Shown: positions 1 through 43,718 of the stretch, piece by piece
Position numbering within the stretch: the stretch's first letter is position 1
How the letters are laid out: each line of letters begins with the position of its first letter
Origin: Thermoplasmata archaeon
GTDB taxonomy: Archaea; Thermoplasmatota; Thermoplasmata; Lutacidiplasmatales; UBA184
DNA length: 43,718 bases
Reading direction: 5' to 3'
Assembly: GCA_021812305.1 (NCBI GenBank)
Contig: JAKAOB010000003.1
Span: 1 to 43,718 of the forward strand
Program-made: the position numbers and the translations under genes
Notes under the pieces: model-generated
The model's database searches: none
The model's input: only the letters and a program-made list of their open reading frames with translations
What the model was told of the DNA's origin: nothing

Positions 1-1
1 A

Positions 2-676
2 TCTCGGCGACGGGGAGGGCGGCCCGCCCCGCCCGGTGGGGGCCGACGGCCGGAAGGAGGTCACCTCTGCGTGGAGGACGGGCAGGTGGCGGTGAAGCTG
101 GGCCGTAAGGTCGTGAACGCTGTCCCGGAGTATCGTCCCGTAGAGGTCGATCGACAGGGCATGCTGCCGCTCCCGGTGGGTGCGACGAACGGCGAACTCG
201 AGACGGTTCCCGTGCGGGTCCGCCACGCGGGCCGCCAGCTCGCGGGCCCCCGCCATCGCCTTCCACTCGCTCATACGAAGCGCGTCCAGGAACTGACGCA
301 CCGGCTCCACCTGGGGGCCGCCCGGGACGTGGCGGAGCGGCAGCCAGCCGCCCGGCCGCACCTCCCAGTGTTCGACCCGCCGCCAACCGGCCGCGGAGCA
401 CGCCTCGAGGACCCCGGCGACCAGGGTCAGCAGGTCCCCCTCCTCGATGACCTCCGCCTCGCGGAGGGCCTCCTCGATCGCGCGGAGCCCAGGGATCCGC
501 GTCGTGCGCTCGGTCCCGGGGACGAGGTCGACCTCGACGTGGACGTGCTCCATCGACCGGTGGGACGGTCGGGTCCCCCGCCCCGCCCCGACGAGCGGCC
601 ACGTCAGGAACGAGACCGGTCCGGTGAGGTCCGGTGCGGAGAGGGGGGGTGTCGCGGGGGCCTGCCGTCGCGTCAT
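2..676 (-). CDS. Hypothetical protein, 3' end runs off the window edge
   Basis: ATG at 676 opens a frame (MTRRQAPATPPLSAPDLTGPVSFLTWPLVG...HVEVDLVPGTE...LHAEVTSFRPS) with no stop seen before position 1, so it is missing from the ORF track. Composition looks globular and codon usage is host-like. Confidence 0.5.
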   Translation of the reverse strand, partial: MTRRQAPATPPLSAPDLTGPVSFLTWPLVGAGRGTRPSHRSMEHVHVEVDLVPGTERTTRIPGLRAIEEALREAEVIEEGDLLTLVAGVLEACSAAGWRRVEHWEVRPGGWLPLRHVPGGPQVEPVRQFLDALRMSEWKAMAGARELAARVADPHGNRLEFAVRRTHRERQHALSIDLYGTILRDSVHDLTAQLHRHLPVLHAEVTSFRPSAPTGRGGPPSPSPR

Positions 677-790
677 CCCCCCGCCTGTCGCACCGCTCCC
701 CTATGATGCTTTGCGGGAGGGACGGGGCGTTCGAAGGAACCCCCGTGCGGGAGGTACACCGCCGGAGCCGTGGCCCTTCCGGTCCGCCCT

Positions 791-1330
791 TCACGCGGGG
801 GCGGTCGGGTCGAACCGCCGGCCGAGGAGGACCTCCCCCCGTACGAGCCGCATCCGGCTGCGCAGCCCCCAGGCGCCGAGGCCGCCCTCGCGGAACCCCG
901 CCTCGTCCCGTTCCACGAGCCGGAACCCGCGGGAACGGAACAGCGCGATCGACGGGGCGTTGTCCGCCTCCGCCGCCGCGAAGACCACCTCGGCTCCGGT
1001 CGAGAGGAAGTGGGCGAGCGCATCGTCGAGGAGGACTCCGCCGATCCCGTGGCGGCGGTGCGCCGCTCCGACGGCCAGGTAGAAGACGTAGCCGGCCTCC
1101 GGGGCCAGCCGGTCGAGCATCGCGACCCCGAGCAGCTCGCCGTTCTTCTCAGCCCCACGCACGAGCGGGACCTCCCGCAAGGTGCGTTTCGCATGCCACC
1201 GATAGTAGCCGTGGAACGACTCCCGCACGAGCGGGATCGCCCGCTCCCGCCCCGGCCCGGTCAAGGTCGAAACGCGGACCTCCGCCGGGGGCGACACGGC
1301 TGCGCGCCCCCACCGGACGGGTGCGCGCAT
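791..1330 (-). CDS. GNAT family N-acetyltransferase
   Basis: Acetyl-CoA motif A (YLAVGAAHRRHGIGGVLL) and motif B (NAPSIALFRSRGF). Start taken at ATG 1330 within ORF 791..1798. Confidence 0.85.
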   Translation of the reverse strand: MRAPVRWGRAAVSPPAEVRVSTLTGPGRERAIPLVRESFHGYYRWHAKRTLREVPLVRGAEKNGELLGVAMLDRLAPEAGYVFYLAVGAAHRRHGIGGVLLDDALAHFLSTGAEVVFAAAEADNAPSIALFRSRGFRLVERDEAGFREGGLGAWGLRSRMRLVRGEVLLGRRFDPTAPA

Positions 1331-1409
1331 ATCGCTGTCGGTCGCCGGTCGAACCGGTTTCACGCGGCCTACTTGTACTTCGCTCCCCGATGCGGGCCGG
1401 AGGAACCCC

Positions 1410-2273
1410 ATGTCGGCGAACCTTTCGGTCGGGGGACCGAGTCCGCTCGCGGGCAGCCCCACCAGCGCGTGGGGGGCCGGCCATCTCCGCGACGCGCTTC
1501 GAAGCTTCGAAACCCTGCTGCTGATCGCACTGGCCGTCTCGATCGTCGTGGTCGCCCAGGATGCGCTCAGCTGGGCGGGCGTTTTTTCCCTGCACGTCGC
1601 CGCCGGTCCCCGCCCCTTCGCCGACTGGTGGTCGATCGGGGTCGCGGTCGGTCTACAGGTCGCCCTGGGCCTCACGATCGCGATCCTCGTGATCATCGGG
1701 ATCGTGGTCGCCATCACGGGGCTCCTCGCGTGGAGGCGCGGCGTCGCGGCGATGGTTGAGGGAAGTCCCGAGTTCGGACCCGAGCAGGTCGTGGCCACCC
1801 GCAGGGCCCGGGAGGATCACTCGCTCACGCTGTGGCTGTTCCTCGTCTACGTGGTCGTGGCCGCGGCGGTCTCGGCCGCGTTCGCCGGCATCAACGCCAC
1901 CCTCTCGGCCGCCTCCGCGGGCGCGTGGCCCGAGGTCGTCGGCTCGGTCGTGACGGGCGTGGCCACGAGCGGCGTGCTCGTCGCCATCTACTACTTCGGT
2001 GCCCGCCACCTGATCGGCATGATCTACGGGGTCTCGACCCCGAACGGACGCACCCTCCTCGTGCGGGGCCGGGACCGCATGGTCTGGGGAGCCGTCCTCG
2101 GCACGGCCGTCGCACTGGCCCCCTTGACCCGGGTCTTCGACCTGGTGGCCGTGATCTCGCTGGCCGTGATCCTGAGCGGAGCCCGTGATGTCCGAACGGC
2201 GTACGACCTGTGGCTCGCCGGTCACGGCGGATCGGTCGCGCCGACCGGCGGCCCCCTCGCCGTTCCGTCCTGA
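1410..2273 (+). CDS. Multi-pass membrane protein of unknown function
   Basis: About 6 long hydrophobic segments in 287 aa. Confidence 0.75.
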   Translation: MSANLSVGGPSPLAGSPTSAWGAGHLRDALRSFETLLLIALAVSIVVVAQDALSWAGVFSLHVAAGPRPFADWWSIGVAVGLQVALGLTIAILVIIGIVVAITGLLAWRRGVAAMVEGSPEFGPEQVVATRRAREDHSLTLWLFLVYVVVAAAVSAAFAGINATLSAASAGAWPEVVGSVVTGVATSGVLVAIYYFGARHLIGMIYGVSTPNGRTLLVRGRDRMVWGAVLGTAVALAPLTRVFDLVAVISLAVILSGARDVRTAYDLWLAGHGGSVAPTGGPLAVPS

Positions 2274-2503
2274 TCGGGGTGGAGATCGGGCACCGGTCGT
2301 CGTCGACCCGCGGTCGCTCGTCGGGCGAAAGGGCGCCTCCGCGCGCTCGAGGCCCGGTCCCGGATCCGTCGACGTTCGGGACCCCCGGCCGATCGGGGTC
2401 CCCCCCGCTCCCCGAGGTGCGCGCCGGGCGGACGGACCGGTCCGACCGATAATTTAACGGACCCGAGCCCCCCTCCCCTTCCGTCCCGGGAGGGACGACG
2501 ACC

Positions 2504-3154
2504 GTCAACCTGCGCCTGAGTCTCAGCGTCTTCAAGGTCGGCTTCGCCGTCGAGAGCGCCAGCGGCTTCCTTGCGCTGGCCACCGGGGGGACCGACCTCC
2601 CGCTGCACGGGGACCTGGTCCTGCTCAGCCCCCTGTTCTCGGTCCTTGGGCTCCTGTTCCTGTGGGTCGGCCGCCACGAATGGAACGAGATCCACGTGCG
2701 GCGGGTCGGCCACGCGAACCTCGCCTTCGGGGCCAGCCTGATCGCCGCGGGTCTCGCGGCGGCACCCGTGGCGTACCTGACGCTCGTGGGGGCATCGCCG
2801 GCGCCCGGATGGCTGGCCCTCGAGTTCGGCGGGGCGGTCGCGGCGGTGTTCGCCGTGACGTTCGTGACCTACGCCCTGGTGGCCGCGCACCTGGTGGGTC
2901 GGCCCGGCGAGATCGCGATGGGGCTGGGCCTGGCCTGGGCCGTCATCGTTTCCGCGCTGATCGGGCTCGCCCTGTCTCCGCAGCTCGATGTGATCGTACG
3001 CTCCGTGGCCGCGCGCTCCGTGTCGTTCGCCCCGATCGCCCACCCGATCGCGCTCTTGGACTCCCTGCTCGGCTTCAGCTATCTGGCGTTCTTCGTGGCC
3101 TTCGCCGACGCGCACTACCGGGTCGCCCGGGGCCGGGTCGTCGCTCCGGGATGA
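2504..3154 (+). CDS. Multi-pass membrane protein, probable non-canonical start (start position approximate)
   Basis: Frame is open from 2453. Hydrophobic, coding-like sequence (NLRLSLSVFKVGFAVE...LLFLWVGRHEWNEIH) precedes the first GTG at 2696. GGAGG lies at 2489-2493 and an AT-rich box at 2449-2457. Confidence 0.7.
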   Translation, partial: VNLRLSLSVFKVGFAVESASGFLALATGGTDLPLHGDLVLLSPLFSVLGLLFLWVGRHEWNEIHVRRVGHANLAFGASLIAAGLAAAPVAYLTLVGASPAPGWLALEFGGAVAAVFAVTFVTYALVAAHLVGRPGEIAMGLGLAWAVIVSALIGLALSPQLDVIVRSVAARSVSFAPIAHPIALLDSLLGFSYLAFFVAFADAHYRVARGRVVAPG

Positions 3155-3270
3155 CCCGGATGCCGGCGTCGGTCCGGCCCGCAGAGCGCCGGCTTCCGCC
3201 ACCGCGGACGCCGCGTCGTCGAGGTTAAGGGCAGCGATGCTCCTCGCGCCGGGCGGGAGCCCGGGTTCGG

Positions 3271-4680
3271 ATGAAGCCCCGCTGGATCGTGCTCGGTGCG
3301 GCCTCCCTCGCCCTGTTGCTGGCCGTGCCCATCGGGACCACCACGGCCCGCCTGCCGGTTCCCGTGACCCCCTGGGGCCCGGGGTCGACGCACATCAACC
3401 ACGTCATCACGGTCGTGATGGAGAACCGGGTGTACGACACCTACTTCGGCCAGTACTGCACGGTGCTCGGGCCCTACTGCTCCTCGACCGGGAACGGCAT
3501 CCCGCCCGGGACCTGCGTTCCCAACAGCCCCGGCAACGCGTCCGGCCCGTGCACCGTCCCGTTCGCCTTCAACGCGACCCAGCTGCAGACGAACGACATG
3601 GAGCACGACTGGTTGAGCGGGCGCCTCGCGTGGAACAACGGGTCGATGAACGGGTTCTACAACGCCGAGGCCAGCGGATCCGAACCGTTCGGGCACTACA
3701 ACGGCTCCACCATCCCGATCTACTGGGACATGGCGGAGGAGTACGCGATCAGCGACAACCTCTTCGCCGGGAACCTCTCGTACTCGCTCCCGAACCACTG
3801 GGACCTCATCGGCGGCGGCGCGCCCGCGGTCACGGCCTACTCGTACCTCGGCGGGAGCGGGGACCGCGGGCTCTACCTCAACGAGTCGAACGGCACCGCC
3901 ACCGTAGAGGACCTGCTCAACGGCACGGGGATCTCCTGGAAGTACTACGACTGGAGCCTGTGGCCCTACGGCCGCGCGACGCAGAACCTCAACGTCGTCG
4001 GGAACGGGTCGGCGTACAATTACTGGAACCCGATGGCCGCGCGCGCCGAGTCCTACTCGTCCTGGTACGACGCGCACTTCGTCCCGCGCAACGACTTCTT
4101 CTCGGACGCCCGGGACGGAACCCTCCCCGCGATCTCCTGGGTGATCCCGTCCTTCGACGCCTCCGACCACGCGCCGGCCAACGTGTCGGCCGGCGAGGCC
4201 TGGGTCGCGTCGGTCGTCAATGCCGTGGAGGCCTCGCCCGACTGGTCCTCCACCGCGATCTTCATCGTGTGGGACGACTACGGCGGATGGTACGACCATG
4301 TCGCGCCGCCCCGACTGTACGGCAACCTGCTGTCGTTCCGATCCCCGGCGATCGTCATCGGCCCCTACGCCAAGGAGAACTACATCAGCCACACGTTCCT
4401 CGACTTCTTCTCGCTGCTCCACTTCGTCGAGTGGCGCTTCCATCTCGGCTGCCTGACGGCCCTCGACTGCACGGCACCGCTTCCGTTCGACTTCTTCAAC
4501 TTCAACCAGACGGCCCGCGCTCCGTGGTACTTCCCGGTGGACTGGACCCAAGCGACCTATCCGGAGCCATTGCAAGGCGGAGGAAGCCCGCCGCCGACCG
4601 GGCCACCGGGCGAAGGCCCCGTGAACCCGCTTCCGCCGACCCACCTGGTCCGGTACTACCGGCTCATCGATCCGAGCTGA
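3271..4680 (+). CDS. Secreted phosphoesterase (phospholipase C / acid phosphatase AcpA family)
   Basis: Signal peptide, then motifs HVITVVMENRVYDTYFG, SLPNH and IVWDDYGGWYDHVAPP. Confidence 0.9.
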   Translation: MKPRWIVLGAASLALLLAVPIGTTTARLPVPVTPWGPGSTHINHVITVVMENRVYDTYFGQYCTVLGPYCSSTGNGIPPGTCVPNSPGNASGPCTVPFAFNATQLQTNDMEHDWLSGRLAWNNGSMNGFYNAEASGSEPFGHYNGSTIPIYWDMAEEYAISDNLFAGNLSYSLPNHWDLIGGGAPAVTAYSYLGGSGDRGLYLNESNGTATVEDLLNGTGISWKYYDWSLWPYGRATQNLNVVGNGSAYNYWNPMAARAESYSSWYDAHFVPRNDFFSDARDGTLPAISWVIPSFDASDHAPANVSAGEAWVASVVNAVEASPDWSSTAIFIVWDDYGGWYDHVAPPRLYGNLLSFRSPAIVIGPYAKENYISHTFLDFFSLLHFVEWRFHLGCLTALDCTAPLPFDFFNFNQTARAPWYFPVDWTQATYPEPLQGGGSPPPTGPPGEGPVNPLPPTHLVRYYRLIDPS

Positions 4681-4758
4681 AGCGGAGACGGGGCCCGGCG
4701 GCCGAGGGCCCGTTCGGCGTCGGTGGGAGATTTAGACCGGGCCGGCGTGGGGGCCGGT

Positions 4759-4974
4759 GTGACGCCGCGGGAACGCGAACTGCTCACCGGCATGGGCAAC
4801 TGCTTCGAGGCGTGCGGCGCGGACTTCGACGGCACCGTGCGCATGGTCGCCGAGGCTCGCCGCCTCGAGCCGACGGAGGTCCGACGGCTCCTCACCGAGA
4901 TCCGCACGCAGTGTGCCGACGATCCCGAGTTCGTGCGACTGCGCGGACGCCTGCCGCCGGAGTTCCCCCTGTAG
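4759..4974 (+). CDS. Small hypothetical helical protein, first gene of a 3-gene cluster
   Basis: MTPRERELLTGMGNCFEACGADF...; ends 7 nt before the next gene. An alternative start lies at 4723. Confidence 0.6.
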   Translation: MTPRERELLTGMGNCFEACGADFDGTVRMVAEARRLEPTEVRRLLTEIRTQCADDPEFVRLRGRLPPEFPL

Positions 4975-4981
4975 GGAGACG

Positions 4982-5878
4982 ATGACGAAGTGCCCGGCCT
5001 GCCTCGAACGGTTCGGTCCGGACGGGCAGCGGGCCCTCGCCGAGCATCTGGCGACGCGGGCCGGGGCGAGCGACAGCGACCATGTCCGTTGGCTCAACCA
5101 GAACGTGGGCCGCCGCCGCACGGACGCCGCGGGGATCCTCCGGGCCCTCGTCCCGGTCTTCTCGGTCGGCCCCGGGGGCCTCGCCGGTTGGATCCGGGGG
5201 CGGTTCGTCTCGAAGTTCTTCGGGGCCGTGCCGCATCCGTTCGTCGCGGCCCTCCAGCGGCCGGCCCGCCCGGTGCTCTTGGGCTACGTGGTCGAACACC
5301 AGCACTTCCTGCGGCAATGGGTACGATCCTGCGCCCACATCACCGCCGCCACTGACGACCCCGACGTGATCCGCTACGAGCTCGACAACCTCGTCACGGA
5401 GTTCGGTGGCAGCGGCCCCGACCGCCCCTCGCACTACGAGCTCCTCCTGCGCATGGGCGAGGGTCTCGGGCTCCCGCGCGACCGGGTGCTCGCGACGCCC
5501 CCGCTTCCCGCGACCCGGCGGGCGATCGATGGCTGGGAGGCGATCGCACGGAACGAGCCGTGGGTCGAGACCATGGCGGCGATGCATTCGCTCGAGCTCA
5601 TCGCCCACCGGGACCTCGTCCGGGACGGGGCGACCCTGCACTACTTCGACCCCGCGATCCTGGACGACGGCACGCTCGCTTCGGCGGCCCGCGCGTTCCT
5701 GCGCGAGGGGTACGACGCCGACGTCGGCCACTCGGAAGAGGCCCTCGCGCTGATCGCGCGCCACGCAACGGACGCGGCGGCCCGGGAGGATCTCCAGTCG
5801 ACGTTCCTCCGCTCGATCGACCTCTTCGACGACTACCTCATCGCGCGCCTCCAGCGGGCGAACGACTATGCGGCGTAA
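4982..5878 (+). CDS. C2H2-type Zn finger fused to a TenA/PqqC (heme-oxygenase-like fold) domain
   Basis: N-terminal CPAC...LAEH...H. Helical domain with NLVTE, SHYELL, LE and DVGH, typical of PqqC/CADD-like metal ligands. Confidence 0.8.
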   Translation: MTKCPACLERFGPDGQRALAEHLATRAGASDSDHVRWLNQNVGRRRTDAAGILRALVPVFSVGPGGLAGWIRGRFVSKFFGAVPHPFVAALQRPARPVLLGYVVEHQHFLRQWVRSCAHITAATDDPDVIRYELDNLVTEFGGSGPDRPSHYELLLRMGEGLGLPRDRVLATPPLPATRRAIDGWEAIARNEPWVETMAAMHSLELIAHRDLVRDGATLHYFDPAILDDGTLASAARAFLREGYDADVGHSEEALALIARHATDAAAREDLQSTFLRSIDLFDDYLIARLQRANDYAA

Positions 5879-6176
5879 CTACACCGGCTGCGCGATCTGC
5901 GACTCCACCTGGGGCGACGTCTGGGCCGAGGTCGAGGGCGAGCGCCTGTTCTTCTGCTGCGGGATCTGCGTCACGCAGTTCCGGCATCTGGTCGACCGCA
6001 TCAAGGCGTCCACCGGCTGGCCGACGGTCGACGCGATCGAGATCTCGGGCGACCGGCGCGGCCGTCGGTGCGTGGCCGCCCACGGCGCCGACCGCTTCGG
6101 CTGCTTCGTCGCCTTCAACGCCGACGGCGACGTCCGGGAATTCCGTCCGGAAGCCCCCCCGTCCGTCAGCCGATAG
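5868..6176 (+). CDS. TA0938-family Cys-rich (Zn-binding) protein
   Basis: GCAICDSTWG...EGERLFFCCGIC...TGW matches my recollection of the Thermoplasma Ta0938 pattern. Overlaps the upstream stop codon. Confidence 0.8.
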   Translation: MRRNYTGCAICDSTWGDVWAEVEGERLFFCCGICVTQFRHLVDRIKASTGWPTVDAIEISGDRRGRRCVAAHGADRFGCFVAFNADGDVREFRPEAPPSVSR

Positions 6177-7350
6177 CGTCGGGCACCGATCGGAGCAGTG
6201 TCGCGTCGCACGACGCGAGGTCCGCAATTCCCGCAAGGGCCAAGGTGAGGTCGATTTCGGCGAGAAACCGCTCGACGACCGTCCGGACCCCGTTCTCGCC
6301 CCCGAGCGCCAGCCCCCAGGCGTACGGCCGCCCGAGGAGCACGGCCCGCGCGCCGAGCGCCAGCGCCTTGACCGCGTCCGCGCCCCGGCGGAGCCCGCTG
6401 TCGAAGAGGACGGGGACACGGCCGCCCGCCGCCCGGACGACGCCCGGCAGCGCCGCGAGCGCCGGGATGCTGCCGTCGACCTGACGGCCTCCGTGGTTCG
6501 AGACCACGATCGCCGACGCCCCGACGTCGACCGCCCGCGCGGCGTCCTCCGCGCGGAGGACCCCTTTGAGGACGATCGGGAGGCGGGTGCGCTCGCGCAG
6601 GAAGCCAAGGTCCGGCCAGGTGAGCGTGGGATCGAGCGCCAGCCCGAGGAACTGGGCCGCGGCCCCCGCGGGATCCTCCTCGGGCGGACGCCCCAAGCGG
6701 GAGCGGAAGACCGGGTCGCTCAGATAGTTCGCGACCCCCTCGCCGCGCAGGAACGGCAGGTAGCCGCGCTCGAGGTCCCGCTCCCTCCAGCCGAGCAGCT
6801 TCGTGTCGAGGGTCACGACGATCGCAGCGTGACCCGAGCGCTCCGCCCGGGCGACGAGGCTCGCATTGAGCTCCCGGTCCCGGCTCCAGTAGAGCTGGAA
6901 CCATCGGGGTCCGTCGCCCATCTCACGGGCGACCTCCTCGATCGGATGGGAGGAGGCGCAGCTGAGGACGAACGGGACCCCGACCGCGGCCGCGGCCCGG
7001 GCGGCCGCGAGCTCTCCCTCGGGGTGGACGATCGAGAGCACGCCGATCGGCGCCAGCAGCACGGGCGCCGGTAGCACGCGGCCCAACAGCTCGACGGCCA
7101 GACTCCGACGGTCGACATCGGTCAGCACCCGAGGGAGGATCTCCCACCGATCGAACGCCCGGAGGTTCGCGCGGGCCGTCCGTTCGCCGCCCGCGCCGCC
7201 CGCGACGTAGTCGAACGCCGTCCCGGGCAGTTTCTGCCGCGCGGCCGCCTCGAGCTCTTCGTACGCGAAGGGCAGCGGGGAGCGCTCCCCGCGCAGGTAC
7301 ACCTGGGACTGGTACTCCGCCCCGAACCCCCCGTAGTCCGCCCGCGCCAG
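6166..7350 (-). CDS. FMN-dependent alpha-hydroxy acid oxidase (lactate 2-monooxygenase-like)
   Basis: Motifs FDYVAGGAG, WFQLY, VTLD, LKG, VSNHGGRQ, DSGLRRG and GRP. Probable CTG start at 7350. Confidence 0.9.
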   Translation of the reverse strand: MARADYGGFGAEYQSQVYLRGERSPLPFAYEELEAAARQKLPGTAFDYVAGGAGGERTARANLRAFDRWEILPRVLTDVDRRSLAVELLGRVLPAPVLLAPIGVLSIVHPEGELAAARAAAAVGVPFVLSCASSHPIEEVAREMGDGPRWFQLYWSRDRELNASLVARAERSGHAAIVVTLDTKLLGWRERDLERGYLPFLRGEGVANYLSDPVFRSRLGRPPEEDPAGAAAQFLGLALDPTLTWPDLGFLRERTRLPIVLKGVLRAEDAARAVDVGASAIVVSNHGGRQVDGSIPALAALPGVVRAAGGRVPVLFDSGLRRGADAVKALALGARAVLLGRPYAWGLALGGENGVRTVVERFLAEIDLTLALAGIADLASCDATLLRSVPDAIG

Positions 7351-7441
7351 CCGAATCCCCGGAGGGCCAACGCCTCCGACGATAAGGTAGTTTGTTCGCG
7401 GCCCGGGGCTTTGGCGCCGGCCGGGGGTGCCGGCCGCAGGG

Positions 7442-8200
7442 TCAACGGACGTCGTCCAGGTGGCCCACGAGCGCCTGGGCCGATGGGGCATGGGACCGGT
7501 ACGGGGCGTGGACCGGCCCGAGCGCCTCGGCCAGGATCGGGAACGCACGGCTTGTTCCGATCCGGTCGGCGCCGGCCCGGACCAGCGCTCCGACCTCCGC
7601 AAGGGACCGCACCCCGCCGGTGGCGTCGATGCCCAGGCGGTGGTCGACCGCCGCACGGAGCCGGCGGACATCCTCGACCGAGACCGGGCGGGGACCGCAG
7701 CCCGTGCCGGTCGCGACGAGATCGGCACCGGCGTCCGCGATCAACTGTCCGGCGCGTCCGATCTGCTCGGTCGTAAGGTACCCGGTCTCGACGGTCACCC
7801 GGAACACACGACCGGGAAGCGCGTGGACCCGCTCCGCGGCCGCGCGCAGCTCCGAGGTCACGGGGTCAGAGTCCCGGGAGCGCAGGGCGCCGATGTTCAT
7901 CACGAGGTCGACCTCCTGCGCCCCCGCCGCGAGCGCCTGCTCCACCTCCGCGACCTTCGTGGCCGTCTCCGAGCAGCCGAACGGGTAGCCGGCCACGGTG
8001 CCGATGCGGGTGGCGCTGCCCCGGGCGATGTCGGAGGCCGTGCGGACCCAGAACGGTTCGACCAGGCAGACCGCAAAGCGGTCGGCGATGACGCGGTGAC
8101 AGAACGCCTCGACGTCCTGGACCGTCGCCTCCGGCCGAAGCAGGCGCGGTTCCAAGATGCGGCGGAGGTCCGCGACGCGAAACGGGTGCATGGCCCACAT
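7442..8200 (-). CDS. deoC: Deoxyribose-phosphate aldolase (DeoC) homolog lacking the catalytic lysines
   Basis: VAGYPFG, TKVAE, GAQEVDLVMN, ETGYL and AGADRIGTS are present. The canonical FVKTSTG, LKVI and VKASGG read LVATGTG, FRVT and IDATGG. Confidence 0.8.
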   Translation of the reverse strand: MWAMHPFRVADLRRILEPRLLRPEATVQDVEAFCHRVIADRFAVCLVEPFWVRTASDIARGSATRIGTVAGYPFGCSETATKVAEVEQALAAGAQEVDLVMNIGALRSRDSDPVTSELRAAAERVHALPGRVFRVTVETGYLTTEQIGRAGQLIADAGADLVATGTGCGPRPVSVEDVRRLRAAVDHRLGIDATGGVRSLAEVGALVRAGADRIGTSRAFPILAEALGPVHAPYRSHAPSAQALVGHLDDVR

Positions 8201-8251
8201 CCGCCCCGAGGAGGGAGCCTCCCGGGGGATGAGTCCGGGGTCAACCGGCGT

Positions 8252-8782
8252 TCACGCCCGGGCCGGTACGCGACGAGGGGGTCGGGCGCCCCCGGGCGCC
8301 CCCGAGCCGCCCGCCGCCCGCCCCCCGTCACGGCGGGCAGCGCGGCCCGCCTCGATGAGCGGGACGACGAGGACCGGGCAGAGCGACTCGTGGACCAGCC
8401 GGCGCGAGGTGCTGCCGAGGGACGGGCGCGTCCCGAAGGAGAGCCCGCGGCCGCCGACGACCATGACGTCCGTGGCCCGCCGGCGCGCGAAGCTTAGCAG
8501 CTCCTCCGCGGGATCTCCCGCGAGGAGTACCGTCTCCACCCGAGGCACGCCCGCCGACCGGGCCTGCCGCTCGGCCGACGAGAGCAGGGCGCGGAGCGCC
8601 TGCTCCTCCCGGGTCGCGGGAACCGCGGCGCGCACCAGGCGCTCGACGGCCCCCGCCCGCACCGGCTGGACCGAGAGGATCGCGAGCTCGGATCCGAAGC
8701 GCGCGGCGAGGTCGATCGCCGCTGCGAGGGCGCGCTGGGCCGGAGCCGAGCCGTCGACCCCTACGAGGATGCGGCGGTACAT
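8252..8782 (-). CDS. Universal stress protein (UspA family)
   Basis: MYRRILVGVDGS...GDPAEELL...DVMVVGGRG...LGSTSRRLVHESLCPVLVV. Confidence 0.92.
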   Translation of the reverse strand: MYRRILVGVDGSAPAQRALAAAIDLAARFGSELAILSVQPVRAGAVERLVRAAVPATREEQALRALLSSAERQARSAGVPRVETVLLAGDPAEELLSFARRRATDVMVVGGRGLSFGTRPSLGSTSRRLVHESLCPVLVVPLIEAGRAARRDGGRAAGGSGAPGGARPPRRVPARA

Positions 8783-8938
8783 GGTGCCCACCGAGGAGAG
8801 ATGGGGGTTGGCCCAAGAACTGTCCGTCAAATCGGCGAGACCCGTCCGGTCCGCGGGGCCCGTCGAGCCGGGTTTCCGAAGGGTTCTTGGCCGCGGGACC
8901 CGAGTCTCCGCCCGACCGAGGCGACCCGGAGGGTGTCG

Positions 8939-11900
8939 ATGGAGGCGGGGGCGCGGCGCCTCGCCGCGATCATGTTCACCGACATCGTCGGCTACGTCGC
9001 GCTCACGCAGCGCGACGAGGCCGAGGCGCTGCGCCTGCTCGAGGAACACCGCGGCGTGGTCCGCCCCCTGGTGCGCCGCTTCGACGGGACCGAGGTCAAG
9101 ACGCTGGGGGACGGGTTTCTCCTCGAGTTCCCGAGCGCGCTCGACGCGAGCGCGTGCGCGGTCGAGCTGCAGCGCGCGTTCCACGAGCGCCGCCGGGCCC
9201 GCTCGGGCTCGCAGGTCGAGATCCGCATCGGCATCCACGTGGGCGACGTGATCCACCGGGGCGGGGACGTCTACGGCGACACGGTGAATCTCGCCTCCCG
9301 ACTCCAGGGCCTGGCCGAGCCGGGAGGGGTCCTGGTCTCCGGTCCCGTCCATGACCTGGTCCGTGGCCGGCTCGGCGTCGACCTCGTCCGGGTCGGGGCT
9401 CCCGCCCTCAAGAACGTCGAGCTGCCGGTCGAGATCTACCGCCTCGTCTTCCCCTGGGCCGAGGAGTTCCGATCACGGCGCACGCCCCTCGTCGACCGGG
9501 AGACCGAGGTCGCCGCGCTGACCGCGTTCGTTGAGGGCACCGCCCGCGGGGAGGGATCCGTTCTGCTGCTCGTCGGGGACCCCGGACTCGGGAAGAGCCG
9601 CCTTCTCGAGGAGATGGCGGCGATGGCCCGGCGCCACGGCGTTGCGCTGTACGAGGGACGGGGCACGGACATGGACGGAGGGAGCCCGTACGCCCCGTGG
9701 GCCGATCTGCTGCGCAGCGCCATCGAGCGCCTTCCCCCCGCCGCCGTCTTCCGCGTCCTTGGTCCCCACGCACCCGCCGTGGCCCAGCTCGTCCCGGAGC
9801 TCGCCGAGAAGGTGCCGGGGCCGCCGGCCAGCCCCGACCCGTCCCAGGAGCGCCTCCGTTTCCTTGAGGGGATCGCGGGGTTCTTCCGCGACCTGGCCCG
9901 GGAGCGGCCGTCGATCCTCGTCCTCGAGGACCTCGCCGGGGCCGATCCGGCGACGATCCAGCTGCTCCAGCACCTCGCCCGATCCCTCGCGCACCGACCG
10001 CTCGGGGTCGTGGGGGCGGTGCGCGGCTCCGGCCTCACGGACAATCTGCCGCTCGCGCATCTCGTCTCCCGGCTTCGGCGCGAGCCGGGGTTCCGGCTGC
10101 TCCTGCTCGATGCGTTCGACGAGCTCCGCACCGCCCGGATGATCGAGGGCGTCCTGGGCGACAAGAAGGGCGTCTCGGAAGAGTTCCTCGCGCTCGTCCA
10201 CGGGACGACCGGCGGGAACCCCTACTTCATCGAGGAGGTCCTTCGCTCCCTTCTCAAGAGCGGCGCCATCTTCCCGACCGGGAGGAACTGGGGACGTCGC
10301 CCGGTCGCGGAGATCGCGATGCCCGCGACGGTACGAGACGTGCTCCGCGAGCGCCTCGATCGCCTCGACCCCGAGACTCGGGACGTCCTTCGCGCCGCCG
10401 CGGTGCTCGGCACCGAGTTCGACTTCGATCTGCTCCGGCGGCTGACAGGGCTGGATACGGGCACGCTCCTGACGCGGCTCGAGCGGGCGATGCAGGCGAC
10501 GCTCCTGCGCGAGGAACGGCGTCCGGCGCACCGCACGGTCTTTTTGTTCCCGGACCGCCCGGTCCGCGACGCCCTCTACGACGAGCTGAGCCTGGTCCGC
10601 CGCCGGCTGCTCCATCGCGCGGCCGGCGAGGCCATCGAATCTTCGGCCGCCCCGGGGGCGCCCCCGAGCCCCGCGATCCTGGCCCACCACTTCCTCCACG
10701 CGGACGTCCCGGACAAGGCCCTTCGCTATTCGGAGTCGGCCGGGGCGGCCGCCGCCGAGCTCCACGCCCACGAAGCGGCGATCGCCCACTACCGGACCGC
10801 CGTCGACCTCCTCGACGGCCGGGAGGTCGGGGGCCGGAAGTGCCGGGACCTGGCCGCCCTCGGGGATGCGCTGTTCGCGCTCGCGCGGTACGGGGAGGCG
10901 ATCGAGGGCTGGCGCGCCGCCGTGAGCTGCGAGCACGCGAGCCGGGACCCGGCCGGGACGCTGCGCATCTACCGGAAGATCCTCGAAGCCCTCTGGGCGA
11001 TGGACGAAGCGGACGCGTTCCTCGCGACCTACCGGGAAACGCGTCCCGTCGTCGCCGACGCCCCGGACGAGGCGGAGGGGATCCTGCTCGATGCCGAATC
11101 GGCGGGGTTCCTCGCCTGGATGGGCGTCGGGCGGGACGAGGCGCGGGCGGCCCGTGATCGAGCCCTCGAGGCCGCCCGTCGCGTCCGGGTCCCGCACGCG
11201 GAGAGCCTCGCCCTCCTCTCCTCGATCGCCCTCATGTCGATCCGCGAGAAGGACCGCGCGATCGCCGTCGCCCGGGAGTGCCTCGACCGGTCCGCGGGCC
11301 TCCCCGTCCCGGCCGGGGCGGGGAGCGATCTCTACATGGAGGCTTCCGGCATCCTCAGCCTCTTCGAGGGCCGGTGGGCCGAGGTCCAGCGCCGGGAAGA
11401 GGCGGGGATCGTCCTCACCCGCGAGGCCCGCCTCTTCGAGTGGCAGGCGTTCTACGAGGCGATCGCCGCCGACATGGCGTTCTCCCAGGGCCGGGTCGAC
11501 GAGGGACGCGCGCACGTCGACGAGATGATGCGCGTCGTCGAGCGCTTCGAACTCGACCTGAGGACCCCGGAGTTCCTCGCCCTCTCGACCCGCCAGTTCC
11601 TGGACGGGGACCTCGACCAGGCCGAGGCGACCCTCGGGCGCGGGATCCGGTATCTCGAGGGGCGGGCGCCCCGCCACAAGGGTCTCATCGCGTACTACTC
11701 GAACCTCGCCCGACTCCACACCCTGGGACAGCGGCCGGGGGCCGCGCTCGACGCGGCCCACAAGGCGCTCGAGATAGTTCGGCACCACGACTACCCGGTC
11801 GACGAGGCGGCGTCCGTGGCGCTGGCGCTCGACCGGGCCGTCGGGGCGGCCGTGGCGGCGGGCCGGTCGGACGAAGCCCGGGCGGTCGTCGCCGAGGCGC

Positions 11901-12238
11901 GGGGGTTCTCGGACCTCGCCCGGGAGTCGATCATCGCGGCCCTCGTCGACCGGGCGGCCGGTCGTCTCGACCTGGCCGAGGGCAACGGGGCCGAGGCGGC
12001 GGCGCGGTTTTCACGCGCGGCGGAACAGTTCGACGAACGGACGCTCCGCCTCGAGGAGGCGGAGACGTTGCGGCTCCTTTCGGAGGCGGCCGCACGGGCC
12101 GGCGACGGCGCGGGCGCGAAACGGGCCGCCGACCGCGCCCATGCGCTCGACCGGGGCATGGGGGTCGTGGCCCCTGGGGAGGTCCGGGCCGAGACCCCCG
12201 CCGCGCGCGGCCCTACCCCGGCGCTCCCGGCGGCCTGA
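8939..12238 (+). CDS. Class III adenylate cyclase + STAND/AAA ATPase + TPR-like repeats
   Basis: Cyclase motifs MFTDIVG, KTLGDG and DVYGDTVNLASR; Walker A GDPGLGKS; Walker B ILVLED; TGGNPYF; helical repeat C-terminus. Confidence 0.9.
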   Translation: MEAGARRLAAIMFTDIVGYVALTQRDEAEALRLLEEHRGVVRPLVRRFDGTEVKTLGDGFLLEFPSALDASACAVELQRAFHERRRARSGSQVEIRIGIHVGDVIHRGGDVYGDTVNLASRLQGLAEPGGVLVSGPVHDLVRGRLGVDLVRVGAPALKNVELPVEIYRLVFPWAEEFRSRRTPLVDRETEVAALTAFVEGTARGEGSVLLLVGDPGLGKSRLLEEMAAMARRHGVALYEGRGTDMDGGSPYAPWADLLRSAIERLPPAAVFRVLGPHAPAVAQLVPELAEKVPGPPASPDPSQERLRFLEGIAGFFRDLARERPSILVLEDLAGADPATIQLLQHLARSLAHRPLGVVGAVRGSGLTDNLPLAHLVSRLRREPGFRLLLLDAFDELRTARMIEGVLGDKKGVSEEFLALVHGTTGGNPYFIEEVLRSLLKSGAIFPTGRNWGRRPVAEIAMPATVRDVLRERLDRLDPETRDVLRAAAVLGTEFDFDLLRRLTGLDTGTLLTRLERAMQATLLREERRPAHRTVFLFPDRPVRDALYDELSLVRRRLLHRAAGEAIESSAAPGAPPSPAILAHHFLHADVPDKALRYSESAGAAAAELHAHEAAIAHYRTAVDLLDGREVGGRKCRDLAALGDALFALARYGEAIEGWRAAVSCEHASRDPAGTLRIYRKILEALWAMDEADAFLATYRETRPVVADAPDEAEGILLDAESAGFLAWMGVGRDEARAARDRALEAARRVRVPHAESLALLSSIALMSIREKDRAIAVARECLDRSAGLPVPAGAGSDLYMEASGILSLFEGRWAEVQRREEAGIVLTREARLFEWQAFYEAIAADMAFSQGRVDEGRAHVDEMMRVVERFELDLRTPEFLALSTRQFLDGDLDQAEATLGRGIRYLEGRAPRHKGLIAYYSNLARLHTLGQRPGAALDAAHKALEIVRHHDYPVDEAASVALALDRAVGAAVAAGRSDEARAVVAEARGFSDLARESIIAALVDRAAGRLDLAEGNGAEAAARFSRAAEQFDERTLRLEEAETLRLLSEAAARAGDGAGAKRAADRAHALDRGMGVVAPGEVRAETPAARGPTPALPAA

Positions 12239-12308
12239 GGCCGCCGGGGTGGAGTCCGGCTCACGGCCGGCCTTTATGGGGGCGGCCCGATGGCCCCCCG
12301 AGGGGTCG

Positions 12309-12746
12309 ATGTGCGCCGTTCGAACCGTCCCGCCTTCGACCCTCGAGCTGCTCTCGAGGGTCCCGCTGTTCTCCTCGCTCGACGCCGAGCATCTCCGGAC
12401 GATCCTGCGCACCGGTAAGGAGCGGGACTTCTCCCCGGGCGGGGAGATCGTCCGGGCCGGCGACCGGGGCATCGGGTTCTACCTGCTGCTCAGCGGGGGG
12501 GTGGAGGTGCGGCGGGAGAGCGCGGTCCTCGCGCGCCTCGGCCCCGGCGAGTTCTTCGGGGAGATGGCCCTCTTCGACGACCAGGCCCGGAGCGCCGATG
12601 TCGTCGCCGTGCGCCCGACCCGCTGCCTCGTGCTGAGCCCGTGGGAGTTCTGGAGCGCGGTCGGGAAGGACCCCGTCGTCCTCCGCGCCCTCCTGCGGGA
12701 GACGGTGCGCCGTCTGCGCGGACCCCACGGTTCGCTCAGCGAGTGA
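12309..12746 (+). CDS. Stand-alone cyclic nucleotide-binding domain protein
   Basis: VPLFSSL, FYLLLSGGVEV and the phosphate-binding cassette GEFFGEMAL...RSADVVA. Confidence 0.9.
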   Translation: MCAVRTVPPSTLELLSRVPLFSSLDAEHLRTILRTGKERDFSPGGEIVRAGDRGIGFYLLLSGGVEVRRESAVLARLGPGEFFGEMALFDDQARSADVVAVRPTRCLVLSPWEFWSAVGKDPVVLRALLRETVRRLRGPHGSLSE

Positions 12747-12776
12747 CGTCCGCGCGTCGTGCCCCCGACGGGGCCG

Positions 12777-12935
12777 TCAGGGGACGTCCTCGAACGGCTC
12801 GCCCTCCGACGTCCCGTCCGCGGCGCCGAGCGAGACGTCCGGCCGCACCACGAGGACCACCTCTCGCTCGTTGGCCTTGCGGGTTCCCTTGCGCTTGCGC
12901 TTGGACCGGGAGGTCCGGTGACGGGACTTCGCCAT
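12777..12935 (-). CDS. Small (52 aa) protein with basic N-terminus and acidic C-terminus
   Basis: MAKSRHRTSRSKRKRKGTRKANEREVVLVVRPDVSLGAADGTSEGEPFEDVP*. Fills the intergenic gap and has a TATA-like element ~35 nt upstream. Not listed in the ORF track. Confidence 0.4.
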   Translation of the reverse strand: MAKSRHRTSRSKRKRKGTRKANEREVVLVVRPDVSLGAADGTSEGEPFEDVP

Positions 12936-12992
12936 GGTTGCGTCCGTAGGCTATCGCCGGAGGGTTCGTATAGGGCACGGGTGGAGCGGGCT

Positions 12993-13817
12993 TCACCCGC
13001 CCCGGCGCGCCGTCCGCGGCCGGGTGGGCGCCGGCCGTCGACCGGCCGACGGCCCCTCCGTCGCCCGGTGCCGCAGGGCCTCGTTGGCCACCCGGATCGC
13101 GGGCGACGGGTCCTCGGGGACCGGGCGGCCGTCCTCGCGGTCTCCGTAGACGGTACACAGCGCCCCCGCCTCGATCCCGTAGATGGCCGCGATCGTGAGG
13201 AGGGTCGCGCACTCCATCTCGATGTTGAGGATCCCGAGCTTCCGGAGGAGCGCCGGCATTCGGCGGGCCTCCTCGGGGAGGAACCCGCCGAACCCCGACC
13301 GGCCCTGGTCCAGGTAGAAGCTCCCGACGGTGGCCGTGATCCCGACCCTGTAGCGGAACCGTCCGGCCGCGGCCGCGGACGCCAGCGCACGGAGAAGGGC
13401 GGGCTCGGCGACCGCGGGGTACTCCAGGGGCGCGTACAGGCGGCTCGTGGGGTCAAAGCGCGCCGCGGCGAGGCTGATCGCGAGATCCCCGGTACGCAGC
13501 CGGGGGTCGATGGCACCGCAGCTTCCGACGCGCACGATCCGGCGCACCCCGAGGCGGGCGAGCTCCTCGACCACGATCGCCATGGCGGGGCCGCCGATCC
13601 CCGAGCTCACGACGCCGAGATCGACGCCGCCGTAGCGACCCCGGAAGCTGAGGAACTCCCGGTTCTGGGCGAGCGCCTCGGAGCGGTCCCAGCTCTCGGC
13701 GATGCGGCGGGCCCGGGCCGGGTCGCCGGGGACGAGGACCGAGTCGGGCAGCTCCCCCGGACGGAGTCCCAGGTGGTAGACGCGCTCCTCTCCCCTCGGC
13801 AGGCGGCGTCCGGGCAT
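12993..13817 (-). CDS. udp: Nucleoside phosphorylase (uridine phosphorylase-like)
   Basis: Motifs YHLGL, VPGDPAR, NREF, SGIGGP, RVGSCG and NIEME. Confidence 0.88.
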   Translation of the reverse strand: MPGRRLPRGEERVYHLGLRPGELPDSVLVPGDPARARRIAESWDRSEALAQNREFLSFRGRYGGVDLGVVSSGIGGPAMAIVVEELARLGVRRIVRVGSCGAIDPRLRTGDLAISLAAARFDPTSRLYAPLEYPAVAEPALLRALASAAAAGRFRYRVGITATVGSFYLDQGRSGFGGFLPEEARRMPALLRKLGILNIEMECATLLTIAAIYGIEAGALCTVYGDREDGRPVPEDPSPAIRVANEALRHRATEGPSAGRRPAPTRPRTARRGG

Positions 13818-13935
13818 GCGCTCATCGCCGGGAAGGGCGTTCGGCGGCATACGCGTTTCGTGCTCGGAGGCCCACGAACGACGACCGCGTCCGGCATCGG
13901 GAGCCGGTGGCCCCCCGTCCCCGCTCGACGGGGCC

Positions 13936-14817
13936 CTACTGGTGCAGCGTGTAGATCGGGATGGTCGCGAGGAGCGTGATCGGGCTGGCCCCCGTATCGA
14001 GCAACTGGATACTGCAGGCGCCGGGGGTCGTGAAGCACCAGGCGGGGGCGCCGTGGAAATCGTCGAAGTCGGGGTGCCCCCAGTTCGACGCCCGCTCGAT
14101 CGGGCTGGGGGCCTCGAGCACCGATCCCTCGGAGTGGATGTAGAGGACGAAGGTGTCGCCGGGGGCGAGCAGGGTCGCGTTCGGCGTGAGCGTCTGGAAG
14201 AACCCGAGCCGGTTGTAGTAGGTGCTGAACGCCCCGCCGCCGTAGCCGCTCGCGTTGAAGTTCCCGCAGCTGCCGAGCTTCGGCGCGTTCGTGGAGATCG
14301 TCTGGGAGGACCCGGGGAACCACGACATCGACAGCAGCGAGCCCCGGACGAGGTAGGTGGTCATGGGGGTCGGGGTCGAATTGTAGCAGATGAAGTTGAA
14401 CTGGATGTCCGCCAGGGAGATCGGCTGGGTGACCTCGGTGAAGATGATCGCGGTCGCGTTCATCCGGTTGTAGGTGCCGTTGTTGCTGTACTCGCAATCG
14501 TTCCACCACGCGCGCATGTACGTGCTGTAGCGCGGGTCGTGCGAGCCGTTCCCGAGGTAGTAGGTCCACGAGTACGGCAGGTTCGGGTAGCAGTCCGTGG
14601 GGTCGCCCCAGACCGGGTAGCTCACCCCGCCGTGCGCGGCGTAGTAGATGGTGGGCGGCGTGCTCGGGGTCTGGATACGGAACGTCCACAGGACGATGCC
14701 GGCCGCCACGACGATGCCGACCATGAACAGCGTCGCGATGATCGGGGAGACCCCGCGCCGGCGCTGGTGGGAAAAGCGGTGTCGCGGCATTGCGCCGCCG
14801 CGGGCCGCGCTCGCCAT
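13936..14817 (-). CDS. Archaeal type IV pilin-like protein
   Basis: Class III signal peptide RRRG|VSPIIATLFMVGIVVAAG followed by a Cys/Tyr/Asn-rich extracellular domain. Confidence 0.85.
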   Translation of the reverse strand: MASAARGGAMPRHRFSHQRRRGVSPIIATLFMVGIVVAAGIVLWTFRIQTPSTPPTIYYAAHGGVSYPVWGDPTDCYPNLPYSWTYYLGNGSHDPRYSTYMRAWWNDCEYSNNGTYNRMNATAIIFTEVTQPISLADIQFNFICYNSTPTPMTTYLVRGSLLSMSWFPGSSQTISTNAPKLGSCGNFNASGYGGGAFSTYYNRLGFFQTLTPNATLLAPGDTFVLYIHSEGSVLEAPSPIERASNWGHPDFDDFHGAPAWCFTTPGACSIQLLDTGASPITLLATIPIYTLHQ

Positions 14818-14884
14818 GGCGCCCTCGCGGCACGGGGCATCGGCCCGGGGCGCGGGGGTCCGGGGGGCGACTGCGGCACCGCTC

Positions 14885-14925
14885 ACCGAACGTATACTAG
14901 TCTTACAGCAGCCATATAGGCGTTG
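14885..14925. promoter_or_regulatory. AT-rich divergent promoter region
   Basis: GTATACTAGTCTTACAG and CATATAG form an AT-rich patch in very GC-rich DNA between two divergent genes. Confidence 0.45.
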
Positions 14926-14943
14926 TCGTCCCATCCGGTTCGG

Positions 14944-15552
14944 GTGGGCGACAGCGATCCCGTCCTCGAGGCGTTCCGGTCCCCCGCCCGCGCCCCGCGG
15001 CGCCGGCCCGCCTACCTGCGGGTCGCCGTGCCGCTCGCCGCGGTGCTCGTGGTGGTCGGCGGGATCGTCGCCTACTCGCTCTCGGTCCGCACCGCACCGA
15101 ACGGTCCGCCCCCTCCGCCCGATCTCAATCCCGCGCGGGACCGCGTCGGCGCCGTCTACGCCCAGGTCGATTACGCCGGGAACGCCTCGGGGTACATCGC
15201 CCTTGCCGAGTCCGGCAACCTCTGCACCCGTTGTCCCCTGGTCCTGCCGACGGACCTCAACGTCTCGCCCCCCCGCGCGGGGTTCTTCGTCTACTTCAAC
15301 GTGACGAACATCGGGACCGACTACCACTCCATCGACACCGTCTCGGTCAACATCACCGGCCCTACGGGCGGGGCGTCGTTCGTCGTCCTGGGTTCGTTCT
15401 GCTGCGCCCCCGGCTACGCGGAGCAGACGGATGCGATCGGGCTCGTGCCGGGGCTCACGATGGGCCTCTCCGTCTACCTCTTCGCGACCGGTCTGCCGGA
15501 GGCGGTGGCGGCCACGTACACGCTCGAGCTCACGCTCCTCAGTTCGGGCTGA
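14944..15552 (+). CDS. Membrane-anchored extracellular protein
   Basis: One N-terminal TM helix, then a beta-rich domain with CTRC and FCC. GTG start chosen; TTG 14923 is the alternative. Confidence 0.7.
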   Translation: MGDSDPVLEAFRSPARAPRRRPAYLRVAVPLAAVLVVVGGIVAYSLSVRTAPNGPPPPPDLNPARDRVGAVYAQVDYAGNASGYIALAESGNLCTRCPLVLPTDLNVSPPRAGFFVYFNVTNIGTDYHSIDTVSVNITGPTGGASFVVLGSFCCAPGYAEQTDAIGLVPGLTMGLSVYLFATGLPEAVAATYTLELTLLSSG

Positions 15553-15637
15553 GGGTTCGCGGGGCGCCCCGTCGAGAATATACACCGTCGGCCGTTGCGC
15601 CCCGCCGCGCGGGTCGTCCGCGCGCGGGAAGGCGGAC

Positions 15638-17074
15638 GTGGGAGGTTCTCGGTACACGCGGACGCCGATCCCCGAGGAGACGAAGGAGGAGCGGGACGCG
15701 GGGTTCGACGAGGTGCTCCGGCCCTACACCGCCGAGGAGGCGGTGCTCGAGGCGCAGCGCTGCCTGAACTGCGCGATGCCCTGGTGCGTGCAGGCCTGCC
15801 CGATCACCCAGGACTGCCGGGGCTACATCCAGCTCCTGGCCCAGCGTCGGTTCGACGACGCCGCCCGACTGACGGTGCGCGACAACCCCCTCGCGACCGT
15901 CCTGTGCAAGACCTGCTACCACTACTGCGAGGACGCCTGCGCGATGGGCGAGCGCGGGGCGCCCATCGCCATCCGCCACCTGAAGCGGGCCTCCGTGGAG
16001 CTCGGACGGTCCGACCTGACCTACACCGGAGTGCCGCGCCGCGGGGAGCGGGTCGCGGTGATCGGGGCGGGGCCGGCGGGGCTCATGGCCGCGTGGGAGC
16101 TCAGCCTGCGGGGCTACTCCGTCACGGTGCTCGAGGAGAAGCCGTTCCTGGGCGGCCAGATGGAGACGATCCCGAGGTACCACCTCCACGGCGACGAGCT
16201 CGACCGCGACCTGGCCCGGGTGCGCGGGCTGGACATCGTCTTCGTGGTGGGCAAGCGCGCCGGGGTCGACTTCACTCCCGAGAGCCTCCTCGCCGAAGGC
16301 CACCTCGCGGTGTACATCGCCATCGGTGCCTCGGACCCGCGCCGGCTCGGCATCCCCGGCGAACAGCTCCCGGGCGTCTACTCGGCGCTGGAGTTCCTCC
16401 TGGCGGTCAACAAGGGACCCGAGGGGGTCCTCGGAAGGAAGGGCCGTACCGTCTGCGTCCTCGGCGGCGGGGACGTGGCGCTCGATGCGGCGCGCTCGAG
16501 CCTTCGCCTCGCCGCGTCCCCGGGGAGCGTCACCCTCCTCTACCGCCAGGGGCCCGAAGCGATGCCGGCGGGCGCAGAGGAGCTGAGGGACGGGACGCTC
16601 GAAGGGGTGCGCTTCGTCTACCGGCGCAGTCCGGTGCGCGTGCTCGGGACGTCGCGGGTCGAGGGCCTGGTCGTTCAGGCGACCCGAGCCGGGCCGGTGG
16701 ACGCGCGGGGCCGGCCGACCGTCGAGGCGGTGCCCGGCTCGGAGGAGACGATCCCCTGCGACACCGTGATCGCCGCCGTGGGGGAGCGCGCGGACCTCTC
16801 CGGGCTCCCGGCCGAGCTCGACCTCAAGGTGAGCGCCCACGGCTGGCCCGAAGGGGGGCGGCCGGACTGGGCCACGGACCTGGACGGCGTCTTCGCCTCC
16901 GGAGGAAAGTCCGTGGTGTACGCCATGGCCGCCGGGTCGGCGGCCGCGGCGGCGATCGACGCCTACATCGCCCGCAAGCTCGGGCGCAGCCCCATCCCCC
17001 GTCCCGAGGCGTTCGGGGGCTCCGCCCCGCCGGCCCTACCCGACGGCTACGGCGGCCCGTCCTGGCACCTGTAG
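15638..17074 (+). CDS. GltD/SudA-like Fe-S flavoprotein (NAD(P)H-dependent oxidoreductase)
   Basis: EAQRCLNC...CVQACP and CKTCYHYCEDAC Fe-S motifs, GAGPAG FAD site and GGGDVALDAAR NADPH site. Confidence 0.9.
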   Translation: MGGSRYTRTPIPEETKEERDAGFDEVLRPYTAEEAVLEAQRCLNCAMPWCVQACPITQDCRGYIQLLAQRRFDDAARLTVRDNPLATVLCKTCYHYCEDACAMGERGAPIAIRHLKRASVELGRSDLTYTGVPRRGERVAVIGAGPAGLMAAWELSLRGYSVTVLEEKPFLGGQMETIPRYHLHGDELDRDLARVRGLDIVFVVGKRAGVDFTPESLLAEGHLAVYIAIGASDPRRLGIPGEQLPGVYSALEFLLAVNKGPEGVLGRKGRTVCVLGGGDVALDAARSSLRLAASPGSVTLLYRQGPEAMPAGAEELRDGTLEGVRFVYRRSPVRVLGTSRVEGLVVQATRAGPVDARGRPTVEAVPGSEETIPCDTVIAAVGERADLSGLPAELDLKVSAHGWPEGGRPDWATDLDGVFASGGKSVVYAMAAGSAAAAAIDAYIARKLGRSPIPRPEAFGGSAPPALPDGYGGPSWHL

Positions 17075-17083
17075 CGGAGGGGC

Positions 17084-18136
17084 CTAGCGCCCCTGGGCGA
17101 TCCCGAACCACCGGCGGAAGGCCCGGATGTTGGGGTCGGTGCCGAGGATGAGGAGGGCGTCCCCCTGCCGGAGGACGTCCGTCGGGGGAGGATTGAGGAG
17201 GGTCTCCCAGCTCGGCCCGGAGCTCGCACGGGCGTAGCCGACCAGCAGGCAACCGGAGTGCTCGCGGACCGCGCGCTCGAGCTCGGCGACGGTGCCGCCC
17301 TTGACGGGGGTCCGGGGTCCGAGCAGGAACTCCTGGAGGTCGGCGCCGTAGGCGGCGGCGAGGAGGTCTTCGATCGCGTTCGCGACCTCCGGGCGGAACG
17401 CCGCGTTGGCGCAGAGGCGCCCGCCCATGTCCCCCGGGGTCGCGACGTAGGTGACCCCTGCGGTGCGCATCGTGTCCTTGAGCTCGGGCCGGCTGACGGA
17501 GACGACGACCCGGACGTTGGGGGCGAAGGTCCGCAGGTTGAGGACCGCGATCAGGTTGGCGGTGTCGTCGGGCGTCGCGACGATGACCGCGCGCGCCCGG
17601 TCGGCGTTCGCGCGCTTGAGGATCTCGGTCTCCGCCGGATTGCCGAACGTGACGAAGAGTCGGTCGGCCGGCCCGAGCGAGCGGATGTTGCTCACGTCGT
17701 CGGCGCGGTCGGTGATCACGGCGACGCGCTGCTCCTCGATCAGGAGCTCCCGTGCCGCGGCCGCCCCCACGGAGGAGTAGCCGGCGATGACCGTGTGGTC
17801 GCGGAAGTCCGTGCCGAGGAGCCCGAGCTGCTCGGCCTGCACCTCCGACGCCACGGCGCTGGTGATCACCGCGAGCAGATAACCCAAGAGGAAGATCTGG
17901 ACGAAGGCGACGACGATCGTGAACTCGCGGGCGAAGGTCGTCGTCGGGACCACGTCGCCGTAGCCGATCGTCGCGAGCGTCACGATCGACCAGTAGAAGG
18001 CGCTGAGCGGGGACGTCCCCGGCTGGAGCAGGTAGAAGCCCACCGCGGCGCCGACGTAGACGACCCCGTAGGCCATCAGGAGCTTCCAGGTCCGGCGGAG
18101 GAGGTCGGCGAAGTAGCGGCGACGGCGGCCCGGCAC
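17084..18136 (-). CDS. Potassium channel with RCK (TrkA-N/C) domain, MthK-like
   Basis: Two TM helices around the filter sequence TLATIGYGD, followed by a Rossmann-type RCK domain (HTVIAGY). Confidence 0.92.
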   Translation of the reverse strand: MPGRRRRYFADLLRRTWKLLMAYGVVYVGAAVGFYLLQPGTSPLSAFYWSIVTLATIGYGDVVPTTTFAREFTIVVAFVQIFLLGYLLAVITSAVASEVQAEQLGLLGTDFRDHTVIAGYSSVGAAAARELLIEEQRVAVITDRADDVSNIRSLGPADRLFVTFGNPAETEILKRANADRARAVIVATPDDTANLIAVLNLRTFAPNVRVVVSVSRPELKDTMRTAGVTYVATPGDMGGRLCANAAFRPEVANAIEDLLAAAYGADLQEFLLGPRTPVKGGTVAELERAVREHSGCLLVGYARASSGPSWETLLNPPPTDVLRQGDALLILGTDPNIRAFRRWFGIAQGR

Positions 18137-18254
18137 GGCCGGCGGAACCGGCCGGCAAGGTAAGGGTTTGCCGCCGGGTCGCCGCGCCCTCCGAAAGCGA
18201 TCACCGGGTCGCCGGGGCGGGGGGCTCGCCCCGCTCCGGCGCTCGCCCGTGGCC

Positions 18255-19589
18255 TTACTTCGACGGTCGGCGGCGTACGACCAGCGCGTAGCTCACGCCC
18301 ACCGCCACGACGGCCGCCACGACCAGGGCGATCCCCACGTAGAGCCACGGGAAGGCGGACCCGCCCGTCGAGGGGCCGGTGGTGCCGCAGGTGCCCGTGG
18401 TGAGACAGCCGCTCGCCGCCTGCGCGTCGGCGACCGCCATCGGCGCCGCCGCGACCTCGGTGGTGGGCACCCCCGTGCTCGTGGCCGTCGTGCTCGGCGT
18501 CGCGGTCAAGAGGTTCGGGTTGCCCCCCATCTGTTCGCCCATCTCCGGAGCTCCGTCCTCCGTCCCGTAGTAGCTGCTCGCGGCGCGGAGCTGGAACATG
18601 GTGTAGCTCCCGCTGAACTGCACGGCCAGACGGTGGGTCGCAAGGTGGGCAAAGCCGAACGCCTCTCCGTCCCACGGCGCCCCCGACAGGTCGAAGAACC
18701 CGCCGCCGTGCGGCAGGAAGATCACGCCGTCCAGCACGTCGAGCTCGCTGCTGAACTCCAGGGTCACCGCGGGCAGGACCGTCCCGCCGGGGAGGGTCAT
18801 CGTGCCGACGACCGTGCCGTCGACCGAGACGTTCCCCGTGACGTTGAGGCCGCCCAAAGGACTGCCCGCGTCGCTCGTGGTCGTCCCGCTCGCATCGGTC
18901 TTGGAGTAGCTCCACGTGACGGCCCAGGTGCCTCCCCCGGTGTAGGCGCTGGTGGCGTTCCAGCGGTCCCCCACATTGAGAGCAGTCGGGATCAGGCCGA
19001 GGGCGGGGGTGAAGGCGAGATGGGCCGCGGCGGCACCGGTCGCGTTGTACGACTCGGTCACGTGCCGGGTCCCCTGCGGGGTCACCACGGTGACGTTCGC
19101 CGTGGACCCGACGGCCCCGCTCGCCGACGCGGAGGTGTTGAGGACTCCGATCGCCGACACGGCGGTGCCGTCCTCGTAGACGACGGCGTCCCGGGTCAGA
19201 TTGAGGAACCCGACGGCGTGCTCGTACGCGGAGTGGCTCAGCAGGACCTCGACCGTGGGCGAGGTGCAGTCGGGGGAGCAGTACGTCGACGTGAAGGTGG
19301 ACGCGACGGTCCGCTCCACGCTGAGCTGCGTCACGGAGGCGGAGACGTTCGTCCGTTCAAAGATCGTGTACCAGGACATCTCGGCCTGGATGACATGCAC
19401 CCCGTTCGGGGTCGAGACGCTCAGGTTGAACCAGCGCTGCGCGCCGTACGCCCAGGAATCGGAGGGCACGACGGCGGCCGCCGAAGCGCTTTCGGCCGGG
19501 GCAACGATCAGCGAGGGTCCGAGGAACCCGACCATGAGCGCGATCGTGACGACGATCGCGGCCGGGCCGGTCGATGGGGGTGCCAGCAT
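18255..19589 (-). CDS. Secreted, C-terminally anchored surface protein
   Basis: Signal peptide, Ser/Thr-rich beta body with N-x-S/T sites, and a C-terminal TM followed by RRRPSK. Confidence 0.8.
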   Translation of the reverse strand: MLAPPSTGPAAIVVTIALMVGFLGPSLIVAPAESASAAAVVPSDSWAYGAQRWFNLSVSTPNGVHVIQAEMSWYTIFERTNVSASVTQLSVERTVASTFTSTYCSPDCTSPTVEVLLSHSAYEHAVGFLNLTRDAVVYEDGTAVSAIGVLNTSASASGAVGSTANVTVVTPQGTRHVTESYNATGAAAAHLAFTPALGLIPTALNVGDRWNATSAYTGGGTWAVTWSYSKTDASGTTTSDAGSPLGGLNVTGNVSVDGTVVGTMTLPGGTVLPAVTLEFSSELDVLDGVIFLPHGGGFFDLSGAPWDGEAFGFAHLATHRLAVQFSGSYTMFQLRAASSYYGTEDGAPEMGEQMGGNPNLLTATPSTTATSTGVPTTEVAAAPMAVADAQAASGCLTTGTCGTTGPSTGGSAFPWLYVGIALVVAAVVAVGVSYALVVRRRPSK

Positions 19590-19730
19590 CTTATGTCACC
19601 ACGTGGCCCATTCCCACCGGAGATTTAGGGCGAAAGTTCAGGGGAGTTGACCCCACCGGCCGGGAGCAGGGCTCGGCCGTGCACCCGATCCCCGCCGGAG
19701 CCTGCGCCGACGCTGGCCGCTCACCCCGCT

Positions 19731-22700
19731 CTACCGCCCGGGGGGCGAAGGCGTCGGGGGGCGAAGGCGTCGGCTGGCGAGGTACGCGAGCGCGCCGGCC
19801 GTTGCGGCGCCGGCGAGCACGGCCGTCCCGAGGAGCGCGAGGGTCCCCAGCGCGGGGACGACCGGCGAGCTCCCGGTCGTCCGAGGGACGAACGCGACCG
19901 GCACGACCACCCCCGCGCCCGAGACGGTGAGGGTCCCATGGTCCGGTTGCGGCACGACGCCCGCGGCCACGACCTCGAACGGGTACGTCCCGTTGGGGAG
20001 CCAGGTCCGGACGGCCGTCGTCGTCCCTGCCGTCGCCTGCCCGTCGATCACCACGGTCCAGGGACCGCCGGGGGGCCTCCCCGAGGCAAGGAAGGTGACG
20101 AGATAGAGCGGGAGATGGAACGCCACCACGACCGTCGCGAGCGCCCCGTCGATCGTGACGGTGCCCCCCGAGGGGTCCGCACGATACCCCGCCGGCGGAA
20201 CCACCGCGTAGGAGTAGGTGCCGTTGGCGAACGAGGCGCTCCACGCGACGCCGGTGACCGGGTGCGCCACCCCGTCGACGACCACCGCCCAGGATGCGGC
20301 GGTCGGGAGGCCGTCGCCGAGGAACGTCAGGGGGTACACGGCCGTGACGAACTCAACGTGCACCGAGACGGGCGAGCCGGAGACCCGAAGGACTCCGTGG
20401 TCCGGCACCGGGACAAGCCCCGCCGGGCCATCGACCGCAAAGGAGTAGGTTCCGTTCGCAAGATCGAAGGCGAGGGCGGTCTCGGTGGTCGTCTCGCGCG
20501 TCGAGCCCACGGAGACGGTCCAGAAGGTCGCCGGCGGACGACCCGAGGCGGTAAACTCGATCGGGAAGAGGAACGGGGCGAACGCGACGGGGACGCTCAC
20601 GTTCCCGCCGGCGACAACGATCGTTCCGGCGAACGGCTGGGGCCGGTACCCGGGGACGGAGGGTACCGAGAACTCGTAGCTGCCGTTGGTGACGGCGGCC
20701 GAGAGCGAGGCGGTCGTCCCGCGGAGGGCCACCGTTCCCAGCCGGACGCTCCAGGAGGCCCCGGTCGGAAGCCCGCTCTCCACGAACGCGACCCCGTATT
20801 GGGGGGCCGAGGGCGAGAACCAGAGATAGGTGGTCAGGCTCTGGTGGCAAAGCTGGCCATGACCCGTCCCGTTCGGAGAGTGGTAGCCGGTCGGAGCGAT
20901 CGCCTGGTAGGCGTAGGGGGTGTAGGCCCCGTTGGTCTCGGGCACCGCGAGAGAGGCGGCGGTGGTGAGGTAGCGGCTCCCGTTGAAGTCCACGCCCCAG
21001 CTTACGCCCGGGGGTAACCCCCGCGCGACGAACGTCATCAATGTGAAGGTCCACGGCGCGGCGAGGGGGTAGCGGTCGATCGGGGATCCGCCGGGTCCCA
21101 GCGGGGCGTCCACGATGCCGTCCGGGCCGGACAGGTTCTGGCCGGCCCCACCGTACGCGTCGGGCCCGGTCCAGTTGCTCCAGTAGTTGCCGCCGAGCGG
21201 GTAGCCCCCGTCCCACGGGGAGGCCGCTGCGCCCGGGGCGCCTTCACGGAGAAAACCGCCGTCGGCGACGAAGTTGTTGTGGTAGACGGCATCGCCGGAG
21301 CCGGCCGGAAGGAGGAAGGAAACGGCGTTGGCGAAGAGGTCGTTCGAGGTCCAGGCGGTCGCCGTCGAGTTCCGGGCGGAGAACCCGATCGCGTTGGCCG
21401 AGGCATTATTGTCGGCCAGGACGCCGGCGACCCCGGCGATGAGCTCGATCCCCACGCCGGAGTCGAAGACCCGGTTCGACGTGGCGGTCAGGTTGACGAG
21501 ACCCTCCAGGCGGATGGCCGTCCCCGGCGTTCGCCCGACCCAGTTGCCGGTGACCTGGACCTCGCTCCCGTCGGAGATCTCGATCCCCGGGCCGGCCGTA
21601 CCCACGGCGTAGTTGCCGGCCAGTGTGAGGTCAAGGCACTCGACGGCGCGCAGGCCCGTGCCGGCCGAGGCGTTGACGCTGTTCGCGGAAAGGAGGGTGG
21701 TGATCCCCTGACCGATGTCGATCGCCGCCGAACCTGCCGGCGCGCCGAGGACCTCGCTCGTGCGGATCTGGAGCTCCCGGTCGTTGTGGGTCACGATCCC
21801 CGAGGCGATCGGATAGGAGAGATTGCTGTCGACGACCCACAGACGGTTCGACAGGGTATCGGCGAGGGCCGTGTAGTCGCCGACGGCGTGGTTGCGGTAG
21901 AAGTCGAGTCGGCCGTTCTCCCGGAAGAGAAAGCCGAAGGCCCCGACCGCGCGGATCCCATCGGCGACGTTGTCCGTCACCTGGAGGTTGTGCGACGCCG
22001 AGACGGCGAACCCGACCCGATCGGCCCCGGAGACGTTGTTGCCGGTGAGCGTCCCGTGCGTGCCGAACGCCACCGCGATCCCGGTGCCCTCGGAGCCGGT
22101 CAGGTCATTGTCGGTGAACGCGAACTCCATGAGCTGGTCTCCCCGGATCGCCACCGAGGAGCTCCCGGCCCCGCCGGCCGACCGGAAGTCGCCGCCCGTC
22201 ACGGTGACGTACTCGTCGGACCGCAGGTCGACCGCGGTGCCGGCGCCTTCGGCGCGGTCGCCGCTCAGCAGGACCTGACCGGAGCCATAGATCGCGAAGC
22301 CCACGGACGTCGCGTCGGCGCGGCTGGCCGTGATGGTGACGCCGGTGGAGCCGGAGACGTTGAGCCCGAGGGCGCTGGAACGGGTGGGGGCGGACAGGTC
22401 GCAGCGGTCGATGGAGAGGTCGGTGGCCCCGATCACCCGGACGGCCCCCAGCCCGGCCCCGCGAAGGTCGCTCTGCCCGATCTCGAGGCCGACCACCGAC
22501 GCGGCGTCGACCGCCCACGTGGCCGCTTCGACCCGGGCCCCCGCAACCGACACGGCGTGGGCGCGGTCGACAGCAAGGCCGACCTCCGCGCCGCTCACCG
22601 TCAGGTTCGCGAGGGCGACCGGCCCCGAGTTCGAGATCGCCACTCCGGTCGCCGCGCCCTCGGCCCGGGCGAAGGATACCGTGGCGTTGACCGCACCGAG

Positions 22701-23255
22701 GAGCCGGATCCCCACCGCCCCTCCCGCCGTGACCACGTTTCGGACGATGACGTCCGATGCGTTGAGCACCTCCACCGCGAACGGGCTCGCCGCGGGGGGA
22801 GCGATGGAGAAGTGGCCGCCGTCGAAGCGACTGCCGTTGCGCTCATCCCGAAGGGAGACGTGGAGCGGGCCGGTCAGGGTGTACGTGGATCCTTCGATGG
22901 AGATCGGCGCGGCCGGGTCGCTCAGCGACCCGTTGGCATAGATCGTGAGCCCGCCGTACGCGGTCGTCCCTGCCGGGATCGCCGCGGCCCACCCCGCCCC
23001 GGAGCCGAGGGGGGGTGACGTCTCGCTCAGCGGCGACGAGCCGAACGAGGCAGCGATCAGGAGTCCGCCGGGCAGCACCAGGAGCCCGGCGACCCAGAGG
23101 ACCCACGCCGCGTTCGTCGCTGGGCGGCATCGGTCCCTCGGTGCGCGCGAGGGCGCGGGACGGCGTGCCGAGGGCGGACGTGCCGCTCGGGCGGGCCCGA
23201 AGGTCCCCGGTGAGTCCGGAAGTGCGCTCGGTCCACGGGCCGCGCGTGACGTCAA
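19731..23255 (-). CDS. Surface protein: NosD-like parallel beta-helix plus thermopsin-type C-terminal repeats
   Basis: Beta-helix repeats, YHNNF and WDGGYPLGGNYWS; five F-x-x-x-G-[LR]-P...W-x-V repeats; C-terminal TM. Exact start uncertain. Confidence 0.85.
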   Translation of the reverse strand: MTSRAARGPSALPDSPGTFGPARAARPPSARRPAPSRAPRDRCRPATNAAWVLWVAGLLVLPGGLLIAASFGSSPLSETSPPLGSGAGWAAAIPAGTTAYGGLTIYANGSLSDPAAPISIEGSTYTLTGPLHVSLRDERNGSRFDGGHFSIAPPAASPFAVEVLNASDVIVRNVVTAGGAVGIRLLGAVNATVSFARAEGAATGVAISNSGPVALANLTVSGAEVGLAVDRAHAVSVAGARVEAATWAVDAASVVGLEIGQSDLRGAGLGAVRVIGATDLSIDRCDLSAPTRSSALGLNVSGSTGVTITASRADATSVGFAIYGSGQVLLSGDRAEGAGTAVDLRSDEYVTVTGGDFRSAGGAGSSSVAIRGDQLMEFAFTDNDLTGSEGTGIAVAFGTHGTLTGNNVSGADRVGFAVSASHNLQVTDNVADGIRAVGAFGFLFRENGRLDFYRNHAVGDYTALADTLSNRLWVVDSNLSYPIASGIVTHNDRELQIRTSEVLGAPAGSAAIDIGQGITTLLSANSVNASAGTGLRAVECLDLTLAGNYAVGTAGPGIEISDGSEVQVTGNWVGRTPGTAIRLEGLVNLTATSNRVFDSGVGIELIAGVAGVLADNNASANAIGFSARNSTATAWTSNDLFANAVSFLLPAGSGDAVYHNNFVADGGFLREGAPGAAASPWDGGYPLGGNYWSNWTGPDAYGGAGQNLSGPDGIVDAPLGPGGSPIDRYPLAAPWTFTLMTFVARGLPPGVSWGVDFNGSRYLTTAASLAVPETNGAYTPYAYQAIAPTGYHSPNGTGHGQLCHQSLTTYLWFSPSAPQYGVAFVESGLPTGASWSVRLGTVALRGTTASLSAAVTNGSYEFSVPSVPGYRPQPFAGTIVVAGGNVSVPVAFAPFLFPIEFTASGRPPATFWTVSVGSTRETTTETALAFDLANGTYSFAVDGPAGLVPVPDHGVLRVSGSPVSVHVEFVTAVYPLTFLGDGLPTAASWAVVVDGVAHPVTGVAWSASFANGTYSYAVVPPAGYRADPSGGTVTIDGALATVVVAFHLPLYLVTFLASGRPPGGPWTVVIDGQATAGTTTAVRTWLPNGTYPFEVVAAGVVPQPDHGTLTVSGAGVVVPVAFVPRTTGSSPVVPALGTLALLGTAVLAGAATAGALAYLASRRLRPPTPSPPGR

Positions 23256-23447
23256 CTCTCCCCCCGCCTGCGGCCCCTGCCCGGAGGCCGCGGGTCGCAG
23301 AGGCTCCTCGAACAGAAACGGAGGGGGTCAAGGTCGCTTGACGCGACCGCCCGGCCGGGCCCGCGGGAGCGCGGCCTTCGGCGCGGCGACGATGCGTCAC
23401 CCCTGCTTCACTTGAACTTCTTGCTCCCGGTGTTCGTTCGTCCTCCC

Positions 23448-26400
23448 ATGCCGCCGAGCCATCTGTCGAGCGTACGCTCCGCCTTTTCCCGAACGGCCCG
23501 TGGGAGCTTTCCGTGGGTCCTCGCCGTCCTCTTCGCCCTGCCCCTCGGAGGGCTGCTTCCCGGAGTCGGCCCGGCGACCGTGTCGCCCACCTGGGCGGAC
23601 GGGACCGCCGAAGCCTCCTCCGCGATCGATGCCGCGCCGCCCTCCTCGGCCGATGGGGGGCTCTCCAACGTAGCGTCGGTGAGCGCCGATCCGGCCGTGC
23701 CGGTCCTACCGGCGCGCGGGGGTCCGGGGGGCGGCGGAGGGGGCCATGGCAACGAGACCGCGACCAACGGGACGTGGGTGTCCGTGACGCAGGCCCGCTG
23801 CTGCGGGGGATTCACCTACGATCCGATCATCGGACAAACGGTCCTCTTCGGTGGTGGCGCCGCCGAGGCGCTCGGAGACACCTGGGAGTACCGTGCCGGC
23901 ACGTGGACCCGCGTCCTGATCTCCTCCAGCCTGAGCGTGCACAACAACATCGCCATGACCTACGACCCGCAGGACGGCTACGTCCTTCTCTTCGGCGGGA
24001 TCCGCGGCAACCACTACCTGGCCGAAACCTGGGCGTTCCAGTACGGCGCGTGGACCCTGCTGAGCCCGTCGAACGCCCCGGCGGCGCGCCTCGGGGCCAC
24101 GATGGTCTACGACGCCGCCGCCCGCTCGGTCATCCTCTTCGGCGGGTACGATGGCTCGACCTACTACAACGACACCTGGCGCTACGCCGGCGGCGTGTGG
24201 ACGCCGCTCACGCTTCCGGTCTCGCCGTCCCCTCGGGACAACGCCTCGATGGCCTACGACCCGGTCCAGGGCGCCGTGATCCTCTTCGGTGGCCGCGCGA
24301 GCACGGGGATCCTCGGGGACACCTGGGCCTTCTCGGACGGTGCGTGGGCTCCGCTCGCGCCGACCGCCAACGGAAGCCCGTCGGCCCGGGAGCTCGGCGC
24401 CATGGCCTGGGACGACGGCAGCCAGTCCGTGGTGCTGATGGGCGGGCGCACCCCGACGGGGGTCCTCGGCGATATGTGGACCCTCGCACGCGGCGCCTGG
24501 GCCCCCGGCCCCTCGGGCCCGTCGGCCCGTGCGGGCGCCATGATGACGTACGATGGCGCGGACCGTTACCTCCTCCTCTTCGGCGGGACCACCGGCGGCG
24601 GGGTGCTGGCCGACAGCTGGACCTTCGTCGACGGGGTCTGGACCCGGATCGGTGCGGGCGGCGCGCCGGTCGGGCGCACCGGGGCGAGCCTCGCGATCGA
24701 TCCGCCGACCGGCGATGCGATCCTCTTCGGTGGGTGGGACGGGGCGAGATACCTCGGGGACACCTGGAGCTACTCCGGTGGGAACTGGACCCTCCTGTGC
24801 TCCACGGGCTGCGGGCCCGTGCCGCGGAGCGACGCGGGGTTCACGTACGTCGTGTCGAACTCCACCACCGGGGCGGGCTATCTGCTCCTCTACGGCGGCT
24901 TCAACGGGGCCTTCCTCAACGACACGTGGGCCTTCCGGGCCGGCCAGTGGTCCTCGATCAATGCCACCGGCGCGCCGTCGCCGCGCATGGGGATGGTCCT
25001 CGCCTCCGACGGCGCAGGACCCGTCGCCTTCCTCTACGGCGGGCTCGGTCCCTCCGGCTATCTCGCCGACACCTGGTCGTTCAACGCGACCGACGGGATG
25101 TGGTCCGCGGTATCGAACGCGGGAGGCGGGGGCCCGTACACCCCGGACGCCCGTGCGTTCGCGTCGACGGTCTACGATCCGACGACCGACGCGATCCTCC
25201 TCTTCGGCGGGCGCGACTCGGCAGGATATCTCGGCGACACTTGGGAGATCGACCTTCCCGGCGCCGAGGGCGGGGCGACCTGGAGCGACCCGGTCGTATC
25301 GACCTCGACCCCGCCGGCCCGGGCCAACGCGACCCTCGCGTGGGACGACGACGCCCCGTTCTCCAATGCGCTGCTTCTCGGGGGGACGAGCGGCACCACC
25401 GCGGGCACGGACGTCCTGGACGACATCTGGGTCTTCGCCGCCGGCACCTGGACCCACGTACCGACCCCCCCGGCCGGGGGCATGGGAGGGGAGGAGGCCA
25501 GCTCCCCGGCGCCTCGCACCGGCGCGAGCGCCGTGTACTCGCCGTCGGACGGCTACCTGCTGTTCTTCAGCGGCTTCAACGGCACGGCGATCACGGCCGA
25601 CACCTGGCTCTGGGTGATCTTCCTCGCGCAGCCGGTCGCGAGCCTTGCCCCGGCCGACGCGGGGGTCCCGGTCCTGTTCCACGCCGCGCTGTTCGGCGGC
25701 GTCCAGCCGTACACGTACTATTGGGCGTTCGGTGACGGGGCGACCAGCACCGCCCCCACCCCCAGCCACGCGTTCGCCGCGACGGCCCCGACCCTCTACG
25801 ACGTGTACGTCGTGGTCAACGACTCGGCGGGCAACTCGAGCGCGATGGAGGTTCCGATCGTCGTCCACCCGGGGCTCTCCGCCGTCGCCACCCTCAGCGC
25901 ATCGACCGTCGATGCCGGCGTAGCGGTGACCTTCAGCGCCGAGGTGAGCGGCGGAGCCCCACCCGTCCGCACGACCTGGGGGTTCGGCGACGGAAGCCGT
26001 GGGTTCTCCGCCCGCCTCACCCACGTCTACGCCGTGCCCGGAGACTACTCGATCCGGCTTTGGACGAACAGTTCGGGCGGCGGTGCGCTGGCCCAGACGC
26101 TGGCGCTGACCGTCGTTCCCCGCCCGACCGTGTCGGTCGCGACCTCCCTCGTCGAGACCGATGTCGGTGTGCCCGTTTCGTTCACCGCGACGGTCGCCGA
26201 CGGTGTGGCGCCGCACGCCTTCACCTGGTCGTTCGGCGACGGAGGCACATCGGCCGAGGCGCTCCCCAGCCACGCGTACGCCACGCCGGGGACCTACACC
26301 GTCGACGTGGAGATCACCGACGTGTTCGCTGCGAACGCGAGCGCGATGACGACCGTCCTCGTGAACCCTCGCCCCGCGATCTCCGCGGTCGCGGCGGCCC

Positions 26401-27017
26401 CCGCCATCACCGATGTCGGCTACCCGGTCAGGCTCGAGGCGTCCGGCGCCGGGGGAACCGGAGGGCTGGCCTGGACGTGGACCTTCGGGGACGGGGCGGC
26501 CGCGGCCGGCGCGGCGCCGTCCCACACGTACGCGACGGCCGGATCGTTCCTCGCGCAGGTCTGGGCCAACGATTCGCTGGGCGTCGTTGCCTACGCGAAC
26601 CTCTCGGTCCTGGTCGTCCCCCTGCCGCGGATCACGTCGTTCTCAGCGGACCCCGCGTCGATCCACCTCGGGGAACCGGCGACGCTCTCGGCGGCGGTCG
26701 CGGGGGGCGTCGGCCCCTACACCTACCTCCTGAGCGGGTTGCCCCCGGGCTGCTTGTCGGAGAACACCGACACCGTGTCGTGCCTGCCGAACGCGACCGG
26801 GACGTTCACGGTGACGATGTACGTCTCCGACACGCTCGGGGCGCAGGACTCGGCGGTCCTCACCCTGACCGTCCAGCCCGTGACCACGGAGCCGACCGTC
26901 CTCGGGATGCCGCCGACCTGGGGCTACGTCCTGCTCGGGTTGATCGTGGGGTTCGTGGCACTGGACGTGGTACTCCTCTACACCGTCGTGCGCGGACGCC
27001 GCCGCGGAGGTGCCTGA
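23448..27017 (+). CDS. Surface protein with Kelch beta-propeller repeats and PKD domains
   Basis: About 12 [LM][FY]GG...DTW-type repeats and four W-x-FGDG PKD motifs; C-terminal TM followed by RGRRR. TTG 23412 is an alternative start. Confidence 0.9.
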   Translation: MPPSHLSSVRSAFSRTARGSFPWVLAVLFALPLGGLLPGVGPATVSPTWADGTAEASSAIDAAPPSSADGGLSNVASVSADPAVPVLPARGGPGGGGGGHGNETATNGTWVSVTQARCCGGFTYDPIIGQTVLFGGGAAEALGDTWEYRAGTWTRVLISSSLSVHNNIAMTYDPQDGYVLLFGGIRGNHYLAETWAFQYGAWTLLSPSNAPAARLGATMVYDAAARSVILFGGYDGSTYYNDTWRYAGGVWTPLTLPVSPSPRDNASMAYDPVQGAVILFGGRASTGILGDTWAFSDGAWAPLAPTANGSPSARELGAMAWDDGSQSVVLMGGRTPTGVLGDMWTLARGAWAPGPSGPSARAGAMMTYDGADRYLLLFGGTTGGGVLADSWTFVDGVWTRIGAGGAPVGRTGASLAIDPPTGDAILFGGWDGARYLGDTWSYSGGNWTLLCSTGCGPVPRSDAGFTYVVSNSTTGAGYLLLYGGFNGAFLNDTWAFRAGQWSSINATGAPSPRMGMVLASDGAGPVAFLYGGLGPSGYLADTWSFNATDGMWSAVSNAGGGGPYTPDARAFASTVYDPTTDAILLFGGRDSAGYLGDTWEIDLPGAEGGATWSDPVVSTSTPPARANATLAWDDDAPFSNALLLGGTSGTTAGTDVLDDIWVFAAGTWTHVPTPPAGGMGGEEASSPAPRTGASAVYSPSDGYLLFFSGFNGTAITADTWLWVIFLAQPVASLAPADAGVPVLFHAALFGGVQPYTYYWAFGDGATSTAPTPSHAFAATAPTLYDVYVVVNDSAGNSSAMEVPIVVHPGLSAVATLSASTVDAGVAVTFSAEVSGGAPPVRTTWGFGDGSRGFSARLTHVYAVPGDYSIRLWTNSSGGGALAQTLALTVVPRPTVSVATSLVETDVGVPVSFTATVADGVAPHAFTWSFGDGGTSAEALPSHAYATPGTYTVDVEITDVFAANASAMTTVLVNPRPAISAVAAAPAITDVGYPVRLEASGAGGTGGLAWTWTFGDGAAAAGAAPSHTYATAGSFLAQVWANDSLGVVAYANLSVLVVPLPRITSFSADPASIHLGEPATLSAAVAGGVGPYTYLLSGLPPGCLSENTDTVSCLPNATGTFTVTMYVSDTLGAQDSAVLTLTVQPVTTEPTVLGMPPTWGYVLLGLIVGFVALDVVLLYTVVRGRRRGGA

Positions 27018-27129
27018 ACGGGACGGCCGACCCTTCTGCCCCGGCCCAACCGTTTCCGCCGCTACGGGGCGGCCGACCGGGCGGACCGGCGGGGCCGGCC
27101 GGTCCGCGCAAGCGCCGTCGATCTCGGGG

Positions 27130-27867
27130 CTATTTTACCCCGGGCCGCCGGCCGATGTAGAGCCCGCGGTCCCGGTGCCGCCCGGTGAGCACGGCATCGG
27201 CCCGGAAACCGGCGCGTCGGAACGAGCCCAGGACCTCCGCGGGCCGCAGGAGGCGGTTCTCGTGGCGTTCGAGGTAGGTGCGCACGGGGCGCCCGGGGAC
27301 GCCGACGAGGTAGCGCATCTCGATGATCGAGCGCTCCCCTTGACGCCGCGACTCGCTCAGGCGAGCGATCCTCACCTCCGTCCCGTCGTAGGTGAGGAGC
27401 GACACATGGCGTCCCTTCCACCGGTCGGGAAGGATCCAGCCCTCGACCATCGCGACCCCGCCCGGTACGAGATGGGCGAACATCCGGGCCATCGCCCGGT
27501 CGCGGTCGCGACGCGTCGACAGGTAGCCGAAGGCGCCGAAGAGGCAGACGACCGTTTCGAAGGTGCGGCCGAGGTCGAAGCTGCGAAGGTCGCCGCGGAC
27601 GAGCGGGACCCCGCGCCCGAGGGTCCGCCGCGCGACCCGGAGCATCTCGGGACTGAGGTCGACCCCCGCCAGGTCCGGAACGCTCCGGCGGAACTCCGAG
27701 AGGTGCCGTCCGGTCCCACACGCCACGTCGAGGAGCGAGCGGGAGCGGTGGCCCAGGCGGCCCCGGGCCCGGACCAGGATCTCCCGCGCCTCCGCCGCGT
27801 AGTCCTTGCCACCGTAGAGCCGGTCGTAGTAAGGAGCGAGCTCGCGGTAGAGGGCGTGGCCGACCAC
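27130..27867 (-). CDS. Class I SAM-dependent methyltransferase
   Basis: Motifs LLDVACGTG, GVDLSPEML, GDLRSFDL and HLVPGG. Confidence 0.9.
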   Translation of the reverse strand: MVGHALYRELAPYYDRLYGGKDYAAEAREILVRARGRLGHRSRSLLDVACGTGRHLSEFRRSVPDLAGVDLSPEMLRVARRTLGRGVPLVRGDLRSFDLGRTFETVVCLFGAFGYLSTRRDRDRAMARMFAHLVPGGVAMVEGWILPDRWKGRHVSLLTYDGTEVRIARLSESRRQGERSIIEMRYLVGVPGRPVRTYLERHENRLLRPAEVLGSFRRAGFRADAVLTGRHRDRGLYIGRRPGVK

Positions 27868-27939
27868 GCCCTCCGATAGGGCCGGCCCGCGATAAGGCCG
27901 ACCGCTCGGCGGCCGGGAGGAGCGCGCCCGCCGACCCGG

Positions 27940-29085
27940 TTAGGTCAGCACGTGGATGTTCTTCCGGGCCGAGATCTCGGTGAGAATCTTCGGCCAGACG
28001 GAGACCGTCACCTCGCCGAGATGCGCCTTTCGCAGCAGGAGCATCTGGGTCCGCGACTGCCCGATCCCGCCGCCGATGCTCAACGGAAGCTCACTGTGGA
28101 GGATCGCCCGGTGGTACCCGTAGTTGAGGAGCTCCAGCTGACCGGCCATCGCGAGCTGGCGGCGCAGGCTTCCCGCGTCGACCCGGATCCCGCCGGACAT
28201 GAGCTCGTGGCGCCGGCGGGTCACGGGATCCCAGACCAGGATGTCCCCATTGAGCCCGTGCATCGGGCGCCCGTCCTCCGATCGGGTTTCCGTCGCCCAG
28301 TCGTCGTAGTCCGCGGCCCGCATCTCGTGCGGCAGCCCGTCGGCCAGCGGCCAGCCGATGCCGAGGATGAACACCGCCGGGTGCTTCTGCAGGAGCGCGG
28401 TCTCGCGCTGCTTGCGGGGAAGGTCGGGGTACTCGGCGAGGAGGTCCTCGGCGTGGACGAAGTGGATCTCCTTCGGCAGGGGGGGATAGCCCGGCTCGGC
28501 GAGCGCCGGGAAGCGCTGCTCGATGTACCGCTGGGCGTCGACGAGGACGGACCAGATCGAGCGGACCGTCGCGCGGAGGTAGTCGAGCGTCCGGTCCTCC
28601 GCGGCGATCGTCTTCTCCCAGTCCCACTGGTCGACGTAGGCGCTGTGGTCGTGGTCGAGGAAGTAGTCCTTCCGGACCGCGCGCATGTCCGTGAGCAGCC
28701 CCTCGCCCCGGGCCATGCCGAACTCCTGGAGGGCGGTCCGCTTCCACTTCGTCGCCGCCTGGACGACCTGGGCCGTCACCGGGTGGCGATCGTGATCGTT
28801 CGAGATGTGGAACTGGACCGGCGTGCGGGAACCGTCCCGGTCGAGGAGGTCGTTGATCCCGCTCTCGGCGGGGACGATCAGCGGCACCGTCACCATCGAG
28901 AGGCCGAGCGCTTGACAGAGGCGCTCTTCGATGTGCTCCTTGAGGTCAAAGATGGCCGCCTGGGTCTCGCGGGGCGTGAGCAGCGGGCGGTAGTCCGAGG
29001 GGAGGCTGCGTTCGACCTCCTCGTAGGTCCCGATCCCCGGGCCCGCGAGGTCGGCGATCTTCTGGGCGCGTTCGGCGGTCGCCAT
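27940..29085 (-). CDS. asnA: Aspartate-ammonia ligase (asparagine synthetase A)
   Basis: Motifs KWKR, GLLTDMRAVR, HSAYVDQWDWEK, RAADYDDW, LNGDILVW and SIGGGIGQSR. Confidence 0.92.
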   Translation of the reverse strand: MATAERAQKIADLAGPGIGTYEEVERSLPSDYRPLLTPRETQAAIFDLKEHIEERLCQALGLSMVTVPLIVPAESGINDLLDRDGSRTPVQFHISNDHDRHPVTAQVVQAATKWKRTALQEFGMARGEGLLTDMRAVRKDYFLDHDHSAYVDQWDWEKTIAAEDRTLDYLRATVRSIWSVLVDAQRYIEQRFPALAEPGYPPLPKEIHFVHAEDLLAEYPDLPRKQRETALLQKHPAVFILGIGWPLADGLPHEMRAADYDDWATETRSEDGRPMHGLNGDILVWDPVTRRRHELMSGGIRVDAGSLRRQLAMAGQLELLNYGYHRAILHSELPLSIGGGIGQSRTQMLLLRKAHLGEVTVSVWPKILTEISARKNIHVLT

Positions 29086-29154
29086 GGTGCCCGGCGATCC
29101 CGATCGGGGCGCGATAAGCGCCCCGTCAACTCCTGTGGACCCCGGCGGCCCACC

Positions 29155-29490
29155 TCACCGGCACCGGCCCCCGGCCCGGTGCAGGGGGCGATGGGCCGGC
29201 GGCCGCAGGACCGGCGGACCACCGGTGCGGGCCGGCCGCGCGCACGGCACGTGAGCCCCCGGGCGAAGCACCGGGATCGCGGGGGAGGAGTGCGGCGGGG
29301 GGACGTACGGCTCCGGCACCGGGCGGGACGGGATCGCGCCTCGCCCCTCGGCCCGGGCCGTCGCGATGAGACAGTCGTCCAGGCAGTGCGGGCAGCGAAA
29401 GCGCTGACCGACCGGGACGCTGAGGGAGATCGCCCGGCACTCCGCCCCGGTCTCGTGGCCGCAGCTCGGACAGGGGTGAAGCGGGCGCAT
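29155..29490 (-). CDS. Small putative Zn-finger protein
   Basis: CPSC...C...CPHC..C followed by a Pro-rich tail. Confidence 0.4.
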   Translation of the reverse strand: MRPLHPCPSCGHETGAECRAISLSVPVGQRFRCPHCLDDCLIATARAEGRGAIPSRPVPEPYVPPPHSSPAIPVLRPGAHVPCARPARTGGPPVLRPPAHRPLHRAGGRCR

Positions 29491-29758
29491 CGAAGCCCGG
29501 AGGAGAGAAGGAGGGGAAGTTCGGACCCTGTCCCACCCGGTCCGTCCCGACCCGCTCCTCCTGCGGATCGCTGGGTCCGGTGTTCCTCGGGTCGAGAACC
29601 TCTCGTCCTTCCCGATCCGCTACCTTGCGCCCGGATAGATATCCGTGAGGTCAAGCCGGGCGGACGCGGGCCGGCCGGCGGTCCGAGGGCCGACCCGCGG
29701 GCCGTCGAGAGCAGTGGACGGAGGCCCTAAGCACGAGCCGGCCGGTGCGGGAGCGACG

Positions 29759-29983
29759 ATGACCGGAGAATCGATGGCGGCCGGGACGACGATGACCTTC
29801 AAGACCCCGGGAACACCGGAAGGGATGCGCCGGGCGATCCTCCTGTCGATCCTGGGGCCGGTCGCGTGGTTGTGCTTTACCCTGGTCTATGTAGGGTTCT
29901 GGGCGCAGGGGTTCACCCTGTTCCAGAGCATCGTGGTCGTCCTGACCTCCCTGGTCGCCCTGGCGGGCGTCATGGGGGGGTAG
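29759..29983 (+). pseudogene. Small 2-TM membrane protein gene, apparently 3'-truncated by the element insertion
   Basis: The second TM helix runs straight into G7-TAG (...LAGVMGG*) with no polar tail, exactly where base composition changes. Confidence 0.55.
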
Positions 29984-30020
29984 TACCATAGGGGGTCGAA
30001 ATGACACCCCCCACCCCTCT
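29977..30020 (+). repeat. Candidate left terminal inverted repeat of the casposon
   Basis: GGGGTAGTACCATAGGGGGTCGAAATGACACCCCCCACCCCTCT starts with GGGG and contains an imperfect palindrome (GGGGGTC-GAAAT-GACACCCCC). No partner copy was found in the window. Confidence 0.55.
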
Positions 30021-30127
30021 CACGAAGCGTCCTTCATCTCAAGGGATTGCCGCAAGCCAGTCCCGTCGCGAGCGAGTGGCTCAACGGGTCAGGCTGGAGG
30101 CGGTTCTTGCCGCGTTCGCCAATGAGC

Positions 30128-33100
30128 CTATGACGGCTCTGGGTCCCAAGCGGTCACGCCGTGAACGCCAAAAGCTAGGGTGAAACGCACTGGGTCGCCA
30201 CGATGCAATGGAACGCTACCTGGCCGTCTCGGATTGAAGAACAAATCCAGCCCGAGATTCGGAACGTTGTGCGGATAAACGGATCCGACGCTTTCGTAGG
30301 TCACTTCCTTAACCCGGCCGGTGAAAATCTTTCGATGGCCGCCCTCCCGGATGAAGTAAAGATATGGGCGTGAAATCAACTTCGGCGTCCCCCTTCGAAT
30401 CTCGCCGAGCAACCGCCTGACCTCCGCGCCTCTTTCTGCGCCGACCAACGCTGTTGCTCGCTGCACCAAGTCAAGCCAACTAAGTTGCCACCGCTTCGGA
30501 TGCTCGGAGCAGGCTCGGCCGATCATATCGGAAAGGATCACCGCCTTAGGGTACGAAGGATTGTCCGCTTTGAGTTCGGTTTCCAGGCTCGCGCGAAAAG
30601 CCGGCACGCACGGACTCTTGGCGCCTACTGCCGCTTCGAGATAGCGCCGGGCGTCTGCTATTCTATTCGACTGCTCCGCTCGCTGATACAATAGGAAATA
30701 CCCAAAACCTGTACCCTGAGACTTGAGCAGACTCTCAGCAAGGGCGTCGTCCAGTTCCCCGGCGTCGTCGGCGAGGCGTGCCATCTGGTCAGTCAGGAAT
30801 GCGTCAGTATTGCCGGACGCCTCCCATCCCTCCTGCAGCACGCCCAGCGCTTCTCCAAGCAACGAAATGCGCTTGGGTCCCTCCGTTCTGCCTGCCAAGT
30901 CACGCAGCACTCGCGCTTCAACGCCGTACGAGTGGGAATTCCATCTGGTCCCCGTCCTCGACTCGCGCAGGAGCTCCCTGATACGAAGGACCTCGGAGGA
31001 CTGTTCGAGACCGGGCAACTCCTTGCCCTCATAGCTCTTCCAAAGAGCGTCGGCGCGAGTCGTCTGAATGATCTCCAGCCGTTCAGTAGGGGGCTCCTCC
31101 ATCCGGGCGAGAGAGATCGCATCGTCCAGCGTCGCCAGCGCAGCGGCGTACTGTCTATCGTCCAGCAGCCTGATTCCCTGATGATGCCGGAGCAGCGAAG
31201 TCATTCCACGCGATTCTAAGCGTTGGAAAAGGTTGAGAATCGTCTGACGATCTGCGATTGTGTCGACTGGGGTCTCCCGCTCCTGCCGGCCAGGTCGGCC
31301 GACAAGAAGGTCGGCCACAAACTGGTGTTCCGCTCCGCTATCCAAATTGACCGCCCCCAGGATAGTCTCCAGCGCAGAGAGGATGGTTGGTCCTCCGCCC
31401 AGCTCCTGTGAAACAAGCTCGCCGAATCTGGAATGGAAAAACGAGACCGTAGGAGTGGGCGGGACCTCATCAACCGTCAAGATTTGGGCACACTCATCTA
31501 TGCGCGTGAACAGCTCTCCGTAGTCACATCTGAGTGCCTTTGCGAGGACTGGGAGCGGGACTGGAGTCCTTCCGAGGGTCGAGAGGAGGGCTAGTCTGAC
31601 TACTGCTTGCGCACCTGCGCTGAGGTTCAAGACCGACTGCCGTGCGATATCTTGGAAACTCTTCCGAGATTCGTCGACCAGTCGGTACATCAACTCGATG
31701 AACGTCCGGTCAGCGCTCACCTGTGATTCGAGTTCCGCGCGCGACCAACGGAAGGGTCGAACTGTTGGATCAAGCTGGTCGACATAGTCCGTGAACGGGC
31801 CAATTTCGTTCGCCTCAATCGAGTCCGGGACCCGAATCTGACAGACTTCGATTCCGAACTCTCGAACGCGATCCGGATCAATCGGCTCATACGCAACCGA
31901 AATCACTAGAACATCCGCAAAACCCCGCCACTGAAGAGAATTGATGAGGCTTCGAGCATTTTCGCCCCGGACCTGATCATCTAACAAGACAGTCAAAAAG
32001 GTCCGCCGATCTTCGCTCGTTGAACGAGCCAACTTACCGAACGCCACAACTGAGTCCTCATCAGGGGTGGCTGCACGCTGTCCGAGTCGAAGCCCGACGG
32101 ATGGAAACTCTCGAACTGCCGAGAATAGTGCCGCGTTGGCAGCGACTGTTTTCCCCGAGCCGGGCCGGCCGTAGAGGTGAATCAGAGCTGGTGGGCGAGG
32201 ATCTAGTGAAACCCACTTTGTAACGAAGGCTCGCTCTTGGCGTATGAGTTCGCGGTTCCACTCGAGTCGGTTCGAGTAAGGGCCTAGCTCGGACGTTCTT
32301 CCTCTGAAGAAATCCTTCGGGGGACACTTCCGTTCGAGCTCCAGCTGGGTGACTGGGTCAAACTGTCGGAGAAGGTCGGTCACCCGAGCCGCGTCTATGG
32401 AAAGGGTTCGGTCTCCAAAGGCGAGAACAAGTTGGGTCTTCTCAACGGTCCTGTCCACTTCCTCAGACAGTCGCCGAGCAAATTCGGCTGCGGGTTCGAC
32501 GATTGGTTCGATTCCTAGGATCCCGAATCGCCGCTTCCTTTCGTCGTTGGGATCGGATCGAAAAAGAGCGCGAATGGGAATCCTAGACCTCGAGGCGAGC
32601 CCTCTGATGACCTCAGCGGACTTTTCGAGGATTCCATCGTCGAAACTGTATCCGATTGCGAGAACCCCAGTGGCACGGACGAACTCGTCCAAGTGCTCGA
32701 ACATCAAATGGTTCTCGCGCTCCTTTCTGGCGATGTCCGCGCTACTGAGCGCCATCTGACCGCCTGAGTCAATTGGCGCCGTTCGGCAGCCCATAATCTT
32801 GAAGATCGGAACCGTTCCGGGGGTGACGAACATCACCCTGCGTGCATCCACGTAGACGATTGGCTTGACCATTCTCCCGTCGCGATAGTGGTCCTCGATC
32901 GCTGTGTCGAAATTAGTCGTGTAGACGGCCGACCAGGGCAGATCCAAGATCGAGCCGAGTTCAGCGCTCGCTCTGACGTTCGCGAGACGCTTTGCTACGG
33001 AAGCATACACCTCGGACCTTCGGCCGAGGCGAATGCAAATGTCATCCAAAGTATTGCGTGGGCTTTCTTGGGCCGGGACTCCCATTTCATTGGCGACCCA

Positions 33101-33214
33101 AGCCGCCAAATCTCCCCATGATGCTCCGCCGGAGTCGGCGGTCATGCCCGCTCCTACAAACAGAACGCCGCCGCCGTTGCGGATGTCCTGCGCGAGAGTA
33201 TCAATCAACCCCAA
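30128..33214 (-). CDS. SIR2-like domain + STAND P-loop NTPase + TPR-like + C-terminal OB/cold-shock-like domain (Avs-like defense protein)
   Basis: VLFVGAG, YTTNFD and IGYSFDD (SIR2); Walker A LYGRPGSGKT; Walker B VLLDD; helical repeats; C-terminal FTGRVK...GDPVRFTLAF. Confidence 0.85.
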   Translation of the reverse strand: MGLIDTLAQDIRNGGGVLFVGAGMTADSGGASWGDLAAWVANEMGVPAQESPRNTLDDICIRLGRRSEVYASVAKRLANVRASAELGSILDLPWSAVYTTNFDTAIEDHYRDGRMVKPIVYVDARRVMFVTPGTVPIFKIMGCRTAPIDSGGQMALSSADIARKERENHLMFEHLDEFVRATGVLAIGYSFDDGILEKSAEVIRGLASRSRIPIRALFRSDPNDERKRRFGILGIEPIVEPAAEFARRLSEEVDRTVEKTQLVLAFGDRTLSIDAARVTDLLRQFDPVTQLELERKCPPKDFFRGRTSELGPYSNRLEWNRELIRQERAFVTKWVSLDPRPPALIHLYGRPGSGKTVAANAALFSAVREFPSVGLRLGQRAATPDEDSVVAFGKLARSTSEDRRTFLTVLLDDQVRGENARSLINSLQWRGFADVLVISVAYEPIDPDRVREFGIEVCQIRVPDSIEANEIGPFTDYVDQLDPTVRPFRWSRAELESQVSADRTFIELMYRLVDESRKSFQDIARQSVLNLSAGAQAVVRLALLSTLGRTPVPLPVLAKALRCDYGELFTRIDECAQILTVDEVPPTPTVSFFHSRFGELVSQELGGGPTILSALETILGAVNLDSGAEHQFVADLLVGRPGRQERETPVDTIADRQTILNLFQRLESRGMTSLLRHHQGIRLLDDRQYAAALATLDDAISLARMEEPPTERLEIIQTTRADALWKSYEGKELPGLEQSSEVLRIRELLRESRTGTRWNSHSYGVEARVLRDLAGRTEGPKRISLLGEALGVLQEGWEASGNTDAFLTDQMARLADDAGELDDALAESLLKSQGTGFGYFLLYQRAEQSNRIADARRYLEAAVGAKSPCVPAFRASLETELKADNPSYPKAVILSDMIGRACSEHPKRWQLSWLDLVQRATALVGAERGAEVRRLLGEIRRGTPKLISRPYLYFIREGGHRKIFTGRVKEVTYESVGSVYPHNVPNLGLDLFFNPRRPGSVPLHRGDPVRFTLAFGVHGVTAWDPEPS

Positions 33215-33342
33215 GGCCGTTCCGCCCGATTCGGTCCTAACTGGCGAGAAGCTGCGTGGACTTGAGCCTAGCTGCTGTATCGGATGTATTCCTGAGCCAG
33301 TATCAGGCCCCTTCGCCCCACCGGCGAGGAGGATTCCTTTCC

Positions 33343-36021
33343 CTAGCTGTGGGCGGCTCCGTTCAAGATATGGGCGACCCGCTCGAGCAGCCCTCCCCGG
33401 TACCCCCTCACGACCTCCCCCTTCCTCAGCCTCTTCCTGAGCCTCGCGAAGTTCCTCTTGTCAATCCCATGCTCAGTGGCCCAAGAGAGAGGCAGGGCGA
33501 GGATTCGTTCGGCCCAAGGAACGTAGACCTTCGCCCGTGCTCCGGTCGGACCGACGCCCAGAACCCGGGCTGTCTCGATTCGGTTCGCCTCCTTGCCGAT
33601 CCCGTGGGTCCGGGACCTTCGGACCAGGACGTTCCGCCGAACCATCCGGCCCCCCGCGTCGCGCCCGCATTTCCGGTCCTCGTGCTCCGCGAAAGCCTCG
33701 ACCACTGAGCTCCAGTCTCTCTGACCAGGTAGTCCCATGAGCGCATCCCGGCCTACGGTGTCCTCCTTGGAGAGGTAGGGGACGAGCTCGGATCTCCACC
33801 CATCAACGGCCGCAGACGGCTCGATGTAGCGAGCCGTCATGAACGAGAATGGCCGGATCGACCCGAGGCGTTTCACCCGTGGCAAGAGCATCGGGGTCGA
33901 CAGGGAGAACTGCGCCGTGGCCGGAATCCCGACGAACCGCTTACCCGCACTCGGCCCCTCCTCAATGATCGCCTCCCAGACGTGCGCGATGAACTCCTTC
34001 CGCTCCCCGGCTACCTCGAAGGATCCTAGGCCGTGGTCAGACGCGGATTTCCGAAAGACGTGGGGCCGGCCGTGACGGTCTCGGACGAAGAGGCAGTAGC
34101 GTTTACAGGAGAGGCCATAGAACGATGGGGCGACGGCCGGAGAACCCGCCGGATACTGTTCTCGCGGGGCCTTCTCGCCAGTCTCGTCCTTCAAGAAGTG
34201 GGTCGGGATGGCGTAGGGATTGAGCGAGTCAAAGACCCGAGTGACCTCCGGAGCGATTCGGGAAGGCGTGACGAAGACCGAGTCGGTGTCTTCGTAAACG
34301 ACCTCGCCGCCGTTCGACTGGACAACCACTTCTGCCAAAGCAAGCAGCAGATGCGAGGCGGAGGTGAGGGTCGCCCCGAGGAGCGGGCAGTAGAAGTCGC
34401 CGACCTCCTCCGTCTCAGAGTCCTCCCACTCGAACGGGTCGTCGGTGAGGCCGTGAATCGTTGAGGTGCCGGCCCCTCGCTTCCGGTTCACTTCAACCGA
34501 GATCCCGTAGGCCAGCGCGTTGGAGAGGATCTTCAGCCCTTGGGCGCGAGACTCCCATCCCAGCGTTTTCGTCGCCTTCTCCCGGATGCGCTCCTCGGAG
34601 AGCTTCCGGACCATGTCCTCCTCGGACCCGATGTCGACGCCGAGCAGCCGGATCGGGCGAACTGCCTGCCGGCGGACGGGCTCGAACGTGGTCGCCCGGA
34701 CGATGCGCGGGACCCGGCCCGATTGCAGCTTTGCGGCGATGAGGTCCGGAACCAGGTAACGAAGTGTCGTCCCGGGCTCCGAGGTGACATGATTCCAGCC
34801 GATGGTCGGGGGCTGCGAGGGGTCTCCGTTGTAGGTCGAACGGACTGGGAGAATCTCGCCCCGGGCCTCGACTTCGCAGAGGGTCCACATCCGGAGGTCC
34901 AGCCACGTCTCGCGACGGAGCAGGTCCGCGACTGTCAGGGAGTCCAGCCACGACCGGACCTCCCCAGTGGAATCGCGGGTCCGGAGGCGCTTGCCGGTCA
35001 GGAACTGGTCGGCGGCCAGCAGGCAGTAGAGCGATGGGAACTCGGAGGTGAAATCGAGGACGGCTACGTCAGGGACCTCGCGTCCGGCGACCCGGCACTC
35101 GACCTTACCCGCGTAGAACGCGGACATGACCCACCCGGTCCAGTCCGCCGAAAGCTGGGGTGGCACGATGCCCCGGGCGCGAAGAGCCGCCTTCGCGAGG
35201 GAAGCTGGGGAGAAGAGGCGCGTCGGGTGCTCCTCGACGCCGAAGGCCCGATACCGGGCGACGCACTTCTCGTAGAGCTCGTAGGTGAGAGCCACATCAT
35301 TGAGCGCGTAGTCGAGATACCGGGCGTCGACAGGGCCGTGGTAGTCGGTCCTGGTTTTCTTCCGCGCGCATCCGAACGCAGTCCCCGCGGACTCGAGCGA
35401 GTGCCTCTCGCCCGTCAGCACATGAACGAAGGTCCGCAGGTCCAGGAAGGCTCCTCGATAGCGGCGCCAGCGGTTCTTGGTCCCGGCGAAGGCGATGAAC
35501 GACTTTGTCGAGTCGACGCGTTGGACCCGGATGTTCGGAATGTGCCCGGACTCGGGGTCGGACCGTTGGACGAGTCGGAGCGTGAAGTGCTCCTTAGTCC
35601 CGATCCTCTCCCTGGGGGCCCAGTCGACGGCCAGCCGCGCGAGGTCGAAGGGCAGGTTGAACCCGACGACGATGGCCTGCATCTCGAGCGCCAGGGGGAC
35701 GAAGAGCTTCCGGACGAAGCGGTCGAGCGTGAGCACGTCCGCGTCGTGCGCCTTCGCCCACGCGGCAACCGACCGGGCCTCGGCCTCCGTCAGCCTTCCG
35801 GTGAAGACGATGGTCCGGCAGAGGTGTCCGAGGGCGTACTCGCGGGCGATCCCGAAGCGGAGCTCCTGCTGGAGATCCGTCGTCGTTTCGGTGTCGAGGA
35901 TGAGAACCAGATCGGCGTTGGGGGTCTCCGGTTCGGGGCGCACTCGCTTCGAGGATTGCTTGGGCTTGGAGTGGACCCGAACGTAGACCGGCGGCTCTTC
36001 GAGCGTTGCGGCTGCGTTCAT
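33343..36021 (-). CDS. polB: Family B DNA polymerase of casposon type (892 aa)
   Basis: Exo I LDTET, Exo II GFNLPFD, Exo III YALND; Pol motif A DFTSEFPS, B KILSNALAYG, C YEDTDS, plus KRY. ATG 36021 overlaps the HNH stop (ATGA). Confidence 0.93.
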   Translation of the reverse strand: MNAAATLEEPPVYVRVHSKPKQSSKRVRPEPETPNADLVLILDTETTTDLQQELRFGIAREYALGHLCRTIVFTGRLTEAEARSVAAWAKAHDADVLTLDRFVRKLFVPLALEMQAIVVGFNLPFDLARLAVDWAPRERIGTKEHFTLRLVQRSDPESGHIPNIRVQRVDSTKSFIAFAGTKNRWRRYRGAFLDLRTFVHVLTGERHSLESAGTAFGCARKKTRTDYHGPVDARYLDYALNDVALTYELYEKCVARYRAFGVEEHPTRLFSPASLAKAALRARGIVPPQLSADWTGWVMSAFYAGKVECRVAGREVPDVAVLDFTSEFPSLYCLLAADQFLTGKRLRTRDSTGEVRSWLDSLTVADLLRRETWLDLRMWTLCEVEARGEILPVRSTYNGDPSQPPTIGWNHVTSEPGTTLRYLVPDLIAAKLQSGRVPRIVRATTFEPVRRQAVRPIRLLGVDIGSEEDMVRKLSEERIREKATKTLGWESRAQGLKILSNALAYGISVEVNRKRGAGTSTIHGLTDDPFEWEDSETEEVGDFYCPLLGATLTSASHLLLALAEVVVQSNGGEVVYEDTDSVFVTPSRIAPEVTRVFDSLNPYAIPTHFLKDETGEKAPREQYPAGSPAVAPSFYGLSCKRYCLFVRDRHGRPHVFRKSASDHGLGSFEVAGERKEFIAHVWEAIIEEGPSAGKRFVGIPATAQFSLSTPMLLPRVKRLGSIRPFSFMTARYIEPSAAVDGWRSELVPYLSKEDTVGRDALMGLPGQRDWSSVVEAFAEHEDRKCGRDAGGRMVRRNVLVRRSRTHGIGKEANRIETARVLGVGPTGARAKVYVPWAERILALPLSWATEHGIDKRNFARLRKRLRKGEVVRGYRGGLLERVAHILNGAAHS

Positions 36022-36452
36022 GCGGTCGCCTTGGCTGCTTCGGCGTACTGCGCTCGGAGCCGTTTTCCGGTCTCGTGGAAGGCGTAACCCTCGAACCGAG
36101 CCCGTTCTTCGCAGAGGTCGCTCAGCCCTCGAAGCACGAAGGTCGCCTTCAGTTCGGGCGGGTTGTTCTCCCGCTCCCAGCGTGGGTCCCAGCCATTCTG
36201 CCGTTCCGATAGCCGATTGTGACAACGCTCGCAGACAGGGACCGTGACCTCCGAGTTGAACTTCCCCGCGATGTGGTGGGCCTGAGTATCGACTCGCGAG
36301 TCGCAGACCGCGCAGCCGTTTGCCCCCTGGGCCCCCGACTTCACCCACTCGACCCACGCCGAAACAGTTCCGATCTGGCGAGGGACCCTGGCCCGGACGC
36401 CTTCGATAGCCCGGCCGAGGTTGGCAGTGGGATCGGGGACCGAGTCGCTCAT
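36018..36452 (-). CDS. HNH endonuclease-like Zn-binding protein (144 aa)
   Basis: CAVC...QAHHIAGKFNSEVTVPVCERCH. ATGA overlaps at both ends. Confidence 0.85.
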   Translation of the reverse strand: MSDSVPDPTANLGRAIEGVRARVPRQIGTVSAWVEWVKSGAQGANGCAVCDSRVDTQAHHIAGKFNSEVTVPVCERCHNRLSERQNGWDPRWERENNPPELKATFVLRGLSDLCEERARFEGYAFHETGKRLRAQYAEAAKATA

Positions 36453-37144
36453 CCGATTTCGTCGGCCTCCTCGGGCTCCGCGTAGAGGTCGCCGAACGCT
36501 CCGAAGTCCGCCTCGGATCGTTCGAGGGCCGCGCGCAACTTCCTGGGGTCGGTTTCGAAGGTGTGGAACTTGCCGGCGACGTCGACGTACGTCCGTCCTT
36601 CGAACTCCTTGAGTCGGCTCGCGTCGCCGGTTTCGAAGTAATGGCGAACGGCGTTCGCGTAGCGAGAGAGCAGCGTCGCCGTCTTCGAGTCGCCGACCAG
36701 GAAGGACCGCCGCGCGCCATGCTCGTAGGTCTGAAGGTATCGCTGGATCCGGTCGGAGCGTGTCGCTACCCAACGGCTTCCGCGCTTCTGGAAGGCCCCG
36801 CTGGCCCTCCGAACGGTCTTGGGCGAGATCCCGGCCTTTCGGGCGAGCTTGGAGAGGGAACCCTCGCCCCGGCGCACCCGAGAGACGACTTCCAAAGCCC
36901 GTTCACGATGAGCCCGTTCGCGTGGGGTAAGCTGGGTAAAGGGAAGACGGAACGCCGGAGCCCGAGGAACAGCCGATAGCGGCCGCTGTTCAGTCCGGGG
37001 GTGCCTTCGGAGCTGACTGAGGGTCGCGGTCGGATACCGGGCGTGGGTTCGGGCGATCCTGGCGGCGTAGGGGGTTCGTTGCGGCTGCCCGGCAGCCCAT
37101 TGCTCGTAGGACGCGTACTTCCGCGAGAAACGGCGGGGAGGCAT
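36449..37144 (-). CDS. Basic HTH-containing casposon protein
   Basis: HTH-like GEGSLSKLARKAGISPKTVRR; translationally coupled to the HNH gene. Confidence 0.75.
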   Translation of the reverse strand: MPPRRFSRKYASYEQWAAGQPQRTPYAARIARTHARYPTATLSQLRRHPRTEQRPLSAVPRAPAFRLPFTQLTPRERAHRERALEVVSRVRRGEGSLSKLARKAGISPKTVRRASGAFQKRGSRWVATRSDRIQRYLQTYEHGARRSFLVGDSKTATLLSRYANAVRHYFETGDASRLKEFEGRTYVDVAGKFHTFETDPRKLRAALERSEADFGAFGDLYAEPEEADEIG

Positions 37145-37145
37145 T

Positions 37146-37400
37146 CTACGCCCCCTCGGCGGGATTGTTCACGGGGTCCGGGGAGTTTCCCACGCCCCCC
37201 CGGGCCCTTTTCGCGGCCCAAGCCGCCCTCCGACATGTCTCGGCCTTCAGGCCGAGCCGCTGAGCGATCTCGGGCCAGGCGGCCCCGGAAGCTCGGAGCG
37301 AAGTGATCTCGCGTAGTTTCTCAGCCGTCACCTTTCGGGGGCGACCCGCTACGGTCCGCACCCTCTCGGGGGGTTCGGCCCCGCTCGCCACGTCGACCAT
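37146..37400 (-). CDS. Small HTH DNA-binding protein (resolvase/Hin-type HTH)
   Basis: GRPRKVT...LRASGAAWPEIAQRLGLKAETCRR. First gene of the polB operon. Confidence 0.8.
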   Translation of the reverse strand: MVDVASGAEPPERVRTVAGRPRKVTAEKLREITSLRASGAAWPEIAQRLGLKAETCRRAAWAAKRARGGVGNSPDPVNNPAEGA

Positions 37401-37463
37401 TGCCCTCGGTAGGTCTATGTTTCTTCACAGTGCATAAGTAGTATAGTGACGCTACGTGAAATT

Positions 37464-38225
37464 ATGCCCCGACATAGCTGGTCACCCGAGGAACTGGAGG
37501 ATCGCTTCGTTCCCTGTCTCAAGGACAAGGGCCGGGGCCTGACCTACGGGAAGACGGTCGCAGCCTACGCGGAGCGATGGCGGCCGTGCTCCGATAGGAC
37601 AGCCAAGGCTCACCTCGCGATCCTGGTCCGCGGGATCGGACAAGGGACCGTCAAGGAGATTGGCCGATACCGCGGCCCCGAGGGGTTCCTCTACGGGCTG
37701 CTCAACGAGAAATCGTTCGCAGACGCGAAGGAGGCCGCGGAGATACCGCCGGACTCTACCCCGAAACCTGCCTCTATCGTCCACCTCGGCGGTCCGTATC
37801 ACGATACGCCGATGCGTCTGGAATGGACGAACTGCCCCGTTACGGCGAAGATCGTCCGAACCCAAGTCTGGACCCTCGGGCTTGCCGATTTCATGTCGTG
37901 CCCCATCTGCAACTGGTTCCACTTCCTCGGGGTCAGCCCCAAGATGAAGGACCAACGCGTCTATGCATGGCAGATGGACCCCTTGGTGAATGCCGAGGAA
38001 TACGCGGACTCGCTATCGAGGCTGTTCCGGGGTGACCCTAAGACCTTCCGGCCCCAACCCTCGCGGATCCCTCGGATGCTCGGAGGCGGCCACTACGTCG
38101 GTCTGATGTTCCGCACCTCGTGGGACTACGATCCGATGGAACGCCTCCGAGAGCTGGGGGCCAGAGAGGTGAAGGGGGACCGGCGCAGGAAGGCCAAGGT
38201 ACGGAATTCGCGGTCGAAGGCCTAA
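37464..38225 (+). CDS. Hypothetical protein with putative winged HTH and a Cys/His cluster
   Basis: Helical N-terminus (SDRTAKAHLAIL) and NCPVT...SCPICNWFH. Divergent from the polB operon, with an AT-rich box at ~37434-37445. GTG 37446 is an alternative start. Confidence 0.6.
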   Translation: MPRHSWSPEELEDRFVPCLKDKGRGLTYGKTVAAYAERWRPCSDRTAKAHLAILVRGIGQGTVKEIGRYRGPEGFLYGLLNEKSFADAKEAAEIPPDSTPKPASIVHLGGPYHDTPMRLEWTNCPVTAKIVRTQVWTLGLADFMSCPICNWFHFLGVSPKMKDQRVYAWQMDPLVNAEEYADSLSRLFRGDPKTFRPQPSRIPRMLGGGHYVGLMFRTSWDYDPMERLRELGAREVKGDRRRKAKVRNSRSKA

Positions 38226-38460
38226 CGCCCGCACTCACCCGCGCCCGCCCCCCGCTCGCACGCGACGCACACGCACGCAGTACACGCACGCGTAGTGGTA
38301 CGCGCAGGGACAGCTACAGGCGAATTCGGTGGGGGCGGAGTCACATAAACATGTACGTAGGAAGTGGCCAGCCCAATCTCGCCGTCTGATATATTAATAT
38401 ATATAGGACGACGAGCGGACCGCGCTCCCTATCATAGGATAAGGCAAGACTGCCCCCGAA

Positions 38461-39657
38461 CTATACTATATGGGCGATACGATTCCGTATCTTACCATAT
38501 AGGCGGACCGGCTTCCCCACTGCCGCCCTCCTCTTCATGTCCCATAACCCCGCCTTCGAGATCCCGAGCTTTCGGGCTTCGGCATAGGACATTGCCGCGA
38601 CCCTCTCGGCGATGCCGGTCTCGACGTGGCCGGATTCCCCGGTATGGAACGGAACCGTATGGTGGAGCCTTCCGTTTGGTTTGGTGAGGTACCGGGCAAG
38701 ACCACGGGCAGCCTCGGTAACGAGGGACTCGTAGGAGTAGTTCCGGCCCCCGACCGCCACCTTGCGATTCATGTTGGCCGAGAGGCGGTCGATGAGCGCC
38801 CTAGCGGCGGCCGGCCGGAGTCGGACATGGTAATTCTCGGTCACGATGAAGTCCCGCTTCCGGTCGAGCTTCTTGTCCCGGAGGACTTCGAGGACCGAGA
38901 GGTCTACGAGCCAGCGGAACGGCTCTTGGAGATCGTAGACCAAGGGCAACTTCGCTGGGGATGTCTCATGAAGAAAGCCGATCTCCGGAAGCAAGCCGAC
39001 GGAAACCAAAGAGGATCGGCAAAGGGATTCGAGAAGGGAATAACCGTAGTTGAGCAGGGCATTGGTCGGGTCAGCCGCGGAGTTGTTCCAGGAGCGCTGA
39101 GGGGATCGCCGGGAGACAAAGCCCGCCGCGGGCCATAGGAATTCAACGGCCTTTGTGTACTCCTTCCACCACGCCTGGGCGACTCGGGCCTCGTAGACCC
39201 GAAGATCGTTGAGGGAGCGGCCCTGGTCGGAGCCACCCTCCTTCCGGATGGGGTCCGGTTCGACCGGGAGGGTCCGGCTCAGGTGCTCGGCAAGGGAGAC
39301 GGTCTTCGAGACCTTCTCCCGGATGAACTCGCGGGCGATCCCGAGACGGCTGGCGGGGTTCGAGTAGGCTTGGACCTGAGCGACCCTGAGCTCCCCGTTC
39401 GAGGGCCCCCGGGGCAGGATCGTGGAGAGGACCGTCCCGTTCCAGCGGAGGAGGGTTACGGGCACGTCATGGATCGCGAGGAACCGGAGCGCCTCGAAAC
39501 TGACCGACCCCGCCAGGGAGTCGACGACGACCGAGTCGAAAGGGAGCTGCTGAGGGCGGTAGGACTCCTTTCGACCCTCGGAACGCCAGTCGACTTCGAG
39601 TGTGCGGCCGTTGACTCGTAGGGACGTGCCGAAGCCGTGGAGGAGGAGGGGGCGCAT
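38461..39657 (-). CDS. cas1: Casposase (solo Cas1 integrase) with C-terminal HTH-like domain
   Basis: Motifs YEARVA (Glu), DPTNALLNYGY, GFLHE (His) and LVYDLQEPFRWLVD (acidic ligand). Extra C-terminal tail; no cas2 alongside. Confidence 0.95.
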   Translation of the reverse strand: MRPLLLHGFGTSLRVNGRTLEVDWRSEGRKESYRPQQLPFDSVVVDSLAGSVSFEALRFLAIHDVPVTLLRWNGTVLSTILPRGPSNGELRVAQVQAYSNPASRLGIAREFIREKVSKTVSLAEHLSRTLPVEPDPIRKEGGSDQGRSLNDLRVYEARVAQAWWKEYTKAVEFLWPAAGFVSRRSPQRSWNNSAADPTNALLNYGYSLLESLCRSSLVSVGLLPEIGFLHETSPAKLPLVYDLQEPFRWLVDLSVLEVLRDKKLDRKRDFIVTENYHVRLRPAAARALIDRLSANMNRKVAVGGRNYSYESLVTEAARGLARYLTKPNGRLHHTVPFHTGESGHVETGIAERVAAMSYAEARKLGISKAGLWDMKRRAAVGKPVRLYGKIRNRIAHIV

Positions 39658-39678
39658 ATGCTAACAACTGATAGCATA
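39657..39678. promoter_or_regulatory. Inverted repeat (operator-like) in the cas1 / Zn-ribbon divergent promoter
   Basis: TATGCTA-ACAACTGA-TAGCATA has perfect 7-bp arms and abuts the cas1 start codon. Confidence 0.6.
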
Positions 39679-39712
39679 CTCCCATATGTACTCTCGCAAC
39701 GTACCCTGAGCT

Positions 39713-39874
39713 GTGCCTCGCACGACTTACTCGGTCACCGGGTGGGAGTGCTTGCGGTGCGGGCACAAGTGGGTTCCAAGAATCTCGCGTGAGCCGAAGC
39801 GGTGCCCGGGGTGCAAGAGCCCTTACTGGAATCGCACCCGAACGCATCCGTCGCGGCCCGTCCGTCCGGTATGA
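39713..39874 (+). CDS. Small Zn-ribbon protein (53 aa)
   Basis: MPRTTYSVTGWECLRCGHKWVPRISREPKRCPGCKSPYWNRTRTHPSRPVRPV*. Two CxxC motifs; its TGA overlaps the cas4 ATG (ATGA). Absent from the ORF track. Confidence 0.8.
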   Translation: MPRTTYSVTGWECLRCGHKWVPRISREPKRCPGCKSPYWNRTRTHPSRPVRPV

Positions 39875-40887
39875 CAAACAGCAAGGGATTGCGGCGGAAG
39901 AGTCTCCGTCGCTTTCGTTCAACGAAGTTCGCTAAGGTCGGGGCGAAGGGTCCGACTCCCCGGGTTGGCCGCTTGATCAAGGCGCCAGAACCATCGAATC
40001 CACCGCCAGACTTGCCACTTGGCTCGGACGGGGTCAGCCCGACCGATCTACGCCTCGTTGAGCTCTGCCCATTACAACTCTGGCATGCAGCGCGATGGCC
40101 GTCGGAGACGGCTGCCCCTTCACTGGGCCTGGCGATTGGACAAATCGTGCATGCCGCCAGAGAGGCGATCTCGATGGAGCAGCGAGGAATCTACCTCCAA
40201 GCAGAATCTGAATCCAAGTTATGGAATGAAGACGTTGAGGCGCGGCTGAGAGCGCTGATTGAGTCTACCTTCGAGCGCCACTACTACCTCCATGTCTTCG
40301 GCGACCCGGCCGCTCGGGCAAGGTCAGAATGGACCGGCCGCCTCCTTGGCATGGAACGGGGGAGGGCCGATAGGGCTCGTGACGCTTGGAATCTTGGGCT
40401 GAGGGGCGTCGACCTCGCGAACGCCTGCACACCAGAGCGAACCGAAGCAGAATGGTTCGACTCGGGCCTGAGGATGCACGGATTCTGCGATGAGCTCTGG
40501 CGGGACGGCACGAAGTCCCGGCCTGTCGAGCTAAAGACGAGCCCACCGAATGATGCGAATCGGTCAGCAAACCGGTACCAGGTCGCGGCGTATGCATACT
40601 TGGCTCAGAACGTAGAAGGACTGGTGGTGAGTACGTGCGAAGTGCAATATCTTCGCGAGGGCTCCTCCGACAGATTCAGGTTCGGGCCCGCCTGGGAAGG
40701 TAAAGTGCGTCGGCAAGCCCATCGAGTGATGCTGGTGCGTCACTCGCTGGATCCGCCGACCGGTGCCCCGTCGCCACAAACATGTGGGTGGTGCCCGTTC
40801 CAGCAAGTATGCCCCCAGTCCGCCGCACCGTCGGTTGATGATGCTTTCGCTAGCCTCAAGGTTTTCGACGACTTCGGGGGCCGTTGA
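39871..40887 (+). CDS. cas4: Cas4-like PD-(D/E)xK nuclease with a four-Cys Fe-S cluster
   Basis: SPTDL...LCP, GQIVH, HGFCDEL...VELKT, YQVAAYA and C-terminal CGWCPFQQVC. Confidence 0.88.
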   Translation: MTNSKGLRRKSLRRFRSTKFAKVGAKGPTPRVGRLIKAPEPSNPPPDLPLGSDGVSPTDLRLVELCPLQLWHAARWPSETAAPSLGLAIGQIVHAAREAISMEQRGIYLQAESESKLWNEDVEARLRALIESTFERHYYLHVFGDPAARARSEWTGRLLGMERGRADRARDAWNLGLRGVDLANACTPERTEAEWFDSGLRMHGFCDELWRDGTKSRPVELKTSPPNDANRSANRYQVAAYAYLAQNVEGLVVSTCEVQYLREGSSDRFRFGPAWEGKVRRQAHRVMLVRHSLDPPTGAPSPQTCGWCPFQQVCPQSAAPSVDDAFASLKVFDDFGGR

Positions 40888-43157
40888 TTAATGTGACCGC
40901 GAGCGACTGCCGGCAGCAGGCAAGGCGCGTTGCAGAAAGTGTCTGGCGCGCGCTCCATCGGTCTCGGCCCTTGAGTTCAGAAGATGTGCAGCGGAAGGTT
41001 CGGGAAATCGGACTGCTCGAGTCGTCGAGGCTTGGCGAGCCAGATCATGACGCGCTAGCCCAGTTCTGCGAGTGGCTTTCATCGAGGATCATTCAGGAGG
41101 CGGGACCAGCAGGCAAGTATCGACAGCTCGACGTACACCGAGGAGTCGTGAGACTCTTCGGGCAATCCCCTTCCTTCTCCGATCCTGAGTTCGACATAGT
41201 TTCGAACATCGGAAAACAGACTTCGGTGTGGCGGTTCGACTCGGTCGGTAGCAGGCGCGACCTCCATGTCCTGACTCCTGGGACGCTCGAGCGCGTTTCC
41301 AGAGGCACCGAGGGACCTGTCTCGATCACGCAGGTAGTCCTTGGCAACCGGACGCAAGCGCTGCAGGTCGAGTCATTTGTGGCTGCACCCGAGAGGCATG
41401 AATCGCGAGGTGCAAGCGAGCAGGTGAAGGAGGACGCCAGAGATATCCCAGCCAAAGCTTCCGAGAGAAGAAGTCCTCCTGATGACGGCTCGAGGGAAGG
41501 CTCGACTCTCGACTCTGCTGCGAAGTCCCCAGCGGGCGGGGGTAACCGAATCGAAGCTTCACGAGGAAGCGCGAGACAAGTGGACTCAACTCACACCCCT
41601 ACCGAGGACGGGGTGATCGGCGCCATCGGGCCGTCACCGCCGACAATGAGCCGTGCCGGCGGGTATGTTGTAAACGGCATCCTCTATGTGCCCGAGATAC
41701 CGAACATTGCGGTCACGAAAGGGCTCCCGGTTATCGCAGAGTCACATAGCGACCCGTCTAACCCGAAATCTCCGCTCATTCGGGTGTTCGCCCGAATCGG
41801 GCAGACCACGGTCGAAACCTCAAGCACGATTGAGCGAGCTCCAACGAGCACGACGTACGTTGATAGTACGTTCGAGATCTTGCGCGAGGCATACCCTGCG
41901 TCCGAACAGGGCGCCGAGATTCGCCCTTGGACCCCGAAGGCAATGGGAGGTTACCGTCTGCGGTGGCCGCGTACTCAAGACCTTTCCCTGATGGGCTTCC
42001 CCGACTCTGGCGTCTGCCTCGGCTGGCAGGAGGGGGTACCCACAAGGCTCCAGTATTGGTTCCCGGTGGAGGCAATCTACAGATCGCTGTTCGTTGTCGG
42101 AGGAATGGGCGGAGGAAAGACCAACTTCATTTCGTGCCTCGCCCGCGCGATCGCAAACCGAGATCCGGCCGCCTTCCCTCATAGCCTTCGGCCGGCGGTT
42201 GTAATCCTCGATGCTGAGGGCAGAAAGGAGTACGCAGACCTAGCGACCGAAGTCCGGCCCGAGCTTCGCCGCTCCCTCGAGGAGCTCGGAATCGCCCCTC
42301 ACGGCGTGAGGGATTTCAGATACCACTCGATAGGGACGAAGGCTCGAAGCTTCCGGTTTGCAGACATTCCGCCTCAGGATACCGTGGTGTTCCCCGCCAC
42401 GCTTCCGACAAAGTCGGAGAGGGCGTGGATTCAGGGTGCTGAACTCTTCTGGAGGCATGCCCAAGCTGCCCAAAGATCGGTGACGGCGGCCCAGGCGACC
42501 GCTGCCATCGCTGGAGTGAACCTGCCGCTCGGAATCAACACTGCGATGAGAGCAGCAATTGTACGCGCTGCGTCGGATAGCTGCTGGGATGTGTTTGATC
42601 TTCCCGAGACCGAGCCCCTAACTGTGGACGAGCTCCTACAGCCGGGCCGGGTGTCTGTCGTCGATGTGTCCAACCTCCTGGGCGGGGACAGAATCCGCGC
42701 CGCGGGCCTCGCTCTCCTGACACTCTTTGACGTGGCGAAACGCCGGCAGCCGCAGCACCCGTGCCCGATCATCTTGATCGTAGACGAGGCGACGCGCTTG
42801 GTCCCCGCTGGATTTAGCGGCGCGAGCGCCAAGGACTATACCGACAAGATGGGAAAGTGGCTGACAGAGATTCTTCATCGTGGGCGACGCGCGAGCTACG
42901 GTCTCGTCTTGGCAACTCAATACCCCGACGACGTGTTGAGGGGCCTGGCCGACCAGCCCCAGACCAAAGTGGCCTTCGCGCTGGCCCCTCGCTACGACCG
43001 GTGGGTCGACACGAACTTCTCAGACGGTGCGGGTGAACGGCTCCGGGAGCTGGCTTCTCCTGGAGTCGGATACGTGGCCCGCACCGCACGCGTGGAGGGC
43101 GATCCCCAAGGCGTCCCACATCCGGCCACCGTGATTCACTTCCCACAGGTACGGTAG
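40884..43157 (+). CDS. HerA/FtsK-superfamily ATPase (DUF87-like) with a long N-terminal extension
   Basis: Walker A VGGMGGGKT, VILDAEG..EY, Walker B LIVDEA, GRR arginine finger and LATQYP. Start overlaps the cas4 stop. Confidence 0.88.
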   Translation: MINVTASDCRQQARRVAESVWRALHRSRPLSSEDVQRKVREIGLLESSRLGEPDHDALAQFCEWLSSRIIQEAGPAGKYRQLDVHRGVVRLFGQSPSFSDPEFDIVSNIGKQTSVWRFDSVGSRRDLHVLTPGTLERVSRGTEGPVSITQVVLGNRTQALQVESFVAAPERHESRGASEQVKEDARDIPAKASERRSPPDDGSREGSTLDSAAKSPAGGGNRIEASRGSARQVDSTHTPTEDGVIGAIGPSPPTMSRAGGYVVNGILYVPEIPNIAVTKGLPVIAESHSDPSNPKSPLIRVFARIGQTTVETSSTIERAPTSTTYVDSTFEILREAYPASEQGAEIRPWTPKAMGGYRLRWPRTQDLSLMGFPDSGVCLGWQEGVPTRLQYWFPVEAIYRSLFVVGGMGGGKTNFISCLARAIANRDPAAFPHSLRPAVVILDAEGRKEYADLATEVRPELRRSLEELGIAPHGVRDFRYHSIGTKARSFRFADIPPQDTVVFPATLPTKSERAWIQGAELFWRHAQAAQRSVTAAQATAAIAGVNLPLGINTAMRAAIVRAASDSCWDVFDLPETEPLTVDELLQPGRVSVVDVSNLLGGDRIRAAGLALLTLFDVAKRRQPQHPCPIILIVDEATRLVPAGFSGASAKDYTDKMGKWLTEILHRGRRASYGLVLATQYPDDVLRGLADQPQTKVAFALAPRYDRWVDTNFSDGAGERLRELASPGVGYVARTARVEGDPQGVPHPATVIHFPQVR

Positions 43158-43158
43158 A

Positions 43159-43632
43159 ATGCTGGTAACAGAGGACTCACAAGACAGGGTAATGGTCTTC
43201 ATCGATCTTGCAAATGTCCAGCGCTCGGTTCGATCCAAGGAGTCTAGTGGTTTCCGGCTGGATTACTACAGACTAGTGAAGGAGCTCGTCGGCCCACGGC
43301 GGCTAATCGGTGCGTACGTCTTCGATGCAGTCTCCTCGGCAGATCGAACATCTATAGAGCCCAAGAAACGCCTTCACGACGCCCTTCGGTACCTTGGATT
43401 CCGCGTAGTCGCAAGAGAAGTTGCCTTCGAAGAGGAGGGCCAGCAAAAGGAGGTGGATGTCGCCCTCGCCACCGAGATGCTCGTGGCCGCCCTCAGAAAT
43501 GCGTTCGACGTCGCGATTCTTGTTTCCGGAGATCGCGACTTCGTCCCGGCGGTAGAGCGGCTGAGGACAGAGGGAAAGCGCGTCGAGGTTGCCTTCTTTG
43601 GCGGATCGGTTGAAAACGAGGTACGTGTTTAG
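43159..43632 (+). CDS. NYN (LabA/DUF88, PIN-fold) ribonuclease, possibly C-terminally truncated
   Basis: Motifs VFIDLANV, QKEVDVAL, LVSGDRDF and GKRVEV. Starts 1 nt after the HerA stop. Confidence 0.88.
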   Translation: MLVTEDSQDRVMVFIDLANVQRSVRSKESSGFRLDYYRLVKELVGPRRLIGAYVFDAVSSADRTSIEPKKRLHDALRYLGFRVVAREVAFEEEGQQKEVDVALATEMLVAALRNAFDVAILVSGDRDFVPAVERLRTEGKRVEVAFFGGSVENEVRV

Positions 43633-43718
43633 CCCCTGACGGAGCGAGCGATCAGGTGAGGGCGGCGTAGAGTCGATCCGCCGGGTTCTCGCCCCGCGCC
43701 CGCCAGCTTCCCATCACG

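Follow-up and report, generated by a model that had tools for sequence, protein, structure and literature searches.

The machinery of CRISPR adaptation has been proposed to descend from casposons. In family 2 casposons, Cas1 and the DNA polymerase of family B (PolB) both end in a similar HTH domain, as described by Krupovic et al. 2014 (PMC4046053). The published account of the M. mazei casposase reports that removing the HTH tail abolishes integration, and that this essential domain shows disorder when the tetramer is bound to DNA (PMC6977970). The same account mentions, with data not shown, that the isolated HTH gave no detectable DNA binding, and its authors suggest that the domain may read sequence upstream of the target. 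Family 1 casposases are described as functional without an HTH domain (PMC6614799). How the polymerase and the integrase cooperate in casposons is presented as an open question (PMC4150552; PMC6977970). A tail shared by the two enzymes is one of the few hints that link them.

The window analysed here, a stretch of 43,718 nucleotides, contains such a pair. The segment from position 29976 to the contig end is a casposon of family 2, carried by the high-GC MAG of a Thermoplasmata-like archaeon (Table 1). The assignment to family 2 draws on the similarity of its Cas1 to the M. mazei casposase structure 6OPM, on its putative gene set, and on a terminal inverted repeat (TIR) that resembles those of relatives. 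Open reading frames and Pfam searches point to a family 2-like set in which an HNH-like gene and two HTH genes lie between PolB and Cas1; these intervening reading frames are positioned as expected, and all their Pfam matches are below cut-off. The left TIR can be aligned with each of the two TIR arms in L002 and L007, related casposons whose own arms are 95% and 90% complementary, respectively. Motif searches find a single copy of it in the window and a single copy in the genome. GC content drops at this repeat from about 0.72 to 0.57-0.66, and the final 718 bases of the window have a GC content of 0.60, against 0.72 for the genome. An inverted-repeat search, motif searches of the window and the genome, and blastn of the left end did not find a right TIR. 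The element runs off the contig, which is why neither the window nor the assembly as a whole contains this arm; no TSD is readable. In the database, the same Cas1 is listed on a contig of 53.9 kb. A search for a tRNA target found no tRNA genes in the window.

Table 1. Features of the casposon, with positions in the window and the basis of each assignment
Feature	Position	Strand	Basis
Left TIR, begins GGGGGTAGTACCATAGG	29976..30020	+	Alignment with TIR arms of relatives
Cargo gene, SIR2-like domain and weak P-loop ATPase-like region, 1028 aa	30128..33214	-	Pfam SIR2_2, E 1.6e-9; PADLOC ThsA-type SIR2, E 6.5e-13
PolB, 892 aa	33343..36021	-	Start as in database protein P0123
PolB C-terminal HTH tail	33343..33516	-	BLASTP, hhalign, model, 6OPM tail match
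Probable HNH-type nuclease	36018..36452	-	Shorter start inferred (listed ORF 36018-36773); weak Pfam DUF968, E 0.0029, under family cut-off; CxxC...HH...CxxCH in translation
HTH protein, 231 aa	36449..37144	-	Pfam HTH_28, E 4.6e-5, 23.8 bits (cut-off 25)
Small putative HTH protein, 84 aa	37146..37400	-	Weak Pfam matches only
Casposase (Cas1 homologue), 398 aa	38461..39657	-	Pfam Cas_Cas1, E 5e-48; 6OPM match
Cas1 C-terminal HTH tail	38461..38613	-	BLASTP, hhalign, model, 6OPM tail match
Cas4-like PD-(D/E)XK nuclease, cargo or accessory	39802..40887	+	Pfam PDDEXK_1, E 2.3e-12, and Cas_Cas4, E 1.6e-5; PADLOC Cas4, E 3.4e-13
HerA-like ATPase, 757 aa	40884..43157	+	PADLOC mad8, E 1.1e-12, and HerA, E 8e-9; weak Pfam DUF87
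NYN-domain protein	43159..43632	+	Pfam NYN, E 1.5e-25; element runs on to contig end

Both enzymes are complete at their C-termini. Positions 38464-38613 encode IAERV...AHIV followed by a stop codon, the true end of Cas1. Likewise, 33346-33516 encodes WAERIL...AHILNGAAHS and then a stop codon, the true end of PolB; the tail domain itself lies at about 33364-33516, followed by six residues and the stop. Over residues 1-394, tail included, the window Cas1 matches 6OPM with E 3.2e-66. The alignment shows an identical E in vyEar, H in gflHe, and D and E in yDlqEpfr, which we take to be the catalytic residues, in keeping with a casposase of the Cas1-solo type. Searched against PDB sequences, the Cas1-tail profile matches 6OPM residues 354-412 (E 2e-17). 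The 6OPM matches and the structural model place a predicted HTH at the Cas1 C-terminus, as in family 2 casposons.

The window PolB has no Pfam match, its 178 homologues are all annotated as 'hypothetical' at most, and a profile of the PolB alignment (A6) had no match among PDB sequences at E <=0.01. Pfam DNA_pol_B is present in distant homologues, and the residues of motifs Exo I-III and Pol A-C, located with what we take to be their consensus, are invariant across A6. Motif C follows an invariant YxDTDS pattern, with YEDTDS in the window against YCDTDS in the majority. Casposon-type PolBs are defined as not protein-primed. Their group carries the name 'PolB_CDTDS' (Kazlauskas 2020; PMC7544198). 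Judged by its sequence, the window PolB is a casposon-type polymerase with a predicted C-terminal HTH similar to that of Cas1.

The C-terminal domains of Cas1 and PolB, each some 50 amino acids long, are homologous. The first-pass annotation had claimed this from a hand alignment with 18 identities in 51 columns, and BLASTP, hhalign, the same predicted helices and the 6OPM match all bear it out. In a whole-protein BLASTP comparison of Cas1 with PolB, the best match is between the tails (21 of 61 positions identical, with one gap; 31.2 bits, E 1e-4), and the hand count corresponds to this alignment minus its first ten columns. Alignment of tail profiles built from homologues, which had been proposed as a check, gives an hhalign probability of 98.8% and E 5e-17 over 52 columns (22 versus 22 sequences), and 97.8% and E 9e-13 with larger sets (113 versus 101 sequences). 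Besides PolB itself and a remnant of PolB on contig C133, a PolB-tail HMM searched against all six-frame reading frames of the 1.87-Mb genome recovers only Cas1, at E 4.7e-7; the next match is at E 0.021. Across all PDB sequences, the sole match of the PolB-tail profile below E 0.01 is the C-terminal HTH region of 6OPM (residues 365-411, E 6.3e-4).

Chance or convergence of two unrelated, generic HTH motifs would be another way to explain the resemblance: HTH turns of the hydrophobic-G-I/L-S/T type recur in unrelated proteins, and the window pair by itself reaches only E 1e-4. Such an origin is extremely improbable and is already contradicted by the 52-column hhalign result, by the casposase tail being the only PDB match of the PolB-tail profile below the threshold, and by the negative controls. 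In these controls, the two other HTH proteins of the element score just 0.2% (84 aa) and 1.1% (231 aa) in hhalign against the Cas1-tail profile, values that also led us to reject a third copy of the tail in either protein.

Gene conversion between the tails was considered and rejected as well. The DNA alignment of the two tails contains only a 10-nt identical run, TCGCCCATAT, with little identity elsewhere. This run underlies the R[IV]AHI[LV] ending common to both tails, which is absent from close homologues; the final six residues of the window Cas1 (RIAHIV) differ from the corresponding residues in homologues with 80% identity. We read the likeness of the two endings as chance.

Structure prediction, another check suggested at the outset, yields the same four helices in both tails, in register with the sequence alignment. 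The models place them at residues 15-23, 26-31, 36-48 and 56-64 in a 66-aa piece of Cas1, and at 20-27, 30-35, 40-52 and 63-76 in a 77-aa piece of PolB, with core pLDDT values of 85-89. In both, helix 1 and helix 2 are followed by a turn carrying LGIS or HGID, a strongly basic helix 3, and helix 4, and the helix order is that of a three-helix HTH core. Foldseek returned no PDB match at E <=0.001 for either tail. A VIA structure search gave weak matches, with best Z scores of 3.9 (rmsd 3.1, 58 residues) and 4.2 (rmsd 3.0, 56 residues). Many of the matches are small HTH proteins, and several entries appear in the lists of both tails. The window's own tails have no Pfam match; none of 22 Cas1 tails matches a Pfam HTH family at E <=0.01, and at the same threshold 3/22 PolB tails match HTH_Tnp_1 and 3/22 match HTH_23. 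The HTH label for the window's own tails is therefore a soft one.

A survey of related elements extends the observation beyond the window. It covers 80 loci retained out of 98 confirmed relatives. Complete Cas1 C-termini carry the tail in 67 of 76 cases and complete PolB C-termini in 22 of 25. Where both ends are complete, both tails are found together in 20 of 24 loci; a survey of other casposon pairs had been suggested in the first-pass annotation. In nine loci that have at least 8 kb of sequence on both sides, the Cas1 tail is present and no family 2 PolB lies nearby. Tails group by kind: 43 of 44 have another tail of their own kind as nearest neighbour. Cas1 tails are far more conserved than PolB tails: mean BLOSUM62 per column is 2.28 versus 1.00, and a residue reaches a majority of at least 50% in 31 of 48 columns versus 12 of 48. 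In seven columns the majority residue is the same in both.

The domain was also traced with a profile (A5) of 38 tails, built without L003, L045 and L061 and searched against 1.84 billion representatives. It produced 944 matches at E <=0.001 and 281 at <=1e-10. Among the 150 of 944 matches listed, 29 have a Cas1 core, 9 have a PolB core and 112 have neither; 103 of these 112 are shorter than 150 aa. Most of the 60 inspected carry a linker of the Cas1 or PolB type and thus look like C-terminal fragments. No clearly different tail architecture was seen among the 150 of 944 matches listed.

Cognate tails were then compared across 22 elements and 48 columns. The set comprised the window and 21 loci, leaving out L032 and L051 (one tail missing) and L065 (weak PolB tail); by its design, the comparison is blind to a shared target that is constant across elements. 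Identity is 0.279 for cognate tails and 0.260 when pairings are shuffled (p 0.04); the BLOSUM comparison gives p 0.14. Co-evolution of cognate tails was rejected, as neither signal survives once shuffling is confined to GC classes (identity p 0.82, BLOSUM p 0.88).

These results bear on the proposal, made in the first-pass annotation, that a shared site recruits both enzymes and so couples self-synthesis to integration. The site could be the TIR, a subterminal sequence or a target-adjacent leader. Consistent with it, both enzymes carry the homologous domain and do so together in most loci, and among the seven majority residues in common are G and I of the HTH turn and two helix 3 lysines. Moreover, M. 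mazei integration needs the Cas1 tail, which the authors of that work suggest may read a sequence upstream of the target (PMC6977970). The starts of the TIRs resemble one another across related elements, so an unchanging shared site would give no covariation. However, the absence of cognate covariation within GC classes, the poor conservation of PolB tails beside strongly conserved Cas1 tails, the persistence of the Cas1 tail in the nine loci without a tail-bearing PolB, and the lack of detectable DNA binding by the isolated HTH (PMC6977970) all speak against it. We regard a shared site as possible but doubtful. It is unlikely that the twin tails physically couple the enzymes through the same end or leader DNA, or through one partner, with the new copy handed from polymerase to integrase. 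If they did, a freshly synthesised casposon copy would pass directly from PolB to the casposase.

The tails might instead act as protein-protein adaptors, with DNA binding secondary, that engage a common partner, such as a conserved casposon HTH protein or a host factor, or each other. The failure of the isolated M. mazei HTH to bind DNA detectably and its disorder in the DNA-bound tetramer, although it is essential (PMC6977970), would fit such a role, as would the additional C-terminal helix 4 that both models predict after the three-helix core. Set against this are the strongly basic helix 3 of both tails, as expected for a surface that contacts nucleic acid, and the low conservation of PolB tails, which suits a specific protein interface poorly. 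A complex prediction for direct tail-to-tail binding, made from both tail alignments, gave 'no answer' (score 0.00, mark 0.32) and counts neither way. Overall, we consider an adaptor role quite unlikely.

Any model has to accommodate a Cas1 tail that is strongly conserved and a PolB tail that is weakly conserved, cognate tails that do not co-evolve, and a Cas1 tail that can be kept where PolB is lacking. Our tentative preference is that the tails are family 2-specific HTH copies that evolved separately and serve as auxiliary nucleic-acid anchors within their whole enzymes, with no common element-specific sequence. The tail domain would have been duplicated or transferred once, early, between the cas1 and polB genes, after which the Cas1 and PolB tails would have evolved separately. 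Each would most likely be an auxiliary anchor to nucleic acid that works only within its whole enzyme. The Cas1 tail appears tightly constrained and, by analogy with the published M. mazei work, may be required for integration, while the loosely constrained PolB tail probably adds only general DNA affinity. The two tails would not read one element-specific sequence.

Two published observations run against an anchoring role. One is the isolated M. mazei HTH, reported without detectable DNA interaction (PMC6977970), and the other is the activity of family 1 casposases, described as working without the domain (PMC6614799). The soft HTH label of the window's tails and the fold searches, which gave no significant match, also count against this reading.

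Compared with known systems, the tail domain has partial resemblance to transposase-type HTH domains (HTH_23, HTH_Tnp_1, HTH_28). The PolB tail of homologue P0168 passes the HTH_23 cut-off (25.2 versus 24.6 bits, E 1.3e-5), yet no Pfam model covers the tail domain as such. The window casposase differs from the M. mazei enzyme of 6OPM in its host, a high-GC Thermoplasmata-like MAG. The twin tails are real, but the first-pass annotation presented as a fresh observation a feature already known for family 2 casposons since 2014 (PMC4046053), and the window PolB tail fits that published statement exactly. What the window contributes is a clean, intact twin-tail example, found in an uncultured lineage of high-GC Thermoplasmata, rather than a new kind of feature. 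Relative to that statement, the present analysis adds the locus counts, among them the 20/24 co-occurrence and the nine loci that lack PolB, together with the unequal conservation of the tails and a covariation test in which cognate covariation is absent.

The Cas1 and PolB proteins of this element end in a shared C-terminal module of about 50 residues, and homology between the two tails is as good as certain. The peptides quoted in the first-pass annotation are the genuine C-termini of Cas1 and PolB, and the common tail described there was confirmed by BLASTP, profile alignment, a PDB match and structural models. In a whole-protein BLASTP comparison of Cas1 with PolB, the tail pair is the best match (21/61 identities, one gap, E 1e-4); the 18 identities in 51 columns counted earlier by hand are this alignment minus its initial ten columns. 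The first tail profiles, drawn from database homologues (113 of the 120 listed for Cas1 and 101 of the 120 listed for PolB), aligned in hhalign over 38 columns at 97.8% probability (E 9e-13). With alignments A1 and A2, which combine the window's tails with those of 21 genomic loci, the value rose to 98.8% over 52 columns (E 5e-17); as controls, the element's two other HTH proteins gave 0.2% and 1.1% against the Cas1-tail profile. In a scan of the host assembly covering every six-frame ORF, the PolB-tail HMM matched only PolB, a PolB remnant on another contig (C133) and Cas1 (E 4.7e-7), with the next match at E 0.021. Across every PDB sequence, the sole match of the PolB-tail profile below E 0.01 was residues 365-411 of 6OPM, the Methanosarcina mazei family 2 casposase (E 6.3e-4). 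Chance resemblance of the tails is excluded for practical purposes.

Structural models generated by AlphaFold2 (mean pLDDT 72.0 and 70.7, core blocks 85-89) show the same four helices in both tails, in a register matching the sequence alignment. The turn between helices 2 and 3 reads LGIS or HGID, and helix 3 is basic. Foldseek returned no match to the tail models at E 0.001 or better, and VIA searches gave weak best Z scores of 3.9 and 4.2, with lists rich in small HTH proteins and several entries common to both tails. The window's own tails match no Pfam family, while the PolB tail of one homologue passes the HTH_23 cut-off. As the structure searches are weak, the HTH label rests on the helix pattern, this homologue and the literature. 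The last helix of both window proteins closes with R[IV]AHI[LV], encoded by an identical 10-nt run, TCGCCCATAT; the ending is absent from homologues at about 80% identity, and both it and the run are judged to be chance.

Coordinates of the tailed proteins, the surrounding element and related loci
Feature	Position	Strand	Remarks
Cas1	38461-39657	minus	398 aa; Pfam Cas_Cas1 at residues 6-291, E 5e-48
PolB	33343-36021	minus	892 aa; start from identical database protein, beginning MNAAATLEE
Long ORF containing PolB	33343-36720	minus	
R[IV]AHI[LV] ending, PolB	33361-33378		
R[IV]AHI[LV] ending, Cas1	38464-38481		
Left TIR (very probable)	29977-30020		
Host-side ORF	29645-29983		112 aa
Cargo	30128-33214, 39802-43632		
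ORF converging with Cas1	37446-38225		
Gap	38226-38460		235 bp
Palindromic run in gap	38390-38405		
PolB C-terminal remnant, same assembly	C133:15023-15936	minus	PolB-tail HMM E 3e-17
PolB C-terminal remnant, related locus	L002:3940-4287		left TIR of adjacent casposon at 4344-4382
Cas1 tail without family 2 PolB	L009, L028, L029, L031, L034, L046, L050, L054, L056		

The paired tails are widespread. A survey of related loci yielded 98 confirmed relatives, from which 80 loci were retained, covering Thermoplasmata, Methanomassiliicoccales, Methanosarcinales, Methanocellaceae, Bathyarchaeia, Nitrososphaeria, and Micr-, Nano- and Aenigmatarchaeota. Cas1 C-termini are complete in 76 ORFs, of which the Cas1-tail HMM matches 67 (E < 1e-3); 58 are matched by the PolB-tail HMM as well (E < 1e-2), and nine by neither. 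Complete PolB C-termini match a tail HMM in 22 of 25 cases, 11 being matched by the Cas1-tail HMM; in two of the three scored as missing (loci L027 and L065), the motif is visible by eye. Both tails occur in 20 of the 24 loci where both ends are complete, and the remainder carry the Cas1 tail only (three) or the PolB tail only (one). Nine loci encode a full-length, tailed Cas1 with at least 8 kb on each side and no family 2 PolB; Bathyarchaeia or Bathyarchaeota MAGs account for eight of the nine. Two of these loci, L046 and L050, have an ordinary Pfam DNA_pol_B gene lacking the tail, and at L009 the flanking genes, for an aminotransferase, a molybdopterin oxidoreductase and a PAS kinase, look like host genes.

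The two kinds of tail appear from their sequences to have separate histories, the nearest neighbour being of its own kind for 43 of 44. Mean BLOSUM62 scores per column are 2.28 for Cas1 tails, 1.00 for PolB tails and 1.10 between them; a majority residue reaches at least 50% in 31/48 Cas1 columns and only 12/48 PolB columns, and seven columns share the same one. After one old duplication, cognate tails should be no closer than foreign ones, unless both track a common, changing target. Raw cognate identity shows an excess (0.279 vs 0.260, p 0.04), which disappears when shuffling is restricted to GC classes (p 0.82; BLOSUM p 0.88). The cognate tails show no co-evolution. The first-pass interpretation stands in part: both enzymes do carry a homologous module, but its recruitment of PolB and Cas1 to one site such as the TIR, coupling self-synthesis to integration, found support in none of the analyses run here. 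We consider such coupling rather unlikely; it would be most plausible for a site identical in all elements. We tentatively favor a different role, somewhat short of an even chance, in which each tail would be a context-dependent nucleic-acid anchor. The casposase copy would be essential and under constraint, the polymerase copy an accessory that drifts.

The element itself is an ordinary family 2 casposon. The window is an entire contig of a 1.87-Mb assembly (79.7% complete), and among named homologues the closest to either protein belong to MAGs of Thermoplasmata and Candidatus Lutacidiplasmatales; Cas1 matches the M. mazei casposase across residues 1-394 (E 3.2e-66). The sequence GGGGGTAGTACCATAGG... 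at 29976 can be aligned to each of the two TIR arms of related casposons, in L002, where the arms are 95% complementary with Cas1 and PolB between them, and in L007 (90%), so the segment proposed earlier is very probably the left TIR. GC falls from about 0.72 to 0.57-0.66 near 30000 and stays low up to the contig end, which interrupts the element after at least 13.7 kb; no right arm was found in the window or assembly. The stretch separating PolB from Cas1 holds one HNH-like ORF, two HTH ORFs and, on the opposite strand, an unassigned ORF. Cargo genes encode a SIR2-like protein, a Cas4-like nuclease, a HerA-like ATPase and a NYN protein; the cargo looks defence-like, and the SIR2 protein (1028 aa) is ThsA-type with a possible ATPase part. 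A host-side ORF with a hydrophobic C-terminal half has its TAG stop within the first bases of the left TIR (29976 onward), so the casposon's insertion may have hit the 3' end of a protein-coding gene, whose stop codon the element would now supply; the window contains no tRNA genes. The gap between the convergent ends of Cas1 and its neighbour does not resemble the TIR; it contains a stretch rich in ACGC/ACGCAC and, unlike the rest of the element, which is GC-rich, an AT-rich palindromic run, TATATTAATATATATA. The broken, tailed PolB C-terminus on C133 suggests a decayed second casposon. In L002, a tailed PolB remnant just outside an intact casposon looks like tandem insertion, which has reportedly been published for Methanosarcina.

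In motif C (residues about 576-581 of 892), the window PolB reads YEDTDS; most family members have YCDTDS, the signature that gave the PolB_CDTDS group of Kazlauskas et al. 2020 its name (PMC7544198). The shared tail has been published before: in Krupovic et al. 2014, every family 2 Cas1 protein is described as carrying a conserved C-terminal HTH, and the PolB of these casposons as ending in a similar one (PMC4046053); a 2023 review restates it for family 2 casposons (PMC9939771). The remaining value of the finding lies in the PolB tail, for which the literature readable without subscription yielded no experiments. Hickman and Dyda 2014 raise the question of what the recurrent HTH domains recognise, the ends or the target (PMC4150552). 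According to Hickman et al. 2020, no DNA interaction of the isolated M. mazei HTH was confirmed (PMC6977970). This negative result fits tails acting as protein adaptors, a role we hold less probable still than shared-site coupling. A family 1 casposase is active without the HTH domain, whose role, in the words of Béguin et al. 2019, 'remains to be investigated' (PMC6614799); the M. mazei casposase, its HTH disordered in the crystal, is without integration activity when cut at residue 341 (PMC6977970).
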